Origin: an uncultured virus (IMG/VR IMGVR_UViG_3300021963_000098)
Lineage: Duplodnaviria > Heunggongvirae > Uroviricota > Caudoviricetes
Strand: one strand, 5' to 3'
DNA: 64,000 nucleotides
Virus record (IMG/VR): IMGVR_UViG_3300021963_000098
Shown: positions 1-64,000 of the stretch, piece after piece
Position numbering within the stretch: the stretch's first letter is position 1
Layout: every line of letters begins with the position of its first letter
The notes under the pieces: model-generated
The model's database searches: none
What the model saw: the letters and a program-made list of their open reading frames with translations, nothing else
Told to the model about the DNA's origin: nothing
Made by a program: the position numbers and the translations under genes

Positions 1-24
1 AAGTTCATCAGTAGCCTGAAATAA
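1..24 (+). CDS. 3' end of upstream gene (possibly prohead protease, by synteny)
   Basis: Reads KFISSLK-stop directly before the AGGAG RBS of the scaffold gene; identity inferred only from T4-like gene order. Confidence 0.3.
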   Translation, partial: KFISSLK

Positions 25-36
25 GGAGACTAAGAG

Positions 37-1140
37 ATGGCAAACTTTACAGAACTTTTCGGATCCGAGGTACTCTCAGAGGAAGTAACATCCAAGCTAG
101 CAGAAGCCTGGGATGCAAAAGTCAAGGAAAATAAGACTGAAGCATTAGCAGAACTCCGTGAGGAATTCTCCCAGCGTTACGAGCATGACAAATCAGTCAT
201 GGTCGAAGCATTGGACCTTTTCATCAGCGAAAACTTGCAGAAAGAGCTCGGTGAGCTCAAGCAAGATCGCGATGCAATGGTACAAGCTCGTATCGAATAC
301 AAAAAGAAAGTAGCTGAGCATGCTGAGCTACTAAACCGCTTTGTAAACGAAACAATGGCTAAGGAAATCAACGAACTGAGAGAAGACCGCGAAGCGAACA
401 AGACCAGCATCAAGAAGTTGGAAGAGTTCACACTTCACAAGTTAACCAAGGAACTGAATGAATTGCGTGAAGAAGAGCAAAAGCTCATCAACACCAGAGT
501 TCAATTGATTTCAGAAGGCAAGCAGGCAATCAAGGAAGCCAAGCAGAAATTCGTTTCTCAGGCAGCCGAAAAAGCCAATGCCTTTATTGGCGAAGCACTA
601 CGTGCAGAAATTGGCCAATTGAAGCAAGACATTACCGAAGCTCGCAAGAATGCTTTCGGTCGTAAGATCATGGAAGCATACGCCGCTGAGTTTATGGCAT
701 CGCACTTTGCAGATGCTACTGAGCTCAAGAAGCTGAGTGACAAGATCATTGCTCTCGAAGGAACTGTTGCTGAAAAGGAACAGATCGTTGAAAGCAAGCA
801 ACAAGCAATAGCCGACGCTGAACGCAAAGCTCGTATCGCAGAAGATACGTTGAAGCGCGATCGCGTTATGCAAGAATTGATGGCGCCTTTGTCGAAAGAC
901 AAGCGTGGTATCATGGAAGACCTACTAGGCACAGTTTCTACTGAAAAGCTTCGTGAGTCATACCAGAAATATCTTCCGTCAGTTCTGAACGAGAGTGGCC
1001 GCAGTCCCGGTAAAAAGCCGCTTATCGAAAGTCGCCAAGAGCAGAACACTAGTGCTGCCACAGGTGATAAGACTTCTGAATCTGCCATTGATGATGGTTC
1101 GATAATCAGTCTTAAGAAACTTGCCGGAATCGCAAAGTAA
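37..1140 (+). CDS. Prohead core scaffolding protein (T4 gp22-like)
   Basis: 367-aa E/K-rich coiled coil with AGGAG RBS, immediately upstream of the major capsid gene. Confidence 0.8.
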   Translation: MANFTELFGSEVLSEEVTSKLAEAWDAKVKENKTEALAELREEFSQRYEHDKSVMVEALDLFISENLQKELGELKQDRDAMVQARIEYKKKVAEHAELLNRFVNETMAKEINELREDREANKTSIKKLEEFTLHKLTKELNELREEEQKLINTRVQLISEGKQAIKEAKQKFVSQAAEKANAFIGEALRAEIGQLKQDITEARKNAFGRKIMEAYAAEFMASHFADATELKKLSDKIIALEGTVAEKEQIVESKQQAIADAERKARIAEDTLKRDRVMQELMAPLSKDKRGIMEDLLGTVSTEKLRESYQKYLPSVLNESGRSPGKKPLIESRQEQNTSAATGDKTSESAIDDGSIISLKKLAGIAK

Positions 1141-1156
1141 TAACAGGAGAATTACA

Positions 1157-2335
1157 ATGTCCGATAAACTTTTCGAGTCCCGTAACTGGTCAGCCGCTAA
1201 AGAGGCTCTCGTTGAAGGACTCTCAGGTAACCGTAAGACAGTTATGGAGACCGTATTAGAAAATACACGTAAGTATATGACTGAAAGTGCAGCCACTTCA
1301 ACCACAGCCGGCAACGTAGCTGTGTTGAACAAGGTTATTCTTCCAGTAATCCGTCGTGTTATGCCAACAGTGATCGCTAACGAAATTCTTGGCGTTCAAC
1401 CAATGACTGGTCCAGTAGGCCAGATCCACACAATGCGTGTTCGCTATGCAGAATCAGCCGCTGGCCGTACTGCTGGTGACGAAGCACTTGGTCCATTCGA
1501 CATTGCTAAGGCTTACTCAGGTAACTTGTCAACAAGCACACCTGCCGCTGCCGCTACTAGCACACTTGAAGGTGACGGTGGTAAGAAGCTAAACATCCAG
1601 ATCTTGAAGCAAACTGTTGAAGCCAAGTCACGCAAGCTACAAGCTCGCTGGACTTTTGAGGCTGCGCAGGATGCACAAAGCATGCACGGTCTAGACGTTG
1701 AAGCAGAAATCATGGCTGCTTTGGCACAAGAAATCACAGCTGAAATTGACCAAGAGTTGCTAGGCAGCTTGCGTTCATTGGCTGGTACAAGCGACACATT
1801 TGACATGACTCCAACTACAGGTACTGCCTTTACTGGTACTCCTAACTACGTTGGTGATCGCCATGCAGTATTGGCAATCATGATCAACCGTGCTGCCAAC
1901 CAGATCGCTCAGCGCACACGTCGTGGCGCAGGTAACTGGATTGTTGTAAGCCCAACAGCTTTGACAGTTCTTCAGTCTGCTACTACTTCTGCTTTTGCTC
2001 GTACCACAGAAGGTACATTTGAAGCTCCTACAAACACCAAGTTTGTTGGTACTTTGAACAACTCAGTACGTGTTTATGTTGATAGCTATGCTACTGACAC
2101 AACACCAGTATTGGTTGGTTACAAGGGACCAAATGAAATGGATGCCGCAAGTTTCTATTGCCCATACATTCCATTGATGAGCTCAGGTGTTGTGCTTGAT
2201 CCAAACACATTCGAACCAACTGTCAGCTTCATGACACGTTACGGATATGTGGAATTGACCAACACTTCATCAAGCTTCGGTAACGCCGCTGACTATCTGA
2301 ACAAGATTGCAGTTGCTGGATTGGTTTTCGCTTAA
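1157..2335 (+). CDS. gp23: Major capsid protein (T4 gp23 family)
   Basis: Motifs GVQPMTGPVGQI, KSRKLQARWTFEAAQD, EIMAALAQEITAEIDQE, FYCPYIPL, FMTRYG; start moved to ATG 1157 behind AGGAG. Confidence 0.96.
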   Translation: MSDKLFESRNWSAAKEALVEGLSGNRKTVMETVLENTRKYMTESAATSTTAGNVAVLNKVILPVIRRVMPTVIANEILGVQPMTGPVGQIHTMRVRYAESAAGRTAGDEALGPFDIAKAYSGNLSTSTPAAAATSTLEGDGGKKLNIQILKQTVEAKSRKLQARWTFEAAQDAQSMHGLDVEAEIMAALAQEITAEIDQELLGSLRSLAGTSDTFDMTPTTGTAFTGTPNYVGDRHAVLAIMINRAANQIAQRTRRGAGNWIVVSPTALTVLQSATTSAFARTTEGTFEAPTNTKFVGTLNNSVRVYVDSYATDTTPVLVGYKGPNEMDAASFYCPYIPLMSSGVVLDPNTFEPTVSFMTRYGYVELTNTSSSFGNAADYLNKIAVAGLVFA

Positions 2336-2358
2336 TCCAAGTTGCCTTAAAGCAATGC

Positions 2359-2390
2359 AAATACCGGGTAGAAATACCCGGTATTTTTTT
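2359..2390 (+). terminator. Rho-independent terminator after the capsid gene
   Basis: AAATACCGGGTA-GAAA-TACCCGGTATTT followed by a T-run. Confidence 0.9.
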
Positions 2391-2404
2391 GTCCTCTCAA
2401 ACGG

Positions 2405-2410
2405 TAAATA
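2405..2410 (+). promoter_or_regulatory. T4-like late promoter core TAAATA (first of many copies)
   Basis: TAAATA recurs just upstream of structural genes: 2405, 2918, 7867, 8519, 13754, 15215, 19338, 21549, 28902, 39847, 41300, 41330, 43808, 46684, 50079, 51310, 63576 (+) and 37327, 63567 (-); resembles T4 gp55 consensus TATAAATA. Confidence 0.8.
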
Positions 2411-2429
2411 CTTCTGGAGACCTCTTATC

Positions 2430-2912
2430 ATGACAACAAAAATCAGACCCGACGACAGGCTAATAATTGACAGCACCAACGGTGTTCAATTGCCTAGAGG
2501 AACAGATGCACAACGACCAGCAAATGCGTTACCTGGAACCATAAGATTCAATATCACACAGGGTGAGCTTGAAGTTAGAAAAGGCAACACTGATTGGTTT
2601 ACACTGCTACGTGGCACAGGCGTTGAGTCTATTTCTGCTGGTACCTTAAACAACCGACCTGTTGCCGGAAATACTGGAAGAATCTGGATAGACACTACAG
2701 AAAACAAAATTTATTATGATACCGGAGTTGAATGGGTGTCAGTTGGTTCAGCCGGAACACTGGATCCCATCGCAATATTGTCGTCGGGTAATCTGGGTTC
2801 TATAACAAACACAGGAACAGTGGATGCATTTGGCGCACAGATTGAATTATCAAACTTGGATCTTGGCGAAAGTGGCGCTCTTACCAATGTTGACCTAGGA
2901 ACTGTTGCTTAA
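2430..2912 (+). CDS. Virion structural protein
   Basis: LPRGTDAQRP...GTIRFN motif typical of T4-like fibre/baseplate accessory proteins; GGAGA RBS and late promoter. Confidence 0.65.
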   Translation: MTTKIRPDDRLIIDSTNGVQLPRGTDAQRPANALPGTIRFNITQGELEVRKGNTDWFTLLRGTGVESISAGTLNNRPVAGNTGRIWIDTTENKIYYDTGVEWVSVGSAGTLDPIAILSSGNLGSITNTGTVDAFGAQIELSNLDLGESGALTNVDLGTVA

Positions 2913-2983
2913 AATGGTAAATACTACAAAGACAAACACCTATACTTTGTCAAAGACATAATTTAGTCTAGGAGAGAATTATT

Positions 2984-4687
2984 ATGGCAAACACAATTAA
3001 CCAGGGACAGGTTGGCCGAATACCTTACTATGCGGCAGCTGGCACAGATCTAAGCCCAATGCCAGCACCACTGTTTTATGACAACGCAAACAAAGTGGTC
3101 ACTCTGCCCGGACTGATTATCACCAAGAGCACATATTCTGGTGGATATGGTTATTCTGGACTGAGCTTTCAGCAATTCCATGCCGGTGCTCCGGCTGATT
3201 CTTTTAATTTTGTAAGAGGTCGAGGCACCTCGGCAGCTAAAGCATTGCCGCAGAATGGAGATCAACTGGCAAATATCGCAGCCACAGGATGGGGCGGAAC
3301 AACACCTGTAATAGGTGCAACACTCAAGGCTGTGGTCAATGGAACACCGACATCAACTGTTATGCCAACTGAATGGGTGTTTGGCACACACAACGGAACA
3401 AGCCTAGCTGATCGTGTCAAGATAACAAAAACTGGACAATTAAATGTCAACTCTATATCAAACTTTTCAGGTACAGATTTAACCATCTCTCCTGCAGGAA
3501 AAGTGGTATTGGGTTTACCAAGCAAGGTCAGAATAACCGGCGGCACAGCCGGACAGGCACTGATCACTGATGGTGCTGGAAACCTGTCTTGGAGCACGAT
3601 AGCTGGCACAGCAGGTGTTGGATTTGCACTCACTTCAGCATCTTCTGTGGCTGTTGGAACAGGCACAAAAACATTCACTACCAATCTTTCAGCAACCAGC
3701 TCAGCATTTGTTGCAGGCAGTAGAATCCGAGTGATATCTACAGCAACACCTACCACGTACATGGAAGGAACAATTACCACATTTACATCTACCACGCTGA
3801 CAGTATCTGTGGATGCTACCAGTGGAACAGGCACACTGAATTCGTGGAAAATAACCATTGCAGGTAACATTGGTGCAACCGGAGCAACAGGAACAGGACG
3901 TGGTTACTTTGGACTAACATCAACTACTTCTCTTGCGATTGATACAGGAACAAAAATATTCACAGTCAATCAAGCACAAGGAACTAATGCTTTTGCGGTA
4001 GGTCAGTATGTTCGTGCTTTTGGCGCAACGCCAACCAATTTCATGGAAGGCTATATTACAGCCTATACAACCACATCTCTCACACTCAATGTAACATTGA
4101 TTGGCGGTACTGGTACGCTTGCCAGCTGGACAATTACCGCTAGTGGAGCACAAGGTGCTGCCGGTACCGACGGAACAAATGGTACCAACGGAACAAATGG
4201 TACCAACGGAGTTGATGGTAAGACTGTGCTTAACGGAACAGTTGACCCAACAAGCGAAGGAGTTAACGGAGACTTCTATATCAATACTGCCACAAGTACA
4301 TTATTTGGTCCCAAGGCCAGCGGAACATGGCCAGCAGGAGTCAGCTTGATTGGCCCTGAAGGTTCTGCAGGTGTAGTAAGAACATCATGGAACATCACTG
4401 CTGACGGAAACACTGCTTATGTGTTCAGTGGACCTGGAATTAACACTGGTAACACCAACGATCCTATATTGACTCTTTACAAAGGATTTACATACGTGTT
4501 TGTTAACCAAGCCGCATCTCATCCTTTTGAGATTAGAGTAGCTATAGATGGTGTTGCATATACCGACGGCGTAACAGGAAGCCAGACCGGCACACAAACA
4601 TTCGTAGTTCCAATGAACGCACCTAGCACACTATACTATCAGTGCACAAGTCATGCCGCAATGGGAAATACTATTAACATAGTCTAA
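2984..4687 (+). CDS. Tail fibre-like protein with short collagen stretch and C-terminal cupredoxin-like domain
   Basis: G/T-rich beta repeats, GxxGxx run, C-terminal HPF...YYQCTSHAAMG. Confidence 0.7.
   Translation: MANTINQGQVGRIPYYAAAGTDLSPMPAPLFYDNANKVVTLPGLIITKSTYSGGYGYSGLSFQQFHAGAPADSFNFVRGRGTSAAKALPQNGDQLANIAATGWGGTTPVIGATLKAVVNGTPTSTVMPTEWVFGTHNGTSLADRVKITKTGQLNVNSISNFSGTDLTISPAGKVVLGLPSKVRITGGTAGQALITDGAGNLSWSTIAGTAGVGFALTSASSVAVGTGTKTFTTNLSATSSAFVAGSRIRVISTATPTTYMEGTITTFTSTTLTVSVDATSGTGTLNSWKITIAGNIGATGATGTGRGYFGLTSTTSLAIDTGTKIFTVNQAQGTNAFAVGQYVRAFGATPTNFMEGYITAYTTTSLTLNVTLIGGTGTLASWTITASGAQGAAGTDGTNGTNGTNGTNGVDGKTVLNGTVDPTSEGVNGDFYINTATSTLFGPKASGTWPAGVSLIGPEGSAGVVRTSWNITADGNTAYVFSGPGINTGNTNDPILTLYKGFTYVFVNQAASHPFEIRVAIDGVAYTDGVTGSQTGTQTFVVPMNAPSTLYYQCTSHAAMGNTINIV
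4163..4210 (+). repeat. 18-bp tandem repeat (~2.7 copies) encoding GTNGTN collagen-like triplets
   Basis: GGTACC(G/A)ACGGAACAAAT repeated. Confidence 0.85.
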
Positions 4688-4703
4688 AACAGGAAAACAA
4701 ATC

Positions 4704-6071
4704 ATGCCCACACAACTTCAATTACGAGGAGGCACTACAACACAAAATGCCTCATTTACTGGCCTTGCAAGAGAGGTCACAGTAGATACTACCAAGCATA
4801 CTTTGATTGTGCACGACGGCTCTACTTCTGGTGGACATGAACTGGCTCTTGCTGATCTAAGCAATGTTTCAGGTTCAGTAGGAGCAACATATGGCATTAG
4901 TGCTGAAACTGCCACAGGCGGTGTTAACTTAAGATTAACTGGATCCAACTCAACCACAGATGATGTCAAGTTGGCTGCTGGATCTAATGTTACGCTGACC
5001 AGAACAGATGCCAACACAATTACTATTGCATCCACTGGCGGTGGTGCAACATATGGAATCAGCGCAGAAACAACAACTGGTGGTGTGAATCTTAGACTAA
5101 CCGGTTCTAATTCCACCACAGATGATGTCAAGTTGGCTGCTGGGTCTAATGTCACACTGACCAGAACAGATGCCAACACAATTACCATTGCAGCCGCAGG
5201 TGGCGGAGCAGGATCTGGCACAGTGAACACAGGTGCCGCAAACAAGTTGGCCTATTATCCTTCAGCAGGAACCACAGTTGATGATATTTCAAGCATTGAG
5301 TGGAACAGCGGAACAACAACATTAACAGTAACCGGAACCGTGGCCGCTGACAATTTTGTGGCTGGCGGTGCAGGCACACCTAACTTTACATCAGATACAG
5401 ATCTTGAAATCATAACAAACGCTTCGGCCACAGACAAAACATTTACTTTTACACTGGCAGGTGATTTAGAATTTGCACAGGACGGCGGCCTGTTGTTCCA
5501 GGGTGCTGGTGCAAGTCAGATCACTGCACTTGGTTCATTGGAAATTGGAGCAGGCGCCGCGGGTATTGAGTTGATATCTGTTGGTGGTGCAGTGACCTTG
5601 AGTCCAACCACACAAGTCACAGTTGATGGCAACATGGTTATCAACGACGGATATCACCTGAAATTTGGTACTACATTACCTCAGTTTCGTGTTGGTTTTG
5701 TACCAATTTCAGCATTGGGTGCTGTTGGAGACAAACAAGGTGATATTGCACTAGATGCAACGTCAATTTATTATTGCAAAACAGATTACACCGGGCCGCC
5801 CACCACATACACTTCAACTATTGCTACTTCGTATACCGGAACAATACCTTCGATCGTCAAAGGCTCTGTAGCACAGCCACTAACAGGTTGGGAATTTATA
5901 CACGAGGGCATGACCTATACCCTGCAATCCGACGCAGCAGAAAACGTGCCAGGCGAGTGGGCATGTCAACTGACAACTTCAATTACCGTGATATCAGGCC
6001 AGCCGGTAACAGTTAGACCACCTCCATATATCTGGGTAAAGAGTGCCTGGGCTTCAACCGGTGCTTGGTAA
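4704..6071 (+). CDS. Tail fibre-like protein with Mtd_N-like N-terminus
   Basis: N-term QLQLRGGTT...FTG..REVTVDT....IVHDG...GG resembles major tropism determinant N-terminal domain; internal 54-aa duplication. Confidence 0.65.
   Translation: MPTQLQLRGGTTTQNASFTGLAREVTVDTTKHTLIVHDGSTSGGHELALADLSNVSGSVGATYGISAETATGGVNLRLTGSNSTTDDVKLAAGSNVTLTRTDANTITIASTGGGATYGISAETTTGGVNLRLTGSNSTTDDVKLAAGSNVTLTRTDANTITIAAAGGGAGSGTVNTGAANKLAYYPSAGTTVDDISSIEWNSGTTTLTVTGTVAADNFVAGGAGTPNFTSDTDLEIITNASATDKTFTFTLAGDLEFAQDGGLLFQGAGASQITALGSLEIGAGAAGIELISVGGAVTLSPTTQVTVDGNMVINDGYHLKFGTTLPQFRVGFVPISALGAVGDKQGDIALDATSIYYCKTDYTGPPTTYTSTIATSYTGTIPSIVKGSVAQPLTGWEFIHEGMTYTLQSDAAENVPGEWACQLTTSITVISGQPVTVRPPPYIWVKSAWASTGAW
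4881..5192 (+). repeat. Intragenic tandem duplication, 162-bp period
   Basis: GATYGISAET.TGGVNLRLTGSNSTTDDVKLAAGSNVTLTRTDANTITIA twice (4881-5030, 5043-5192), near-identical DNA. Confidence 0.9.
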
Positions 6072-6072
6072 C

Positions 6073-7623
6073 ATGTCAACAGAACGCGAATACATTGTTA
6101 CACTGCACAATGCAGGAGATGCAACGGATTTTATTGAACAGATGACCGGATCATCATCTGTTGGTGAAATTCCAGCTAGATCAGTGACTGTGGTCAATGA
6201 AAGACCTTTTAGCAGTCGCAATACTCATTATGCGTTAACTGATGCTGAAGCAGAACAGCTACGTAATGATCCTCGCGTGTTGGCTGTGGAAATGTTGCCA
6301 GAAGAAAGAGGATTTGAAAAAATACTATTTGGCAAGAGCGGTTCACAAAATTTCCATAGAGATCAAGTAACAATCAACAACACCATGCGCAACTGGGGTC
6401 TGTACAGACACACCAAACTAAGTGGCGGGTATTCGGGAACACAAGTAACAGCAGACTACACATATTCTCAAGATGGATCTGGTGTTGATCTGTTAGTGGT
6501 TGACAGCGGCATTATTGAAGGACATCCTGAATGGAGTTCAACATACGATGGCACTGGTCCCACCCGACTGATTGATTTCAACTGGGCCAGTCTAGGAGTA
6601 CCAGGCACACCCAGCAGTGGATCAATTGGCGGATACCTTGGCGACAGTGATGGCCACGGATCTAACTGCGCCAGTCTTGCGGCAGGCAGTCAAAATGGAT
6701 TTGCCAAAGGTGCAAACATATATTCTTTGAGAATTTTTAGTGGTTCAACCAATGGTGGTCCATTCCTTGGTGAGATTGACAACAGTATTGTATATGATAT
6801 TGTAAAAGCATTCCATTTGGCAAAGATTGCCGCAGGAAACACAAGACCAACAGTGTGCACAAACAGCTGGGGCTACAGGTCTACATATCCTTTCAGCACA
6901 ATGACCACACGCTGGAGAGGCACCGATTACACACACGGTGGAAGAAATACAACTTACGGACAGGTCAATACCTATCACGGTGTTCGTATTCCTTCACTGG
7001 ATGCCGACGTGTCAGATACCATCGATGCAGGAGTAATCATGCTGGGTGCCGCAGGCAATTACTATCACAAAATTGATGTACCAGGCGGACTAGATTGGGA
7101 CAATTATTACAGTACCAGCACATATTACCACAGAGGATCAAGTCCCACTGGTCCTATTGCAGGTGGCAGTAGCATGATCTGTGTTGGGGCATTGGACAAC
7201 ACAGATGTGGAACAGAAAATTGGATTTTCTGAGACAGGCCCTGGGGTGGACATTTATTCAGCAGGGGTAATGACCATGGCAGCCTATTCCAACAATGCCT
7301 ACTATACTCCTGCGGTACAAGACTCGCGTGGCAGCGGATACTATCTCAACAAGCTGAGTGGAACTTCCATGGCCACGCCAAATGTGGCCGGTGTGGCATG
7401 TCTCATGGCAGGCATGAGACCAAACTACAGTCATCAGCAAATCAAAGATTGGTTACTGGAATTGTCAGACAAAGAAACCATGACTGAAGGCACAGCAGGT
7501 TATACAAATCAGCGACATCTTCAGGGTGGATTGCAACGAGTACTGAAATGGCCGTACATTCGTGAAAATCCTTTTTCTGCCAGCAACCTGGTTCCAGCAA
7601 ATGGTGCAAAAATAGGCTTGTGA
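6073..7623 (+). CDS. S8 subtilisin-like serine protease with N-terminal prodomain
   Basis: Catalytic triad motifs VVDSG, DGHGSNCA, SGTSMATP; AAGN oxyanion motif. Confidence 0.92.
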   Translation: MSTEREYIVTLHNAGDATDFIEQMTGSSSVGEIPARSVTVVNERPFSSRNTHYALTDAEAEQLRNDPRVLAVEMLPEERGFEKILFGKSGSQNFHRDQVTINNTMRNWGLYRHTKLSGGYSGTQVTADYTYSQDGSGVDLLVVDSGIIEGHPEWSSTYDGTGPTRLIDFNWASLGVPGTPSSGSIGGYLGDSDGHGSNCASLAAGSQNGFAKGANIYSLRIFSGSTNGGPFLGEIDNSIVYDIVKAFHLAKIAAGNTRPTVCTNSWGYRSTYPFSTMTTRWRGTDYTHGGRNTTYGQVNTYHGVRIPSLDADVSDTIDAGVIMLGAAGNYYHKIDVPGGLDWDNYYSTSTYYHRGSSPTGPIAGGSSMICVGALDNTDVEQKIGFSETGPGVDIYSAGVMTMAAYSNNAYYTPAVQDSRGSGYYLNKLSGTSMATPNVAGVACLMAGMRPNYSHQQIKDWLLELSDKETMTEGTAGYTNQRHLQGGLQRVLKWPYIRENPFSASNLVPANGAKIGL

Positions 7624-7646
7624 TATCTTGTGTAGTCTGCTATAAT
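7618..7646 (+). promoter_or_regulatory. Sigma70-type promoter (extended -10)
   Basis: TTGTGA-N17-TATAAT with TGn extension, 6 nt before ATG 7653. Confidence 0.6.
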
Positions 7647-7652
7647 AGTGTC

Positions 7653-7925
7653 ATGGACAAGCAGGAAAGATTTGCTAAATTTTGGAATGTGAAACTGGCT
7701 TCAGAAACAGAAGCCATTCGTCGCACACAGATTTGCAAGTCTTGTGATCGTTACATTTCAATCACAAGCATGTGTAAAGAATGTGGCTGTTACATGCCTT
7801 TCAAAACCAAACTCAAAAACATGTCTTGTCCATTAAACCATTGGGTCTCTGAAGCTGATGAACCGGTAAATACTGGTAGTTCAGGAGACAACAATGGCAA
7901 TCAATCTAGACCATCAACAGAATAA
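7653..7925 (+). CDS. Small Cys-rich putative metal-binding protein (DUF6171-like)
   Basis: CKSC...CKECGC...CP...W pattern. Confidence 0.7.
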   Translation: MDKQERFAKFWNVKLASETEAIRRTQICKSCDRYISITSMCKECGCYMPFKTKLKNMSCPLNHWVSEADEPVNTGSSGDNNGNQSRPSTE

Positions 7926-8166
7926 GATATCTAGCGAAAGCAAGACTATCAAGATAGACCAAACGGGCAGTTTAGTCATGCCTGTTGGTACACAAAGCCA
8001 ACGTCCGTCTGCGCCCGAGCAAGGTGCACAACGATGGAATACCACAACAAATCAGGTGGAATTTTGGAACGGTACAGCCTGGGTTAGTCCTAGCACGATT
8101 GTATCTGGCGAAGTCTACGTCAGCGAAGGTGATGCTATTGCTTATGCAATCGCATTGGGAGGTTGA
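7894..8166 (+). CDS. Small virion protein ending in AIAYAIALGG
   Basis: PVGTQSQRP...G..RWN...EFWNG motif shared with 2430 gene; AGGAG RBS. Confidence 0.7.
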   Translation: MAINLDHQQNKISSESKTIKIDQTGSLVMPVGTQSQRPSAPEQGAQRWNTTTNQVEFWNGTAWVSPSTIVSGEVYVSEGDAIAYAIALGG

Positions 8167-8169
8167 TAA

Positions 8170-8496
8170 ATGCCTAGTCAATTTGTAAACGCAAATGCCG
8201 CGCTGACCACAACAGAAGCCACAGTTTTTACTGCCAATGCCGCAGGATTACGCAGTGCTATTGTGCACGGGCTTTATGTATCAAACACCAGTGATTTAAC
8301 CGGCACAGTTGTCACACTAAAAGTCTATGATTCCAGTGCCGGAACCAGCAGAGAAATTTTACACAAAGTTCCTATTGCACCAAATTCCACGCTGGTACTA
8401 GAAAAACCAATAAATTTAGAACCCAACGACGAGTTGCGAGCGTTCTCATCAAATATCTATTGCAGTGCTTTTGCATCGATATTGTTGATCTCTTGA
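8170..8496 (+). CDS. Small virion structural protein (paralog of 14526)
   Basis: Beta-rich 108 aa, VPIAPNSTLVLEKPINLEPNDEL. Confidence 0.65.
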   Translation: MPSQFVNANAALTTTEATVFTANAAGLRSAIVHGLYVSNTSDLTGTVVTLKVYDSSAGTSREILHKVPIAPNSTLVLEKPINLEPNDELRAFSSNIYCSAFASILLIS

Positions 8497-8552
8497 GGCC
8501 GCTGGTCTCACACCCAGATAAATATCTGGATAAAAGTATAGGCGGGCTCTAA

Positions 8553-11500
8553 ATGGCGTACATTGGCAACAATCCCTTTGTTGGATTTGCTCCTTTCACA
8601 GTAGATACATTCGTAGGTGATGGCACCACGATAACCTTCACGCTGAGTCAACCCCGTCCGGTAAATCCTCGTAGCATCCTGGTTGTGATCGACGGTGTCA
8701 CTCAGCCAGCAGTGTCAGCATATAATCTTGACGGCAATCTAAATCTTGAGTTCACAGAAGCACCACCAGACGATTCCATAATCACAGTGGTGCACATGCA
8801 CCTGGGTGGAGGATCTGGTAGTGGATCAGCTTCGCCGGGTGAGGTAGTAAATCCTGCAGAACCATTTGATGATTTGATATTTGACGGCACGGTTGGACCT
8901 TTTCAGTTGCGACACGGCGGCGTTGCTGCCAACCCATACAATGAATACTACACGCTGATCTATGTTGACGGCACTTTTAGACGACCACTGATTGATTACA
9001 CAATCAACACAGGCGGCCAGATTACTTTTGTAGGAACACCACCTGCCATTGGTGCTGACTTTTACGGTCTTGACTTTGGAAAAATTTCTATCACAGAAGT
9101 TGTTCCGGGATCATTGAATGAAGATGCATTTGGACTCAGCATTGATTTTGGCGATAGAGATGTTCGCATAGACAATCCTGTGTTGGGCAGACAGTTGGCC
9201 AACAAGCAATGGGTTGAAACCAGCATCCTGGGACAGATACCAACTGACACAACTGACTTGCCAGAAGGCGACAATCTTTATTTTACCATACCTCGTGTGC
9301 GCACAGCATTGAGTGGTGCCGGGCTGATCACATATGATTCACTAACAGGTATTATTGGAATAAATCTTCCTTCCTACCTGGATCTTGCCAACCAGCGCAT
9401 TGACACAAATGCAAGCCCAACATTTATAGACATCACAGCAACCAACAACATGTATGCTGATACATTTGTAGGAGATGTCACTGGAGATGTCACTGGCCAA
9501 GTATCAGACATATCAAACCACACAACAGATGAACTGGCTGAAGATTCATCCCCTGTCAACAAGTGGTTCACAGATCAGCGAGCACAAGATGGCATTGAAT
9601 CTGTATGGGTACATGGAAATCACATTGGTTGTGATGTTTATAGGAATCCTTCGTCAGGACAGTATGAGATAAGAGTTATAATTGGCACAGGAAGCCACAG
9701 CGAAGTAATTACCAATGTAACACAGGCCAACCCTGGAATATTAACAACAATCACTCCGCATGGTTTTGTTGATGGCGACGAAGTGACCATCACTGATGTG
9801 ATTGGCATGACTGAACTCAATGGCAACACATACTTCTTGGATGTGATCAACAGCACACAAGTTAGGCTGTTTACTGATCCTACATTGACAGCATCACTTG
9901 ATACCACAGGATTCACAGCCTACATAAGCAATGGATTTGTTTCAGGCGGTAGTACTGGCGGCACAGTGTTGACCAACACTGACGGACTGCCAGAAGGCCT
10001 CACCAACAAATATTTCACCCTGGCAAGATTCAATGATAGAATCACTTCAGTTAACACAGATGTTTTACCTGTTACAAATAATGTTCACGATCTGGGTAAT
10101 ACATCTTTCCGCTGGAATGATCTTTGGATTGGCGGTCAGTTGCGAATGGGCGGCGGCACAGCACTGTTCAACAACAGCGGCTATCTCGGTTATACAACAG
10201 GTACTGGTAATACATCAGGCAAAATACTTAAAACAACTGACCTAGAAGAAATATCAACAGCAAGATTCTTTACTGAAGCACGTGCCAGATCATCGTTATC
10301 TGCTGGAACCGGGCTGTCTTATAATTCAACATCAGGTGTTTTTGCCAACACTGATTTAGGCAGCAGTCAATTCATATTCAAGACACTGACGGTGGGAGCA
10401 ACCAATGCCACTGCTAAATCAAACACAGATTCATTCACATTCATAGCCGGACCGGCGATTAGTTTGTCAATGGTAAATGGAGCAACACCTGGCACCAGCA
10501 CCTTGACAATTACCAACACTGGAGTCAGAACAGTGGCCGGAACTGGTTCAGTCAGTGCGTCCACTGACCCAAGTGGAAACGTCACTGTAACCAGTTCCGC
10601 ACTGACATCAGTAACAGCAGGCACAGGCATAACAGTAGGACCAGTTTCTTCTGGAACTCAGACCATCACAAACTCAGGCATATTAGATGTCACAGCTAGC
10701 ACAGGTATACAAGTAATTAAATCTGCTGGCGCTGCCACAATCAGCAACACTGGATTGCTTTTTGTTAGTTCTGGTGCAGGTATCTCTGTGTCGTCTTTCC
10801 TTAGCGGTGTGCAAACCATCAGCAACGGCGGAGTAATAAGCATATTACCAGCAGGCGGTGTTTCCGCCAGATTGACACAGTCTTTCAATGCAGTGTCCGG
10901 CCAATCAACCATTGATATGGCCAGTTCGGGTGTGGTAGCAGGCACATACAACAATATCACTGTGGACGTATACGGTCGTGCCACAGTTGGCGCCAATCAA
11001 GATTATGCCAAAACAGTGACACTGACAGGAGATGTTACTGGATCAGGAACAAGTGTATCTGGTGTTGCTTCGTTTGCTACCACCCTTGCAAACACCACAG
11101 TCACTGCCGCGGCATATGGAACTACCACAGCAAAGACAGTTTCTTTCACAGTGGACGCCAAAGGAAGGTTAACTGCGGCATCAGAAGCAAATATTTCAAT
11201 CACTGCTAGCCAGGTTTCAGATTTTACAACAGCGGCAAGATTAACAGTATCAGATGGTACCGGACTTGATTACAATGCCACTAGCGGTGTATTTTCAATA
11301 GATACCACAGTAGTAACATCATCTGACAGCATCAACAAACTAAGTGATGTTGATACTATAACAGTTTTACCAATTACCAACAATATTCTTTACTGGAATG
11401 GCACATACTGGCGCCCTGGTAATCAGCCGTTCGCAACATCAGCATTGGGAAGCGTAAGTGGCAATACAATCTTAGATGCAGCCGCAGCCGCACATTTTAG

Positions 11501-11741
11501 TGCGACGATTGCAGGTGCAACAACATTCTTCTTTACAGTGGATGCAACATCTCCAGTAAACGTTCTTATGGTAGAACTAACCAATCCAGGAGCATTTGGC
11601 ATTGTCTGGCCAGCTACGGTAAAGTGGCCCGGAGGATCTCCTCCTACATTTACTGTGAGCGGAGTTGACCTATTGGTGTTTATTTCCAGAGATGGCGGTA
11701 CAATCTGGCGTGGTGCAATGATTCAGCAGGACAGCAGATGA
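8553..11741 (+). CDS. Long tail fibre/baseplate-associated protein
   Basis: MAYIGN...FVGDG start, TDxLPEG.NxYFT repeats, E1-FCCH-like segment ITNVTQANPG..T..PHGF.DGDEV.I.DV.GMTELNG, C-term VKWPGGSPPT. Confidence 0.75.
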   Translation: MAYIGNNPFVGFAPFTVDTFVGDGTTITFTLSQPRPVNPRSILVVIDGVTQPAVSAYNLDGNLNLEFTEAPPDDSIITVVHMHLGGGSGSGSASPGEVVNPAEPFDDLIFDGTVGPFQLRHGGVAANPYNEYYTLIYVDGTFRRPLIDYTINTGGQITFVGTPPAIGADFYGLDFGKISITEVVPGSLNEDAFGLSIDFGDRDVRIDNPVLGRQLANKQWVETSILGQIPTDTTDLPEGDNLYFTIPRVRTALSGAGLITYDSLTGIIGINLPSYLDLANQRIDTNASPTFIDITATNNMYADTFVGDVTGDVTGQVSDISNHTTDELAEDSSPVNKWFTDQRAQDGIESVWVHGNHIGCDVYRNPSSGQYEIRVIIGTGSHSEVITNVTQANPGILTTITPHGFVDGDEVTITDVIGMTELNGNTYFLDVINSTQVRLFTDPTLTASLDTTGFTAYISNGFVSGGSTGGTVLTNTDGLPEGLTNKYFTLARFNDRITSVNTDVLPVTNNVHDLGNTSFRWNDLWIGGQLRMGGGTALFNNSGYLGYTTGTGNTSGKILKTTDLEEISTARFFTEARARSSLSAGTGLSYNSTSGVFANTDLGSSQFIFKTLTVGATNATAKSNTDSFTFIAGPAISLSMVNGATPGTSTLTITNTGVRTVAGTGSVSASTDPSGNVTVTSSALTSVTAGTGITVGPVSSGTQTITNSGILDVTASTGIQVIKSAGAATISNTGLLFVSSGAGISVSSFLSGVQTISNGGVISILPAGGVSARLTQSFNAVSGQSTIDMASSGVVAGTYNNITVDVYGRATVGANQDYAKTVTLTGDVTGSGTSVSGVASFATTLANTTVTAAAYGTTTAKTVSFTVDAKGRLTAASEANISITASQVSDFTTAARLTVSDGTGLDYNATSGVFSIDTTVVTSSDSINKLSDVDTITVLPITNNILYWNGTYWRPGNQPFATSALGSVSGNTILDAAAAAHFSATIAGATTFFFTVDATSPVNVLMVELTNPGAFGIVWPATVKWPGGSPPTFTVSGVDLLVFISRDGGTIWRGAMIQQDSR

Positions 11742-13261
11742 CCAGACCATCACTATTAGCAATTATTGCAGAACAATCAAATTACATTGCGCCAGTATAT
11801 AAGGCGCTGAGTTATGAGCGTGTGACTGCTAATTTGTCCGCAACATCAGATGGCAGGATTATCAGATTTCGTCCTCGATTTGATACTTCCAACAATCAAT
11901 ATTTGGCTATCGGGGATGCAGTGGCAACTTCAGGATACATGGCTCGTTGGGTAAAGCTAGATTCTACAGGAAGTTTGTCTTGGTCTAGATACAACACTCT
12001 TGGACAAGGTGCCATCGAAAAACCCTGGTCAGTGGTCAGTGTGTTTCCAGACAGCACCAATACCTATTACTATATCATGGCCATAAGCAATCTGCAAAAT
12101 GCACAAGGCTACAGCTATCCAATCATAGCAAAATTCAACATGTCAACTCATGCTCGCATCTGGCAATTTAGATACGGTGCGTTGCTCAAAGGATCAACCG
12201 GAGGCAGGCAGGCACCTTTTGCAGTATACGATGCCTCGGACGATTCAATTTATTTTGTGTCAGATGTGCAGTCTGGCACCACAAGTACCAGTTACATGGG
12301 TCTGCACAAAGTAGATGGCAATACCGGCGCTTTGCTCATGAGTAAAACATCTGGCAACGGAGTTGCCACCAACTATGGAAATCAAAACCCAATCTTGGCG
12401 CTGGAGCAGTTTGGAAGTTATTTGTATCTAGGAACCTATATTGGAAATCAGATTTCAGTGACCAAATTTTCCAAGACAGATTTTTCCAAAGTATGGGGCA
12501 AAGTCACTGCAGGATTAGGAACTTTCAATACCAACCTCAGCGGCCCTGCCATGTCTGTGGATCAAAACGGCACTGTGTTTGTTGCTGCCAATCGTGCTAC
12601 CACATCACAAACCATTATTGTCAGAGTACCACCCGACGGGTCAAGCATGAATTATATTCATGTGGATCGTCCCACTTATGCTGGCATGGTTACCACGGCA
12701 ACCACTACAAATTTGAATCTAGGTCCAGAATCCATAGTGGTTGACAACGACAGCAACATTTATATTGTGTACGGTACAAGAACAATCACAGGGTATACTG
12801 CGGTTGATTCAAGATGCATTGTTGGAAAAATTTCATGGGGAGATGTTGACTGGCGATGGCTCAAAGCTACAGATATTATCCGCCAAGATACTGGCGCAAA
12901 CATTGGCATCAGTGACGGTTATGCAATTGGAATCAATCAGAATCTGCTGTATGTCAATGCTGTCTGCGATGTTACTTTTTCTGGATTGAATGTGGACAAC
13001 AATGCTCAGTGGCAAACACTGCAACTTAAATTTGATAAAGACGGAAAATTACTGACCAATGGAGGTGTTGTTGGAACTTTTGCTGCCAATCGTCGAGCCA
13101 TAAAAACAGTTGATGTAACACCTACCACAATAACAGCATTTACCTATGCTGGCACAACCAGCACTCATTTTGCAACTATGACCAATACAGGAGCAACAGC
13201 AACAGCAATCTCAACCACAGTGACTGCGGAGTCAACAGATTATGTCAATAAGTACAACTAA
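11738..13261 (+). CDS. Putative beta-propeller receptor-binding/fibre tip protein
   Basis: Repeated K(F/L/V)D..G...W blade-like motifs; ATGA-coupled to the upstream fibre. Confidence 0.55.
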   Translation: MTRPSLLAIIAEQSNYIAPVYKALSYERVTANLSATSDGRIIRFRPRFDTSNNQYLAIGDAVATSGYMARWVKLDSTGSLSWSRYNTLGQGAIEKPWSVVSVFPDSTNTYYYIMAISNLQNAQGYSYPIIAKFNMSTHARIWQFRYGALLKGSTGGRQAPFAVYDASDDSIYFVSDVQSGTTSTSYMGLHKVDGNTGALLMSKTSGNGVATNYGNQNPILALEQFGSYLYLGTYIGNQISVTKFSKTDFSKVWGKVTAGLGTFNTNLSGPAMSVDQNGTVFVAANRATTSQTIIVRVPPDGSSMNYIHVDRPTYAGMVTTATTTNLNLGPESIVVDNDSNIYIVYGTRTITGYTAVDSRCIVGKISWGDVDWRWLKATDIIRQDTGANIGISDGYAIGINQNLLYVNAVCDVTFSGLNVDNNAQWQTLQLKFDKDGKLLTNGGVVGTFAANRRAIKTVDVTPTTITAFTYAGTTSTHFATMTNTGATATAISTTVTAESTDYVNKYN

Positions 13262-13262
13262 C

Positions 13263-13727
13263 ATGATATACGCACTTGTAAAAAACAAAACAATAGTAGA
13301 AGGTCCCAGGGCATTGCCAGAAAACTGGGAAAATGTTTCACGCCTGGATCTTTTTCCAGCAGAAACTTTGCTAGAGCTTGGGTGGTATCCAGTAGTAACA
13401 GACAGTGTTCCATCACACAACAGATCCACACAATATCTGGTAACACAGTACGTGGTTGAAGAAACACAGGTCCTTGAAACATTCACAGTTGTGGATTTTA
13501 CCGCTGAAGAGCTCAGTGAATCTGCTGAGCAAGCCTGGATACAACTTCGCAGGGAACGAGATCAATTTTTATCCGAGTCTGATTGGACAGAATTACCGTC
13601 GGTACGAGCAAGTCGCTCAGCAGAATGGGCTGCTGAATGGGACAACTATCGTCAAGCCCTGCGCGACATCACCGATAACACAAGCATAGATAAGGTGGTT
13701 TGGCCTGAAAAACCTAGTTCAAAATGA
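13263..13727 (+). CDS. Tail fibre assembly chaperone
   Basis: C-term LRRERDQFLSESDW...W.NYRQALRDIT...WPEKP. Confidence 0.8.
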   Translation: MIYALVKNKTIVEGPRALPENWENVSRLDLFPAETLLELGWYPVVTDSVPSHNRSTQYLVTQYVVEETQVLETFTVVDFTAEELSESAEQAWIQLRRERDQFLSESDWTELPSVRASRSAEWAAEWDNYRQALRDITDNTSIDKVVWPEKPSSK

Positions 13728-13766
13728 TCCAAACTCCAATGCTCTGCTATTGATAAATAACTTATC

Positions 13767-14519
13767 ATGAGCTTGACACGTGTTCCGCGTCGGATGCTGG
13801 ATGTTGATATTGCTGATCAGCAATATGTCCTGGATCAAATAGACGCATTAACCACAGACGACATCGAAGAAGGTGCGTTACATCGCTACTTCACCGAAGG
13901 TCGCGCCAGGACTGCCTTAGGAGTAACAGGCGGTCTACTTTCTTACGATTCAGCAACAGGAACCATTGGACTCACATCAACAGCAATCACAACAGTTGCT
14001 CGTGCGGCGCTGATTGTCACAGGAGATTTGTCCTACAACGCTACTACTGGCGTTTTGAGCTATACTGGAATCTCAGTAGAAGGTGTACAAGATGCGGCAG
14101 CGGCCCTATTAACCAATGGTGTTCACAATCATATCACAGCAGTTTACGACGATGCAAACAATCGTGTAAACTTGTCTATGATTTTTCCTAGCTCGGATGA
14201 GATAGTTGAAGGAACAACAAATTTATTTTACACAGACGCAAGAGCTCGATCAGCATTGCAATCTGGCGACGGAATTTATTATGATGTAGTTTCAGGTGCA
14301 ATCAACGTAAACCCATTTTTTGGCTACATTGAAGTACCTGGAAAAGATCCGGTTATAGCAGACACAGCTGGATCAAGTTTCAAAATTGTAGCAGGATCTG
14401 GAATGAGTATTAACACCATTCCAGCACAGAATACTATAGTGCTTTCTTCATCTGGCGGCGGGGCTGGCGGATCAGCTGACCCGTTGGAGATATTGAGCGC
14501 GGCAATGATTTACGGATAA
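13767..14519 (+). CDS. Virion fibre-like protein
   Basis: TDDIEEG...YFTEGRAR and SDEIVEGTTNLFYTDARAR repeats shared with 8553 gene. Confidence 0.65.
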   Translation: MSLTRVPRRMLDVDIADQQYVLDQIDALTTDDIEEGALHRYFTEGRARTALGVTGGLLSYDSATGTIGLTSTAITTVARAALIVTGDLSYNATTGVLSYTGISVEGVQDAAAALLTNGVHNHITAVYDDANNRVNLSMIFPSSDEIVEGTTNLFYTDARARSALQSGDGIYYDVVSGAINVNPFFGYIEVPGKDPVIADTAGSSFKIVAGSGMSINTIPAQNTIVLSSSGGGAGGSADPLEILSAAMIYG

Positions 14520-14525
14520 AACGAC

Positions 14526-14864
14526 ATGGCAAGTACAGACCTTAGAAACGTGATTAGTCCAGGCTGCGGTACAACCGAAACGGTTTTGCTGTCCACAACT
14601 GTGACTAAATATGCAGTAATACTAGGTTTCAACATTGCCAATGTTACAGAAGATGCAATACACGTGAGTGCAAAAGTACTAGATGATGATTCAAGTGTGG
14701 CAGTTTGGCTGTTCAAGGACATTGAAATTTTGCCAGGATGCTCGTTGGTAGCATGCGGCGGAGATCAGAAGTTCAACATGTACTATCAGCAGAGTTTGAT
14801 CGTGGTAGCAGATACAGATGACAGCGCCGATGTGCTGGTTAGTTATAGTGAGATTACACCATAA
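14526..14864 (+). CDS. Small virion structural protein (paralog of 8170)
   Basis: IEILPGCSLV..GGDQK...SADVLVSYSEIT. Confidence 0.65.
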   Translation: MASTDLRNVISPGCGTTETVLLSTTVTKYAVILGFNIANVTEDAIHVSAKVLDDDSSVAVWLFKDIEILPGCSLVACGGDQKFNMYYQQSLIVVADTDDSADVLVSYSEITP

Positions 14865-15214
14865 TGAGCAAATATATTGGACAAAGCCCAGATAGCGAAG
14901 CCATAAGGCTCAATCGCTTTTTCTACGGGCTCAGACGTGACGAAACAGGAACACTGTATCTAGCCAGATTTGACAGTCGCAGTGGATCTGATACGTTGAC
15001 CATAAACAACCCCGGGGAAGCAACTGATAACTGGGAAGGTTTTGAAGCAGGAATAGATTTTTTTGAAGGGCGTGGCCTGGACCACGAGCTTACATACGCC
15101 AATATCAACTACGAGCAATATCGCTGGGATGAAAGAATGTTGGCGTACTATCTAAACGAAGACGGCGAACTGGTGTTAAAATACGGTAACCGTTCTTATC
15201 CAGAAGATGTCTGA
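14864..15214 (+). CDS. Hypothetical virion protein
   Basis: TAATG coupling; FYGLRRD.TG.LY and YYLNEDGELV motifs. Confidence 0.6.
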   Translation: MSKYIGQSPDSEAIRLNRFFYGLRRDETGTLYLARFDSRSGSDTLTINNPGEATDNWEGFEAGIDFFEGRGLDHELTYANINYEQYRWDERMLAYYLNEDGELVLKYGNRSYPEDV

Positions 15215-15241
15215 TAAATAACTCAAGGCGAGGACAAGCAT

Positions 15242-18200
15242 ATGGCAGAATTTAAGCTAGGTAGATTGAAGTTCGTTTGGCGCGGTGACTGGACAAATAG
15301 TCATCCTTATGTCAAGGACGATGTAGTCAAATACGGCGGACGAGTATACGTTTGCACAGCAGGACACACTTCAGACTCTGATTTAGGTCAGGGTTTCTAT
15401 GATGACGAAGGCCTTGGTCGCTGGGAGCTCATGGTAGATGGCACCGATTTCCGCGGTGCATGGACTGCAACAGAAGACTACAACGAAAACGACATTGTTA
15501 CCTATGGCGGTATCATTTACATTTGTAATACCAACCATGTGTCCCAAGCCAGACTGGAATTAGACCAGTCAAAATGGACAGTGTACACAAGAGGGTTTGA
15601 TTGGAAAGGCACCTACTCGCATGCCCCTACCACTTACAAGGTAAATGACCTAGTTCGTTGGGGCGCCAATGTGTATGTGTGTACAAGCGCACACACAACC
15701 TCATCTGCTGTGCTCAACCTATCATACTTCACACTGTTTGTCAGCGGCCTAGAATTTGAAAACAGCTGGAGCTCTGTGACCACATATCAGACAGGTGACA
15801 TTGTTACCTATGGTGGATATGTTTACGTGGCCACACAGGATCACTCTAACCAAACTCCTGCACCAACCAGCGCATACTGGGATGTTGTAACAACCGGTTA
15901 CAACAACCGAGGCGAATACTCTGGTGCCACTGCATACAAAACAGGTGATGTGGTACGCTACGGCGGAAACACATATGAAGCAATACTAGACGCCACTGGC
16001 ATCAGTTGCTTGGATACAGGCTATTGGAAATTGTTGGTTGAAGGATTTAATTTCCGTTCAACCTGGGTCAATGCCACGCTTTATCGAGTGAATGATGTGG
16101 TGAGTTATGGTTCCAGCACATACATTGCTATACAAGAACACACTGCCAACACAGGCACCAATCGTCCAGACGTTGATATCACCAACGTGTACTGGAACGT
16201 GCTTGCAGAAGGCGATTCCAATTATGTATTGACCACACGCGGTGATTTGCTCACACGCGGTGCGGCAGCCAACGTTCGACTGGGCATTGGTGCCAATGGT
16301 ACCATGTTGCGTAGTGATGGCACAGACGCCAGCTGGGAATATTATGGCATTGTTCCTAATGTTTACTATGTTTCCACAACAGGTACAGATGATCCAACAT
16401 ATGGCCAGTCAGTGGACAAGCCATGGAGAACAGTCAAGTACGCATGCGAACGTGTGGCACTTGGCACTGACTTTTCTAACGCCAGTGCATTGATTGATCT
16501 AAATCAAAGCTGGATGGTCAGAGAAATGTATCAGTGGATGATCTATCAGAAGAGCATCTCGGCAGCACCATTCTCACCAAGCTCTGTGTTTGATCAGGCC
16601 TCAACTCTGCGCGATGCACAATACATTGTGGAAGCGGTGCAGTATGACTTGACACATGGTTCAAATGCACAAACAGTGGCAGCAACACTGGCATACTTTG
16701 AAAACTCATCAACATTTTACAATGCAGCCACAGCAGCCGCAATGCCTTATATCATTGCCGCAATGGGCAAACTGCGAGATTTGATGTTGAATGCTGTGGG
16801 CAATACAGCACCAGCAAACAATTATCAAACACTAACCAGCTATACTCCGGCTATCAACCAGACTATCAATTTGTCATACACAGCAGAAGCAAATACTTCT
16901 TCTACTATCACAAATTTGTTTTTGATCCTTACAACAGCACTCACAGCAGGATCCACAACCAGTGTGCCAATTGCGACCACTGGTTCTACCAACACAATCT
17001 TTATCAAGACTGGTACCTTTGCTGAAATTCTTCCAATCAGTATTCCTGAAAACACTGCACTAGTAGGCGATGAACTGCGTGGAACTATCATAGAACCAGC
17101 CGCAGGATATGCCACTGCAAACATGTTCTACATGAGAAACGCAACTGGTCTTCGTAACATGACCTTGCGTGGCCTCAACGGCGGATTAGGTGCTCCGGGA
17201 GCATCAGGCACACGTAGAACCACAGGCGGATCATTTGTTTCACTAGATCCAGGCACTGGAACTGAGGATGCTTCTGTTTGGATTCGCAACAAGAGTCCAT
17301 ATGTGCAAAACGTGTCAACATTTGGTTACGGCGTCAATGGTGTCAAAGTTGACGGCAGTTTGCATGGCGGCGGCAACAGATCAATTGTGGCCAACGATTT
17401 TACACAGGTTATCTCAGATGGTATTGGCGCATGGGCATTGAACCTAGGACGCATGGAATTGGTTTCTGTGTTTACCTACTATGCTTACATGGGTTATTTG
17501 ACTGAGCTAGGCGGTACGATTCGTGCTACCAACGGCAACAACTCATATGGAACATATGGTTCTGTGTCTGAAGGTGTTGACCCAACAGAAACAGGCCAAC
17601 ATGCCACAGTAAACAACTATTCAAACGAAGCCCAGGTTGACAACGTGTTGGTTGGCGGCGGACAGATACTTCGTGTGGAATATTCATACACTGGTCAAAA
17701 CTACACATCAGCATCCATTGGCTTCAGTGGCAACGGTGCAGGTGCCAGTGCCACAATGAATTTTGCAAACAATGCAGTGGCACATGTAAAAGTAACAGCA
17801 GGTGGTTCGGGTTATCAGTCAGTGACCAACAATGCACAGAGTGGAACCAGCACAACAATCAGACTAGCAACCAGCGACTCTGCGGTAACCGGTGGCTACA
17901 ACGGCATGAGAATTGTGCTGATCGATGGCTCAGGTGCAGGGCAAACTGGTATCATAAGCTCATTCAATGGTGGTACCAAAGAAGCTACCATTGTGGACGA
18001 TCTGGGCAATCCTGGATTTACTTCCATCCAAGGTGCCGGCATTGCAGCCACACTGGATTCAACCACACGATACACAATTGAACCTCGTGTTCAGGTATCT
18101 GGCGGTACACCTTCAACCCCAGCAGAATTGCGTGTGGTTGTGGAAGCAGGTTCAATCACAGGAATCAGGATCATCAATTGCGGTGCAGGATATGCATCTG

Positions 18201-19372
18201 CGCCGGCCCTGACAATCACAGACCCCAATGCCACTGTGGCAGCTACATTCACAACAACATTGACCACATCTGGTGCTATTGCTCCTCCAACATTCTTGTC
18301 AAGAGGTGCAGGTTACACTTCGTCTAGTGCAATCATATCAGGCGACGGTTTTGCTGACATTGAACAAGTGGGTGGCTATCTAAACGTAAGCAATCTGGTG
18401 GCAGCACCCAAGGCAGGTTCAAACTTGATAATTACTGGTGACCCAACATACTATCGTATTGTTGCAGTTACTAACCTAACGCTGGCAGGATCAGTTTACA
18501 ATGCAAGACTGCAAGTTAGTCCCTACATTGCATCAACTACACCACCGGCTCATGCGGCAGTGATTGACATTTATGAAAGATACTCCAACGTTCGATTGAC
18601 TGGCCACGACTTCTTGAACATTGGCTTTGGTAATCTAGCACAAGCCAACTATCCAGGCGAAACAGAGCTGGAACTGATTCAAGCCAACGAAGTGGTTGAA
18701 TACGGCGGCGGACGAGTGTTCTACACGTCAACTGACCAAGATGGTAACTTCCGTGTGGGTGAACTGTTCCGAGTAGAACAGGCCACTGGTATCGCTACAT
18801 TGAACGCTGACGCATTTAACTTGAGTGGTTTGACATCATTGCAATTGGGTTCAGTTGCACTGGGCGGAACAGGCGCTGTGATCAGCGAGTTCTCCACAGA
18901 CCCAACTTTTGTTGCCAACTCTGACAGCATCTTGCCAACGCAACGTGCCATCAAGAGCTTTGTTACCAACCTTGTGGGCGGTGGCGGATCGGCACTGGTT
19001 GCAACCAGTATTGAGCTAGGCGACATGTTCTTGACTGGACAAACAATAACAAGTCTGCATGCAAAAGACTTAATTCTTGCTGCCAACGGCACAAATGAAG
19101 TATCGTTTACAAGTCGTCCAAAAACTGCATTGGTTCCAACAACAGGTGTGCATTTGACCAACAAAACCTATGTTGATGCCATTGCTCGTCCACAGGGACA
19201 TGCAGTGAATTGGTCAACTACTACAGGTGAAATGGTATATTCATCAGCAAGCGGTAACACAGGAACAGACGTCCTGACAGTGAACCAAGCCGGCGGCGAC
19301 ACTGTGTTTGTTAGCAACTACGACGCTAGCATCACGGTAAATAGCAGCGGACATATGATCATCAACTTGTAA
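15242..19372 (+). CDS. Large tail/baseplate protein with tandem CBM5/12-like repeats and a beta-helix-like region
   Basis: About six WxGxW/Y...Y...DVVxYGG..YVC...H repeats, then IFIKTG.F.E.LPI.IP....LVGDELR and SPYVQN motifs. Confidence 0.75.
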   Translation: MAEFKLGRLKFVWRGDWTNSHPYVKDDVVKYGGRVYVCTAGHTSDSDLGQGFYDDEGLGRWELMVDGTDFRGAWTATEDYNENDIVTYGGIIYICNTNHVSQARLELDQSKWTVYTRGFDWKGTYSHAPTTYKVNDLVRWGANVYVCTSAHTTSSAVLNLSYFTLFVSGLEFENSWSSVTTYQTGDIVTYGGYVYVATQDHSNQTPAPTSAYWDVVTTGYNNRGEYSGATAYKTGDVVRYGGNTYEAILDATGISCLDTGYWKLLVEGFNFRSTWVNATLYRVNDVVSYGSSTYIAIQEHTANTGTNRPDVDITNVYWNVLAEGDSNYVLTTRGDLLTRGAAANVRLGIGANGTMLRSDGTDASWEYYGIVPNVYYVSTTGTDDPTYGQSVDKPWRTVKYACERVALGTDFSNASALIDLNQSWMVREMYQWMIYQKSISAAPFSPSSVFDQASTLRDAQYIVEAVQYDLTHGSNAQTVAATLAYFENSSTFYNAATAAAMPYIIAAMGKLRDLMLNAVGNTAPANNYQTLTSYTPAINQTINLSYTAEANTSSTITNLFLILTTALTAGSTTSVPIATTGSTNTIFIKTGTFAEILPISIPENTALVGDELRGTIIEPAAGYATANMFYMRNATGLRNMTLRGLNGGLGAPGASGTRRTTGGSFVSLDPGTGTEDASVWIRNKSPYVQNVSTFGYGVNGVKVDGSLHGGGNRSIVANDFTQVISDGIGAWALNLGRMELVSVFTYYAYMGYLTELGGTIRATNGNNSYGTYGSVSEGVDPTETGQHATVNNYSNEAQVDNVLVGGGQILRVEYSYTGQNYTSASIGFSGNGAGASATMNFANNAVAHVKVTAGGSGYQSVTNNAQSGTSTTIRLATSDSAVTGGYNGMRIVLIDGSGAGQTGIISSFNGGTKEATIVDDLGNPGFTSIQGAGIAATLDSTTRYTIEPRVQVSGGTPSTPAELRVVVEAGSITGIRIINCGAGYASAPALTITDPNATVAATFTTTLTTSGAIAPPTFLSRGAGYTSSSAIISGDGFADIEQVGGYLNVSNLVAAPKAGSNLIITGDPTYYRIVAVTNLTLAGSVYNARLQVSPYIASTTPPAHAAVIDIYERYSNVRLTGHDFLNIGFGNLAQANYPGETELELIQANEVVEYGGGRVFYTSTDQDGNFRVGELFRVEQATGIATLNADAFNLSGLTSLQLGSVALGGTGAVISEFSTDPTFVANSDSILPTQRAIKSFVTNLVGGGGSALVATSIELGDMFLTGQTITSLHAKDLILAANGTNEVSFTSRPKTALVPTTGVHLTNKTYVDAIARPQGHAVNWSTTTGEMVYSSASGNTGTDVLTVNQAGGDTVFVSNYDASITVNSSGHMIINL

Positions 19373-19382
19373 GGAATATTAA

Positions 19383-21551
19383 ATGGCTACCAGTACCACA
19401 GCACTTGGAAAAACTAGATTTGACGTTAAGGGAACCTGGAACAGCGGCTCAACTTATACCGCTGATGACATTGTGTTTTACAACGGAACATGGTTTCGTG
19501 CGTCACAAAACGTGCCGGCGGCCACGTTGCCTACCAACACAACCTACTGGGGTGTGTGGAGCCAAGGATTCAACTGGCGCGGAACACATGTAAACACCAC
19601 AGGAACCACATACAAGCTGTATGACACTGTGCGCTATGTAAGCACAGTGACCAACTCTGCAATAACCACATATCGTAGATCAGAGTCAGAAGTATATGTG
19701 TGTATTGCTGACCACACCTGTGATGGCACCAACACATACTTGCCATTGAGCACCACATACTGGCAACCCATCAGCACTCAAAACAACCGACCAAATTCCG
19801 TCACAGTGGGCACAGGTGTAAGCCTGGACAACTATGGCGTCTGGGGCCAAGATCCACGTAAATGTGTTTTATTTGCCAACAAAGGTATCGTCGGCGAAAG
19901 CACAGATCCCACAGTTAGCAGACACTATGCATTGGGTGTGGGCAAGCATTGTACAGACAAATATGCAGGTATGAATTGGATACAATCAGATGGTGGTGTT
20001 GGTTGGGTAGGCGCCAGCACCAGCGGTCAAAGCGGAACAGGCAGCGACAATGGGTCATTTCCGTCATCTAGCTCGTTGACATTCTTCTTTCACGACTGGT
20101 ATCGATCAACCTCAAATGGCGGATCAGGTGTTCATTATACGCCAGACAACCAGTTGCCACGTTGTATACAGTTAGAAGCAGGGTATGATTGGTGCAAGGC
20201 CTTGTTCAACAACGGCGAAGTGTACTCATGGGGATACAATGGCAACTACGAAGGTGGCAACAGGACTACTTCTCAAATGAATGCGCCCGTAAGAGCTGGC
20301 GGCACATATACAGAAGTGGCCTTGGCGGCGTCTACAACCACACATACCCTGCGTGACACACGCATTGTTCGGATCAGTTCCTCAGGTGGACACGGATACA
20401 ATGCGTCAACACACCACACGCTGGCCTTGGATGATGGTGGCGGCGTATGGTCCTGGGGCTACAATGCCTATGGTCAATGCGGTGTTGGTACCACAACCAG
20501 CGTTCAGGTTCCAACAAAGATCACACAAACACTTTTCAACAGTCGTCCTATCACTGGTATTTGGGCATTTGGCGGTGACTATGCCTGGAACTTTGCAGTG
20601 AATGATCTCAACGTTCTCTATGTTTGGGGAGCAAATCACACTGGTCAATTGGGCACAGGTTCAACCTCCACTGGTATCACTACTCCTGTGGCAATCACAG
20701 GTATTACCTGGGATGAATCAGCTGGCGGCGCAGGTTTCATTAGAAAGATAGTGAGCATGCGCGGCGTCAACGTAACAGGACAAGGCAGCACAGCAATTTT
20801 GACCAGCAAGGGTCGAGTATATGTTGCAGGATCACAGGCAACTGGTCAGTTCATGATTGCCAGCACATCACAGACCAATACCTGGACTCAGTGCACCAGC
20901 GGCCCTGGTTCTTCGGCAGGAGCAGGCGCTCGAGACGTGTGGTTGTATGGAGATCCCAACAACGGCTGCATGATGGTGCGTGACAACGTGGACGGTACCA
21001 CCTGGGTAGCTGGATACAACGGTCAGTACCTGCTGGGTGAAGGCACTGCAACCAACAGTTCAATCGCGGTGAAAGCTCGTCGCAGAGAACGTGGTCAAAC
21101 CATTGACTTGCTCAATGTAAAAGACCTTGCACACATCTCTTGTGGAACATATCAAAGTTGCATAGTATTAACCGACAGCGGATTTATATATGGTGCCGGA
21201 TATAACGGTAACGGGCAGCTGGCACTAGGTCCTACTTCGACTTGGCAACAAAGCGTTACTAGTGATTCCAATGGATATGAACTTGAAAATGCCCAAGCAT
21301 TTTGGTTACCAAGCAGAATACCGCCAGGTGCTGCCGGCAAGATTATAGCATTGATGAGCAGTGGTACCAAGAGCAATGCGGCAAACAATTACGGACAGTT
21401 CTGGTTTGTGACCAACACCGGTAGATTATTTTCTGTAGGTAATGGCGGCACCAGTCAAGGTTATGCTGTGCTAGGACAAGTTAGTTATTCATCAGGACAA
21501 TCAGATGCCAACCACGATCTATCGATGTGGCGTGCCATTTTGCAAGACTAA
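19383..21551 (+). CDS. RCC1/BLIP-II-like beta-propeller protein 1
   Basis: N-term KGTW...Y.ADDIV module; repeated G.V(Y/W)SWGYN.YGQ.G.G motifs. Confidence 0.8.
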   Translation: MATSTTALGKTRFDVKGTWNSGSTYTADDIVFYNGTWFRASQNVPAATLPTNTTYWGVWSQGFNWRGTHVNTTGTTYKLYDTVRYVSTVTNSAITTYRRSESEVYVCIADHTCDGTNTYLPLSTTYWQPISTQNNRPNSVTVGTGVSLDNYGVWGQDPRKCVLFANKGIVGESTDPTVSRHYALGVGKHCTDKYAGMNWIQSDGGVGWVGASTSGQSGTGSDNGSFPSSSSLTFFFHDWYRSTSNGGSGVHYTPDNQLPRCIQLEAGYDWCKALFNNGEVYSWGYNGNYEGGNRTTSQMNAPVRAGGTYTEVALAASTTTHTLRDTRIVRISSSGGHGYNASTHHTLALDDGGGVWSWGYNAYGQCGVGTTTSVQVPTKITQTLFNSRPITGIWAFGGDYAWNFAVNDLNVLYVWGANHTGQLGTGSTSTGITTPVAITGITWDESAGGAGFIRKIVSMRGVNVTGQGSTAILTSKGRVYVAGSQATGQFMIASTSQTNTWTQCTSGPGSSAGAGARDVWLYGDPNNGCMMVRDNVDGTTWVAGYNGQYLLGEGTATNSSIAVKARRRERGQTIDLLNVKDLAHISCGTYQSCIVLTDSGFIYGAGYNGNGQLALGPTSTWQQSVTSDSNGYELENAQAFWLPSRIPPGAAGKIIALMSSGTKSNAANNYGQFWFVTNTGRLFSVGNGGTSQGYAVLGQVSYSSGQSDANHDLSMWRAILQD

Positions 21552-21575
21552 ATACAAGATCAGGAAGATTAAAAA

Positions 21576-24011
21576 ATGCCAACAACAATAGATCTAGGAA
21601 AAGTCAAATTAACCTATAGAGGCACATGGAGTGCTGGAAATACCTATGAGGCAAATGACATAGTAAGCAACAACAGTGCAATATGGATTTGTACACAGGG
21701 CTATACTAGTGTAGCTGGTAATCGCCGCGCACCAGGGCTAAGAGATCGTACTACAGCATATGGCGTGCCACTTAATACTACAGTACCAGTGGATACGTAT
21801 TTCTTGACAAAGACCCTGGTTTCAGTTCCTGTTGGTAGCAAATTTTTCATTGATGGTCGTCGTGCTCCTCCGCAGTCCGGGCAAGGATCACCAATCACGC
21901 TGTATCGTGGACAAACATATCGTTTTCAAACATACCACTCATCCATGAGCGGTGTGAACTTTCGTTTTGCAACAACCACTGATGGCACTACATACAGCAG
22001 TGGTGTAACAGTAGTTGGCACACCGGGTATCACAGGATCTTATGTGCAGATCACAGTGCCATATGACGCACCAAACACATTGTACTACAAGCAAGACACA
22101 GTGAGTGGTGTGGCTGACACAGGATATTTTACCATTGCTGACAGCTGGGAAGGCTACAACCACTGGGAACTAGTAAGCGAAGGGTTTGCGTGGAAAGGCA
22201 CTTACAATAATTCCTTGCAATACTATCGCAACGATCTAGTTGAACTAGGCGGAACACTGTATATTGCAAGAGGCGATTCTCTAGGACAACGTCCTAATAT
22301 GGTGATGCAAAATGTGGTGTCACTAACTACACTGCCAAACACGAGAAACTCATGGGCACCTTTTAGTTACAACGGTGCACAGCGCAATCCCGGGTATGGG
22401 CAATGGTTTCCCAACAAGGGACCAATCGACTGGCCATACCCACACAGCAACAACAGCAACAAGGCCTGGTATCAAAACATACAGTGGATTTCAAAAAACG
22501 GCCGTGTGCACTCAAGTGGATCAGGCAGCGGTGGCAGCAACGGCTGGGGTAACGACAGGCAGTCAAATTTTGCCATGGAAGTCAAATTCCATCACCAGAC
22601 CTGGGAACGCAGTAGAGATTCGTTACATGATGCAACAACCACAACTTCGGGTAGTACTAACGGTATAGACTATCTACAAAAACGAACTGGATTTAATAAT
22701 GATCTATATGGTCGATATCAGCTTGCGCAAACATCACATGGTCAAAAGCCACGTTGTATCCAGATAGAAGGAAACTACACACATAGAATGTACTTGTTTG
22801 ACAACGGCGAAGTTCACTTTGCTGGTTCAACTGGTTCAGGTACATCCGGTGATGGTGCCAACGGCAGCAGTAATTATGGTGCCATGTTGGTCAAAGGCTT
22901 TGAAAACTGCAAGATTAAAAAGATCTCAGGAGCCGGGGAAACAGACTCAAGCACACATTATCTAGCACTAGACGAAGAAGGTCGTGTGTGGTCATGGGGA
23001 TACAATGCCTGGGGTCAGCTGGGCACAGGTGACAACGACAACCGCTATGCGCCATGGCGAATCCCAAAAGAATGGTTTGGCAATCAACGAATAGTTGACA
23101 TTGTTGTGTCTGGTGCTTCTAGCGGTGCTTCCAGCTATGCTCGTACAGAATCCGGAGAATTGTGGTCATGGGGCTACAACAATGTGGGGCAGTTAGGACT
23201 AGGCGACACAACCAACCGCTGGAGACCAAACAAGATCACAGCATGGGATGCTGCCACAAACGGCGGCATCGTAAAATGGCAGGTTGGAGAATCAAGCAAC
23301 ACGTCATATGATTTCATGGTACTTGATGGCGCCGGATACATGTGGCATGCCGGCTCTAATAACTATGGACAAGCAGGCACAGCTGATACTACACAGCATA
23401 ACACCCTGGTACGCAGTACAGTTGCACCCACAGCAGGCTTTATCAACAATATCTGGGTTGTGTCAGCCAACGGTTACAACATGACATGGCAACGTCATAC
23501 CAATGGAGCCACATACTTCTGTGGTTACAATTCTTCAGGTTACTATCATTCAGGTGTAACAGGATCCAACGTGAGTTTGAGCACACCAACTCTGGTTGCT
23601 ACCATAACCAATCTGCGCCAAGTATATTGTGTCACTACCTACTCAAACTACATGCGTACTGTGTGGTTGACAGATCGTGGAGAAATGTGGGCGCAGGGAT
23701 ATGAGAACTACAGCTGGAAAGGTAATTATCTTGCTGGCGCACCCAGCACAGTGGAAAATGGAGCCACCCAGACTCCGCATCGCATGGGCATACCAGCAGG
23801 AACACGTGTGTTAGATGTTTGGTTCACAAGCGACGACCAAGGATCCAGTGCATACGGTCCACACATGATGATATTGACAGACAATGGTCAAGTATGGTAT
23901 GCTGGCTCAAACTATACAGGCTACACCAGAAGCGACTCTTGGATGGGTGGCCACCGCTGGGGGCATCAAACCAGCTACCGCAATTTCCAACCAATTACAA
24001 AAGGAAGATAA
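21576..24011 (+). CDS. RCC1/BLIP-II-like beta-propeller protein 2
   Basis: IDLGKVKLTYRGTW start; GRVWSWGYNAWGQLGTG repeats. Confidence 0.8.
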   Translation: MPTTIDLGKVKLTYRGTWSAGNTYEANDIVSNNSAIWICTQGYTSVAGNRRAPGLRDRTTAYGVPLNTTVPVDTYFLTKTLVSVPVGSKFFIDGRRAPPQSGQGSPITLYRGQTYRFQTYHSSMSGVNFRFATTTDGTTYSSGVTVVGTPGITGSYVQITVPYDAPNTLYYKQDTVSGVADTGYFTIADSWEGYNHWELVSEGFAWKGTYNNSLQYYRNDLVELGGTLYIARGDSLGQRPNMVMQNVVSLTTLPNTRNSWAPFSYNGAQRNPGYGQWFPNKGPIDWPYPHSNNSNKAWYQNIQWISKNGRVHSSGSGSGGSNGWGNDRQSNFAMEVKFHHQTWERSRDSLHDATTTTSGSTNGIDYLQKRTGFNNDLYGRYQLAQTSHGQKPRCIQIEGNYTHRMYLFDNGEVHFAGSTGSGTSGDGANGSSNYGAMLVKGFENCKIKKISGAGETDSSTHYLALDEEGRVWSWGYNAWGQLGTGDNDNRYAPWRIPKEWFGNQRIVDIVVSGASSGASSYARTESGELWSWGYNNVGQLGLGDTTNRWRPNKITAWDAATNGGIVKWQVGESSNTSYDFMVLDGAGYMWHAGSNNYGQAGTADTTQHNTLVRSTVAPTAGFINNIWVVSANGYNMTWQRHTNGATYFCGYNSSGYYHSGVTGSNVSLSTPTLVATITNLRQVYCVTTYSNYMRTVWLTDRGEMWAQGYENYSWKGNYLAGAPSTVENGATQTPHRMGIPAGTRVLDVWFTSDDQGSSAYGPHMMILTDNGQVWYAGSNYTGYTRSDSWMGGHRWGHQTSYRNFQPITKGR

Positions 24012-24014
24012 ATC

Positions 24015-24440
24015 ATGGCAAGAAAGATTTTAACTTACAAAGAAATCGCAATGGAGGATTTCAATCAGCCAGTGTCAAGCGACAACACTGATACAACAGC
24101 TATCCAGTTCCTTGGAAGACATGGAGCCACAGTGGTTTTTCACTTTGATGATGAAAAAATCACCGTGCAAGAAAATGCTGAAATCAATGAACAGCGTGTA
24201 TGGAATCTTGATGATCCTGTTGAACTTGAAGAAATGAAAGTATTTGTCAAAGGCATTGACGAAGTCACTCGAAAAATTGCTGAAATCGAAGGTGAAATCA
24301 ACAATGTCAACACATTCAAATTGTTCAAAGGCATCATTGACAACGACGCCGAAGTCATTGCAATAATCAATGCAATTGATACAAAGCGCGGTGAGTGGCT
24401 TGCAAGTGTTGGCCTGGTTGGCAACAGCATAATTAGCTAA
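24015..24440 (+). CDS. Hypothetical acidic protein
   Basis: 141-aa ORF with AGGA RBS filling the gap between two propeller genes. Confidence 0.6.
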   Translation: MARKILTYKEIAMEDFNQPVSSDNTDTTAIQFLGRHGATVVFHFDDEKITVQENAEINEQRVWNLDDPVELEEMKVFVKGIDEVTRKIAEIEGEINNVNTFKLFKGIIDNDAEVIAIINAIDTKRGEWLASVGLVGNSIIS

Positions 24441-24452
24441 TGAGGAAAACAA

Positions 24453-26651
24453 ATGATTGACGTTACCAAACTGAAAAATCGCTGGCTAGGTGAATGGGAA
24501 CCACAGTACCGATACGTTAAAAATGACGTGATACAGTGGAAGGGCTCGACCTATGTGTGTTTGAGAGATATCCCCCTGGAGTACATTTCAGTAATGGATA
24601 ACTCAGTCAACACCAACAACTATCATGCATTTGCTCCAAGCATTTTTCTTAAAACCAAAGATCCAACAGACACAACATTTTGGCTGTTGTTTGCTCCAGG
24701 CACAAATTTCAAAGATCAGTGGGCTCCATTCCGTCGTTACGAAAAGGGTGATATCGTTGACTTGTACGGTGACATTTATGTGTGCACAGCCAATACATAC
24801 ACACCTTATGGTACCAACACTCCATCATATATTGCAAAAAACACATATCCAACAGACACAAACTATTGGACATTGATGTTCCAGGCAGCAGACAGAGACC
24901 GTAGAAACATGGCTGTGCAAACCTGGAATCAACAGCCACTGGGCTGGACCCGTAACGGCGGGGGCGGCAGATATCACACGGGTGAAAGCAGTGGTCCATC
25001 AAACAGATTTGGTTACATTGATGTTGAAGGTACACCAAATATTGGTGGATACAAGAGCCAGGGCACAGGTACAGGGTCATCGTCAACCGGTTATACCAGC
25101 TATGGCTGGTATCAAACAGCATTCTTGTACACAGGCTGGCAAGATTCAACACAAAATGGCGGTACTGGACGCTTGACAACTCCGGATGGTGAAGCACCCA
25201 AGTGTGTTCAGTGGCTTTATACCAACGATGACTATAGTATTTGGTTGATGAACAACGGCGAAGTTTATGCATCGGGGTTCAACAGCCAGGGACAGCTAGG
25301 CAATCTTACAACCAGCGCCTACTCTCATCCTGTTCGTTCATATGCAACAGACACAACGGACTGGTTGGGCAACACCATCCCTTACACTTTTGCCAACAGC
25401 AAAATTATCAAAGTGGCAGTTAGTTCGATGGGATCATCAAGTGCGCCCAGTGTGTTTGCGCTGGACGACATTGGACAGGTGTGGGCATGGGGCTACAATG
25501 CCTACGGACAACTGGGCTTTGGATCTGATAATACCACTACCGGTTCATTTGGTAACATGCGAACAGATCAAACAAGGCCACGTTGTATTCCACGCAGTCA
25601 TTTTGGCGGTAAAAAGATTGTTGACATCTACTCACAGGGTTGCAGTCAATCAGCACAGTTTGCCATTGACGAAGACGGCGGCTTGTGGGCATGGGGATGT
25701 GAAGGCTGGGGCGAATTGGGTCTAGGGCAACGTTCAGGTTCACCCAGTTCTGGTTACAGCTTTTATCATACGCCGCGCCAGGTGCCAGTTGATTTCAACC
25801 AGTACGGCGGAATCCAAAAGATCTTCATGTGTTTCTATGGCACCTCCAGCTATCGCTTTACCATGATACTGGATGGTGAAGGCAAGATTTGGTTGGGCGG
25901 GTATCAGCAAACCAACTCGGGCGGCGCAAACATGTGGTCAAACGTCACTGGTGCTAGTGGACTGTATTCGGGCAAATTTATTAGACTAAACAAAGGATGG
26001 TGGAGAGATCACGACATTGAAAACTTCTGGTTGGTGGGAGATGCATATACGTGGACCATGTACATTAGAGAAAAAGCCACAGGTATCACCTACAGTTGTG
26101 GTAACAACTATGCTGGTATATTGGGACATCAATCTAACCACACTTATTGGAAACAGTCAGGTGGATTCAAAATCGAACCAGGTCGTGTGGAAGGTGTGCA
26201 CAACCTGGTTGATGCCTGGAACAATCAAGAAGGCCAGACATCAAGTGATACCGGAAGCTCTTATCAAACTGTGGTGTTGTTGACAGAAAATGGCGAATGC
26301 TGGGGACAAGGCCTTAACCCGTATGGTAGCCTTGGGCTAGGTTATGCTGGACAAAGCTATCTGCCAATGCAATTTAACGAAACGTACCAGCACAATAACT
26401 TATTCCAGAAGATTCCAGCACCCGATGGATATAACTCACAGTTCATTGGTGGCCTCGGCTGGGGCAACTCCACATACGATGGTGGGATGTATTTGACCAA
26501 CTCTGGACGATGCATGATTGCAGGTACAGATGGTAGCACCTATCACACCACCTATCAAGGGCATTACTGGACTTTGCGCTACTATCAAAGTGCAATCTCA
26601 GACCCAGGAGCATATCACAGGTACCACATACACGGCTACCCTGGCGGATAA
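24453..26651 (+). CDS. RCC1/BLIP-II-like beta-propeller protein 3
   Basis: WLGEW...Y.KNDVI start; GQVWAWGYNAYGQLG repeats. Confidence 0.8.
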   Translation: MIDVTKLKNRWLGEWEPQYRYVKNDVIQWKGSTYVCLRDIPLEYISVMDNSVNTNNYHAFAPSIFLKTKDPTDTTFWLLFAPGTNFKDQWAPFRRYEKGDIVDLYGDIYVCTANTYTPYGTNTPSYIAKNTYPTDTNYWTLMFQAADRDRRNMAVQTWNQQPLGWTRNGGGGRYHTGESSGPSNRFGYIDVEGTPNIGGYKSQGTGTGSSSTGYTSYGWYQTAFLYTGWQDSTQNGGTGRLTTPDGEAPKCVQWLYTNDDYSIWLMNNGEVYASGFNSQGQLGNLTTSAYSHPVRSYATDTTDWLGNTIPYTFANSKIIKVAVSSMGSSSAPSVFALDDIGQVWAWGYNAYGQLGFGSDNTTTGSFGNMRTDQTRPRCIPRSHFGGKKIVDIYSQGCSQSAQFAIDEDGGLWAWGCEGWGELGLGQRSGSPSSGYSFYHTPRQVPVDFNQYGGIQKIFMCFYGTSSYRFTMILDGEGKIWLGGYQQTNSGGANMWSNVTGASGLYSGKFIRLNKGWWRDHDIENFWLVGDAYTWTMYIREKATGITYSCGNNYAGILGHQSNHTYWKQSGGFKIEPGRVEGVHNLVDAWNNQEGQTSSDTGSSYQTVVLLTENGECWGQGLNPYGSLGLGYAGQSYLPMQFNETYQHNNLFQKIPAPDGYNSQFIGGLGWGNSTYDGGMYLTNSGRCMIAGTDGSTYHTTYQGHYWTLRYYQSAISDPGAYHRYHIHGYPGG

Positions 26652-26663
26652 GGAGTCGACCCT

Positions 26664-27074
26664 ATGAGTTGGATCGACTCTCTACTAGAACGCACACCAA
26701 AAACCCTACGCTTCAAAGGCGTAGGGATTCGCAGTCAATCAGTAGCTGTACGACTGCTGGACACAGTCCCTGTGGAACTGGATCTCTTCTTTCATTCAGA
26801 CGTTTCTTCGGCCAACTATGTTGTGTTGGCCGAAACAGCCAGCGGTCTCAAAGAAACACTGCAAGTGAATGTGATTGCTGGCATCTCCGAAGATCGTCTT
26901 TCCTATCAAGGTCGAGTAGCAGTGTATGGTCGTGTTAATTTTGGCACACAGCTACTGGACATCAACTGTGTGGTAGACTCATCCAAGTGTTCTGTGCAGG
27001 CCACTCCCAGTGTAGCAGAAGATGTGCTGGTAAAGATATTCCCTGTATACATGGAGACCATCTATGGCGGTTAA
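26664..27074 (+). CDS. Hypothetical virion protein
   Basis: 136-aa ORF with AGGAG RBS. Confidence 0.55.
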   Translation: MSWIDSLLERTPKTLRFKGVGIRSQSVAVRLLDTVPVELDLFFHSDVSSANYVVLAETASGLKETLQVNVIAGISEDRLSYQGRVAVYGRVNFGTQLLDINCVVDSSKCSVQATPSVAEDVLVKIFPVYMETIYGG

Positions 27075-28899
27075 TGCACAGCAAGTCAAGTTTGAGTCAG
27101 ACTATGGTTTCAATGTACCAGGTATAAATCTCAATCCAGACGGCAGTCTAGTTGCGACCAGTCTGCGTGGCGGAGACCTCTTGGTCAGCGGAACCACCGT
27201 GGCCGCACAAGGCACAAACAAAACAATCACCCTTACTCCAACAGGTACAGGCATAGTCAATGTGGTTGGCACACTGGTTGCTACCCAATTTATTGGAGCT
27301 GGTATAGCGGCAGCATTGGGTGATACACCACCTGCATCTCCACCACCATTGCCAGGCACCTTGTGGTTCAATACCAGCACTGGCAAGCTGTATGTGTACT
27401 ACAACGATGGTAACAGTTCACAATGGGTCCAGCCAATGAGTCCCAGTGTGGGCGGCGCTGGACTTGGTGGAGGCGGGGGCTCAGGCACTGTGTCCACAGG
27501 ATCTGCTGGAAAATTGGCCTATTATCCTGCCAGCGGAACTACAATCGATGATCTAGCTGAAGTGTATTGGCACACCCATGGCGGCGCCAGCATGTTGCAT
27601 GTTGACGGTTTGCTGGAAGTTTCAGGTCAAAAAAACAAAATTAGATTCCACTGGGACACGCTGGCAGATCTCAATGCAGAAGTAAACCCATCGACCTGGC
27701 ACGGCATGATAGCACATGTGCATGAAACCGGTCGTGTGTATTTTGCTCACTCAGGTGCATGGACACCACTGGCCAATCAAGCAGAAATAACAACTCCAAC
27801 TGTGACCAACATTGTTGCAGGCGACAACATCACAGTATCAAATGCTTCGGGCGTGTTTACTATCAACGCAGTAACCGGCGGCGGTGGTGGTGGCATAACA
27901 CTGGAACAAGCACAAGATGGCACTGCCACACTGTTTCAAAACGGCACTCATGTGGGTATCAACTACAATTATGTTGATGCATCTAACGCACTAAGCCTAT
28001 CAATAGACAGCTCTGTGGTTGCGTTGCTGACCTCAGCTCAAACACTTACAAACAAAACAATCAGCGGCGCCAGCAACACTCTTACCAACATTGGCAATGC
28101 ATCGTTGACCAACAGCAGTATAACCATCAACGGCACAGCGGTCAGCCTTGGTGGTTCTATCACTGTAAGCGGCGGCGCAGCCGGCAACTTGGATTCATTG
28201 ACTGATGTGGTGATAACCAGCCCGTCTCTAAACCAGGTGCTAAAGTACAATGGCACAAACTGGGTCAACGACACTGATGCAACCAGCGGAGGTGGTGGAA
28301 CCAGCAACAGTTTTGAAACCATTGCAGTGGCTGGCCAAACTTCAGTGGTGGCAGATTCAGCAACCGACACATTGACCTTGGTAGCAGGCACAGGCATCAC
28401 TATAACCACAGTGGCCGGCACAGATACTATTACCATTGCCAGTTCAGTTTCCTCGGGCGCCACAGCATTCACAGGATTATCGGACGTTTCCACAGCAGGA
28501 TTGACTGTGGATCGTATATATCTGCCTGCTATCACCATGCTGGATGTCACAGCCAATGGTACCACGGCTTATAGATTTGATCAGTACGGTGCTGTGGATG
28601 ATCCTACAATATATGCCATCAGTGGCACTACCATAGCATTCAATTTAGCAGGAGCTTCTGGGCATCCTTTCTTGGTCAGAACTTCAGGCGGCGTCAATTT
28701 CAACACAGGACTAGTACATGTCAGCACCTCCGGTGTGGTCAGTACTGGATCAGCCGCTCAAGGCAAAACGTCGGGTACACTGTACTGGAAAATTCCTGCT
28801 GACAGTGCTGGTGCAGGGACGACGAACTATCAATATATCTGTGGAAGTCATGCATCGATGGTGGGCGTAATTACTGTTAAAGATATTGGTGTTGTATAA
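27064..28899 (+). CDS. Tail fibre-like protein with C-terminal cupredoxin-like domain
   Basis: GTLWFNT..G.LYVYY.DG.S.QWV, QTLTNKTI, C-term GHPF...YQYICGSHASMVG. Confidence 0.7.
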   Translation: MAVNAQQVKFESDYGFNVPGINLNPDGSLVATSLRGGDLLVSGTTVAAQGTNKTITLTPTGTGIVNVVGTLVATQFIGAGIAAALGDTPPASPPPLPGTLWFNTSTGKLYVYYNDGNSSQWVQPMSPSVGGAGLGGGGGSGTVSTGSAGKLAYYPASGTTIDDLAEVYWHTHGGASMLHVDGLLEVSGQKNKIRFHWDTLADLNAEVNPSTWHGMIAHVHETGRVYFAHSGAWTPLANQAEITTPTVTNIVAGDNITVSNASGVFTINAVTGGGGGGITLEQAQDGTATLFQNGTHVGINYNYVDASNALSLSIDSSVVALLTSAQTLTNKTISGASNTLTNIGNASLTNSSITINGTAVSLGGSITVSGGAAGNLDSLTDVVITSPSLNQVLKYNGTNWVNDTDATSGGGGTSNSFETIAVAGQTSVVADSATDTLTLVAGTGITITTVAGTDTITIASSVSSGATAFTGLSDVSTAGLTVDRIYLPAITMLDVTANGTTAYRFDQYGAVDDPTIYAISGTTIAFNLAGASGHPFLVRTSGGVNFNTGLVHVSTSGVVSTGSAAQGKTSGTLYWKIPADSAGAGTTNYQYICGSHASMVGVITVKDIGVV

Positions 28900-28926
28900 A
28901 CTAAATATGCTGTATAGGATAAACAC

Positions 28927-29466
28927 ATGGCCATAAATTTTCCAAACGATCCAGCAGTAAATGATACTATCACAGTTGATGCCAACACCTGGGTTTGGAA
29001 CGGGGTCACATGGGCAGTACAACCAATCTCTTCACCCAGTTTTGTCGACGTTAGTGCTACAGGAACTATCACTGGTGATGTTGTAGCCAGCTATGTAGAA
29101 GCCAGTGGTGTAGGCAACAAAATACGATTTTATTTTGAAGATGTTACCAGTTTCCCCAATGCCACAGTGTGGGAAGGCAGCTTGGCCTATGCCAACAACA
29201 CATCAAAAATATACTATGCCAACGGCTCAACCTGGCAAGAACTTGCCAGACCAGAGTCTGGAATCAACACAACAGATGCTTCCAGCTTTAGCAATGTGAC
29301 CATAACTGGCGGATCAATAAATGGTACTCCAATTGGTGCATCAACGCCTGCTGCCGCTACGTTTACTTCTGCCAGCGTATCTGCTGTGCCAACATTGGCA
29401 AATCAGCTAACTAATAAGAGATACGTGGATCAACAGCTTTACCTAGCGATTGCGCTGTCAGGATAA
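28927..29466 (+). CDS. Virion fibre-like protein
   Basis: MAINFP.DP...TW.WNG.TW start; ends TNKRYVD..LYLAIALSG. Confidence 0.65.
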   Translation: MAINFPNDPAVNDTITVDANTWVWNGVTWAVQPISSPSFVDVSATGTITGDVVASYVEASGVGNKIRFYFEDVTSFPNATVWEGSLAYANNTSKIYYANGSTWQELARPESGINTTDASSFSNVTITGGSINGTPIGASTPAAATFTSASVSAVPTLANQLTNKRYVDQQLYLAIALSG

Positions 29467-29469
29467 AAA

Positions 29470-32343
29470 ATGTCAAAAAAACTCATAACAAAATATCTAT
29501 TCACGCCTGGATCAGCAGGCTCGGGCACAGTGAAATTCACTTCAAAAGTTCCACTGGAACAGGTAGTGCTGATAACCAACACCACCAGGAATCAAGTTAT
29601 ATACAATGCATTTGACCCACTGCTGGGAGGTGTAGCATCTTACAATGGATCAGACACTTCAACATTTGTTAATACAATTGATGGTGTAACAACACTGACA
29701 CTGGCTGCTAATACCAACGCCATGCTGTCCACTGACAAGCTCCAGATCATTGTGGACGGTAAAGAGCTTGCTGTTCGCCCGTATGACTTTGGTACAGATG
29801 CAATTGAGCGTATGCGCACAGCAGATCCACAGTCGCTGATTGACGCTGACTTTGAATATGGACTACAGCCCACTAAGTGGCAAAACCTAGGCCTGGTACG
29901 TAACTATCCAGGCATCTATGAAATTCCAGGAACAGATCTAATCGTATCATCTATCACAAGCGATGGCGGCGCAAACAGCCTTATTTCAGCAACCACAGTA
30001 GATGCACATACCTTTGTTGCAGGCACACCAATAACCATGCAGGGATTGAATAGAACTATTGCAGGATACAGTCGTGCTGAAGGATCGTTCTTGGTAGCAG
30101 CCACTCCGGCTCCAACATCAAACACCTTTTCTTACTATGCCAAAGGTCAAGTAGGAACAGGAACCAGCGTCCTATTAACCGACACCGTACAGCTACGCAA
30201 AGGTGGATTCTACACTGGTTCAACCATTGCAACTCTTTCTTTAACATCTGATGGATTAACCCCATCAACTATCACTGTTTCAACAACAAGCAATCACGGT
30301 CTGACTCCAGGTACGCCGGTAGTAGTAGATATTACATCAGCCGGTACAGGCCACGAACAAGCCGAAGGACCATTCTATGTTGAACGTGTTATTAGTCCAA
30401 CCAGCTTTTCATACACTGCAAGACCAGCGGCAATTGTTTCCACCGCTACTACGCTAACAGGAAACGTCTACATACGATCTGACTCCTTCTTTATTCACAG
30501 ACCCTATGATGGTGGCGTGTTGATTTCATCAGGTGGACCATCATACGGCATGCAAGCAGTGCGTAGTTCTAAAAAATATTTTCGTTATCAGTCTGGTAAA
30601 GGCCTGTTGTTTACTACTGGTACGCTGTTTCGTCCAAACTATGATATACAGAGTGTCACAGCTTCAGCAACCACAATTGGATCTTCAATCACAGTGACCA
30701 CGGACGGAGTTGACCACGGGTTACAAGCCGGGGCACAGGTACGACTGGAAGGTATAACAACATCGGGCTACAACGGAACATACACTGTGTCGTCTGTTGT
30801 AGCAGACACAGTATTTGTTGTGCTGGCAACACAAGAACTGGGATCCACAACAGCATCATTAGCAATTGATCCCAAAATCTATGTCACAGGCTGGCACGGA
30901 TCAGTAGTGCGCCTGGGTATATTTGATGAACAAAACGGAATTTTCTGGGAACACGATGGACAAGAACTGTATGCAGTGGTAAGAAGTGCAACAACACAGA
31001 TTGCCGGACTTGGTGCAATCAATGCGGATTCAAATACATTGACTGGTACTAGTACTCGATTCCAGGATCAGCTCAAGGTAGGTGATGACATTGTGATTCG
31101 AGGAATGACACATACAGTGACATCAATTGCCAGCCAAACTTCTCTCACAGTAGCGCCAGATTACAGAGGTGCCACCAACGTGTCAGGAGTGCGTATGTGT
31201 ATAGTTCGTGACACGAGAATACCACGCACTCAGTTCAATAGAGACACCCTGGATGGTAATGGGCCTACAGGATTCAATCTAGATCTCAACAAAATGCAGA
31301 TGATGGGTATTCAATATACCTGGTACGGAGCTGGTTTTATTGATTTCATGGCTCGCGGAGTAGACGGCAATTTTGTCATAGCACACAGAATCAAAAACAA
31401 CAACGTGAACAATGAAGCGTACATGCGTTCAGGTAACTTGCCAGCACGTTATACTGTTATCAATGAAGGATTTGTTTCACGTTTGGCCAGCGCAATTTCT
31501 GCCAGTGATACTTCATTGACACTAGTAGACGCATCTCGATATCCCACAAGCGGTATGATCTATGTTGACAATGAATTGATTTCTTTCTCAGGTCGCACAG
31601 GTAACACATTGACTGGGCTAACAAGAGCAGCCACGTTGTCTCAATTTTCAGGTGGATCTCAACGCAACTTCACAGCTGCCGTAGCCAGCATCCATGCAAC
31701 AGATGCCGGAGTACTTTTGATAAGTGTTACATGCAGTCCAACACTCAGCCACTGGGGTAGTGCAGTGATCATGGACGGAAAATTTGACACTGATCGCGGA
31801 TATCTTTTCAATTATCAAAGGCTGAATATTGCTGCCACAACAACTAACCAAACAGCCTTTATGATTCGTTTGGCACCCAGTGTGTCCAATGCGATTGTGG
31901 GTGATCTTGGTGCAAGAGACTTGCTGAATCGATCTCAGCTGTTGCTGGAACAGATTGAAATTACCACAGCGTCAGCAACACCTATTGTGGTAGAAGCGGT
32001 ATTGAATCCGCAGAATTATCCTGTGATCCCAACCAACGTGACTTGGACTGCACTCACTCCATTAAGTCAAGGCGGACAGCCAAGCCTAGCACAGGTTTCA
32101 ACCGCAGTTGTCTGGCCGGTAGGTACGTTTGCGCTGCCAGGGGAACAAGTATTCTCGTTCGTATCAGCGGGTTCGGATACAAAGGTGTTGGACCTAGGCA
32201 AGCTAAAAGAACTTACAGCAACTACAATTGGTGGCCGTGGCGCTTTTCCTAATGGCCCAGACGTACTGGCAATTAACATTCGTACAGTAAGCGGTACCTC
32301 TACAGCGCAGGTTGTGTTGCGTTGGGCTGAAACACAGGCCTAA
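29470..32343 (+). CDS. Large virion structural protein
   Basis: PQSLIDADFEYGLQPTKW, YFRYQSGKG, YMRSGNLPARY motifs; HG(L/F)..G repeats. Confidence 0.7.
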   Translation: MSKKLITKYLFTPGSAGSGTVKFTSKVPLEQVVLITNTTRNQVIYNAFDPLLGGVASYNGSDTSTFVNTIDGVTTLTLAANTNAMLSTDKLQIIVDGKELAVRPYDFGTDAIERMRTADPQSLIDADFEYGLQPTKWQNLGLVRNYPGIYEIPGTDLIVSSITSDGGANSLISATTVDAHTFVAGTPITMQGLNRTIAGYSRAEGSFLVAATPAPTSNTFSYYAKGQVGTGTSVLLTDTVQLRKGGFYTGSTIATLSLTSDGLTPSTITVSTTSNHGLTPGTPVVVDITSAGTGHEQAEGPFYVERVISPTSFSYTARPAAIVSTATTLTGNVYIRSDSFFIHRPYDGGVLISSGGPSYGMQAVRSSKKYFRYQSGKGLLFTTGTLFRPNYDIQSVTASATTIGSSITVTTDGVDHGLQAGAQVRLEGITTSGYNGTYTVSSVVADTVFVVLATQELGSTTASLAIDPKIYVTGWHGSVVRLGIFDEQNGIFWEHDGQELYAVVRSATTQIAGLGAINADSNTLTGTSTRFQDQLKVGDDIVIRGMTHTVTSIASQTSLTVAPDYRGATNVSGVRMCIVRDTRIPRTQFNRDTLDGNGPTGFNLDLNKMQMMGIQYTWYGAGFIDFMARGVDGNFVIAHRIKNNNVNNEAYMRSGNLPARYTVINEGFVSRLASAISASDTSLTLVDASRYPTSGMIYVDNELISFSGRTGNTLTGLTRAATLSQFSGGSQRNFTAAVASIHATDAGVLLISVTCSPTLSHWGSAVIMDGKFDTDRGYLFNYQRLNIAATTTNQTAFMIRLAPSVSNAIVGDLGARDLLNRSQLLLEQIEITTASATPIVVEAVLNPQNYPVIPTNVTWTALTPLSQGGQPSLAQVSTAVVWPVGTFALPGEQVFSFVSAGSDTKVLDLGKLKELTATTIGGRGAFPNGPDVLAINIRTVSGTSTAQVVLRWAETQA

Positions 32344-32366
32344 AGCAAGTAGGCATAATTAACATT

Positions 32367-32876
32367 ATGTCTACACTTAAAGAACTCACCCAAGAAAATC
32401 ACCGCAAGGCAGAACGCTCTGCCTTTGTTGGTGCCATGATGAAAAATCAGCTTACTCCAAATCAATGGACACGCTATTTGGCCTGGAAACGCGACATACT
32501 GCTTTTTCTTGATGCCAAATTAAACCTAAACAGCAAACACCCGGAATTTGATCGCACTCAACAATTTGAAAAAGATATAATAGATACTGATGGTGGCGAT
32601 TCGGAATTACATGCAACACATGACTATATTGAGCACATCAACAGCAATCTTAAAGACGCCTGGGCTCATGTGTATGTGCATTACCTTGGGGATCTTCGCG
32701 GAGGACAAATGCTGAAGAAAATTGTCAAACTGCCAATGAGTCATGTTGAGTATACCGATGCAGAAGGACTTGAAGCAATTATCAGATCGCATCTGACCGA
32801 TGACTTGGTTGATGAAGCTAATAAAGGTTTTGAATTGACCATGCAGGCCATGGAAGAGATAATGACTCATGAGTAA
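32367..32876 (+). CDS. hemO: Heme oxygenase
   Basis: LKELT...H.KAE (proximal His) and AHVYVHYLGDLRGGQ distal helix motif. Confidence 0.92.
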   Translation: MSTLKELTQENHRKAERSAFVGAMMKNQLTPNQWTRYLAWKRDILLFLDAKLNLNSKHPEFDRTQQFEKDIIDTDGGDSELHATHDYIEHINSNLKDAWAHVYVHYLGDLRGGQMLKKIVKLPMSHVEYTDAEGLEAIIRSHLTDDLVDEANKGFELTMQAMEEIMTHE

Positions 32877-33540
32877 AGTATGGAACACCATGCTTGAGTT
32901 GCAAGCAAACATAGAACAGCAACTGAACAAGATTGGAAATCCGGTAGATGAAGGCCACACGTTTGATTGGCCAAACCATGTATGGGATTCGCCTGTGTTT
33001 AGAAGAGCACACCTTGACGCAGTTGATGCACGTGATACCAAGGGTCTCTACATGTTACACGTCACCGTGTTCCCACACGTCATTGACCCCAGTCCTATAT
33101 TTGGATTTGACATCATCTGTGGCGAACGCAAAATAACTGGATGTTTTCATGATTTCAGCGCCAGCGCAGACAAAGAACATGCAATGATGACTTGGTTTCA
33201 AGATTATGCCAAACAATTTGCGTGGCGCAAGGAACGTGAGTTACCAGAGTGGGCCAAGCGCATATTCAGCCCAGGAATGATTGCTGCCGGTAATGTCAGC
33301 GATGAATTGGAAATAGATCAGATATTACAGATTGTATCTACTACTCTGCCTTGGTATTTGGATAATGTTGGAAAAACACGCGGCCAAGGTAATCCACGAG
33401 AAATACTAGAAGCACAAAATTATTACTGCAACAATCAACGACAGAATCCACACACTCCTCGTGTGATGCAAAGTCTAGGTTTTGATGAGAACACTGTTTA
33501 TCGATTCATAAACGATTGTCTGTTTCCTGATTTAGTATAA
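32869..33540 (+). CDS. pcyX: Ferredoxin-dependent bilin reductase, PcyX/PcyA family
   Basis: FRRAHL...LHVTVFP....PIFGFDI...KITGCFHDFS, RELPEWA..IFS, QNYYC.NQ.QNPHT; overlaps the heme oxygenase gene. Confidence 0.8.
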   Translation: MSKVWNTMLELQANIEQQLNKIGNPVDEGHTFDWPNHVWDSPVFRRAHLDAVDARDTKGLYMLHVTVFPHVIDPSPIFGFDIICGERKITGCFHDFSASADKEHAMMTWFQDYAKQFAWRKERELPEWAKRIFSPGMIAAGNVSDELEIDQILQIVSTTLPWYLDNVGKTRGQGNPREILEAQNYYCNNQRQNPHTPRVMQSLGFDENTVYRFINDCLFPDLV

Positions 33541-33913
33541 GCGCGGCAAACTTGTTGTGCCATATGATAAGCCTGCGTCGCTGACTAGCACTGCTTTCTC
33601 TATATACAGGATCTTCGGCTAACGTCTGCAATAGTTTGATATCCTCTAGGCAACACCATCGCAACAGCCGATTAAATTCTCGATCTTCTCTTACTGCCTT
33701 GATGATAGGATGATCCCATTGATCTCGGTTGGCAAGATGTCTAGATTCCAAATACCAACGCTCTATCCAACTGATATTGTCCTTGTATGTTTTTTTCAAC
33801 ATAGGATTGATCAGTCTTTTATCCCAGCAGTGATACAAATCTACGCCCCGCTTGGTTACAGGTGCCTTGGGTGTTTTGGGAAAAACAATTATTTCAGCTT
33901 CAGTCGTTGACAT
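33506..33913 (-). CDS. Hypothetical protein
   Basis: 135-aa ORF, last gene of the minus-strand operon; converges on pcyX with 35-bp overlap. Confidence 0.6.
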   Translation of the reverse strand: MSTTEAEIIVFPKTPKAPVTKRGVDLYHCWDKRLINPMLKKTYKDNISWIERWYLESRHLANRDQWDHPIIKAVREDREFNRLLRWCCLEDIKLLQTLAEDPVYRESSASQRRRLIIWHNKFAALILNQETDNRL

Positions 33914-34388
33914 GTTGATCTAGCCATTTCTCCATGTTGACCAACTTGCTCATGAAACTGCTATTCTGCACCAGCTGTTTGCTTTTGTGATGCAGTGGTT
34001 TTGGTTGTATACCAAGCGGTAACCAACAGTAACCATCGCTTTCATGATCCAGCACAGGAAGGAATTCTTTTTCTACCACCAAGCAAAAGGTGTCGTAGAT
34101 GAACTTCTTGTCTTTGCTAACGTATCTATGTAATGGTACGATTTTGTTCCATTCGGTTATGCCTGTTTCTTCTTGACACTCTCTAAGTAGCGTATCTCTG
34201 GGACTTTCTTTCGGATTACTGCGGCCACCCCATAGACCCCAAGTGCCGCTCCACTTTTCTTCTGTGCTACGCAACTGCCAGCAGTATCTGTGCGTGTCTA
34301 GTGCATAGATCAAGCCGCCAGCGGCTCGGGTTATACCAGCAGGCGCCAGTATCCCGGTTGAAATATTCCCTCGTAACTCAGTATCCAT
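33900..34388 (-). CDS. Nudix hydrolase
   Basis: Nudix box WGLWGG....ES......RECQEETG; start uncertain. Confidence 0.85.
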   Translation of the reverse strand: MDTELRGNISTGILAPAGITRAAGGLIYALDTHRYCWQLRSTEEKWSGTWGLWGGRSNPKESPRDTLLRECQEETGITEWNKIVPLHRYVSKDKKFIYDTFCLVVEKEFLPVLDHESDGYCWLPLGIQPKPLHHKSKQLVQNSSFMSKLVNMEKWLDQHVND

Positions 34389-35677
34389 TGTCCGTCCATG
34401 AAAGCTAATTGCTGATTGCTTGCAATATTTAATACATATTCAACTGCGGTAGAAGCAGCCGCATCAAAACTCACTACCCAGGCGCTGCCGTTGTATTCAA
34501 TGATGTCTTCAGGGTTGGCAACAAGTCCGCCCCATGCAGGTATCTCAGCAGGTGATGACACAACTATGTATCGTTGTCCTACTGCTGCCGCAGGCAAACC
34601 ACTGCCTGGCGCCGCACGTGTTGGATCTATAACACCGTCAATGGCCGCACGTGTGTTAGACGGCAAACTGTCCTGGTCAATGTCAACCAACAGTTTGTTT
34701 GGATCTGTAGGATGCGATGACAAGATGCCAATGTACTCACCGCCCCACACACCAGGACGATCTTGTCGATTAACACGTACTTGGCTGATGCCTTCTCTTA
34801 GTCCACCGTACGATTCTAAAAATTTATTCCAAAGCAACAGATCGCCGCCTGCTGAATTTTTTAGATCTCTAGTGAGCAAGGTAAGTTCACCATTGGCCAG
34901 TCGAAGAGCACGTTCAGGATCTGTGACACTTTGCCACTTGGATTGAACGTCGCTGATATAGGTGTCATCTAGCAGTTGATTAAGTTCGTCTTGGTCGCCA
35001 GCACGAATGGTGTTGATCACGTTGTAGATCAACTGCTGGCGTTGTACCATTGCAGGAGGATTGATAAAGATAGGCAAGTTGAATATCATGCTGGCCACAT
35101 CCAACACATCATCTGTTCCTGTAGGCACTTGTCGCACACTCCACACTGTGTTAATCAGTTCCACAAAGTTCATGCGACTCCAGTCAAACACGTTGTCGTT
35201 GTTGCGCAGGTCCAATGAAGGATTAAACAGCACCAATATCTGTTCCATCAGCTGTAACTTTTGATCAGTGTTTGATGTCCATACGTCTACCTGTACGTTT
35301 AGGTCATATGGCACCGGCATGTGGCGTTTGATAGTATATGTCTGTCCCATTTGGTCTAAGAATTGACCGCTGGCAGCATCATACTGTTTTTCATACACCT
35401 GAACTTGATCCGTATGCGTGGGATTGAGTCTGCGTTCAGGTGAAGGCAATAGCTCTGTGATATACACAGCAATGAAGGGCACAGTATTCATTGTGTTGTC
35501 GCTGTTGTTCTTCAAGATGTGTGCAGCCATACGATTTATATCACCGTATCGAACAGGGACCTTTTGATATATGTCTAATCCGTTTTCATCTTTGCCCATC
35601 TTCACGCTGAAGCCTGCAAAGAATCGCATGAACTGTTGTAGGTAACGACGTATTTGGCGATCGTAGAAATAATTGAT
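34331..35677 (-). CDS. Tail terminator/sheath stabiliser (T4 gp15-like) with C-terminal extension; probable non-AUG start
   Basis: KVPVRYG, MPVPY.L...VD.W....DQ.LQ.MEQIL..FNP; frame open upstream of ATG 35629 encoding INYFYDRQIRRYLQQF, resembling the T4 gp15 N-terminus. Confidence 0.8.
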   Translation of the reverse strand: MNYFYDRQIRRYLQQFMRFFAGFSVKMGKDENGLDIYQKVPVRYGDINRMAAHILKNNSDNTMNTVPFIAVYITELLPSPERRLNPTHTDQVQVYEKQYDAASGQFLDQMGQTYTIKRHMPVPYDLNVQVDVWTSNTDQKLQLMEQILVLFNPSLDLRNNDNVFDWSRMNFVELINTVWSVRQVPTGTDDVLDVASMIFNLPIFINPPAMVQRQQLIYNVINTIRAGDQDELNQLLDDTYISDVQSKWQSVTDPERALRLANGELTLLTRDLKNSAGGDLLLWNKFLESYGGLREGISQVRVNRQDRPGVWGGEYIGILSSHPTDPNKLLVDIDQDSLPSNTRAAIDGVIDPTRAAPGSGLPAAAVGQRYIVVSSPAEIPAWGGLVANPEDIIEYNGSAWVVSFDAAASTAVEYVLNIASNQQLAFMDGQWILSYEGIFQPGYWRLLV

Positions 35678-35685
35678 GGTGATAT

Positions 35686-35711
35686 CAGCGGTTTTAGACC
35701 GCTGCCTCCTT
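35686..35711 (-). promoter_or_regulatory. SD (AAGGAGG) plus perfect 7-bp hairpin upstream of the gp15-like gene
   Basis: Minus strand AAGGAGG-CAGCGGT-CTAAA-ACCGCTG. Confidence 0.7.
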
Positions 35712-36242
35712 GTTTAACCAAACACGCTTACCATCAATGACTTTCCAGGTTTTACCTCCGGATGTCCGTCTATTGACTTCTTTCATGATGTCTTTCTTTT
35801 TTTGCTTCTGTTCTTCATTTAATACCCATTGGTTCTTTTTACCTTTATGAGAAGGTTCTTTGTGCTTTTCAATGCCGCTATTTTGTTCTCTACGTCTGGC
35901 ATGGGCATCGCGCTGTGCTTGACTCATACGCTTTTTACTTTCCTCTGAATGTAGTTTATTTCCACCAGCCTGTCTGATGTTGAATCCATTTTGGTATACA
36001 TCGTATTTTATAGCGTACATTTCTTCAAGGGTATTTAATTCGTCTAGTGTGTTGGCTTGGTCAAGCACCTCAAAAATAAAAGAGTCAATTCCATATTTGC
36101 GTATTGCACTATGCAAATGATATCCCTTCTGAGGATTTCTGCTTGCAGAAATGTGCTCAAGTCTTCTTACATTGGGATCTTGTATAGTTTGCCCAATGTA
36201 ACACTTGCCCGTAACAATGTGAGTAAATTTGTAAATGAACAT
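35694..36242 (-). mobile_element. Free-standing GIY-YIG homing endonuclease with NUMOD3-like motif
   Basis: FIYKF...GKCYIGQT....RR.EH; HSEESKKRMS; sits between gp14-like and gp15-like genes. Confidence 0.9.
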
Positions 36243-37303
36243 TAGAAGTCTGTCCTTGGTTTAACTACACCGCTGATTGGTTGTCTTGTTGGATAGGCCT
36301 GGCCGTCAATGTTGACGCCCTGGGTATCATTGTTGATAAAGCCACCTGCATTTACTGAGCGTGCCACTACATCTGTTCTTGTTGGGAATACATTATCATA
36401 CAATCTTGCCCAACGTCCGCCGCGGTACACAAACAAGCGGTTTGGCAAGAAGTCAGTTCGTATAAACATTTCACCCTGTTGCGGATTGTTTGGAAATATA
36501 ACACCGCTAGCAATTGGTGCGCCGTAGTACTGTTCAAAGTCGTTGGCATCAGCTGGGCCATTTGGATCAGGCGGATTTTCATAGTTGAACAGTGACCCGA
36601 CATCTGGATACATGTCGGGTACTTCTTGTGTTGCGGCCTCAACGATTGCATCAGAAATTTCTTTTTCTTTGACATAGGTGCTGATTTGATTTTTCAAGCT
36701 GTCAGGGTCAGCTGCCTGTCCAAGTATGTCTTTGTATTCTTGTGCGTCGGTCAACGGAGCCGCTTTCACACGCCACAAGTGTGGCCACCAAGTTTGTGAG
36801 TAGCCTTCTGCTGCCTTGCTGGCATCTTGTACCACATACCACTTGTTGATAGCAGGAGCATTGGGATCAAGCAAGGTGTCGTCGCGCTGATGAGGAACTT
36901 CAAACACGTCACCTGCCATGATTTTGCGACCCAGTCGTTCGATCATGTCATTTAGATGGAACGTGATAAACAGCACATCGGTATTGATGAACAGACCAAA
37001 TTGTGTTAGATCAAAATCGTTGTCGCCTACATTGTATACACCGCGAAGATCGTAGATGTCTTTGTCGTACTTGCGATCTCGGTTTTCCAGGAACAGCAGA
37101 TCCTGTATTTTTGTTTCATTGAACACATCATCGGCTTGATAGTTGGGCTGGGTCGGATCACCTGTTTCTCCCTGCGGATCAGGACCAATGTATTTGTGTA
37201 TCAAGATGGATGTTCCGCCAACCATGAACTGCTCTTTGATCGTGCGATCAATGAACTTGTAATCGTTGGTCTTATCTTTGCGCCAAAGGCTTAAACGTGG
37301 CAT
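36242..37303 (-). CDS. Neck/head-closure protein (T4 gp14-like)
   Basis: IQDLLFLENRDRKYD, FDLTQFGLF, GDVFEVPH; late promoter and GAGG RBS; synteny with gp15-like. Confidence 0.65.
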   Translation of the reverse strand: MPRLSLWRKDKTNDYKFIDRTIKEQFMVGGTSILIHKYIGPDPQGETGDPTQPNYQADDVFNETKIQDLLFLENRDRKYDKDIYDLRGVYNVGDNDFDLTQFGLFINTDVLFITFHLNDMIERLGRKIMAGDVFEVPHQRDDTLLDPNAPAINKWYVVQDASKAAEGYSQTWWPHLWRVKAAPLTDAQEYKDILGQAADPDSLKNQISTYVKEKEISDAIVEAATQEVPDMYPDVGSLFNYENPPDPNGPADANDFEQYYGAPIASGVIFPNNPQQGEMFIRTDFLPNRLFVYRGGRWARLYDNVFPTRTDVVARSVNAGGFINNDTQGVNIDGQAYPTRQPISGVVKPRTDF

Positions 37304-37352
37304 TATGGGTTCCTCACAGTATATTTATGGTACCAGCCACACAGCTGAGACC

Positions 37353-37370
37353 TGTTGCAAAAATACAACA
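37353..37370. promoter_or_regulatory. 18-bp palindromic operator-like motif, copy 1
   Basis: TGTTGCAAAAATACAACA; also at 37728-37745 (reverse) and 54971-54988. Confidence 0.7.
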
Positions 37371-37389
37371 CAAAAATACAGGAAAACGG

Positions 37390-37418
37390 TTGACGCCCAT
37401 GCTCGTTTCATGCATAAT
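37390..37418 (+). promoter_or_regulatory. Sigma70-type early promoter
   Basis: TTGACG-N17-CATAAT with upstream A-tracts. Confidence 0.85.
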
Positions 37419-37448
37419 ACAAACACTAGGCAAACAAAGGAGTCACAC

Positions 37449-37709
37449 ATGTCACAAGCTATTGCAAAGCTACAGCAAGTTAAAACTTGGAGCGGCAAAA
37501 AAACAGATCGTTTTGAGCTCAAAATTGGACTTGTAACAGACAACACGTCAAATAAAATTGTGCAAGTGTTAACCACTCGCTCAGTGTTAGATGATGTAGA
37601 GGTAAAATTAGCTATAAAGCAAGCTCTTCAAGACTTGCGCATGCAGAATATAGTGCTAGTAGACAGCCCTGCTACTAAAGCATTTGCTAAAGCACAAAAA
37701 ATCCAATAA
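37449..37709 (+). CDS. Early hypothetical protein (86 aa)
   Basis: AAGGAG RBS then ATG 37449 downstream of the promoter. Confidence 0.7.
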   Translation: MSQAIAKLQQVKTWSGKKTDRFELKIGLVTDNTSNKIVQVLTTRSVLDDVEVKLAIKQALQDLRMQNIVLVDSPATKAFAKAQKIQ

Positions 37710-37722
37710 AAACAACAACTTA

Positions 37723-37750
37723 GCGGGTGTTGTATTTTTGCAACACCCGC
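37723..37750. promoter_or_regulatory. Extended palindrome containing operator-like motif copy 2
   Basis: GCGGGTGTTG-TATTTTTG-CAACACCCGC. Confidence 0.7.
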
Positions 37751-37780
37751 AAAAGATCCCAAAAAAGTGGAAAAAAGTGG

Positions 37781-37809
37781 TTGACAGAGAGCCCGTTTTG
37801 TAGCATAAT
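37781..37809 (+). promoter_or_regulatory. Sigma70-type early promoter
   Basis: TTGACA-N17-CATAAT with phased A-tracts upstream. Confidence 0.88.
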
Positions 37810-37839
37810 ATGGGTATGATGAACGATAAGGAGCCAACG

Positions 37840-38232
37840 ATGAGCCAGTACACATTTGATGCAGACATTGTGTCTGATTTGCACAAGGATGCATATGGCT
37901 TTCGCCCCCGCGAGGGTTTTTGGAATCACTGGAACTTGTCTACTATGGACGAGAAGCAGGCTATCTGGGATGGCTTACTCCGTGCCCTCAAGGCTTCCAT
38001 TAAGGAAGAAGAAGCCCGTGAGGCTGTCGCGGTTGCGCAGTTTGAGTCGCAGGTTGCTAAAAACATCGAGCTGGGTGCGCCCAGCCGCGAAGTGGCTGTG
38101 CGTTGGATCGTTGACAGCCTGGACCTTACCGAACATGACCTTATGTACGGTGGTTCCTACATTTGCTTTGAGCTGGGCCTTCCCTACCGCATGCAAGCTG
38201 AATTTGATGCCATCCTTAAGGAGATTGCATAA
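37840..38232 (+). CDS. Early phage hypothetical protein
   Basis: AAGGAG RBS; SDLHKDAYGFRPR motif. Confidence 0.75.
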   Translation: MSQYTFDADIVSDLHKDAYGFRPREGFWNHWNLSTMDEKQAIWDGLLRALKASIKEEEAREAVAVAQFESQVAKNIELGAPSREVAVRWIVDSLDLTEHDLMYGGSYICFELGLPYRMQAEFDAILKEIA

Positions 38233-38498
38233 TGAAGACACCACAAGTTCCAGCCCTGGCTGGCATGACCCCAATGGGTTTCAAAGACACTCGTCCATTT
38301 GATCGTGAACGTCACGGCGGCCTCTACGATCGCGGATCAGCAGACAGCTACTATCGTCGCGGCCCAGCCCCACACTGGTACCCAAACGGTACCGGACATG
38401 GTGAGCGCATTGTGAACCTTACACCGGAAGAGGTTGCTGAATATATGGCTGGTTATGAAAATAACGAGCGCAACGGGGATTTCAAAGACTGGGGTTGA
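38232..38498 (+). CDS. Early phage hypothetical protein
   Basis: TAATG coupling; HGGLYDRGSADSYY. Confidence 0.75.
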   Translation: MKTPQVPALAGMTPMGFKDTRPFDRERHGGLYDRGSADSYYRRGPAPHWYPNGTGHGERIVNLTPEEVAEYMAGYENNERNGDFKDWG

Positions 38499-38523
38499 CC
38501 TAAAGTTGGGCCTCTTGTATAAT
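38495..38523 (+). promoter_or_regulatory. Sigma70-type early promoter
   Basis: TTGACC-N17-TATAAT. Confidence 0.88.
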
Positions 38524-38550
38524 TACACATTGAACACATAAGGAGCCAAC

Positions 38551-39816
38551 ATGGCAAGACTGCAAGCAAAACGATTCGCTACACCTACGCCCAAAGCGGT
38601 GTTTGTAGATACGTCTACTCCGTTGCCTTTGCGGCCACTTACGCAAGTGTTCAAGATCAAGCCGGTCAAGGTTACCATTGGTGAAGTGAAGTATGTGGGC
38701 GAGGAACCAATGCCTCCGCAAGACAGACTACTCAACAACGGAGAAATGGCACGTATCTACAACTGGTATTCATATAACTGTGAAGGTTCAGATGCACGTG
38801 CCTGGATGGAGCAGTTGATTGGCGTCATGCCCAAACGTGCTCATCTGATTGAGCGTTATAAGAAAATGCAAGACTGGCGCCTTAGCCGTACAGCTGGTTG
38901 GATTTCACGGGTCATCATGCGCGGCGGCCATGTGCCCTTCAGTACTTTGCGCTATCTTGTCAAGGCCATCCGCATGGCTGAAATAGAATACAAAAAGTTC
39001 CTGGCTGACGAAGCCAGCAAAGAGGAAAAAACAGAAAAGCCCAAGGGCTACCAGCCCACTATACAAGAGCGCATGCGAGAGAAGCTGGGCGAGTGCCTGG
39101 GTGAAGCCGAAGGCCTAGTGGATGAGTTTGTGGGCAATGGGTACACAGGCAAGGTAAATGTGTTTGGCTTGTTCAAACAGTTTAACCTGCATCAGAACCA
39201 AATTGGCGATGTGCTAAAGTGGGCCAATCCCAAGCTAGAGGAATACCTTGAGCTACAAGAAGCACTCTCTAAAAAAGTAACAGCCAGAACAGACAATGAA
39301 GAACAGCTGGTGGAAGGATATAGTCACCTCACCAAGAAGCAGATTAAGAGTGCAATTGAGATGTGGACCACTGTGGTTGACGCCGCTAACAGCTATGGCA
39401 CAGTCAAGAAAGCTGAACGGGCACCACGCAAGCGCAAGCCAGTACCACTTGAGAAGCAGGTAAAAGGTATCAAGTTCCTCAAGAAAGATGATGCAACAGG
39501 ACTGGTTAGCATTGACCCAACCAAGCTGATTGGTTCAAGCGAAATCTGGGTGTACAATGTCAAGACACGCAAGATTGGTATCTATGTAGCAGATGATTAC
39601 AGCAAGGTGCTGTCTGTAAAAGGAGCCAGCCTGCTGGGGTTCAGTGCAAAAGACAGTCGTCAAAAGACCCTGCGCAAGCCAGAGCTACAGCTAAAAGAGT
39701 TCCTTACGCTGGGCAAGCCAGCGGCACGTAAGTGGCTGGAAAAGGTCAAGAGCACAGATATTGCTCTAAACGGACGCACCAACGAGCATACCATACTGCT
39801 AAGAGCATACAAGTAA
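38551..39816 (+). CDS. Basic hypothetical phage protein (421 aa)
   Basis: AAGGAG RBS; K-rich; C-term NGRTNEHTILLR. Confidence 0.75.
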   Translation: MARLQAKRFATPTPKAVFVDTSTPLPLRPLTQVFKIKPVKVTIGEVKYVGEEPMPPQDRLLNNGEMARIYNWYSYNCEGSDARAWMEQLIGVMPKRAHLIERYKKMQDWRLSRTAGWISRVIMRGGHVPFSTLRYLVKAIRMAEIEYKKFLADEASKEEKTEKPKGYQPTIQERMREKLGECLGEAEGLVDEFVGNGYTGKVNVFGLFKQFNLHQNQIGDVLKWANPKLEEYLELQEALSKKVTARTDNEEQLVEGYSHLTKKQIKSAIEMWTTVVDAANSYGTVKKAERAPRKRKPVPLEKQVKGIKFLKKDDATGLVSIDPTKLIGSSEIWVYNVKTRKIGIYVADDYSKVLSVKGASLLGFSAKDSRQKTLRKPELQLKEFLTLGKPAARKWLEKVKSTDIALNGRTNEHTILLRAYK

Positions 39817-39831
39817 AGTTTGCTATCATAC

Positions 39832-39868
39832 AAAGCCTCCGGTAGGTAAATATACTATCGGAGGCTTT
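39832..39868 (+). terminator. Hairpin (terminator/RBS sequestering) enclosing a late promoter
   Basis: AAAGCCTCCGGTAG-GTAAATATA-CTATCGGAGGCTTT. Confidence 0.75.
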
Positions 39869-39871
39869 CCT

Positions 39872-40615
39872 ATGGCATTGACTACAAGAAACGACATCAT
39901 ACGCGAGATTGAGCTTCGCTTGGGCGGAGGCATGGTTGATGTTGAATTAGATCGCGACCATTATGATGTTGCAATACAGCGAGCTCTAAACAAGTACAGA
40001 CAGCGCAGTTCCAATTCAGTTGAAGAGGGCTACCTTGTGCTGAATCTTGCACCAGAGCAGGACACTTACATCTTACCTCAAGAAGTCATCCAAGTACGCT
40101 ATCTTTTCCGCAGTGGTGCAGGTGGTGTATCGTCGGGTGTTTCGTTTGAACCCTTTGGTGCCGCGTACATCAATGCCTACCTACTGCAAAGCACAGGCTC
40201 TGGCACTCTGGTCAACTATGAAATCTATTCACAATATCGCGAACTGCTTGGTAGAATGTTCGGTCAAGAGATCCTGTTTGATTGGGTTGAACAAACCAAA
40301 ACGCTTAGACTACATCGCAATATCAAGGTTGAAAATGACTCGATCATTGTTCAGGCCTATATGTATAGACCCGAATCTTCTTTGATAAATGATGTCTATG
40401 CTGGTACCTGGATAAAAGATTATGCTGCCGCTCACTGTAAAATGATGTTGGGTGAGGCTCGTAGTAAATTTGCACAAATTGCAGGCCCACAAGGTGGTAG
40501 CGCATTAAACGGAGAAAATCTCAAAGTTGAAGCCCAAGCCGAGTTAGAAAAATTAGAATTATCTATGGCACTCTATGAAGAAGGCGGAAAGCCACTTGGT
40601 ATTGTTATAGGTTGA
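39872..40615 (+). CDS. Neck/head-tail adaptor protein (T4 gp13-like)
   Basis: LRLGGGMVDVEL, WIKDYA.A.CK..LGEARSKF..I.GPQGG..LNG. Confidence 0.85.
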   Translation: MALTTRNDIIREIELRLGGGMVDVELDRDHYDVAIQRALNKYRQRSSNSVEEGYLVLNLAPEQDTYILPQEVIQVRYLFRSGAGGVSSGVSFEPFGAAYINAYLLQSTGSGTLVNYEIYSQYRELLGRMFGQEILFDWVEQTKTLRLHRNIKVENDSIIVQAYMYRPESSLINDVYAGTWIKDYAAAHCKMMLGEARSKFAQIAGPQGGSALNGENLKVEAQAELEKLELSMALYEEGGKPLGIVIG

Positions 40616-40640
40616 CCTTGATTTTTGATTCTGCTATATT
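40612..40640 (+). promoter_or_regulatory. Sigma70-type promoter, probably leaderless
   Basis: TTGACC-N17-TATATT, 6 nt before ATG 40647. Confidence 0.75.
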
Positions 40641-40646
40641 AGCAGT

Positions 40647-41264
40647 ATGACAAAACTCATCGGCATCTGCGGTTTTATAGGTTCAGGCAAAGACACAGCC
40701 GCAGATTATCTAGTTAACATCCACGGGTTTCGAAGAGACTCATTTGCCGCTACTCTCAAAGATGCTGTTGCCGCAGTGTTTGGGTGGGATCGAGAAATGC
40801 TCGAAGGCCGCACCAAACACGCACGTGAATGGCGAGAACAAGTGGACCCATGGTGGGCAGATCGTCTTGCAATGCCCGACTTGACTCCCCGACTGGTGCT
40901 ACAGCTATGGGGCACAGAAGTGTGCCGCAAAGGCTTTCACAATGACATTTGGATTGCCAGCGTGGAAAACAAACTGCGCACCAGCCAAGACAACATCGTC
41001 ATCTCAGATTGTCGTTTTCCAAACGAAATAAAATCTATCAAATCAGCCGGTGGCAAGGTTATCTGGGTACAACGTGGAATCTTACCACATTGGCATGATG
41101 TTGCTGTGCAGGCCAATAGAGGTAGTGACTCTGCACAACGATTCCTGGCACAAGAAGGCATACATGCCAGTGAAACAGCCTGGGTTGGTACCAATTTTGA
41201 CTATATAATAGACAACAACCAATCGTTTGATGAGCTGTACAAACAGCTCAATGCTGTGTTATGA
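40647..41264 (+). CDS. Deoxynucleoside monophosphate kinase (T4 gp1-like)
   Basis: GFIGSGKDT P-loop, TPR.VLQ.WGTE, ISDCRFPNE, HASE. Confidence 0.9.
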   Translation: MTKLIGICGFIGSGKDTAADYLVNIHGFRRDSFAATLKDAVAAVFGWDREMLEGRTKHAREWREQVDPWWADRLAMPDLTPRLVLQLWGTEVCRKGFHNDIWIASVENKLRTSQDNIVISDCRFPNEIKSIKSAGGKVIWVQRGILPHWHDVAVQANRGSDSAQRFLAQEGIHASETAWVGTNFDYIIDNNQSFDELYKQLNAVL

Positions 41265-41372
41265 TGCGCATGCTGGATAACGAAATCTAAGGTTCCTGGT
41301 AAATACCGTCCATTTTCCTGAGCTTTGGCTAAATAGATACAGCTGAAAAGCCAATACTCAGGAGACTTGAAC

Positions 41373-43736
41373 ATGGCAACTTTAACTTCACCAGGCGTAG
41401 CGATTAGCGTCATCGACGAAAGCGTCTACGTTTCAGCCGGCAACGGCACAGTACCACTGATAGCGATTGCTACAGAGGCTAACAAATTTAGCGTGGACGG
41501 ATCCACGATTGCTACAGGAACAACCCAATCAAACGTCTTAGAATTGTTAACCAGCCAGCGTGATCTTTTGATCCGTTACGGCAAGCCACAGTTCAAGATT
41601 GTTGACGGCACACCAGTACATGGTTACGAAACAAACGAATATGGTCTTTATGCGGCCTACAGCTTCTTGGGCTTGGCCAACCGTGCATACGTTATTCGTG
41701 CAGACGTTGACCTAGCACAGCTAGAGCCAACTGCTATAGAGCCAACATCACAACCTGCGGCAGGTACATACTGGCTCGATACGTCAGCCGCACGTTTTGG
41801 TCTTTTCGTAAGTGCTGCCGCAGGTGCAGCCTTTGACAACTGGTCAGCTGTTACTCTTCTATTGCCTGCAGCCGCAGACCTAACTGGTTCTGCACCATCT
41901 GCGTCCTTTGGATCCAACGGCGATTATGCTTGGGTAACTCAGACTAACGTAAATCAAGTGTATCTAAAGACTGCAGGTACTTGGGCCGCAGTAACTTCGG
42001 GTGTAACTATTGCTCCACACTATAGCATTCCAACTGCCACAGCGGCAGGCGAACTATGGTTCAAAACAACTGCTCCAAACAATGGCTTCTTGCCAGCATT
42101 GAAGAAGTATGTTATTGCAAGCGGTCAGGTTGTAGGTACTTGGGTAAATGCACAAACTGCTATCTTGGCTTATCCAGATGATGCCACGGCTAACACCAAC
42201 GGTCAGAATGTCATCAACCGCGTGTACGCCAAGACCACATCAGGCTCAGCAGCCTTCAAATTGCGTATCTATACAACATCAGGCTGGGAAGACCTTACAT
42301 ATGAAGCCAATCCCAATGAGCCCACAGCCGAAGCGGCAGTCGGTACATTGTGGTACAATGACGAGTTAGCAGTTGACTTATACCGCAAAGGCGCACTTGG
42401 TTGGGAGCCAATCGACAACGCCAACGTGTATATCAATACTGATGCACCTGCAGGTCCTTCAACAGGTGATATCTGGGTTGACAGCTCAGACATGGAAAAC
42501 TATCCAAAGATTTATGAATTCAATGGTGCTTCATGGGACTTGCATGACAATTCAGATCAAACAACACCAATGGGTGTAGTGTTTGCTGACTTGACAACCA
42601 CTGCAAATGACGACACTGATGGCGGAGCGGCAACATTGGTTGACGTTGATGCACCAGATCCATTGTTCTACCCAACAGGCATGCTGTGCTGGAACGCAAT
42701 CGTTTCAACTGGCAACGTCAAGGCCTACAACGGTACATATTGGCAGACAGAATCTGGCAACTACGATTCAGGATTCAATGCAGGCGCACCTTACATGTTG
42801 CGCAAGGCACAGCGTCGTGTGGTTGTCAAGCGTCTACAAGCGGCACTTCGTGAAGAGACACTGGCCGACGAAACAGTAAGCTTCAGCTTAATGGCTTGCC
42901 CATCTTATCCAGAAACAATCGACGAGATGATCGAATTGAACGTTAACCGCAAGGAAACAGCATTTATTGTTGCTGATACTCCATTGCGTCTAAGCGGTCG
43001 TGGATCAGCTGTTGAAACCTGGGCAAATGGTACCAATGCTGGCGTCAATGGCGAAGATGGGCTTGTAACACGCAACACCAACGTAGCTGTTTACTACCCA
43101 AGTGCAATCACATCGGACCTTGACGGTAATGATGTTGTTGTTCCTGCCAGCCATGCAGTTCTACGCACTTATGCCTACAACGACCAAGTGGCTTATCCTT
43201 GGTTTGCTCCAGCTGGTCTACAGCGCGGCGCAGTAAGCAACGTGACAAACTTTGGTTATGTCAACAGTGAAAGTGAATTTGTACCACTAGCGTTGAGCCA
43301 AGGCATGCGTGATGCATTGTATGTCAAGCGCATCAACCCAATGACAAACTTCCCAGGTCAGGGCTTGTTTGTGTTTGGTCAGAAGACACTGCATCCATAT
43401 GACAGCGCACTGGATCGTGTGAACGTAGCACGTTTGGTTTGCTATTTGCGTGAACGTTTTGAACCATTGGCTCGTCCGTTCATATTTGAACCAAATGACA
43501 AGCAGACACGTTTATCTGTTAAGAACCGTTTCGATGACTTCTTGACTGACATGCTCAGCAAGAGAGCGTTGTACGACTTCTTGGTTGTTTGCGACGAAAC
43601 AAACAACACACCTGCTCGAATCGACAGAAACGAGCTGTATGTGGACGTAGCTATTGCTCCTGTAAAGGCCGCGGAATTCATCTACATTCCAATACGTGTA
43701 GTTAATACCGGTAGTCTTGGACCGGCGGCGGCCTAA
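41373..43736 (+). CDS. gp18: Contractile tail sheath protein
   Basis: SPGVAISVIDES, PWFAPAG..RG, INP, FGQKT, DRVNVARL, FEPND, CDETNNTPARIDRNE. Confidence 0.95.
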   Translation: MATLTSPGVAISVIDESVYVSAGNGTVPLIAIATEANKFSVDGSTIATGTTQSNVLELLTSQRDLLIRYGKPQFKIVDGTPVHGYETNEYGLYAAYSFLGLANRAYVIRADVDLAQLEPTAIEPTSQPAAGTYWLDTSAARFGLFVSAAAGAAFDNWSAVTLLLPAAADLTGSAPSASFGSNGDYAWVTQTNVNQVYLKTAGTWAAVTSGVTIAPHYSIPTATAAGELWFKTTAPNNGFLPALKKYVIASGQVVGTWVNAQTAILAYPDDATANTNGQNVINRVYAKTTSGSAAFKLRIYTTSGWEDLTYEANPNEPTAEAAVGTLWYNDELAVDLYRKGALGWEPIDNANVYINTDAPAGPSTGDIWVDSSDMENYPKIYEFNGASWDLHDNSDQTTPMGVVFADLTTTANDDTDGGAATLVDVDAPDPLFYPTGMLCWNAIVSTGNVKAYNGTYWQTESGNYDSGFNAGAPYMLRKAQRRVVVKRLQAALREETLADETVSFSLMACPSYPETIDEMIELNVNRKETAFIVADTPLRLSGRGSAVETWANGTNAGVNGEDGLVTRNTNVAVYYPSAITSDLDGNDVVVPASHAVLRTYAYNDQVAYPWFAPAGLQRGAVSNVTNFGYVNSESEFVPLALSQGMRDALYVKRINPMTNFPGQGLFVFGQKTLHPYDSALDRVNVARLVCYLRERFEPLARPFIFEPNDKQTRLSVKNRFDDFLTDMLSKRALYDFLVVCDETNNTPARIDRNELYVDVAIAPVKAAEFIYIPIRVVNTGSLGPAAA

Positions 43737-43742
43737 GGCATA

Positions 43743-43779
43743 GCCTAGAAAAGAGATCAATTAGGCCTCTTTTCTAGGC
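43743..43779 (+). terminator. 13-bp inverted repeat after the sheath gene
   Basis: GCCTAGAAAAGAG-N11-CTCTTTTCTAGGC. Confidence 0.7.
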
Positions 43780-43805
43780 GTACTAAATGAATATGAACCC
43801 GGCAG

Positions 43806-43813
43806 TATAAATA
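43806..43813 (+). promoter_or_regulatory. Perfect T4-type late promoter
   Basis: TATAAATA upstream of AGGAGG RBS of the tube gene. Confidence 0.85.
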
Positions 43814-43838
43814 AACATAGATTCAGGAGGAATACCAA

Positions 43839-44477
43839 ATGGCCACCGTTATAAATTTTGGCGTACCACAGCTCTCAGGAGGCGGAAGCGATTCCCCTAT
43901 CCTGATGCCAAAGTTAGCTTATCGTTTCCGTGTCACACTATTGAACTTTGGTGGACTTGCGGCAACCAGTACATTGACCTCACAAGTGGTCAGTGTAACC
44001 AAGCCTAACTTAACACATGAAGAAATTACTGTTGATGTATACAACTCAAAGATTTACCTTGCTGGTAAACACACTTGGGATCCAATTACATTGACTGTGA
44101 AGGATGATATTAGCGGACAAGTAGACAGAGCTATTGCGGCTCAGCTACAGCGTCAGTTGAATCATGCGGCACAAAGCGCACCAGTTGCAGGTGCAAACTA
44201 CAAGTTTTCAATGAAAATTGAAGCACTTGATGGCGGAAACAATGTAAACGTAGCAGGCGACACTCCAATCGTTCTTGACGAATGGACATTGGCAGGCTGC
44301 TTCTTGCAGAACGTACAATATGGCGAAAACAACTATGCTACCAGCGACGTTGTAAACATCACCATGCAGATTCGTTACGATAACGCCGATCACGTTGTAA
44401 ACGGTAGCTCACAGCTATCAATTCAACCTAATAGAGCAACTGGGTTAGCTACAGCAACAGCTAACGGCGCACAATAA
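43839..44477 (+). CDS. gp19: Tail tube protein
   Basis: PKLAYRFRV, YLAGKHTWDPITLT..DD, IRYDNA; follows sheath. Confidence 0.85.
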   Translation: MATVINFGVPQLSGGGSDSPILMPKLAYRFRVTLLNFGGLAATSTLTSQVVSVTKPNLTHEEITVDVYNSKIYLAGKHTWDPITLTVKDDISGQVDRAIAAQLQRQLNHAAQSAPVAGANYKFSMKIEALDGGNNVNVAGDTPIVLDEWTLAGCFLQNVQYGENNYATSDVVNITMQIRYDNADHVVNGSSQLSIQPNRATGLATATANGAQ

Positions 44478-44492
44478 TAAAGGGGATGGCCC

Positions 44493-45332
44493 ATGACTAC
44501 AGTTAATACTGGCGGTAGGGGCCTGATCCAATTTGATAACGTAGCTACACAGTTTGGTCCAGGCCAAACCACAGAAGTTAGAAATCGTTATCAGTGGTCG
44601 TTACAATTTGGTCCTACTGCTCAACTCACAGGTGGCACTATTGGTGGTGCAGTAGGTATCAATGATAACGGAACCATTGGATACTACATCAAAGCAACTG
44701 ATTTACCTAGAGTAACAGTTGAAACACAAACATTAAATCAATACAACATTCGTAGGAACGTGAACACTCATGTTTCCTACGAACCGTTGACTATGACATT
44801 CTACGATACGCAAGATAATGCTTTTCAAAAATATCTACTGGCGTATACAAATTTCAAGTCTAAGAATTGGTCCAATGCCAACAATGTGAGAGCACCATTT
44901 CAATTGGGCTCAGGGTACGTGCCTGAATTTGGTATGCGCTCTCCTATAACAGGATTTGGCCAAGGCGGTATAATTGACGGAGTCAATCTAGGTGACCTCA
45001 GCTTGACCCAGACCAGCAATGATAACTTTTGCAGTCACATTGTGATAGTGAAAGAAATGAAGGGCGATGGAAATACAGACAAAGCCCAAGAGATCACAAT
45101 ATACAATCCTAAAATTGTTGATATCAGCCAGGATCAACTGGATTATGCGGATGGATCTTCGGTACTGACATGGACAATCACATGGCGATATGAAAGCTAT
45201 GAGTATGGACCACCAAGAACAACTTCTCTAACAGCAGTTGGTGGTGTCACTGGCGATGTGGCAAGAGCTGTACAAGAAACAGGTCGTAGCATTGGCCGAT
45301 TCTTTGAAAATCTTGCTAGAAGGATTTTCTAA
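44493..45332 (+). CDS. Tube-like baseplate/tube initiator protein (gp54/gp48-like)
   Basis: DLPRVT.ETQTLNQYN, YEPLTMTFYD, LDYADG. Confidence 0.6.
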   Translation: MTTVNTGGRGLIQFDNVATQFGPGQTTEVRNRYQWSLQFGPTAQLTGGTIGGAVGINDNGTIGYYIKATDLPRVTVETQTLNQYNIRRNVNTHVSYEPLTMTFYDTQDNAFQKYLLAYTNFKSKNWSNANNVRAPFQLGSGYVPEFGMRSPITGFGQGGIIDGVNLGDLSLTQTSNDNFCSHIVIVKEMKGDGNTDKAQEITIYNPKIVDISQDQLDYADGSSVLTWTITWRYESYEYGPPRTTSLTAVGGVTGDVARAVQETGRSIGRFFENLARRIF

Positions 45333-45754
45333 TGGCAGAATTAAACAACATAGTAACTGCTTCTGTAACACAGGAAGAATTTGGTATTTTCAAGACCACG
45401 ATTGTTGAATACAACGGTAACTTTGAAAATGCTTCTGCAGAAAACAAAGCAGGCTTGACCAGTATTAACCTTGGGCAATTTGATCGCTTGCGTAGTCAGT
45501 TGCAATCACAAGGCATTGACAAATTTGGTTCACAACTCATTGCCAAAGAAATGCTCAAGCTAGTTAAAAATGGCACTTTCACGTTTGGTGAAATATCCAA
45601 CATTGCCAACAGCTATGCTGTGGCACAGGGCGGATTCAAGTTCACACAACTGTATCTAGATTCTCTCAATGCTGAACGTGCAACTACCAGCAGACTAGAC
45701 TTGATTGGTGACGAACCAATTCCTGAACATGTTAACAGAGCGATAATATATTGA
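45332..45754 (+). CDS. Hypothetical protein
   Basis: TAATG-coupled 140-aa ORF. Confidence 0.6.
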   Translation: MAELNNIVTASVTQEEFGIFKTTIVEYNGNFENASAENKAGLTSINLGQFDRLRSQLQSQGIDKFGSQLIAKEMLKLVKNGTFTFGEISNIANSYAVAQGGFKFTQLYLDSLNAERATTSRLDLIGDEPIPEHVNRAIIY

Positions 45755-45755
45755 T

Positions 45756-46196
45756 ATGGCAAGAAATTATGTTCAAGGGTTTTATCAACCAGTCAACAAA
45801 GAAAAATACATAGGATCAAACAGGCCTAAGTATCGCAGTGGCTGGGAACTAACATTCATGCGTTTTTGTGACAACCATCCCAGCATTGTAGGATGGGCTA
45901 GTGAAAGCATTCGAATCCCCTACAAAAATCCATTTACTGGAAAAGCAACAACATATTATCCAGACTTCTTGATCACGTATCAGGACAAAGACGGCAACAA
46001 AAAAGCCGAAGTCATTGAGATCAAACCCAAGGGACAAGCACTGTTGGAAAAAGCTCGCAGTCAAAGTGAGAAAGCCGCAGTGGTATTAAACATGGCCAAG
46101 TGGGAAGCCGCACGTGCATGGTGCAAGCAGATGGGCATGCAGTTCCGTGTGGTAACCGAATCTGAGCTATATAACAACATGGGCGGTAAACGATGA
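45756..46196 (+). CDS. Head completion nuclease (T4 gp4-like, TnsA-type)
   Basis: YRSGWE..FM.FCD, WASE..IPY, YYPDF, IEIKP, N.AKW.AA..WC. Confidence 0.9.
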   Translation: MARNYVQGFYQPVNKEKYIGSNRPKYRSGWELTFMRFCDNHPSIVGWASESIRIPYKNPFTGKATTYYPDFLITYQDKDGNKKAEVIEIKPKGQALLEKARSQSEKAAVVLNMAKWEAARAWCKQMGMQFRVVTESELYNNMGGKR

Positions 46197-46690
46197 ACAA
46201 AAAACTAGAAAATCTATTCAACTTGCCTGAAGTAGACAGTGAGCCGCTTACCGCAGAAGAAACTCAAACTGAAATCATGGAACTTCGTTCAACATTAGAC
46301 ATGAGCAAGCGAATTGATGCGGCTCTTGAAGAAGTAAAAGACATAAGCGAAACAGAGCAGGCATTGGATAATCTTGCAACCAAGGCAGAAGAAGCATTTG
46401 ATCAATTGATGGTGCTTGGTGCAAACATGGATGATCGTAATTCAGGTAAAATATTTGAAGTTGCGTCTACCATGCTAAAGAACGCAGTAGATGCCAAAAC
46501 AGCCAAGCTCGAAAAGAAATTGCGCATCGTTGAGCTACAAATGCGCAAGGAAAAAATGGACAGGGATGCCAGCAAAGCAGGACCAAATGGCCCGGTAGTT
46601 GATGCTGTGATGGTGACAGATAGAAACAGCATTATCCAGGAAATGATGAAGAAACTCAAAGATTCAAACAGCTCAGGCGAAGATAAATAA
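46193..46690 (+). CDS. Terminase small subunit-like protein
   Basis: Helical, IFEVAS.ML..A.DAK..K and C-term DRN motif; near the large terminase. Confidence 0.6.
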   Translation: MNKKLENLFNLPEVDSEPLTAEETQTEIMELRSTLDMSKRIDAALEEVKDISETEQALDNLATKAEEAFDQLMVLGANMDDRNSGKIFEVASTMLKNAVDAKTAKLEKKLRIVELQMRKEKMDRDASKAGPNGPVVDAVMVTDRNSIIQEMMKKLKDSNSSGEDK

Positions 46691-46708
46691 ATCAGAGGTG
46701 ATAAAACC

Positions 46709-47305
46709 ATGTCCAGTCTAAAAGAATTCATTTATAACAGCCAACCCGAGTACGAGTACAGGGTTAAAATGACCGCCGAGCCAGTTGAAGAGCTTATGGA
46801 TCGCTTTGAAGCACATCTAGTCAAGTATGATGTTAAAAAAGTAGCAAAGCCTGTGAAGCTAATGCTTCAATCACACAATGTGGATTTTCCAGACAGCCGC
46901 GGTGTTGAAATTTGGTATGTTGATATTACACTAGGGCTTCCTGCTCAACCACGTGCATTGGCCATGGAACTAGGAGAAGCCATGGGCATCAGCGAAAATC
47001 AAATAAAAATTCGCGGTGCAAATGAAGGCATTGAACTAGATCAACGTGCCGAACTAGAGTCAAGCAACAAAGAATACAAAGTTAAGATGGGCACCGAGTA
47101 CGGAGCAGACGAAGGTCCAAGAAAAGAACCATTGTTTGGTGACGAATACAACAGCATGTTCATGAAAGAACTGGCCAAGGCACAAAAAGATCGTGTGTTC
47201 AAATACGAATTTTCTGCCAAAGTACCTGATGCCAAACGAGAGCCGCTAGAGTCCACAACATCTACAAGTCCTATCAGCGGTGCTGAACAGGAGAAATACA
47301 GATGA
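46709..47305 (+). CDS. Hypothetical (possible head) protein
   Basis: Late promoter plus GAGG RBS; YEYRVK, FGDEYN. Confidence 0.6.
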   Translation: MSSLKEFIYNSQPEYEYRVKMTAEPVEELMDRFEAHLVKYDVKKVAKPVKLMLQSHNVDFPDSRGVEIWYVDITLGLPAQPRALAMELGEAMGISENQIKIRGANEGIELDQRAELESSNKEYKVKMGTEYGADEGPRKEPLFGDEYNSMFMKELAKAQKDRVFKYEFSAKVPDAKREPLESTTSTSPISGAEQEKYR

Positions 47306-48480
47306 GAGAACTCAAACAATTAACAGAAGCTAATGCACTAGTTGATGCCGCAGACAAGTTTGACGACATCTATCTTCGCATTGAAGCCTTGGCCAGCCAT
47401 GCACATGACCTTATCAAGTACGCTGGCGAAGAACAATTAGTTGGCGACTGGTGGCAAGGTATGCAAGATGCCATGCAAAAGATGCAAGCAATAACAGATG
47501 AAATTCGCCAGCCTAAACTACCAGGCATGGAATCAGTTGAAGAACAACAAGATGCGCCACAGGTGCAAGAGGAGACTCAGATGTCAAACATCGACGATAT
47601 GATCACTAGCTTGAGCAAGCTAGCAGGTCTACCAGTAGCAGAAGGCAGCAAGCCAGATTTCTTAGACGTTGACAAAGACGGCAACAAAAAAGAACCTTTC
47701 AAAGCAGCCGTAGATGACAAAGAAGAAGACAAAGAAGACGATGTCAAGGAAAGCGTTGAGCTAGACGAATGCGGTATGCCAATGGCAGTATCATATAGTG
47801 ATGCAACAGATTCATATCCTGGTCAAGAAAATGGCCCAGCTGAACCTACCGCTGACATGTACAAGCTAGACGTCAAGACAGCCAACAAGACCATGACTTT
47901 TATTACAGACAATCCAGAAGAAATCATGCAAGTGCTGAAAGCCTCAGGGGTTGACATCAAGTCATCGGAGACCACTGCTGGATTCCAACCACCAGCACAA
48001 GTACCAGTTCCTCAGGTAAATTCAACTCCTAGCTCTCCAGCTGAACCAACAGAAGAAGCTGTTGGCGACAAAACACGTTCATCAACTGGCGGTACTACTA
48101 CTCAGACTGCAACAGGACAGGTACACAAAGCAGGCGCTGGCAACTATGGCGGTGCCAACGATGACGAACTTGATGCACAAGAAGAAGATGATGAAGAGGA
48201 CAAGAAGGTAGCAGAAAGCATTGCTGTGCTTCGTAAGATGTCTGGATTTGCACCTGTATCAGAAGGCAAGTTTGGCAACAGCGTAGCAGGTGCCAAGGGA
48301 GATCCGCGTATTGTCGGTGACACCATTGACTTTGCATTGTCAGGCACAGGCAATGCCAAAAGCGGTCGCGGAGACAAAGGTCTAAGCACCTTGGGCGACA
48401 ATCCACTAGGTCGCAACGATCGCGATGTCTCAGAATCAATCCATCGTGAATTTGCTGAATTTCTCAAAGAGAGCAAGTAA
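47302..48480 (+). CDS. Acidic probable internal head protein with EF-hand-like loop
   Basis: KPDFLDVDKDGNKKEP; multiple (L/V)xE(S/A/G) sites; LSKLAGL motif. Confidence 0.6.
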   Translation: MRELKQLTEANALVDAADKFDDIYLRIEALASHAHDLIKYAGEEQLVGDWWQGMQDAMQKMQAITDEIRQPKLPGMESVEEQQDAPQVQEETQMSNIDDMITSLSKLAGLPVAEGSKPDFLDVDKDGNKKEPFKAAVDDKEEDKEDDVKESVELDECGMPMAVSYSDATDSYPGQENGPAEPTADMYKLDVKTANKTMTFITDNPEEIMQVLKASGVDIKSSETTAGFQPPAQVPVPQVNSTPSSPAEPTEEAVGDKTRSSTGGTTTQTATGQVHKAGAGNYGGANDDELDAQEEDDEEDKKVAESIAVLRKMSGFAPVSEGKFGNSVAGAKGDPRIVGDTIDFALSGTGNAKSGRGDKGLSTLGDNPLGRNDRDVSESIHREFAEFLKESK

Positions 48481-48491
48481 GTGATTGACAT

Positions 48492-48518
48492 GAAAGCCCC
48501 CATGCGGGGCTTTCTCTT
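48492..48518 (+). terminator. Rho-independent terminator
   Basis: GAAAGCCCC-CATGC-GGGGCTTTC then TCTT. Confidence 0.75.
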
Positions 48519-48533
48519 GGCTACATAATACAT

Positions 48534-50075
48534 ATGGCAATAGAAGTAAACTTAACAAAACGTGCTCATCAAGTAGAATCCTGGTCACTTGCAGAAATAC
48601 AAGAGTTGGCACGATGTGCCGCGGATCCAATCTACTTTCTAGAGACCTACGCATACATCCAGCATCCCACCAAAGGTCGCGTCAAGTTCATATTGTTTGA
48701 CTATCAGCGAGACCTGCTGAAATGCTATCACGAAAACAAATACAGCATCAACATGCTTGGACGCCAGATGGGTAAAACCACTGTGGCAGCTGGTTACTTG
48801 TTGTGGTATGCAATGTTTGTTCAAGATTCAACTATACTGATTGCGGCACACAAGCATACAGGTGCGCAGGAAATCATGGGTCGTATTAGATTCATATACG
48901 AGAACCTGCCAGACCATATCCGTGCAGGTGTTACCAGCTACAACAAAGGTTCATTGGACTTTGAAAACGGATCGCGCATTGTGTCAGCTACAACAACCGA
49001 AACAACTGGTCGTGGTATGTCACTTACAATCGTATATCTAGACGAGTTTGCATTCGTACCGCCTCGTATTGCCAAAGAATTCTGGACAGCTATCAGCCCC
49101 ACACTGAGTACTGGTGGTAAGTGTATTATTACAAGTACACCAAACCAGGATGACGATCAGTTCGCTCGCATCTGGAAAACAGCAATCCGCACACTGGACG
49201 AGTTTGGCAACGACACAGGTGGTGTTGGCCCCAATGGCTTCCGTGCACTGAAATTTGCATGGCACCATCATCCAGATCGCGACGATGCCTGGGCCAACGA
49301 AGAACGTAGCAAGATTGGCAATGAGCGATTCTTGCGCGAACATGAATGTGACTTTGTTACAGCAGACGAAACACTGATCAGTCCTATCAAGCTACAGATA
49401 CTGGAAAGCAGTGAACCCATAATGAAGCTGGGACAAGTTCGCTTTTTTGACAAGATCATTCCGCGCATGACCTATGTGCTGGGTTGGGATCCTAGCCTGG
49501 GCACAGGTGGAGACAATGCCGCTATACAAGTATTTGAATTGCCAGCAATGAAACAGGTAGTTGAATGGCAGCACAATAAAACAGACATCTCAGGCCAGTT
49601 GCGCAATGTGGTTGAAATACTGACCTATATCAAACAACAGACAAATGATACTGCTGAAATATACTGGAGTGTGGAAAATAACACCCTGGGCGAGGCCGCG
49701 TTGTTGGCCATTCGCGAATACGGGGAAGAACGTATTCCAGGAATGATGATCACAGAAGCAGGCAACAAGCGTAGAGGATTTACTACAGGTAACAAGAACA
49801 AAGTAGCTGCCTGTATGAAACTGAAGTTCTACATTGAAAATGATCGCATGCGATTAATGAGCCCTAACCTAGTGCGTGAAGTAAAAACATTTGTTGCACG
49901 TGGCGCAGGTTTTGCAGCCAAAGATGGCGAAACAGACGACCTAGTGATGGCAACAATTCTTGTTGTGCGCATAGTACAACACATGCTAAGTTGGGATCAG
50001 AAGTTGTACAATCAGTTGACAGATCGTACTGAAATTTCATCTGATACCATAATGCCCATGCCCATAGCTTTCTAA
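48534..50075 (+). CDS. gp17: Terminase large subunit
   Basis: RQMGKTT Walker A, YLDEFAF Walker B, STPNQ, nuclease DPSLG and DDLVMA. Confidence 0.96.
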   Translation: MAIEVNLTKRAHQVESWSLAEIQELARCAADPIYFLETYAYIQHPTKGRVKFILFDYQRDLLKCYHENKYSINMLGRQMGKTTVAAGYLLWYAMFVQDSTILIAAHKHTGAQEIMGRIRFIYENLPDHIRAGVTSYNKGSLDFENGSRIVSATTTETTGRGMSLTIVYLDEFAFVPPRIAKEFWTAISPTLSTGGKCIITSTPNQDDDQFARIWKTAIRTLDEFGNDTGGVGPNGFRALKFAWHHHPDRDDAWANEERSKIGNERFLREHECDFVTADETLISPIKLQILESSEPIMKLGQVRFFDKIIPRMTYVLGWDPSLGTGGDNAAIQVFELPAMKQVVEWQHNKTDISGQLRNVVEILTYIKQQTNDTAEIYWSVENNTLGEAALLAIREYGEERIPGMMITEAGNKRRGFTTGNKNKVAACMKLKFYIENDRMRLMSPNLVREVKTFVARGAGFAAKDGETDDLVMATILVVRIVQHMLSWDQKLYNQLTDRTEISSDTIMPMPIAF

Positions 50076-50088
50076 GGATAAATAACTC

Positions 50089-51297
50089 ATGAGCATCAGT
50101 ATAGAAAACGTATCTAGAGCAATATTGCAAATCATGAAAGGCAATGGACTCAACGTCCAGACTTTCTTGGCAACCTTGCGCCCAACATTAAATGTTCAGG
50201 ACGCACGTTGGTTTTATGCCAAAGATCTTGGAATAATGGTGCACCTAACTGATGACAAGACCAAGCCAGAACTCAAGATCATGCTGAGCCAGGGTCTGGA
50301 CACAGCCAAAATCAAAGACATGTATATGTCATTGCGCGAAATGGCAAAGAATTATAATCTGTTGCCTACTGTGCGTATATTTGGCAAGCATCTTGAGCCT
50401 AAAGATTTTGAATCATTTGTTGCCAGTTCCACTGTGGCTGAATCAGCATTTGGTTCTACAAGGACCAGTTATCATCCACAACCACAAGCCAAAGTAGTGT
50501 TGCGTCACTCAAAGCCGGTTGCTGAAGAAAAGCCAGGATCACGCAGTCGTAACATCAAACAGATTTACATTGACAATAATCAAGGCGAGCGTTTCAAGTT
50601 TGACGTTCCGTATCTCACTGCCGCACGTGCTATGGCAAGACATGTGAGTGACGGTGGCGCACCATATGACGAAAAAGGTCGCGTGATATATGACATGGCA
50701 GTTGAACGACAGGACCTGCGCAAACTTGTGTCCTATGCTCGTAAAAATGAGCTCATGGACGGACTAGATGAAGAGTTAGGACTGGCACTGGGTCGTGTGG
50801 ATGAAATTGATCGTGCACTAAAGCGTTTCCATCGAGTTGGTGGAGAGATTGCCAACACAGTTCCAAAAGTGGAAGCAACAGAGAGTAGCAAGATCAAATT
50901 TACAGTACAGCAATTTGATGAAACATTGTTACCAGGGCTACGTGCTGTGGAGCAACAGCGATTGCGTGTTGCTGAGACACTACGAGCTAGATTCAATCTT
51001 GGTGAGTTCGAAAAGAAAGTGGCCAAATATGATGGCTCCGAACAGAAGTTGGCATTTGAACCACTGAGCGAAATAGACGACACAACTGAGTTCTTGCTCA
51101 AGGCAGGACTCAAAGAATCATACGATTTGGTCATGGTGAGATCTCATCACTTGGCCGAAACACACATGCAGAGAATGGAGCAGGCTGTTAAATTGGCGAA
51201 GACCAAGCTAGCAGTACCTGATGATAAATTTAAGATGAGCCTACACGAAGAAGCGATGCAATCAATTCTTGGCAAGCTCGGTAATCTGGGTGTTTAA
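50089..51297 (+). CDS. Phage hypothetical protein
   Basis: RSRNI..IYI.N.QGERF, ARAMARHV..GG.PYD; late promoter upstream. Confidence 0.7.
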   Translation: MSISIENVSRAILQIMKGNGLNVQTFLATLRPTLNVQDARWFYAKDLGIMVHLTDDKTKPELKIMLSQGLDTAKIKDMYMSLREMAKNYNLLPTVRIFGKHLEPKDFESFVASSTVAESAFGSTRTSYHPQPQAKVVLRHSKPVAEEKPGSRSRNIKQIYIDNNQGERFKFDVPYLTAARAMARHVSDGGAPYDEKGRVIYDMAVERQDLRKLVSYARKNELMDGLDEELGLALGRVDEIDRALKRFHRVGGEIANTVPKVEATESSKIKFTVQQFDETLLPGLRAVEQQRLRVAETLRARFNLGEFEKKVAKYDGSEQKLAFEPLSEIDDTTEFLLKAGLKESYDLVMVRSHHLAETHMQRMEQAVKLAKTKLAVPDDKFKMSLHEEAMQSILGKLGNLGV

Positions 51298-51321
51298 GTT
51301 ACCTTTTGGTAAATACACTCG

Positions 51322-51350
51322 TTGACATACAGATACATACAGCATATACT
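51322..51350 (+). promoter_or_regulatory. Sigma70-type promoter of the gp32 operon
   Basis: TTGACA-N17-TATACT, preceded by late TAAATA at 51310. Confidence 0.85.
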
Positions 51351-51428
51351 ACACGTGTGCTTTCGCTAGAAGCGATTGCACTCTAGGCACATTTAGGCAG
51401 CTTAGGCACAACTTAGGAGAAACAAACC

Positions 51429-52412
51429 ATGGCCTCATTAGCAGAAATTCGCGCTCGTCTACAAGAGCAAGAACAAAAGTCCGGCAGCAAGTCCGGCGGT
51501 GGCGACTCAGCCATTTACCCTTTCTGGAATATCCCAGAAGGCACAACAGCAACAATCCGATTCCTTCCAGATGGTGATGCAAGCAACACATTCTTTTGGC
51601 TAGAGCGCCAAATGATTCGTTTGCCATTCCCTGGCATCAAAGGCGGTGACGAGGGCCGCGCAATTGGCGTTCAAGTACCGTGCGTAGAAATGTGGGGCGA
51701 AGCATGTCCTATTCTAGCAGAGGTTCGTCCTTGGTTCAAGGACAAGGGCCTTGAGGATCTTGGTCGTAAGTATTGGAAGAAGCGTTCATACATTTTCCAA
51801 GGCTTTGTTGTGAGCAATCCGCTCAACGAAGACAGTGAGCCAGAGAATCCAATCCGCAGATTCATTATCAATCCAAGTATCTTTAATATCATTAAGGGTG
51901 CGCTGATGGATCCAGAGATGGAAAATATCCCAACCGACTACATGAACGGTACGGACTTCCGTCTTATCAAAACCACCAAGGGTCAGTATGCTGACTACTC
52001 TACGTCCAACTGGGCACGTAAGGAACGTGGTCTCAACGAGCAAGAGCTTGAAGCAGTTTCCAAGCACGGTCTGTTCAACTTGAACGACTTCATGCCCAAG
52101 CGTCCTACCAAGGATGAGTTGGTGCTGATCAAGGAAATGTTTGAAGCATCTGTCAACGGCGAACTGTTTGATCAAGACCGTTGGGGTTCGTTCTATCGCT
52201 CAGGTGGCGGCGGCAATAGCCCAGCACGTGCGGCAGCTGCCCCGGATGTTGACGCAGATGATGAGCCGGTAGCGGCTGCTCCAGTTGCTCGTCCAGCACC
52301 AACTCCTGCTCCAGTAGCGGCTGCTCCTGCAGAAGCTCCCAAGGAAGAAGGCAAGAAGACCAATGTTGACGACATCCTCAAGATGATCCGTGAACGTAAG
52401 ACTCAGGCCTAA
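51429..52412 (+). CDS. gp32: Single-stranded DNA-binding protein
   Basis: IRFLPDG, PC.EM.G..CP, YWKKRSY, G.DF...K......ADY..S.W; acidic/Ala-Pro tail. Confidence 0.9.
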   Translation: MASLAEIRARLQEQEQKSGSKSGGGDSAIYPFWNIPEGTTATIRFLPDGDASNTFFWLERQMIRLPFPGIKGGDEGRAIGVQVPCVEMWGEACPILAEVRPWFKDKGLEDLGRKYWKKRSYIFQGFVVSNPLNEDSEPENPIRRFIINPSIFNIIKGALMDPEMENIPTDYMNGTDFRLIKTTKGQYADYSTSNWARKERGLNEQELEAVSKHGLFNLNDFMPKRPTKDELVLIKEMFEASVNGELFDQDRWGSFYRSGGGGNSPARAAAAPDVDADDEPVAAAPVARPAPTPAPVAAAPAEAPKEEGKKTNVDDILKMIRERKTQA

Positions 52413-52422
52413 AGCACTATAC

Positions 52423-52455
52423 AGTAGGGGAGGCGAACTCCCCTACTTCTTCTTT
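52423..52455 (+). terminator. Rho-independent terminator
   Basis: AGTAGGGGAG-GCGAA-CTCCCCTACT then TCTTCTTT. Confidence 0.8.
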
Positions 52456-52469
52456 GACAGGTAAAAATA

Positions 52470-53576
52470 ATGACAAAACCATTTGACGTTTCAAAATTCA
52501 GGAAGAGCCTCACGAAGGCTGTACCTGGTATGGCTGTGGGTTTCCACGATCCCAAGGATTGGGTCTCCACTGGCAATTACACACTAAACTATCTTATCAG
52601 CGGCGATTTCACACGTGGCATACCGCTGGGCAAGGTAACAATGTTTGCAGGTGAATCCGGCTCGGGTAAGAGCTATATTTGTTCTGGTAACATCGTAAAA
52701 GCGGCGCAGGCACAAGGTATTCTTCCAATCATCCTTGATACTGAAAACGCACTAGATGAGGATTGGCTCAAAGCACTGGGTGTTGATACTGCACCAGACA
52801 AGCTGATGCGCTTTGGTGTCAGCATGGTAGATGATGTTGCCAGCATCATTCACAGCTTTATGAAGGAATACAAGGAAGAAGCCGCAGGCCAACAGTATGA
52901 TGACCAACAGAAAGTGTTGTTTGTCATTGACTCATTGGGTATGTTACTGACTCCTACTGATGTTAATCAATTCCAAGCCGGTGATATGAAAGGTGATATG
53001 GGTCGTAAGCCCAAGTCACTTGCGGCACTGATACGTAACTCAGTTAACTTGATTGCGGCACATCCAGTTGGCATCATTGCAACTAACCATACCTATGCCA
53101 GCCAGGACATGTTTGATCCGGATGACAAGATTTCCGGCGGTCAGGGCTTCGTGTACGCAAGTTCTATCGTTGTAGCTATGAAGAAACTCAAGCTAAAGGA
53201 AGATGAAGAAGGCAACAAGATTTCAGACGTAGTTGGTATCCGTGCCGCTTGTAAGGTTATGAAGACACGATATGCCAAGCCGTTCGAAAGTGTCCAGGTC
53301 AAGATTCCTTATACGTCAGGCATGAATCCATACTCAGGTTTGGTTGATATGTTTGAAAGCAAAAACATGCTCAAGAAGGAAGGCAACAGCTTGGTTTATA
53401 CTACAACTGATGGCGAAGTTATCAAACAGTTCCGCAAGGCTTGGGAGCGCAATGATAATGGTTCATTGGACAAGGTCATGGCTGATGTTGTTGAACGTGA
53501 TAAACTCGAACTGTTAAATAAGCCAATCGTAGCTGTGAGCGACGAGTTGGATGAGGAATCCGTTCAAGGAGAATAA
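52470..53576 (+). CDS. uvsX: RecA-like recombinase
   Basis: AGESGSGKS, DTENALD, VIDSLG, NHTY, SGG.G..YASS. Confidence 0.95.
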   Translation: MTKPFDVSKFRKSLTKAVPGMAVGFHDPKDWVSTGNYTLNYLISGDFTRGIPLGKVTMFAGESGSGKSYICSGNIVKAAQAQGILPIILDTENALDEDWLKALGVDTAPDKLMRFGVSMVDDVASIIHSFMKEYKEEAAGQQYDDQQKVLFVIDSLGMLLTPTDVNQFQAGDMKGDMGRKPKSLAALIRNSVNLIAAHPVGIIATNHTYASQDMFDPDDKISGGQGFVYASSIVVAMKKLKLKEDEEGNKISDVVGIRAACKVMKTRYAKPFESVQVKIPYTSGMNPYSGLVDMFESKNMLKKEGNSLVYTTTDGEVIKQFRKAWERNDNGSLDKVMADVVERDKLELLNKPIVAVSDELDEESVQGE

Positions 53577-53578
53577 AA

Positions 53579-53869
53579 TTGAGTTTGTATGATAGTGAAG
53601 CATCAATGGTAGTTGATGCTTGGGCCGCAATCAAACCATATCTTAACAAAAAAGATAGAGATGATGCCGCCCAGGCATTTTTACGTACCTTAGAAAATTA
53701 CGTTGACATTGAAACCATGGCCAATGACATTGCCGGCCATGATGGTCCGTTGGATCGTGCACTGTCAGTGTTGTATGGTGGTTTAGATAATAGTGACGAT
53801 GACAACTACAATGACCCCGAAGGTGATGAAGAGTTGTTCAGCGGCGGATATGATGATGAAGAAGATTAA
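53579..53869 (+). CDS. Small acidic hypothetical protein (TTG start)
   Basis: AAGGAG RBS before TTG; D/E-rich tail. Confidence 0.65.
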   Translation: MSLYDSEASMVVDAWAAIKPYLNKKDRDDAAQAFLRTLENYVDIETMANDIAGHDGPLDRALSVLYGGLDNSDDDNYNDPEGDEELFSGGYDDEED

Positions 53870-53872
53870 TCA

Positions 53873-54331
53873 ATGAGCACATGGTTCCGGAAGGTAACAG
53901 CAGATATAGGCCATTTACCAGACGCTATTGACTGGTTCGAAGCCCAGCTTGAAGAAGCCAAGGCTGAAATCAGTCTTCGTGGTAATGTGGAGAAAAATGC
54001 ACGTGATCTTCCGGGCATCATTGAGCATAGGTTTAATCAGCTACAGGAAATTGAAGCCATACTAGAACATCTTAACATTGAACTAAGACGTTTACGAAGT
54101 AATCACTTTAAGAAGTATCTAGAACATTACAACAGGGCAATGAGCAGTCGCGATGCTGAAAAATATAGCGATGGCGAACCCGAGGTGTTAGAGATGCAAC
54201 GTCTCATAAATGAGTTTGCTCTAGTACGTAACAAGTTCCAGGGCTTGATCAAAGCGATTGATACCAAGAACTTCATGATTAGTAACATTACTCGACTACG
54301 TGTCGCTGGAATGGAAGATGCAAGCGTCTGA
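53873..54331 (+). CDS. uvsY: Recombination mediator
   Basis: Helical; SSRDAEKY.DGE, K.F.I.NI..LR.AG; downstream of uvsX. Confidence 0.8.
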   Translation: MSTWFRKVTADIGHLPDAIDWFEAQLEEAKAEISLRGNVEKNARDLPGIIEHRFNQLQEIEAILEHLNIELRRLRSNHFKKYLEHYNRAMSSRDAEKYSDGEPEVLEMQRLINEFALVRNKFQGLIKAIDTKNFMISNITRLRVAGMEDASV

Positions 54332-54884
54332 TATTTCATGTGTTGCAGACATTGTTGGTGCCAAGTTTAACGCATTACGAAGTACCAACCAACGTGCGTA
54401 TGCAGACTATCTAGAGTTCTATGTCTGCAAGTTGATAGAAGACACTTATCCAGATCTTTACAAAGCATCAACCAGTGTGCGTAGCCCAGAAGATTTCATG
54501 CTAGGCAGCATTCTTGTTGATGTAAAGACACGATGCATCAACAGAGAGTTTAGCATGCCTAATCTCATCAGCGTTGATCGTGCAAGCAAGATCCTTGCTG
54601 ACCAAACACGTGACATTTGGTATTGGTTCATTGATTATGAAGTGCATACTGACGGCACGTTCAGTATTGTATCATCAGAACTCACACCCATATGGCATCT
54701 CAACTGGGAAGCCCTTAGCATACAGAACCTCGGGCTTGGGCAGATACAGATATCCAACTGGGCAATGCTCAAGGACCCTGCGCCAGCCAGGGCATTTTGG
54801 TGTTTGAATTTAACAAAAAGAACACGTGAATTCTATGTGCGCCTGCAACAAAAGCTGGAAAAACGCATAAAAGCCCTGGGCTAA
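54318..54884 (+). CDS. PD-(D/E)xK endonuclease, type II restriction enzyme-like
   Basis: E...SPEDF...VDVKT...SMPNLIS...QIQ pattern recalls HincII-type enzymes. Confidence 0.55.
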   Translation: MQASDISCVADIVGAKFNALRSTNQRAYADYLEFYVCKLIEDTYPDLYKASTSVRSPEDFMLGSILVDVKTRCINREFSMPNLISVDRASKILADQTRDIWYWFIDYEVHTDGTFSIVSSELTPIWHLNWEALSIQNLGLGQIQISNWAMLKDPAPARAFWCLNLTKRTREFYVRLQQKLEKRIKALG

Positions 54885-54935
54885 GTGCTTGATTTTTAAG
54901 CAGTTTTTAGCCTTGCTAAGTGCTTGATTTTTAAG
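54880..54935. repeat. 21-bp direct repeat, each copy matching the IHF consensus
   Basis: GCTAAGTGCTTGATTTTTAAG at 54880 and 54915; reverse strand AATCAA-GCAC-TTA = WATCAAN4TTR. Confidence 0.8.
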
Positions 54936-54970
54936 GGATTTTTCTACTACTTTATGCTAAATTCTGTGGG

Positions 54971-54988
54971 TGTTGCACAAATACAACA
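54971..54988. promoter_or_regulatory. 18-bp palindromic operator-like motif, copy 3
   Basis: TGTTGCACAAATACAACA. Confidence 0.7.
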
Positions 54989-55028
54989 CAAAAAACCCAA
55001 AAAAAAGTGAAAAAACTGGTAAAACCGG

Positions 55029-55057
55029 TTGACTGCAAGCCCGCTCTAGTGCATAAT
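55029..55057 (+). promoter_or_regulatory. Sigma70-type early promoter
   Basis: TTGACT-N17-CATAAT; downstream ACAAACACTAGGCAA identical to the 37390 promoter. Confidence 0.85.
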
Positions 55058-55090
55058 ACAAACACTAGGCAATTAAACAAAGGAGCTTGT

Positions 55091-56161
55091 ATGTCAACAG
55101 TAACAATTTTGCGCGGTAGCTACCGCAATGTGCCCGTCCGTAATCGTACGTTCCGTATGCTCAAGGACTTCCAAGTTGGAGCCAAAGGCGGCTTCGTCAC
55201 TGTGCTAGGTGATGGCAGTGATGCTTTTCCTGCTAAAGCAATTCGTGTTCGTGTAAGCGGACTCAAAGACATTGTAGCAGATTCATCAATTGGTAATCGT
55301 AACGAGGAGGACATTATGGGTCTAGCTACCCAAGATGACGGCTCCGTGCTTCGCATCGAGAAGCCAGCGGACCCAGAAGTTTACACTGAAACTGATGAGG
55401 AAGCAATTGAGCGCATCCGTCAGCGTTTTGACATTTTGGATGAGATGACACACGGTACCACTAGCGGTGCTGTACGTGCAATGATTGTGAGCGGCCCTCC
55501 AGGCGTTGGCAAGAGCTTTGGTGTTGAGAAGGTGCTTGAAGAAGCCGCTTTGTTTGACAAGATTGCTCAACGCAAGCAGAAGTTTGAAGTGGTTAAGGGT
55601 GCAATGAGCGCCATTGGTTTGTATGCCAAACTGTTCAAATACGCCGATGAAGGTTGCGTGGTAGTGTTTGACGACTGTGACTCTGTGTTGTTGGACGACT
55701 TGTCGCTGAACATTCTCAAAGCGGCGTTGGACTCTAGCAAGAAGCGTTACATCAGCTGGAACACTGACTCGCGCTTGTTACGTAGCGAAGGCATTCCAGA
55801 CCGTTTTGAGTTCAAAGGTGCGGCTATCTTTATCACCAACATCAAGTTTGAGCACGTGCGTTCTAAGAAGCTGAAGGACCACTTGGATGCGTTGGAGTCA
55901 CGTTGCCACTATCTGGATCTGACTTTGGATACCACCCGCGACAAGCTCTTGCGCATCAAGCAGATTGTCAAAGACGGCATGCTTGACAGCTACGACTTTG
56001 AAGATGGTGCCAGCGACGAGATTGTTGAGTACATGGAAACCAATGTCAAGCGTTTGCGTGAACTGAGCTTGCGTACTGTGCTCAAGATTGCAGACTTACG
56101 CAAGATGAGCGCCAGCTCTTGGAAGAAGATTGCCGAAGTCACTGTAATGCGCAAGGCATAA
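55091..56161 (+). CDS. AAA+/P-loop ATPase
   Basis: SGPPGVGKS Walker A, VFDDCD Walker B, IFITN, ALESRC; start moved to ATG 55091 after AAGGAG. Confidence 0.88.
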   Translation: MSTVTILRGSYRNVPVRNRTFRMLKDFQVGAKGGFVTVLGDGSDAFPAKAIRVRVSGLKDIVADSSIGNRNEEDIMGLATQDDGSVLRIEKPADPEVYTETDEEAIERIRQRFDILDEMTHGTTSGAVRAMIVSGPPGVGKSFGVEKVLEEAALFDKIAQRKQKFEVVKGAMSAIGLYAKLFKYADEGCVVVFDDCDSVLLDDLSLNILKAALDSSKKRYISWNTDSRLLRSEGIPDRFEFKGAAIFITNIKFEHVRSKKLKDHLDALESRCHYLDLTLDTTRDKLLRIKQIVKDGMLDSYDFEDGASDEIVEYMETNVKRLRELSLRTVLKIADLRKMSASSWKKIAEVTVMRKA

Positions 56162-56207
56162 AGTTTAAGATGGGATGATTGCCTAGTAAACAACTCCGCC
56201 CATCTTG

Positions 56208-56239
56208 GTCCCAAGTCAGAAACGGCTTGGGACTTTTTT
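56208..56239 (+). terminator. Rho-independent terminator
   Basis: GTCCCAAGTC-AGAAAC-GGCTTGGGAC-TTTTTT. Confidence 0.88.
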
Positions 56240-56259
56240 ATTTTGAACACTAGGCAAGG

Positions 56260-56288
56260 TTGACAGAATAACAGGATTCAGCTACAAT
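56260..56288 (+). promoter_or_regulatory. Sigma70-type promoter
   Basis: TTGACA-N17-TACAAT. Confidence 0.85.
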
Positions 56289-56360
56289 TGAAACACTTGA
56301 GAGATATACTTTCAAGGAAGACGGCGCATTGTGCGTCATATAAACCAAGAAGGAAATATC

Positions 56361-57413
56361 ATGGCAGTCAAACGCCTTACCCGCAAGCTCACGGACGTTA
56401 TCGCCGAAGTTGAAACTCAACTCAAAGCCCACTACAACGTCACACAAAAAGAACTTGATGCATGGCGAGCCCGTGCCCAAGCATTGCAACATAAATTCCC
56501 AGTCAGCTCTATGATAGCGATTGAGGACCTTTGGATTGATTACGAAGTCCAACGCGATGTGTTGCACAAGCATATCATCAACATCATGCGAAAGTGGGAT
56601 CCCCGTATTTGCAGTCCGGGTTCAGCTTGTCGCATTGTAGGCAAACCAAATACCTATCTCTATGATGCACAACACCGCACCATTGCCGCAGGGCTTCTTG
56701 GCTTTACGGAAATTCCATGTGCGGTCGTGGAAACATCAGATCCAAACTTTGCCAGCTTTGCATTTGAGATGCTAAATGACACAGGTGTCAAGCGACTCAC
56801 ACCAGGTGATTTGCATCGCAATGCCTTGGTGCGCTACAAGAATGGCAGTCCTGATATCAAAGTTAAACGAGCACGTACCTTGCAAGACCAATTTGACAAG
56901 GTAGGTATTGACTTGCAGGACAAAGGTTCACGTGCTAGCGATAACCTACGCGGTAGCAACGACTACTTTTTCAGCCACTTCAAGTATGCGTACAAGGCAA
57001 TTGAAGTTGATGAAAAAGGTGGTGTCCTTTTTGATGTGTTAAGCGCAATCAAAGAAGTGTTTCCTTTGCAGGAAGAAATTGACCAAGGTGTGTTTATTGG
57101 TCTCAATGAGATTGAACGACTGTGTGGTACTAACAATATCAAACTGCCTGCGGGTTGGATGAAGACGCTGTTGGAAAGTGTCAAGCAGACGTTTAAGAGT
57201 TCAGCGTTGGTACATGCCAAAGCCAAGGTACAATGGGAACATGTCAAGCCAGGGTCAACTTGGAGTGCGCCCAGTGCAATGAGTAACTTCTTGCGCGAGC
57301 TACACTTGCGCAATGGTGGTACACTAGCTATTCCTTATCATGGCGATGGTGCCAAGATGGGTATCGAAGAAGGCAATGCAGCCCCGGGATTGTTCCCTGA
57401 CACGGAGAAGTAA
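56361..57413 (+). CDS. ParB/Srx-superfamily (DGQHR-type) protein
   Basis: IDYEVQR...I...WD...YDAQHR..A...G...IPC; AAGGA RBS before ATG 56361. Confidence 0.7.
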   Translation: MAVKRLTRKLTDVIAEVETQLKAHYNVTQKELDAWRARAQALQHKFPVSSMIAIEDLWIDYEVQRDVLHKHIINIMRKWDPRICSPGSACRIVGKPNTYLYDAQHRTIAAGLLGFTEIPCAVVETSDPNFASFAFEMLNDTGVKRLTPGDLHRNALVRYKNGSPDIKVKRARTLQDQFDKVGIDLQDKGSRASDNLRGSNDYFFSHFKYAYKAIEVDEKGGVLFDVLSAIKEVFPLQEEIDQGVFIGLNEIERLCGTNNIKLPAGWMKTLLESVKQTFKSSALVHAKAKVQWEHVKPGSTWSAPSAMSNFLRELHLRNGGTLAIPYHGDGAKMGIEEGNAAPGLFPDTEK

Positions 57414-57414
57414 A

Positions 57415-57915
57415 ATGCAGACGCAAACAACTAATAATATCTACAAGCATATATTTGGTCGTAAACTTCATAATACAATGACGCTAGGAGATGCTATTTC
57501 GACTCTACGAAAAATGGGTCTTATTAACGAAGGCGAAGCCGCAGAAAAAGCAATTAGCAAAAAGTCTGGAGTATCACAATGTCGTAAAAACATGCCTGAG
57601 TCGGATCTAGTTACAGGCGAACAAATCAAACATGGGTTGACAAATCCAGACAACAGGCATGCCAATGGAGAACGCAAGCTAATTGCGTATATTTCTACTA
57701 AGCAACATACCTCAACGATTCTGGCAGTAGTAACTGAAAGATTTACTGGTAAAGAATATTATTTTATCTTTCCTTATGCATCTTACAAACATCATAATGG
57801 AAACACGATTGGTATTCCTTTTGAATATAATGGTACACCAAAGCTCTCTAATAGATGGTGGCAGTATAATGTTGAAACTTTCAATGAACTATGTGCAAAG
57901 GTAAACTCAAAATGA
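57415..57915 (+). CDS. AT-rich hypothetical protein, possible PD-(D/E)xK nuclease
   Basis: GEAAE...SD...EQIK pattern; GGAG RBS. Confidence 0.5.
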   Translation: MQTQTTNNIYKHIFGRKLHNTMTLGDAISTLRKMGLINEGEAAEKAISKKSGVSQCRKNMPESDLVTGEQIKHGLTNPDNRHANGERKLIAYISTKQHTSTILAVVTERFTGKEYYFIFPYASYKHHNGNTIGIPFEYNGTPKLSNRWWQYNVETFNELCAKVNSK

Positions 57916-58475
57916 CATTACAAGAATCACTTGAATCATTCCGTGCACCAAGCTATGGTAAGACCAAGCGTAGTGCTGACACCTACCGGACTGTGGCAAA
58001 TCATTGCCGCAGTCACTTGACTGGGCTGGTAGCAGAGTACAAGTCTGTTGAAAATGATCAACAGCGCCTGCGTGAGATCCGCAACGACATGGATTACTAT
58101 CTGCGTCGTTATCACGAGTACTGTATCCAACAGCGTGATGGTATGAAGGCGCACTATCATGAAGTGGATGCAGACGAAGACTGTGACTTTGAGCATTTGA
58201 TTCCGGCAGCACGTATCCGTGACCTGCTGTTGGCAGATGTGTTCACAGTTGAGCAGGCGCTGAATGCTCCTACTGTGCGACTAAGTCGCGACAAGCATGA
58301 GGCATTGAAGGATGCAGGCTGGGCCAGCAAGACTCCAGATATGTGGCGCCCGTTTCGGAGATATTCAGGGGTGTTTACAGCTAAGTACACTACCCACGAT
58401 GGCACAGAGATTGATCCAGATACCTGGACCCTGGAAGACCACTTCCGCTACTTTTCACATCTGGTGATTGAATAG
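57912..58475 (+). CDS. Putative HNH/His-Me finger nuclease-like protein
   Basis: DFEHLIP...N.PTV.LS...H; ATGA-coupled. Confidence 0.5.
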   Translation: MTLQESLESFRAPSYGKTKRSADTYRTVANHCRSHLTGLVAEYKSVENDQQRLREIRNDMDYYLRRYHEYCIQQRDGMKAHYHEVDADEDCDFEHLIPAARIRDLLLADVFTVEQALNAPTVRLSRDKHEALKDAGWASKTPDMWRPFRRYSGVFTAKYTTHDGTEIDPDTWTLEDHFRYFSHLVIE

Positions 58476-58476
58476 G

Positions 58477-58505
58477 TAGACAAACAACATGGCACCTGCT
58501 ATACT
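58477..58505 (+). promoter_or_regulatory. Sigma70-type promoter, probably leaderless
   Basis: TAGACA-N17-TATACT with TGn extension, 6 nt before ATG 58512. Confidence 0.7.
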
Positions 58506-58511
58506 TGCACA

Positions 58512-59987
58512 ATGAGAACATGTGTCATACGTATAACCGATGAAGTCAATGCTAAACTGGTTGGATTGGAAGTAACCACTCGCAACCGTTTGGCCAAAGA
58601 ACTCAAATTCTTTATGCCCTACGCATTCCACGTTCCAGCCTACAAGCTGGGACGTTGGGATGGGTGTGTCAGCTTCTTTACACTGGGTGGAGGCACCTTT
58701 GTAAACTTGCTTGAACGCATCCTACCAGTGCTGTATGAAGAACATTATGAAGTGTCCGTTGAGGACCACAGAGAGCAACACGATCTAGATTTTGTCCCCA
58801 TTGATGAAGAGTATCATGGGGATATAGTTTGGCCAGAGAATCATCCCATGGCAGGCCAGCTGGTACGACTACGCGACTACCAAGTTGATGCAGTCAACAA
58901 CTTCCTTACCACACCACAAAGCATCCAGGAGATTGCCACAGGCGCAGGTAAGACTCTAATGACTGCTACCATGAGCAAATGTGTAGAACACATTGGTCGT
59001 AGCCTGGTCATTGTGCCTAACAAGGATCTAGTACGCCAGACATATGAGGACTATCACAACCTAGGACTTGATGTGGGTGTGTACTTTGGTGATGAAAAGC
59101 AAACAGACAAGACACACACCATTGCCACATGGCAAAGCCTCAACGTGCTAGACAAGCGTTTCAAAGACGGCGAAACCAACATCAGTTTAGAAGTGTTCTC
59201 GACAGGCTTGGCGGCTATCATCGTAGACGAAGTTCACCAAGCCAAAGCTGACGTTCTAAAGAAGTTACTAACAGGGCCATTTGCTAATGTGCCTATTCGT
59301 TGGGGACTCACAGGAACTGTGCCCAAGGAAGACTGGCAGAAGATTAGCCTTGAAGTCAGCCTTGGGCCTGTTGTGAGCAGCCTCAGTGCCGCCACATTGC
59401 AGGACATGGGTGTGCTGGCTGAATGTCACGTCAACGTAGTACAGATGGAAGAAACTGCCGAGTATGGCAGTTACCAAGAAGAACTAGAATATCTCACTAC
59501 CAACAGCACACGATTAGACTACATTGCTGATCTTGTCAAGAACATTGCAGACACAGGCAACACCCTGGTGCTGGTTGATCGTATTCGTGCAGGAGAACAG
59601 ATAGTAGAACGCATTGAAGATAGTGTGTTTGTATCTGGTTCAATGAAGAGCAAGGACCGTAAAGATGAATATGATGAAGTTGCGACTTCGACTGGAAAGG
59701 TTATTGTTGCTACCTATGGAGTGGCTGCTGTGGGTATTAACATTCCTCGTATTTTTAATCTGGTACTCCTGGAACCCGGAAAGAGCTTTGTCCGAGTTAT
59801 ACAGTCTATTGGGCGCGGTATTAGAAAAGCACAGGACAAAGACTTCGTACAGATCTGGGATTTGACCAGTACCAGCAAATTTAGCAAAAGACATTTACGT
59901 GAACGAAAGAAGTTCTACGCGGATGCAAAGTATCCTTACTTGATAGAAAAAGTAGACTACCGTTCACCTAAAAAGGGAAAGAAATGA
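58512..59987 (+). CDS. uvsW: SF2 DNA helicase
   Basis: LRDYQ, ATGAGKT, VDEVH, GLTGT, QSIGRG.R; N-term WDG motif. Confidence 0.93.
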   Translation: MRTCVIRITDEVNAKLVGLEVTTRNRLAKELKFFMPYAFHVPAYKLGRWDGCVSFFTLGGGTFVNLLERILPVLYEEHYEVSVEDHREQHDLDFVPIDEEYHGDIVWPENHPMAGQLVRLRDYQVDAVNNFLTTPQSIQEIATGAGKTLMTATMSKCVEHIGRSLVIVPNKDLVRQTYEDYHNLGLDVGVYFGDEKQTDKTHTIATWQSLNVLDKRFKDGETNISLEVFSTGLAAIIVDEVHQAKADVLKKLLTGPFANVPIRWGLTGTVPKEDWQKISLEVSLGPVVSSLSAATLQDMGVLAECHVNVVQMEETAEYGSYQEELEYLTTNSTRLDYIADLVKNIADTGNTLVLVDRIRAGEQIVERIEDSVFVSGSMKSKDRKDEYDEVATSTGKVIVATYGVAAVGINIPRIFNLVLLEPGKSFVRVIQSIGRGIRKAQDKDFVQIWDLTSTSKFSKRHLRERKKFYADAKYPYLIEKVDYRSPKKGKK

Positions 59988-60484
59988 AAATACTAACACA
60001 TGATAACAACACGTTTGAGTTGAATACTCTACCAGAAGAAATAGATGATCTGCGATATGGGGTCCTAGATTACAGTGATCCAAACAACCCTGATTATTTT
60101 TTTGTGCCTCTTATTTTTCTTGAGAACTTTTATGCGCCTGCCGCTGTGCTACAGATAGGGCCTTATCAGATTGAAATGCCCTTGGACTGGAGCATTGTTA
60201 TCGGCGAACCAGACCACGGCGATCCGGAAATTGTTCCTATAATGAGTTTGAACGACAGAGGATTCAAGACATTTGCATTTAATCCAATGAAGAGCTTCAA
60301 GCCGGAATGGCTAACAGTTGACATAGTCAACGTCTATCAAGAAGTGCGCTGGTACTTTCCAAAACTAAAGTATGGACACATACTGGCATTGCCACTAACT
60401 GATGGACCAGAGCCCTTGTGTGCTTACTTTGTGAAAGAAACAAATAAGATTCCTGAAGTGCTCGACATTAGCAAGATGTGGTAG
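59984..60484 (+). CDS. Hypothetical protein (possible inactive Hint-like fold)
   Basis: ATGA-coupled to uvsW; beta-rich. Confidence 0.65.
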   Translation: MKILTHDNNTFELNTLPEEIDDLRYGVLDYSDPNNPDYFFVPLIFLENFYAPAAVLQIGPYQIEMPLDWSIVIGEPDHGDPEIVPIMSLNDRGFKTFAFNPMKSFKPEWLTVDIVNVYQEVRWYFPKLKYGHILALPLTDGPEPLCAYFVKETNKIPEVLDISKMW

Positions 60485-60490
60485 TATAAT
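60462..60490 (+). promoter_or_regulatory. Sigma70-type promoter, probably leaderless
   Basis: TCGACA-N17-TATAAT, 5 nt before ATG 60496. Confidence 0.7.
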
Positions 60491-60495
60491 ACAAC

Positions 60496-61005
60496 ATGGC
60501 AACCAAACCTAAAGCAACAAAAGAAAAGGCAGCATCCAAAGAACGCAAACTGGATATCTTCCAGGAAGTGTTGCCGGGCATTGATCGTCGTAATATGGAA
60601 TTCTTTGGCAAACTGTCAGACGAGCAGAAGAAAGAATTTAGCCCTTGGTTGATACAACGCTGGGCGGCCAGTGTTGAAGGATCATCAGGTGTGCAGGAAT
60701 ATTTCATACAAGCAGTCAATGAGCGTTCCAACATCAACATGAAGGAACTCAAGGACCATCCAGAACTACAGTGGATGCTGTTGTCCAGTTGCGGCATCAA
60801 GAAAGCATACAGGCGCAGTTGGATTGGCGCGGCAAAGGGCGTGAAGAAAGACAAAATCACAGAGTTCATTGCTGAGCTTTACCCCAGTGCAGGCGAACAA
60901 GAAATTGAACTCATGCGTATCATCAATGATGAAAGCGAGCTCAAGCAAATTGCTGAACAGATGAACCTTAAGAAATCAGAAATCAAGGAAGTGTTCGGTG
61001 GATGA
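60496..61005 (+). CDS. Putative clamp loader small subunit (T4 gp62-like)
   Basis: FSPWLIQRW, VNE..N, HPELQW, basic-W motif. Confidence 0.5.
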   Translation: MATKPKATKEKAASKERKLDIFQEVLPGIDRRNMEFFGKLSDEQKKEFSPWLIQRWAASVEGSSGVQEYFIQAVNERSNINMKELKDHPELQWMLLSSCGIKKAYRRSWIGAAKGVKKDKITEFIAELYPSAGEQEIELMRIINDESELKQIAEQMNLKKSEIKEVFGG

Positions 61006-61691
61006 AAGATCAACTTGAATGTAGGTTTTGTAGCAAGGCTTTCCAAAAAGAAAGCACACTGGTTGCGCACATGTGCGAACCCAAGCGCAGGATACTGGCA
61101 GAAAATGACAAGGCCAATCGCATAGGATATAATGCATGGCTGATCTTTCGCAAGCTGATGACGCCCAGTGCCCGGAAGACTCCCTCCTACGAGGACTTTA
61201 CCAAGAACAAATATTACACCACATTTGTCAAGCTGGGCAAGCGTATCATTGACTTGCATATACCTGAACCAGATAACTTTGTCAAATACTTGGTCATGAA
61301 CTCTGTCAAGTTCTCTAACTGGGGCAAAGACTTTGTGTACGAAATGTACATAAGAGAAATGACCAAAAAAGAAACGGTGCAACGTGCCGCAGAACGCACA
61401 GTGTTGCTCATGCAACAATGGGGCATGGAACAACAGCAGGATTGGAAACAGTTTTGGTCAGATGTCAGCACAACACAGGCCTTGCATTGGATACGTATCG
61501 GCAGGCTGAGCCCTTGGATATTGTTGGGCACTGTGCAAGGAAAAGACCTGTTAAATAGGTTTGATGAAAAGCAACTGCAAGACGTCACTGGCTATATAGA
61601 ACTAGACCCCTGGCGCATCAGAATTTCTAGAAACAAAAAAGACTGCGAATGGATGCAGGATGTGTTTAACAAGGTCGAGGAAGAACAATAA
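61002..61691 (+). CDS. Zinc-finger-containing hypothetical protein
   Basis: N-term CRFCSKAF.KESTL.AHMC. Confidence 0.7.
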   Translation: MKDQLECRFCSKAFQKESTLVAHMCEPKRRILAENDKANRIGYNAWLIFRKLMTPSARKTPSYEDFTKNKYYTTFVKLGKRIIDLHIPEPDNFVKYLVMNSVKFSNWGKDFVYEMYIREMTKKETVQRAAERTVLLMQQWGMEQQQDWKQFWSDVSTTQALHWIRIGRLSPWILLGTVQGKDLLNRFDEKQLQDVTGYIELDPWRIRISRNKKDCEWMQDVFNKVEEEQ

Positions 61692-61900
61692 TGGAACAAT
61701 ACAACAATGCAACAGAAACACAGGTACGTGAAGAGAACAAGGTACTTCGCATCGCCGGTGAACCAAACGATATCAAGCAACTCAAAGCATTGGTAGCCAT
61801 GCTGATCAAAAAAGTAGAAGACATTGAACAGCGACTGACTCGCACAATGTCAGAAGCAAAATCAGCACGTGACGCGGCAAGACATGTGACAAGGAAATAA
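61691..61900 (+). CDS. Small coiled-coil hypothetical protein
   Basis: TAATG coupling, GAGG RBS. Confidence 0.55.
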   Translation: MEQYNNATETQVREENKVLRIAGEPNDIKQLKALVAMLIKKVEDIEQRLTRTMSEAKSARDAARHVTRK

Positions 61901-61902
61901 TC

Positions 61903-62484
61903 GTGAAAGCACAGGGCACAGACATTGACATTGACTTGGCAGATAGGGATCTACTGCTACGGCTGATAGATCATGTTCCTGCAATGCAACGTGATTCGCG
62001 TGGTCGTGTGACCAAGCACAATACAGGTGTATACTTCCACGACGTGCCAGCAGATCCCTTTACTGGACTGTGCACATTGGATTACAAGACTGCTGAGGAA
62101 GTTGGTTACTTCAAGATTGATGTGCTTAATGTAAGTGTGTACAAGGATGTGAGAGATCCAGATCATCTAGATCGCTTGACTGCCCAAGCACCAGACTGGA
62201 CGCTGTTACAGCACAAAGAAATCATACAACAACTGTTTCATATCCATGCACATGCGGATCTTGTTGTGCGCATGAAACCGCAGACTCTCGAACAGTTGGC
62301 AATGGTTCTGGCCTTGATTAGACCAGGCAAAAGGCATTTGGTTGGTAGACCCTGGGCTGAGATTGAATCACAGATCTGGGACAAGGGCGATGAAGGTTAC
62401 AGCTTCAAGAAAAGCCATGCATTGGGTTATGCATTGGCTATTGTGGTACAGATGAATTTGTTGCAGGAACAGGCCTTATCTTAG
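61903..62484 (+). CDS. Miniature DNA polymerase III alpha (DnaE)-like catalytic core
   Basis: DIDID, KHNTGVY, GYFKIDVL, ALIRPG, YSFKKSHA.GYA in DnaE order; GTG start with AAGGA. Confidence 0.8.
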   Translation: MKAQGTDIDIDLADRDLLLRLIDHVPAMQRDSRGRVTKHNTGVYFHDVPADPFTGLCTLDYKTAEEVGYFKIDVLNVSVYKDVRDPDHLDRLTAQAPDWTLLQHKEIIQQLFHIHAHADLVVRMKPQTLEQLAMVLALIRPGKRHLVGRPWAEIESQIWDKGDEGYSFKKSHALGYALAIVVQMNLLQEQALS

Positions 62485-63172
62485 CCAAGCCCAGCATGGT
62501 CAGCAGTTTGATATAAACCCACCCAATATCAAACTCATACCAGCGTTGACTGAATCGTGCATTGGCACCATCAGCATGATGATTGTTGTGTAGTTCTTCG
62601 CCTCCAATCCAAATGCCCCAGGGCACAAGATTACGAGAAGTGTCATTGGTATCGGTATTGCGATATCCCCACCAATGAGATAGCCCGTTGATCACACCAG
62701 CGGCCCAGAACGGGATCCAGATCATTTGAATACCCCATAGGAGTATGCCCCAATGACCAAACAACATGATGTTGATATAAAACATAAGCAAGATGCCCAA
62801 CCAGGGATATCTGCTGTAGATATTTCTTTCGCACCAATCATCAGGCGTGCCTGTGCCAAGTTGTTCCACCATGAGCTTGTTTCTAGATGCATTGGCGTAG
62901 AGAAAAGCACCACCGAACAGCACACGCCATATGCCATACTGTTGTGGGCTATGTGGGTCTCCAGGTTGATCGCTCTTTTGGTGGTGACGGCGGTGTACTG
63001 CTACCCATTCACGAGTGACCATGCCAGTAGTAAGCCACAGCCAAAACCGCATGAAATGATTCACAGCAGGATGGAATGAAACTGATCTATGTGCTTGACT
63101 ACGATGTAGATATAGAGTTACGCAGAGGATGGTAATGTGGGTCATTACCAGTAGGTATATTAGTTTTGTCAT
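62438..63172 (-). CDS. Membrane fatty acid desaturase (delta-9 type)
   Basis: His boxes HRSQAH, HRRHH, HNNHH; DPHSP; hydrophobic segments. Confidence 0.92.
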   Translation of the reverse strand: MTKLIYLLVMTHITILCVTLYLHRSQAHRSVSFHPAVNHFMRFWLWLTTGMVTREWVAVHRRHHQKSDQPGDPHSPQQYGIWRVLFGGAFLYANASRNKLMVEQLGTGTPDDWCERNIYSRYPWLGILLMFYINIMLFGHWGILLWGIQMIWIPFWAAGVINGLSHWWGYRNTDTNDTSRNLVPWGIWIGGEELHNNHHADGANARFSQRWYEFDIGWVYIKLLTMLGLAKIRPVPATNSSVPQ

Positions 63173-63552
63173 GAATTGTCTATTTTACGTATCAGCTGTA
63201 TTTGTCTGCGCTTGATACGTTTTGTGATCACATTTTGTAATGTAACCACGTGTCCTGCTACCACATCAAATTCCTTGATTGAAAATGTTTGTAAACTGTA
63301 CTGGAAAGGCTTGAATTTCATGCCCAGTACAATGTTAATTGGCAACTGTCTATTTGTTGCCCACCACCATTCGTCGCCCATTTCCAAGAACAATTTTTTG
63401 TCCTCTTCCTGCAGGCGATTGTAAACATACATGCTCACTATGCTGTTATCGTAGTTTTGTATGATGCCCACATATTCCTGCCCGCTGTAACGAGCCAGGC
63501 ACAAAAATGGGAATCTTTCAAGCATGATCAGTATTTCTTCGGGTGTGTTCAT
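63169..63552 (-). CDS. Phage hypothetical protein
   Basis: PFL......EYVGIIQN, WWW.TNR.LPIN; TAAATA upstream. Confidence 0.7.
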   Translation of the reverse strand: MNTPEEILIMLERFPFLCLARYSGQEYVGIIQNYDNSIVSMYVYNRLQEEDKKLFLEMGDEWWWATNRQLPINIVLGMKFKPFQYSLQTFSIKEFDVVAGHVVTLQNVITKRIKRRQIQLIRKIDNS

Positions 63553-63602
63553 CGTCGTGAGTATTTACCAAACCATAAATATGGTATGACACAGGAACGA
63601 AC

Positions 63603-64000
63603 ATGAACGTATCGTATGTATATGATCAAGTACTCCACGTAATGGTTGGAGTAGGAACCTTAAGGAATACTCCTATGAATGAACGTCGTTATACGGCTTA
63701 CATAGGTGTGGACAACACCATTGACTTGCAATTCAAAGACAGGGATCGCAAGCCCGTTGATATCACACTTAAAACGGTAATATGGCAGATGACCGATCCT
63801 ATTACAGGTGAAGCTTTGATTAGAAAAACAGCCTTTGCTAGCGATGCTGCCAAGGGCCAGGCCAAACTGCAACTGCTGGATCACGATACCATGGGCATAT
63901 CAGCAGGCATTTATCATGTGGGCATCATGCTGGTAGCAACCGACGGTACGACCAGTGCCAGCTATACAGATTTGAACTATGATGCTCGTGCAGAAATTGA
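63603..64000 (+). CDS. Partial ORF running off the window; probable virion protein (absent from the ORF track)
   Basis: Open frame MNVSYVYDQ...YIGVDNTIDLQFKDRDRKPVDI...; late TAAATA at 63576 and AGGA RBS. Confidence 0.65.
   Translation, partial: MNVSYVYDQVLHVMVGVGTLRNTPMNERRYTAYIGVDNTIDLQFKDRDRKPVDITLKTVIWQMTDPITGEALIRKTAFASDAAKGQAKLQLLDHDTMGISAGIYHVGIMLVATDGTTSASYTDLNYDARAEI

Follow-up and report, generated by a model that had tools for sequence, protein, structure and literature searches.

We propose that the gp15-like tail terminator gene of an uncultured tailed phage is probably initiated at an AUC codon, which the ribosome would reach through a split Shine-Dalgarno/hairpin arrangement, probably in coupling with termination on an upstream homing endonuclease gene. 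The locus lies on the minus strand of a 64,000-nucleotide stretch of viral DNA (IMG/VR record IMGVR_UViG_3300021963_000098, hereafter the window). Comparison of related sequences leads us to infer all three parts of this proposal, namely the AUC as initiating codon, the role of the hairpin and the coupling.

Insertion of an endonuclease gene at the gp15 start codon

The genes and segments that define the insertion are the following.

36242..37303, minus strand: virion structural protein gene in the gp14 position, 353 aa (open reading frame list; PHROG 11591, E 4.5e-93)
36253..36257, minus strand: AAGGA, the native gp15 Shine-Dalgarno sequence in endonuclease-less relatives, now predicted to serve the endonuclease, 10 nt before the ATG at 36242
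35694..36242, minus strand: predicted free-standing GIY-YIG (Seg-like) homing endonuclease gene, 182 aa, starting on the former gp15 ATG
35675..36239, minus strand: 565-nt insertion relative to endonuclease-less alleles, between the gp15 ATG and the second codon (junction check)
35645..35674, minus strand: co-conversion tract, in which 8 of 30 nt differ from the endonuclease-less twin L018 and equal the L002/L005-type allele
34331..35677, minus strand: gp15-like tail sheath stabiliser/tail terminator gene, 448 codons from the ATC (PF16724, PHROG 11196, PDB)

The upstream open reading frame (37303-36242) ends in a TAA at 36244-36242 that shares one A with the ATG at 36242-36240. The preliminary description had reported this TAATG overlap (36244-36240) at the end of a gp14-like gene; the overlap is read directly from the sequence, whereas the gp14-like label came from gene position only. 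This identity is putative, its support being the position upstream of gp15 and the match to PHROG 11591 ("virion structural protein"), and the 353-aa protein gave no Pfam family, no PDB chain at E <=1 and no resemblance in sequence to T4 gp14. The syntenic upstream gene of phage PA5oct also overlaps gp15 by TAATG, and in our locus comparison AAGGA precedes the gp15 ATG in L001-L005, L009 and L018.

Among 16 loci examined, 14 are devoid of the endonuclease gene, and all 14 display an in-frame ATG directly before the (N/Q/AQT..)YFYD segment, mostly as TAATG. In these relatives GACTTCTAATG is followed immediately by AAT TAT TTC TAC, whereas in the window the same GACTTCTAATG and AAT TAT TTC TAC are separated by 565 nt, of which the ATC constitutes the final three bases. 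The endonuclease-less L018 shows a single mismatch with the window over 1000 nt upstream of the junction and the same sequence downstream from +30 up to its contig end. The cassette thus sits exactly between the gp15 ATG and the second codon. Otherwise homologous genomes differ in the presence or absence of the cassette at this one precise site, and the flanking markers are co-converted (8 of the first 30 nt downstream). At the level of sequence comparison with endonuclease-less relatives, the insertion site and recent homing are demonstrated, and the capture of the tail terminator start codon by the endonuclease, as first suggested, can be seen directly in the junction alignment.

The inserted gene product matches PHROG 314 (E 1.2e-25) and PHROG 5123, "homing endonuclease with GIY-YIG motif" (E 4.3e-15). 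Its match to the Pfam GIY-YIG family PF01541 (E 0.0065, 17.2 bits) is under the cut-off of 22.6 bits, and it is about 30% identical to annotated SegD and GIY endonucleases, with tblastn E values down to 1e-12. We regard it as a predicted free-standing Seg-like GIY-YIG homing endonuclease. The family appears confined to the gp15 junction: a gp15-like gene lies downstream in 28 of the 28 loci L036-L063, and a gene in the gp14 position lies upstream in all 27 of them that hold upstream sequence. A search with a DNA pattern for MFIYKFT returned only two extra loci (L028 and L030), both by chance. No cultured phage matched the locus by blastn, its relatives being uncultured only, and the best cultured protein relatives, from Atu_ph07 and the PA5oct group, are 38% identical.

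The ATC allele is authentic. L008, an independent IMG/VR contig, has the identical sequence. Two contigs from other public runs, X3 (35450-36041, one difference, at 35636) and X4 (35673-35835, no difference), leave the ATC unchanged, and the diverged relative L006/L021 has ATC in the same position. An assembly error at 35677-35675, which the preliminary description had named as a point to check, is thereby excluded. One could assume that the endonuclease-bearing allele is nevertheless defective for gp15, whether as an artefact of assembly or as a genotype that is dead or complemented, since it has no canonical start and X4 comes from a sample in which both kinds of allele occur together. We consider this very improbable: the same sequence recurs in independent contigs and runs (L008, X3, X4), the 68 distinct modules described below all precede intact gp15 frames whose products are only 30-47% identical to that of the window, and endonuclease remnants point to long persistence after invasion.

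It is even less credible that the insert is removed from the RNA as an intron or by processing, which would restore TAATG-AAT. An RNA-library contig (X20) does join 36240 to 35671, but it is only 90-95% alike and has CAA where the two sides meet, which identifies it as the MQYFYD allele present at the DNA level in L001 and L018. Between 35300 and 36600 there is no Rfam match at E <=1, and a group I or group II ribozyme core was not found. The insert ends (TTC...ATC), judged by the boundary rules of group I and group II introns, conform to neither, and remnants of about 70 nt keep the module. With regard to transcript ends or expression of the window allele, X20, coming from an endonuclease-less relative, is uninformative, as is the RNA-library contig X19 (35679-35814), which has adapter at both ends.

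The gp15 N-terminus and the putative initiation module

The product of the gp15-like frame matches PF16724 (E 1.1e-22), with profile position 1 at Tyr 35671, and PHROG 11196 (E 2e-102), with residues 1-447 on profile positions 3-437 of 441. It also aligns with the T4 gp15 chains 4huh/3j2m (E 2e-4), residue 2 falling on chain residue 3. The N-terminal YFY..RRY segment attributed to T4 gp15 in the preliminary description is included both in the PF16724 match and in the T4 alignment. The frame has its previous stop at 35716-35714, is open from 35713, and ahead of its first ATG reads T R R Q R S K T A D I T I N Y F Y D R Q I R R Y L Q Q F. Reading of this frame shows no ATG, GTG, TTG or CTG upstream of 35629, in line with what had been noticed for the first three codons. 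The signals found around this N-terminus are the following.

35705..35711, minus strand: AAGGAGG, Shine-Dalgarno sequence in the last endonuclease codons (K E A), 8 nt before the endonuclease stop and 27 nt before the ATC at 35677
35686..35704, minus strand: hairpin with a 7-bp stem (CAGCGGT 35704-35698, ACCGCTG 35692-35686) and loop CTAAA 35697-35693, in the centroid structure
35675..35677, minus strand: ATC, proposed gp15 initiation codon, aligned with the Met of endonuclease-less alleles, 8 nt after the hairpin
35627..35629, minus strand: first in-frame ATG, rival start, 16 codons downstream of the ATC at 35677 and thus the 17th codon of the ATC-started frame

Is the N-terminal segment translated? 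In 18 family members the residues F, Y, D, Q, R, R and Q are invariant, and their synonymous codons are split (TTC 9/TTT 9, GAT 9/GAC 9, both CGN and AGR). This pattern shows, as far as sequences can, that these codons are under purifying selection at the protein level and hence translated. It bears on the most conventional alternative, in which gp15 would start at the ATG at 35629, without its 16 N-terminal residues, and the upstream codons would be an untranslated relic. This ATG is the sole canonical start codon and the open reading frame list calls the gene from there. However, the 15 upstream codons are under this purifying selection in endonuclease-bearing lineages, the position of the ATG is Met in 7 of the 18 family members and Ile in the other 11, and it is with the YFY segment that the T4 gp15 structures start, as do the Pfam and PHROG profiles. 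By eye, no SD-like motif is present ahead of 35629. We therefore give a start at 35629 very little credence and favor initiation at the upstream AUC.

The preliminary description had listed AAGGAGG, a perfect hairpin with TAA in its loop, 8 nt and then ATC at 35677, and every one of these elements was recovered at its place. AAGGAGG occurs once on the minus strand of the 64 kb and never on the plus strand. In a fold of 81 nt, the centroid structure is this hairpin (z = -2.45; equally good folds in 4 of 200 shuffles); it amounts locally to -11.3 kcal/mol and holds the endonuclease stop codon TAA (35696-35694) within its loop. It is separated by 8 nt (35685-35678) from the ATC at 35677, which aligns with the ATG of endonuclease-less alleles, that is, at the codon expected to be Met; a second in-frame ATC is present at 35683, 2 nt past the hairpin. 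The distance from the Shine-Dalgarno sequence to the start is 27 nt in the linear sequence versus 8 nt with the 19-nt hairpin excised, as in a split site, where a spacing above 20 nt is brought to 5-11 nt. The endonuclease stop lies 16 nt ahead of the ATC, within the proximity associated with termination-reinitiation. SD-led starts are in use in this phage, an SD-like 4-mer being found at 27 of 47 long open reading frames against a background of 11%. These features are those of a candidate near-cognate start at the homologous Met position with Shine-Dalgarno support.

Read on the plus strand, the hairpin with CCTCCTTGTT scores terminator-like. We rejected this as its main function because it would be antisense to the gene cluster, it has a T-poor tail and other members of the family form weak stems.

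The module across the endonuclease family

We took a census of the distinct copies of the endonuclease 3' module (GGAGG, 8 nt, stop codon in a hairpin loop; n=68), which are related by descent, so that the counts do not represent independent events. No in-frame ATG, GTG or TTG is found in 67 of the 68; the exception, L198, has ATG at the very position of the proposed start, and other canonical starts are absent. An in-frame ATH codon is present in 51 of the 68 modules (ATC 23, ATT 17, ATA 11), exactly 15 nt past the stop in 43 of the 51 and as two or three tandem ATH codons in 32 of them. Co-inheritance of the module with ATH codons is thus shown in these sequences. In L039, which lost the hairpin and the stop, AAGGAG is followed after 7 nt by ATT CAA TGG TTC TAT GAC, and this direct spacing equals the helix-excised spacing (7-8 nt) of the hairpin modules. 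The idea that the mobile gene carries a replacement initiation signal with a non-canonical start therefore receives strong comparative support, from the 51 ATH modules, the ATG of L198 and the spacing of L039.

Among 18 aligned modules, GGAGG is kept in 16 and the preceding codon varies (AAG, TTG, CTG, CGG, ATG). On the other hand, the check for hairpin covariation in this alignment was not significant. Hairpin cells are paired in 80% against 24-67% in slid controls, but 106 of 500 shuffles reach 80%, and we accordingly claim no covariation support. Three of the seven pairs never vary, two show double changes and the core CGG/CCG is invariant; pair 12:28 is unpaired in 14 of the 18 sequences, and most family hairpins have only 4-5 bp, at -4 to -7.5 kcal/mol. 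Decayed endonucleases speak for coupling: in all five remnants with a recognisable start, an open reading frame is kept from the endonuclease ATG to a stop that lies at most 16 nt ahead of the presumed gp15 start and at its closest overlaps it by 1 nt. The endonuclease tree has 9 open forks and is too poorly resolved to tell whether the hairpin/ATH or the ATG state is ancestral.

The census also bears on whether gp15 could be a fusion with, or continuation of, the endonuclease frame through +1 frameshifting, read-through of the stop or, in the manner of T4 gene 60, hopping of the ribosome across the hairpin. In favor of such a product, the stop codon lies in a hairpin loop just past a Shine-Dalgarno sequence, gp15 is in frame with the endonuclease stop in 48 of the 51 ATH modules, the last endonuclease codon resembles the landing codon in some cases (GUC/AUC in the window, GUU/AUU in L027), and T4 gene 60 itself adjoins a defective endonuclease gene, as related in PMC3014915. 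Yet the frame relation varies, being +1 in the window, L006 and L056 and +2 in L027, L024 ends in GCU yet has AUC, and a 182-aa extension would hardly be tolerated on a ring-forming tail terminator. Moreover, in L041, L044 and L045 an in-frame TGA stands directly ahead of the ATH codons (TGA followed by ATT ATT ATT), so that the gp15 frame opens only 3-4 codons ahead of the aromatic motif and ribosome entry must be there. A fused or continued product is thus highly unlikely, and new initiation next to the hairpin is the reading that we retain.

Simple triplet AUH initiation is not the whole story for the family, because 16 of the 68 modules have only an out-of-frame ATCG, with ATC one base off and TCG in frame where others have ATH, and a sister set has an out-of-frame GTG followed by a run of seven T (T7). 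The 16 ATCG modules, which have no in-frame near-cognate codon, still keep the conserved gp15 N-terminus, and seven distinct sequences would need GTG plus a -1 slip on T7. In the window, the same module could then work with an entry other than the plain AUC triplet at 35677: either the ATC at 35683, or a codon-tolerant entry set by the SD/hairpin geometry, in which a poorly paired fMet-tRNA would be lost or frame-shifted (drop-off re-initiation or +1 shift at the start). Along these lines, PMC10158994 indicates that translation can start from an A-site aminoacyl-tRNA if P-site pairing is unfavourable. However, the window lineage has an in-frame ATC exactly at the Met position, where L198 has ATG, the tandem ATH codons of 32 out of 51 modules argue that codon identity matters, and the ATC at 35683 lies only 2 nt past the helix. 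Such an entry is rather improbable for the window, though less so than the other alternatives discussed here, and plain initiation at AUC 35677 is preferred.

Proposed mechanism and relation to known systems

Our proposal for the window is as follows. A Seg-like GIY-YIG gene would have homed exactly between the gp15 ATG and its second codon, and would be translated from gp15's own Shine-Dalgarno sequence and ATG, the latter coupled to the upstream stop through TAATG. Full-length gp15 would still be produced, with fMet at AUC 35677, the triplet that closes the cassette. Placement of the ribosome there would be due to the 3' module of the cassette, that is, the strong AAGGAGG, the abutting 19-nt hairpin with the endonuclease stop in its loop, and 8 nt. 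As for T4 genes 38 and 25, folding of the hairpin would shorten the distance to the start, here from 27 to 8 nt. Most likely, the ribosomes would be those that have just terminated on the endonuclease frame. At termination the Shine-Dalgarno sequence is 8 nt 5' of the stop and could therefore hold the 30S subunit while the hairpin re-forms. Reinitiation, listed in the preliminary description among the alternatives, would then probably be part of the mechanism rather than a competitor to it. With such a source of ribosomes and an AUC start, gp15 output should be low and dependent on cassette translation. According to a preprint (10.1101/063800), initiation with Met at AUC in E. coli reaches about 0.1-3% of that at AUG, and AUC is described in PMC2268962 as a weak start codon discriminated against by IF3.

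The closest parallel is with T4 genes 38 and 25, whose split ribosome binding sites (Nivinskas et al. 1999; Malys & Nivinskas 2009, as related in PMC3014915) indeed offer the precedent invoked at the outset, a hairpin that brings a distant Shine-Dalgarno sequence to the start. According to that account, the Shine-Dalgarno sequence lies inside the 3' end of the upstream gene, 22 and 27 nt from the start (27 nt in the window), and the hairpin yields working distances of 5 and 11 nt (8 nt in the window). The T4 starts described there are AUG and the structure is native to the phage, whereas here they would be AUC, AUU or AUA, the upstream stop is in the hairpin loop and the module is part of a mobile endonuclease cassette. 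A second parallel can be drawn with the Seg (GIY-YIG) and Mob (HNH) endonucleases of T4-like phages, which in PMC2988022 also include intergenic free-standing GIY-YIG genes with polymorphic presence, flank co-conversion and starts that overlap the upstream stop (UAAUGA for mobE, UAAUG here). The cases described in that source lie between genes and leave the start signals of their neighbours intact, and its hairpins sequester the endonuclease's own RBS; here the Shine-Dalgarno sequence and ATG of the host gene are taken and a substitute would be supplied.

Low output from a near-cognate AUH start under IF3 discrimination would recall the AUU starts of E. coli infC and pcnB (10.1101/063800). These are cellular regulatory genes with a normal contiguous Shine-Dalgarno sequence, and as far as that preprint reports AUC and AUA are not known as natural starts in E. 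coli, whereas the window presents an essential virion gene and a signal of mobile-element origin. T4 gene 60, beside the defective mobA, likewise combines a stop-codon hairpin recoding signal with a homing endonuclease insertion at an essential gene; in the account of PMC3014915 a 50-nt hop occurs within one polypeptide, whereas here the frame relations and in-frame stops disfavor a hop relative to new initiation. The coupling of M13 genes V and VII, as presented in PMC2268962, shares just-terminated ribosomes, a helping upstream Shine-Dalgarno sequence and IF3 sensitivity, but there the AUG is next to the stop, whereas here 15-16 nt including a hairpin arm precede a non-AUG start. A search of openly accessible full texts returned no paper on an endonuclease at the gp14/gp15 junction, nor on an endonuclease that supplies the start of its host gene.

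A bolder possibility, which we put forward tentatively and consider doubtful as yet, is that this endonuclease family of uncultured jumbo phages constitutes a portable, addiction-like start-replacement cassette, with a geometry-placed ribosome and a deliberately non-AUG start. By taking the Shine-Dalgarno sequence and AUG of an essential tail gene, the cassette would tie that gene to ribosomes that have read the cassette, and such addiction to cassette translation would lead decayed elements to keep a mini-ORF. SD/hairpin geometry, rather than the codon, would place the ribosome in sister lineages, giving a series that runs from in-frame AUC, AUU or AUA, through AUCG read as a four-base start or with a +1 shift at initiation, to GUG with a subsequent -1 slip on U7, three codons inside the gene. 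If so, recoding events linked to initiation and tied to a mobile element would form a series in nature.

Free-standing homing endonucleases are commonly considered harmless because they sit between genes; here one occupies the start codon of an essential virion gene and would bring a replacement start signal of its own. Should initiation at these codons be real, the family would provide a mobile version of the T4 split Shine-Dalgarno device, a route by which a selfish gene makes its own translated frame indispensable, and a large natural set of AUC, AUU and AUA starts in an essential phage gene; by comparison, only two AUU starts are given as confirmed in E. coli in the preprint 10.1101/063800. 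It would also carry a warning for annotation, because gene callers truncate gp15 to its first ATG, as the open reading frame list of the window does, and this would concern the window together with 67 or more related module variants. For the question of how the frame is chosen at initiation, the out-of-frame variants, ATCG and GTG-T7, give a point of departure open to testing.

Genes and signals at the gp15 junction

On the minus strand, a homing endonuclease gene separates a structural gene from the gene for a tail terminator (gp15, counted here from the ATC at 35677). The elements of this junction are the following.

37303-36242, minus strand: ORF of 353 aa in the gp14 position, that is directly upstream of the endonuclease and gp15; stop TAA at 36244-36242
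36257-36253, minus strand: AAGGA, native Shine-Dalgarno (SD) sequence of gp15, which now serves the endonuclease, as does the former gp15 ATG
ATG 36242-36240 to TAA 35696-35694, minus strand: endonuclease ORF of 182 aa
35711-35705, minus strand: SD sequence AAGGAGG, start of the 3' module
35704-35698 paired with 35692-35686, minus strand: hairpin stem of 7 bp, abutting the SD
Between these two stem arms, minus strand: loop CTAAA, containing the endonuclease stop
35677, minus strand: ATC, candidate gp15 start, 8 nt after the hairpin

The last A of the upstream TAA is also the first base of the endonuclease ATG. The gp15 frame follows a stop at 35716-35714 and has its first ATG only at 35629, with no in-frame ATG, GTG, TTG or CTG between the two. 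The intervening residues are T R R Q R S K T A D I T I N Y F Y D R Q I R R Y L Q Q F and include two ATC codons, at 35683 and 35677. AAGGAGG occurs once in the whole 64-kb window, and the hairpin is the centroid structure of an 81-nt fold (z = -2.45). All the features named in the preliminary description (overlap, open frame, SD, hairpin and ATC at 35677) were found in the sequence.

The 182-aa protein matches PHROG 314 (E 1.2e-25) and PHROG 5123, 'with GIY-YIG motif' (E 4e-15), and shares about 30% identity with genes annotated as SegD-type; its Pfam GIY-YIG match alone is under the Pfam cut-off. Judging from these matches, it is a free-standing GIY-YIG homing endonuclease. gp15 matches PF16724 (E 1e-22), the profile beginning at the YFY tyrosine. 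PHROG 11196 covers its residues 1-447 as numbered from the ATC, and residue 3 of the T4 gp15 chains 4huh and 3j2m is aligned to its residue 2. These alignments identify the downstream gene as a tail sheath stabiliser, or tail terminator, of the T4 gp15 type. The protein encoded upstream is assigned by PHROG 11591 to the virion structural proteins. It had been labelled 'gp14-like', which holds for its position upstream of gp15 and not for its sequence, no similarity to T4 gp14 being detectable with Pfam or PDB chains. The nearest cultured relatives of this uncultured phage are the jumbo phages Atu_ph07 and PA5oct (38% protein identity). The syntenic genes of PA5oct overlap as TAATG, its gp15 opens with ATG AAC TAT TTT TAC GAC, and both the gp14-position and gp15 proteins are annotated as mass-spectrometry detected.

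Insertion behind the gp15 start codon

We compared 16 related IMG/VR loci spanning the junction, L016 and L017 being excluded (C-terminus only). The endonuclease is absent from 14 of them. There, an in-frame ATG directly precedes (N/Q..)YFYD and mostly overlaps the upstream stop as TAATG. Alignment with these loci delimits a 565-nt insert (36239-35675), placed exactly between the gp15 ATG and codon 2, whose last three bases are ATC. The proposed capture of the start codon by the endonuclease is thus borne out, and the codon at 35677 proves to be the ATC of the insert end, where the relatives have the gp15 ATG.

Locus L018 is an isogenic empty site: its upstream 1000 nt are identical to the window with a single mismatch at -270, and it is again identical from +30 to the contig end. 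Among the first 30 nt past the junction, 8 differ, and there the window has the alleles of L002 and L005, which elsewhere are 82-90% identical to it. Since the window differs from isogenic L018 only near the junction, where it matches L002/L005, we conclude from these alignments that the 8 differences mark co-conversion by recent homing.

An assembly error at 35677 is contradicted by an independent contig identical to the window (L008) and by contigs of two other public runs spanning the site (X3 and X4), all with an unaltered ATC. X4 also contains an allele without the endonuclease (loose end at 36240), so that a single sample is polymorphic for the insertion. As for RNA libraries, a T inserted after 35796 in contig X19 would disrupt the endonuclease frame. 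A joint in contig X20 was rejected as a spliced form, for it belongs to a 90-95% similar relative without the endonuclease (ATG CAA TAT...). An Rfam search of the endonuclease/gp15 region gave no match.

One could also wonder whether gp15 would simply start at the ATG at 35629. We compared 15 codons from the aromatic motif in 18 endonuclease-bearing relatives: seven residues are invariant and encoded by mixed codons (TTC 9/TTT 9, GAT 9/GAC 9, Arg by CGN and AGR). By this comparison, the gp15 N-terminal codons upstream of 35629 are translated and under selection. The position of the internal ATG is Met in 7/18 and Ile in 11/18, and a start at 35629 is therefore not the solution of the whole family.

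The 3' module and its variants

In 28 loci whose endonuclease is 48-68% identical to that of the window (L036-L063), a gp15-like gene lies downstream in every case and a gp14-position gene upstream in 27 of the 27 with upstream sequence, their gp15 being only 30-47% identical to the window's. Across these loci, the endonuclease family is specific to the gp14-position/gp15 junction, with a conserved 3' module. The endonuclease stop is always 8 nt past GGAGG, and the SD would therefore lie at pairing distance for a terminating ribosome.

A census of the module across all collected loci gave 70 distinct matching sequences of 97 nt, of which two were unrelated and removed, leaving 68 junction modules. 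An in-frame ATC, ATT or ATA (ATH) is present in 51 (ATC 23, ATT 17, ATA 11), exactly 15 nt past the stop in 43 of these and at 16 nt, as in the window, in three. It occurs in tandem, twice or three times, in 32/51 (for example ATC ATC ATC in L006 and ATT ATT ATT in L045). This recurrence gives comparative support to the earlier suggestion of a replacement initiation signal with a non-canonical start. L198 is the sole module with an in-frame ATG, 15 nt past the stop at the ATH position and with the hairpin kept; no other in-frame ATG, GTG or TTG occurs in the 68, and 16 lack an in-frame near-cognate codon. The ATH codons of L041, L044 and L045 follow immediately upon an in-frame TGA, and ribosomes must therefore enter the gp15 frame within 3-4 codons. 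Ordinary overlaps (ATGA, TAATG or ATGTCTAA) are found in L025/26, L055, L058/60, L061 and L063.

GGAGG is retained while the preceding codon changes (AAG, TTG, CTG, CGG, ATG), a pattern that speaks for selection on the nucleotides themselves. In the stem, the core CGG/CCG is invariant and two pairs show double changes. Covariation among relatives, suggested as a check of the hairpin, was not significant: 80% of cells pair, against 24-67% in slid controls, yet 106 of 500 shuffles reach this level. The folding energy is -11.3 kcal/mol in the window lineage and the stem elsewhere mostly has 4-5 bp (-4 to -7.5 kcal/mol). We thus consider the hairpin plausible and conserved in position, and not proven by covariation. 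In L039 (2014-2045), the hairpin and the stop are lost: AAGGAG is followed after 7 nt by ATT-CAA-TGG-TTC-TAT-GAC (QWFYD after ATT), and the endonuclease ORF continues to a TGA within the first codons of gp15. This direct spacing equals that expected from the folded hairpin (7-8 nt).

The hairpin 3' arm of many members (such as L037, L041 and L042) recurrently holds an out-of-frame ATG, TTG or CTG (CCGATG...). These starts often stop at once (ATG TAA; ATG TAC TAA), forming mini-ORFs just before the ATH.

Two groups depart from plain AUH initiation. In the 16 distinct modules without an in-frame near-cognate codon (L046, L056, L059, L134, L137, L142, L160, L164, L167, L169, L171, L175, L188, L192, L227 and L231), the ATC stands one base out of frame as ATCG, and the in-frame codon at the usual start position is TCG. 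The gp15 segment DYFYDGQ.. is conserved in them, and in half of them an in-frame TGA lies three codons upstream. If ATCG served as a four-base start, or if initiation shifted by +1 and skipped the G, the product would begin M-(D/Q/E)-YFYD. A sister set of 7 distinct sequences in 14 junction contigs (L052/L053, L054, the L114 group, L120, L122, L128 and L132) has GGAGG, 6-8 nt, then GTG GAT TTT TTT ATG A; gp15 lies in frame -1, and the SD 11 nt before the heptamer. T7 is found in 20/20 pattern matches and T8 in 0/20, six of the 20 being unrelated. Slippage, either by -1 on U UUU UUU or of the transcript, would yield MDFFYDGQ, and seems required in L120 and L128, whose gp15 frame begins no more than three codons ahead of FF. 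According to PMC10158994, a poor match in the P site can let translation begin from the tRNA in the A site; this is one possible route. The ATCG and GTG-T7 cases make us less confident that the start is set by codon identity alone.

A possible route to gp15 initiation

We propose that AAGGAGG would hold ribosomes and that fMet initiation would occur at AUC 35677, the re-formed hairpin shortening the SD-start distance from 27 nt to 8 nt. Most ribosomes initiating gp15 would arrive via termination on the endonuclease ORF. Re-initiation requires fMet-tRNA; an SD aids it, whereas IF3 is inhibitory (PMC2268962). All five decayed endonucleases with a recognisable start retain an ORF from the endonuclease ATG to the module stop (14 codons in L006, 49 in L027, 19 in L114 and L122, 17 in L120; L128 is unclear). 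These remnants fit a relay of ribosomes from the upstream gene via the cassette ORF to gp15.

The T4 virion contains six copies of gp15, and a weak AUC start suits a protein required in few copies per virion. In E. coli, the yield of Met-initiated protein from AUC was about 0.1-3% of that from AUG, as reported in a preprint (10.1101/063800). One base change would suffice to create an AUG, yet 67 of the 68 variants do without it, which suggests that AUG is selected against at the gp15 start position. Gene dosage or immunity to self-cleavage are our guesses at the reason.

The module would work like the split RBS of T4 genes 38 and 25 (PMC3014915), combined in the cassette with infC-like AUH initiation and termination-reinitiation. 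The element itself belongs to the free-standing Seg-like GIY-YIG endonucleases (PMC2988022). Full-text searches outside subscription journals and supplements gave no description of an endonuclease taking and replacing the start of a host gene. The arrangement is a variant assembled from known parts. Altogether, the comparative evidence supports the interpretation of the preliminary description and establishes the insertion site, the mobility, the loss of the canonical start, the selection on the N-terminus and the linkage of module and ATH; the whole interpretation rests entirely on sequence comparison.

Finally, some features surround the junction. On the plus strand, the hairpin complement at 35686-35705 is followed by CCTCCTTGTT, with a terminator-like score. 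Of the 47 long ORFs of the window, 42 are on the plus strand, whereas the gp14-position/endonuclease/gp15 cluster occupies the minus strand. A NUDIX hydrolase gene (33900-34388, minus strand) lies directly downstream of gp15 and overlaps its 3' end, as in PA5oct, and the synteny of the structural protein, gp15 and NUDIX block is conserved. A ferredoxin-dependent bilin reductase gene (32869-33540, plus strand; PF05996, E 7.8e-22) adjoins the tail genes of this jumbo phage; as an auxiliary metabolic gene, it may be a hint to host or habitat.
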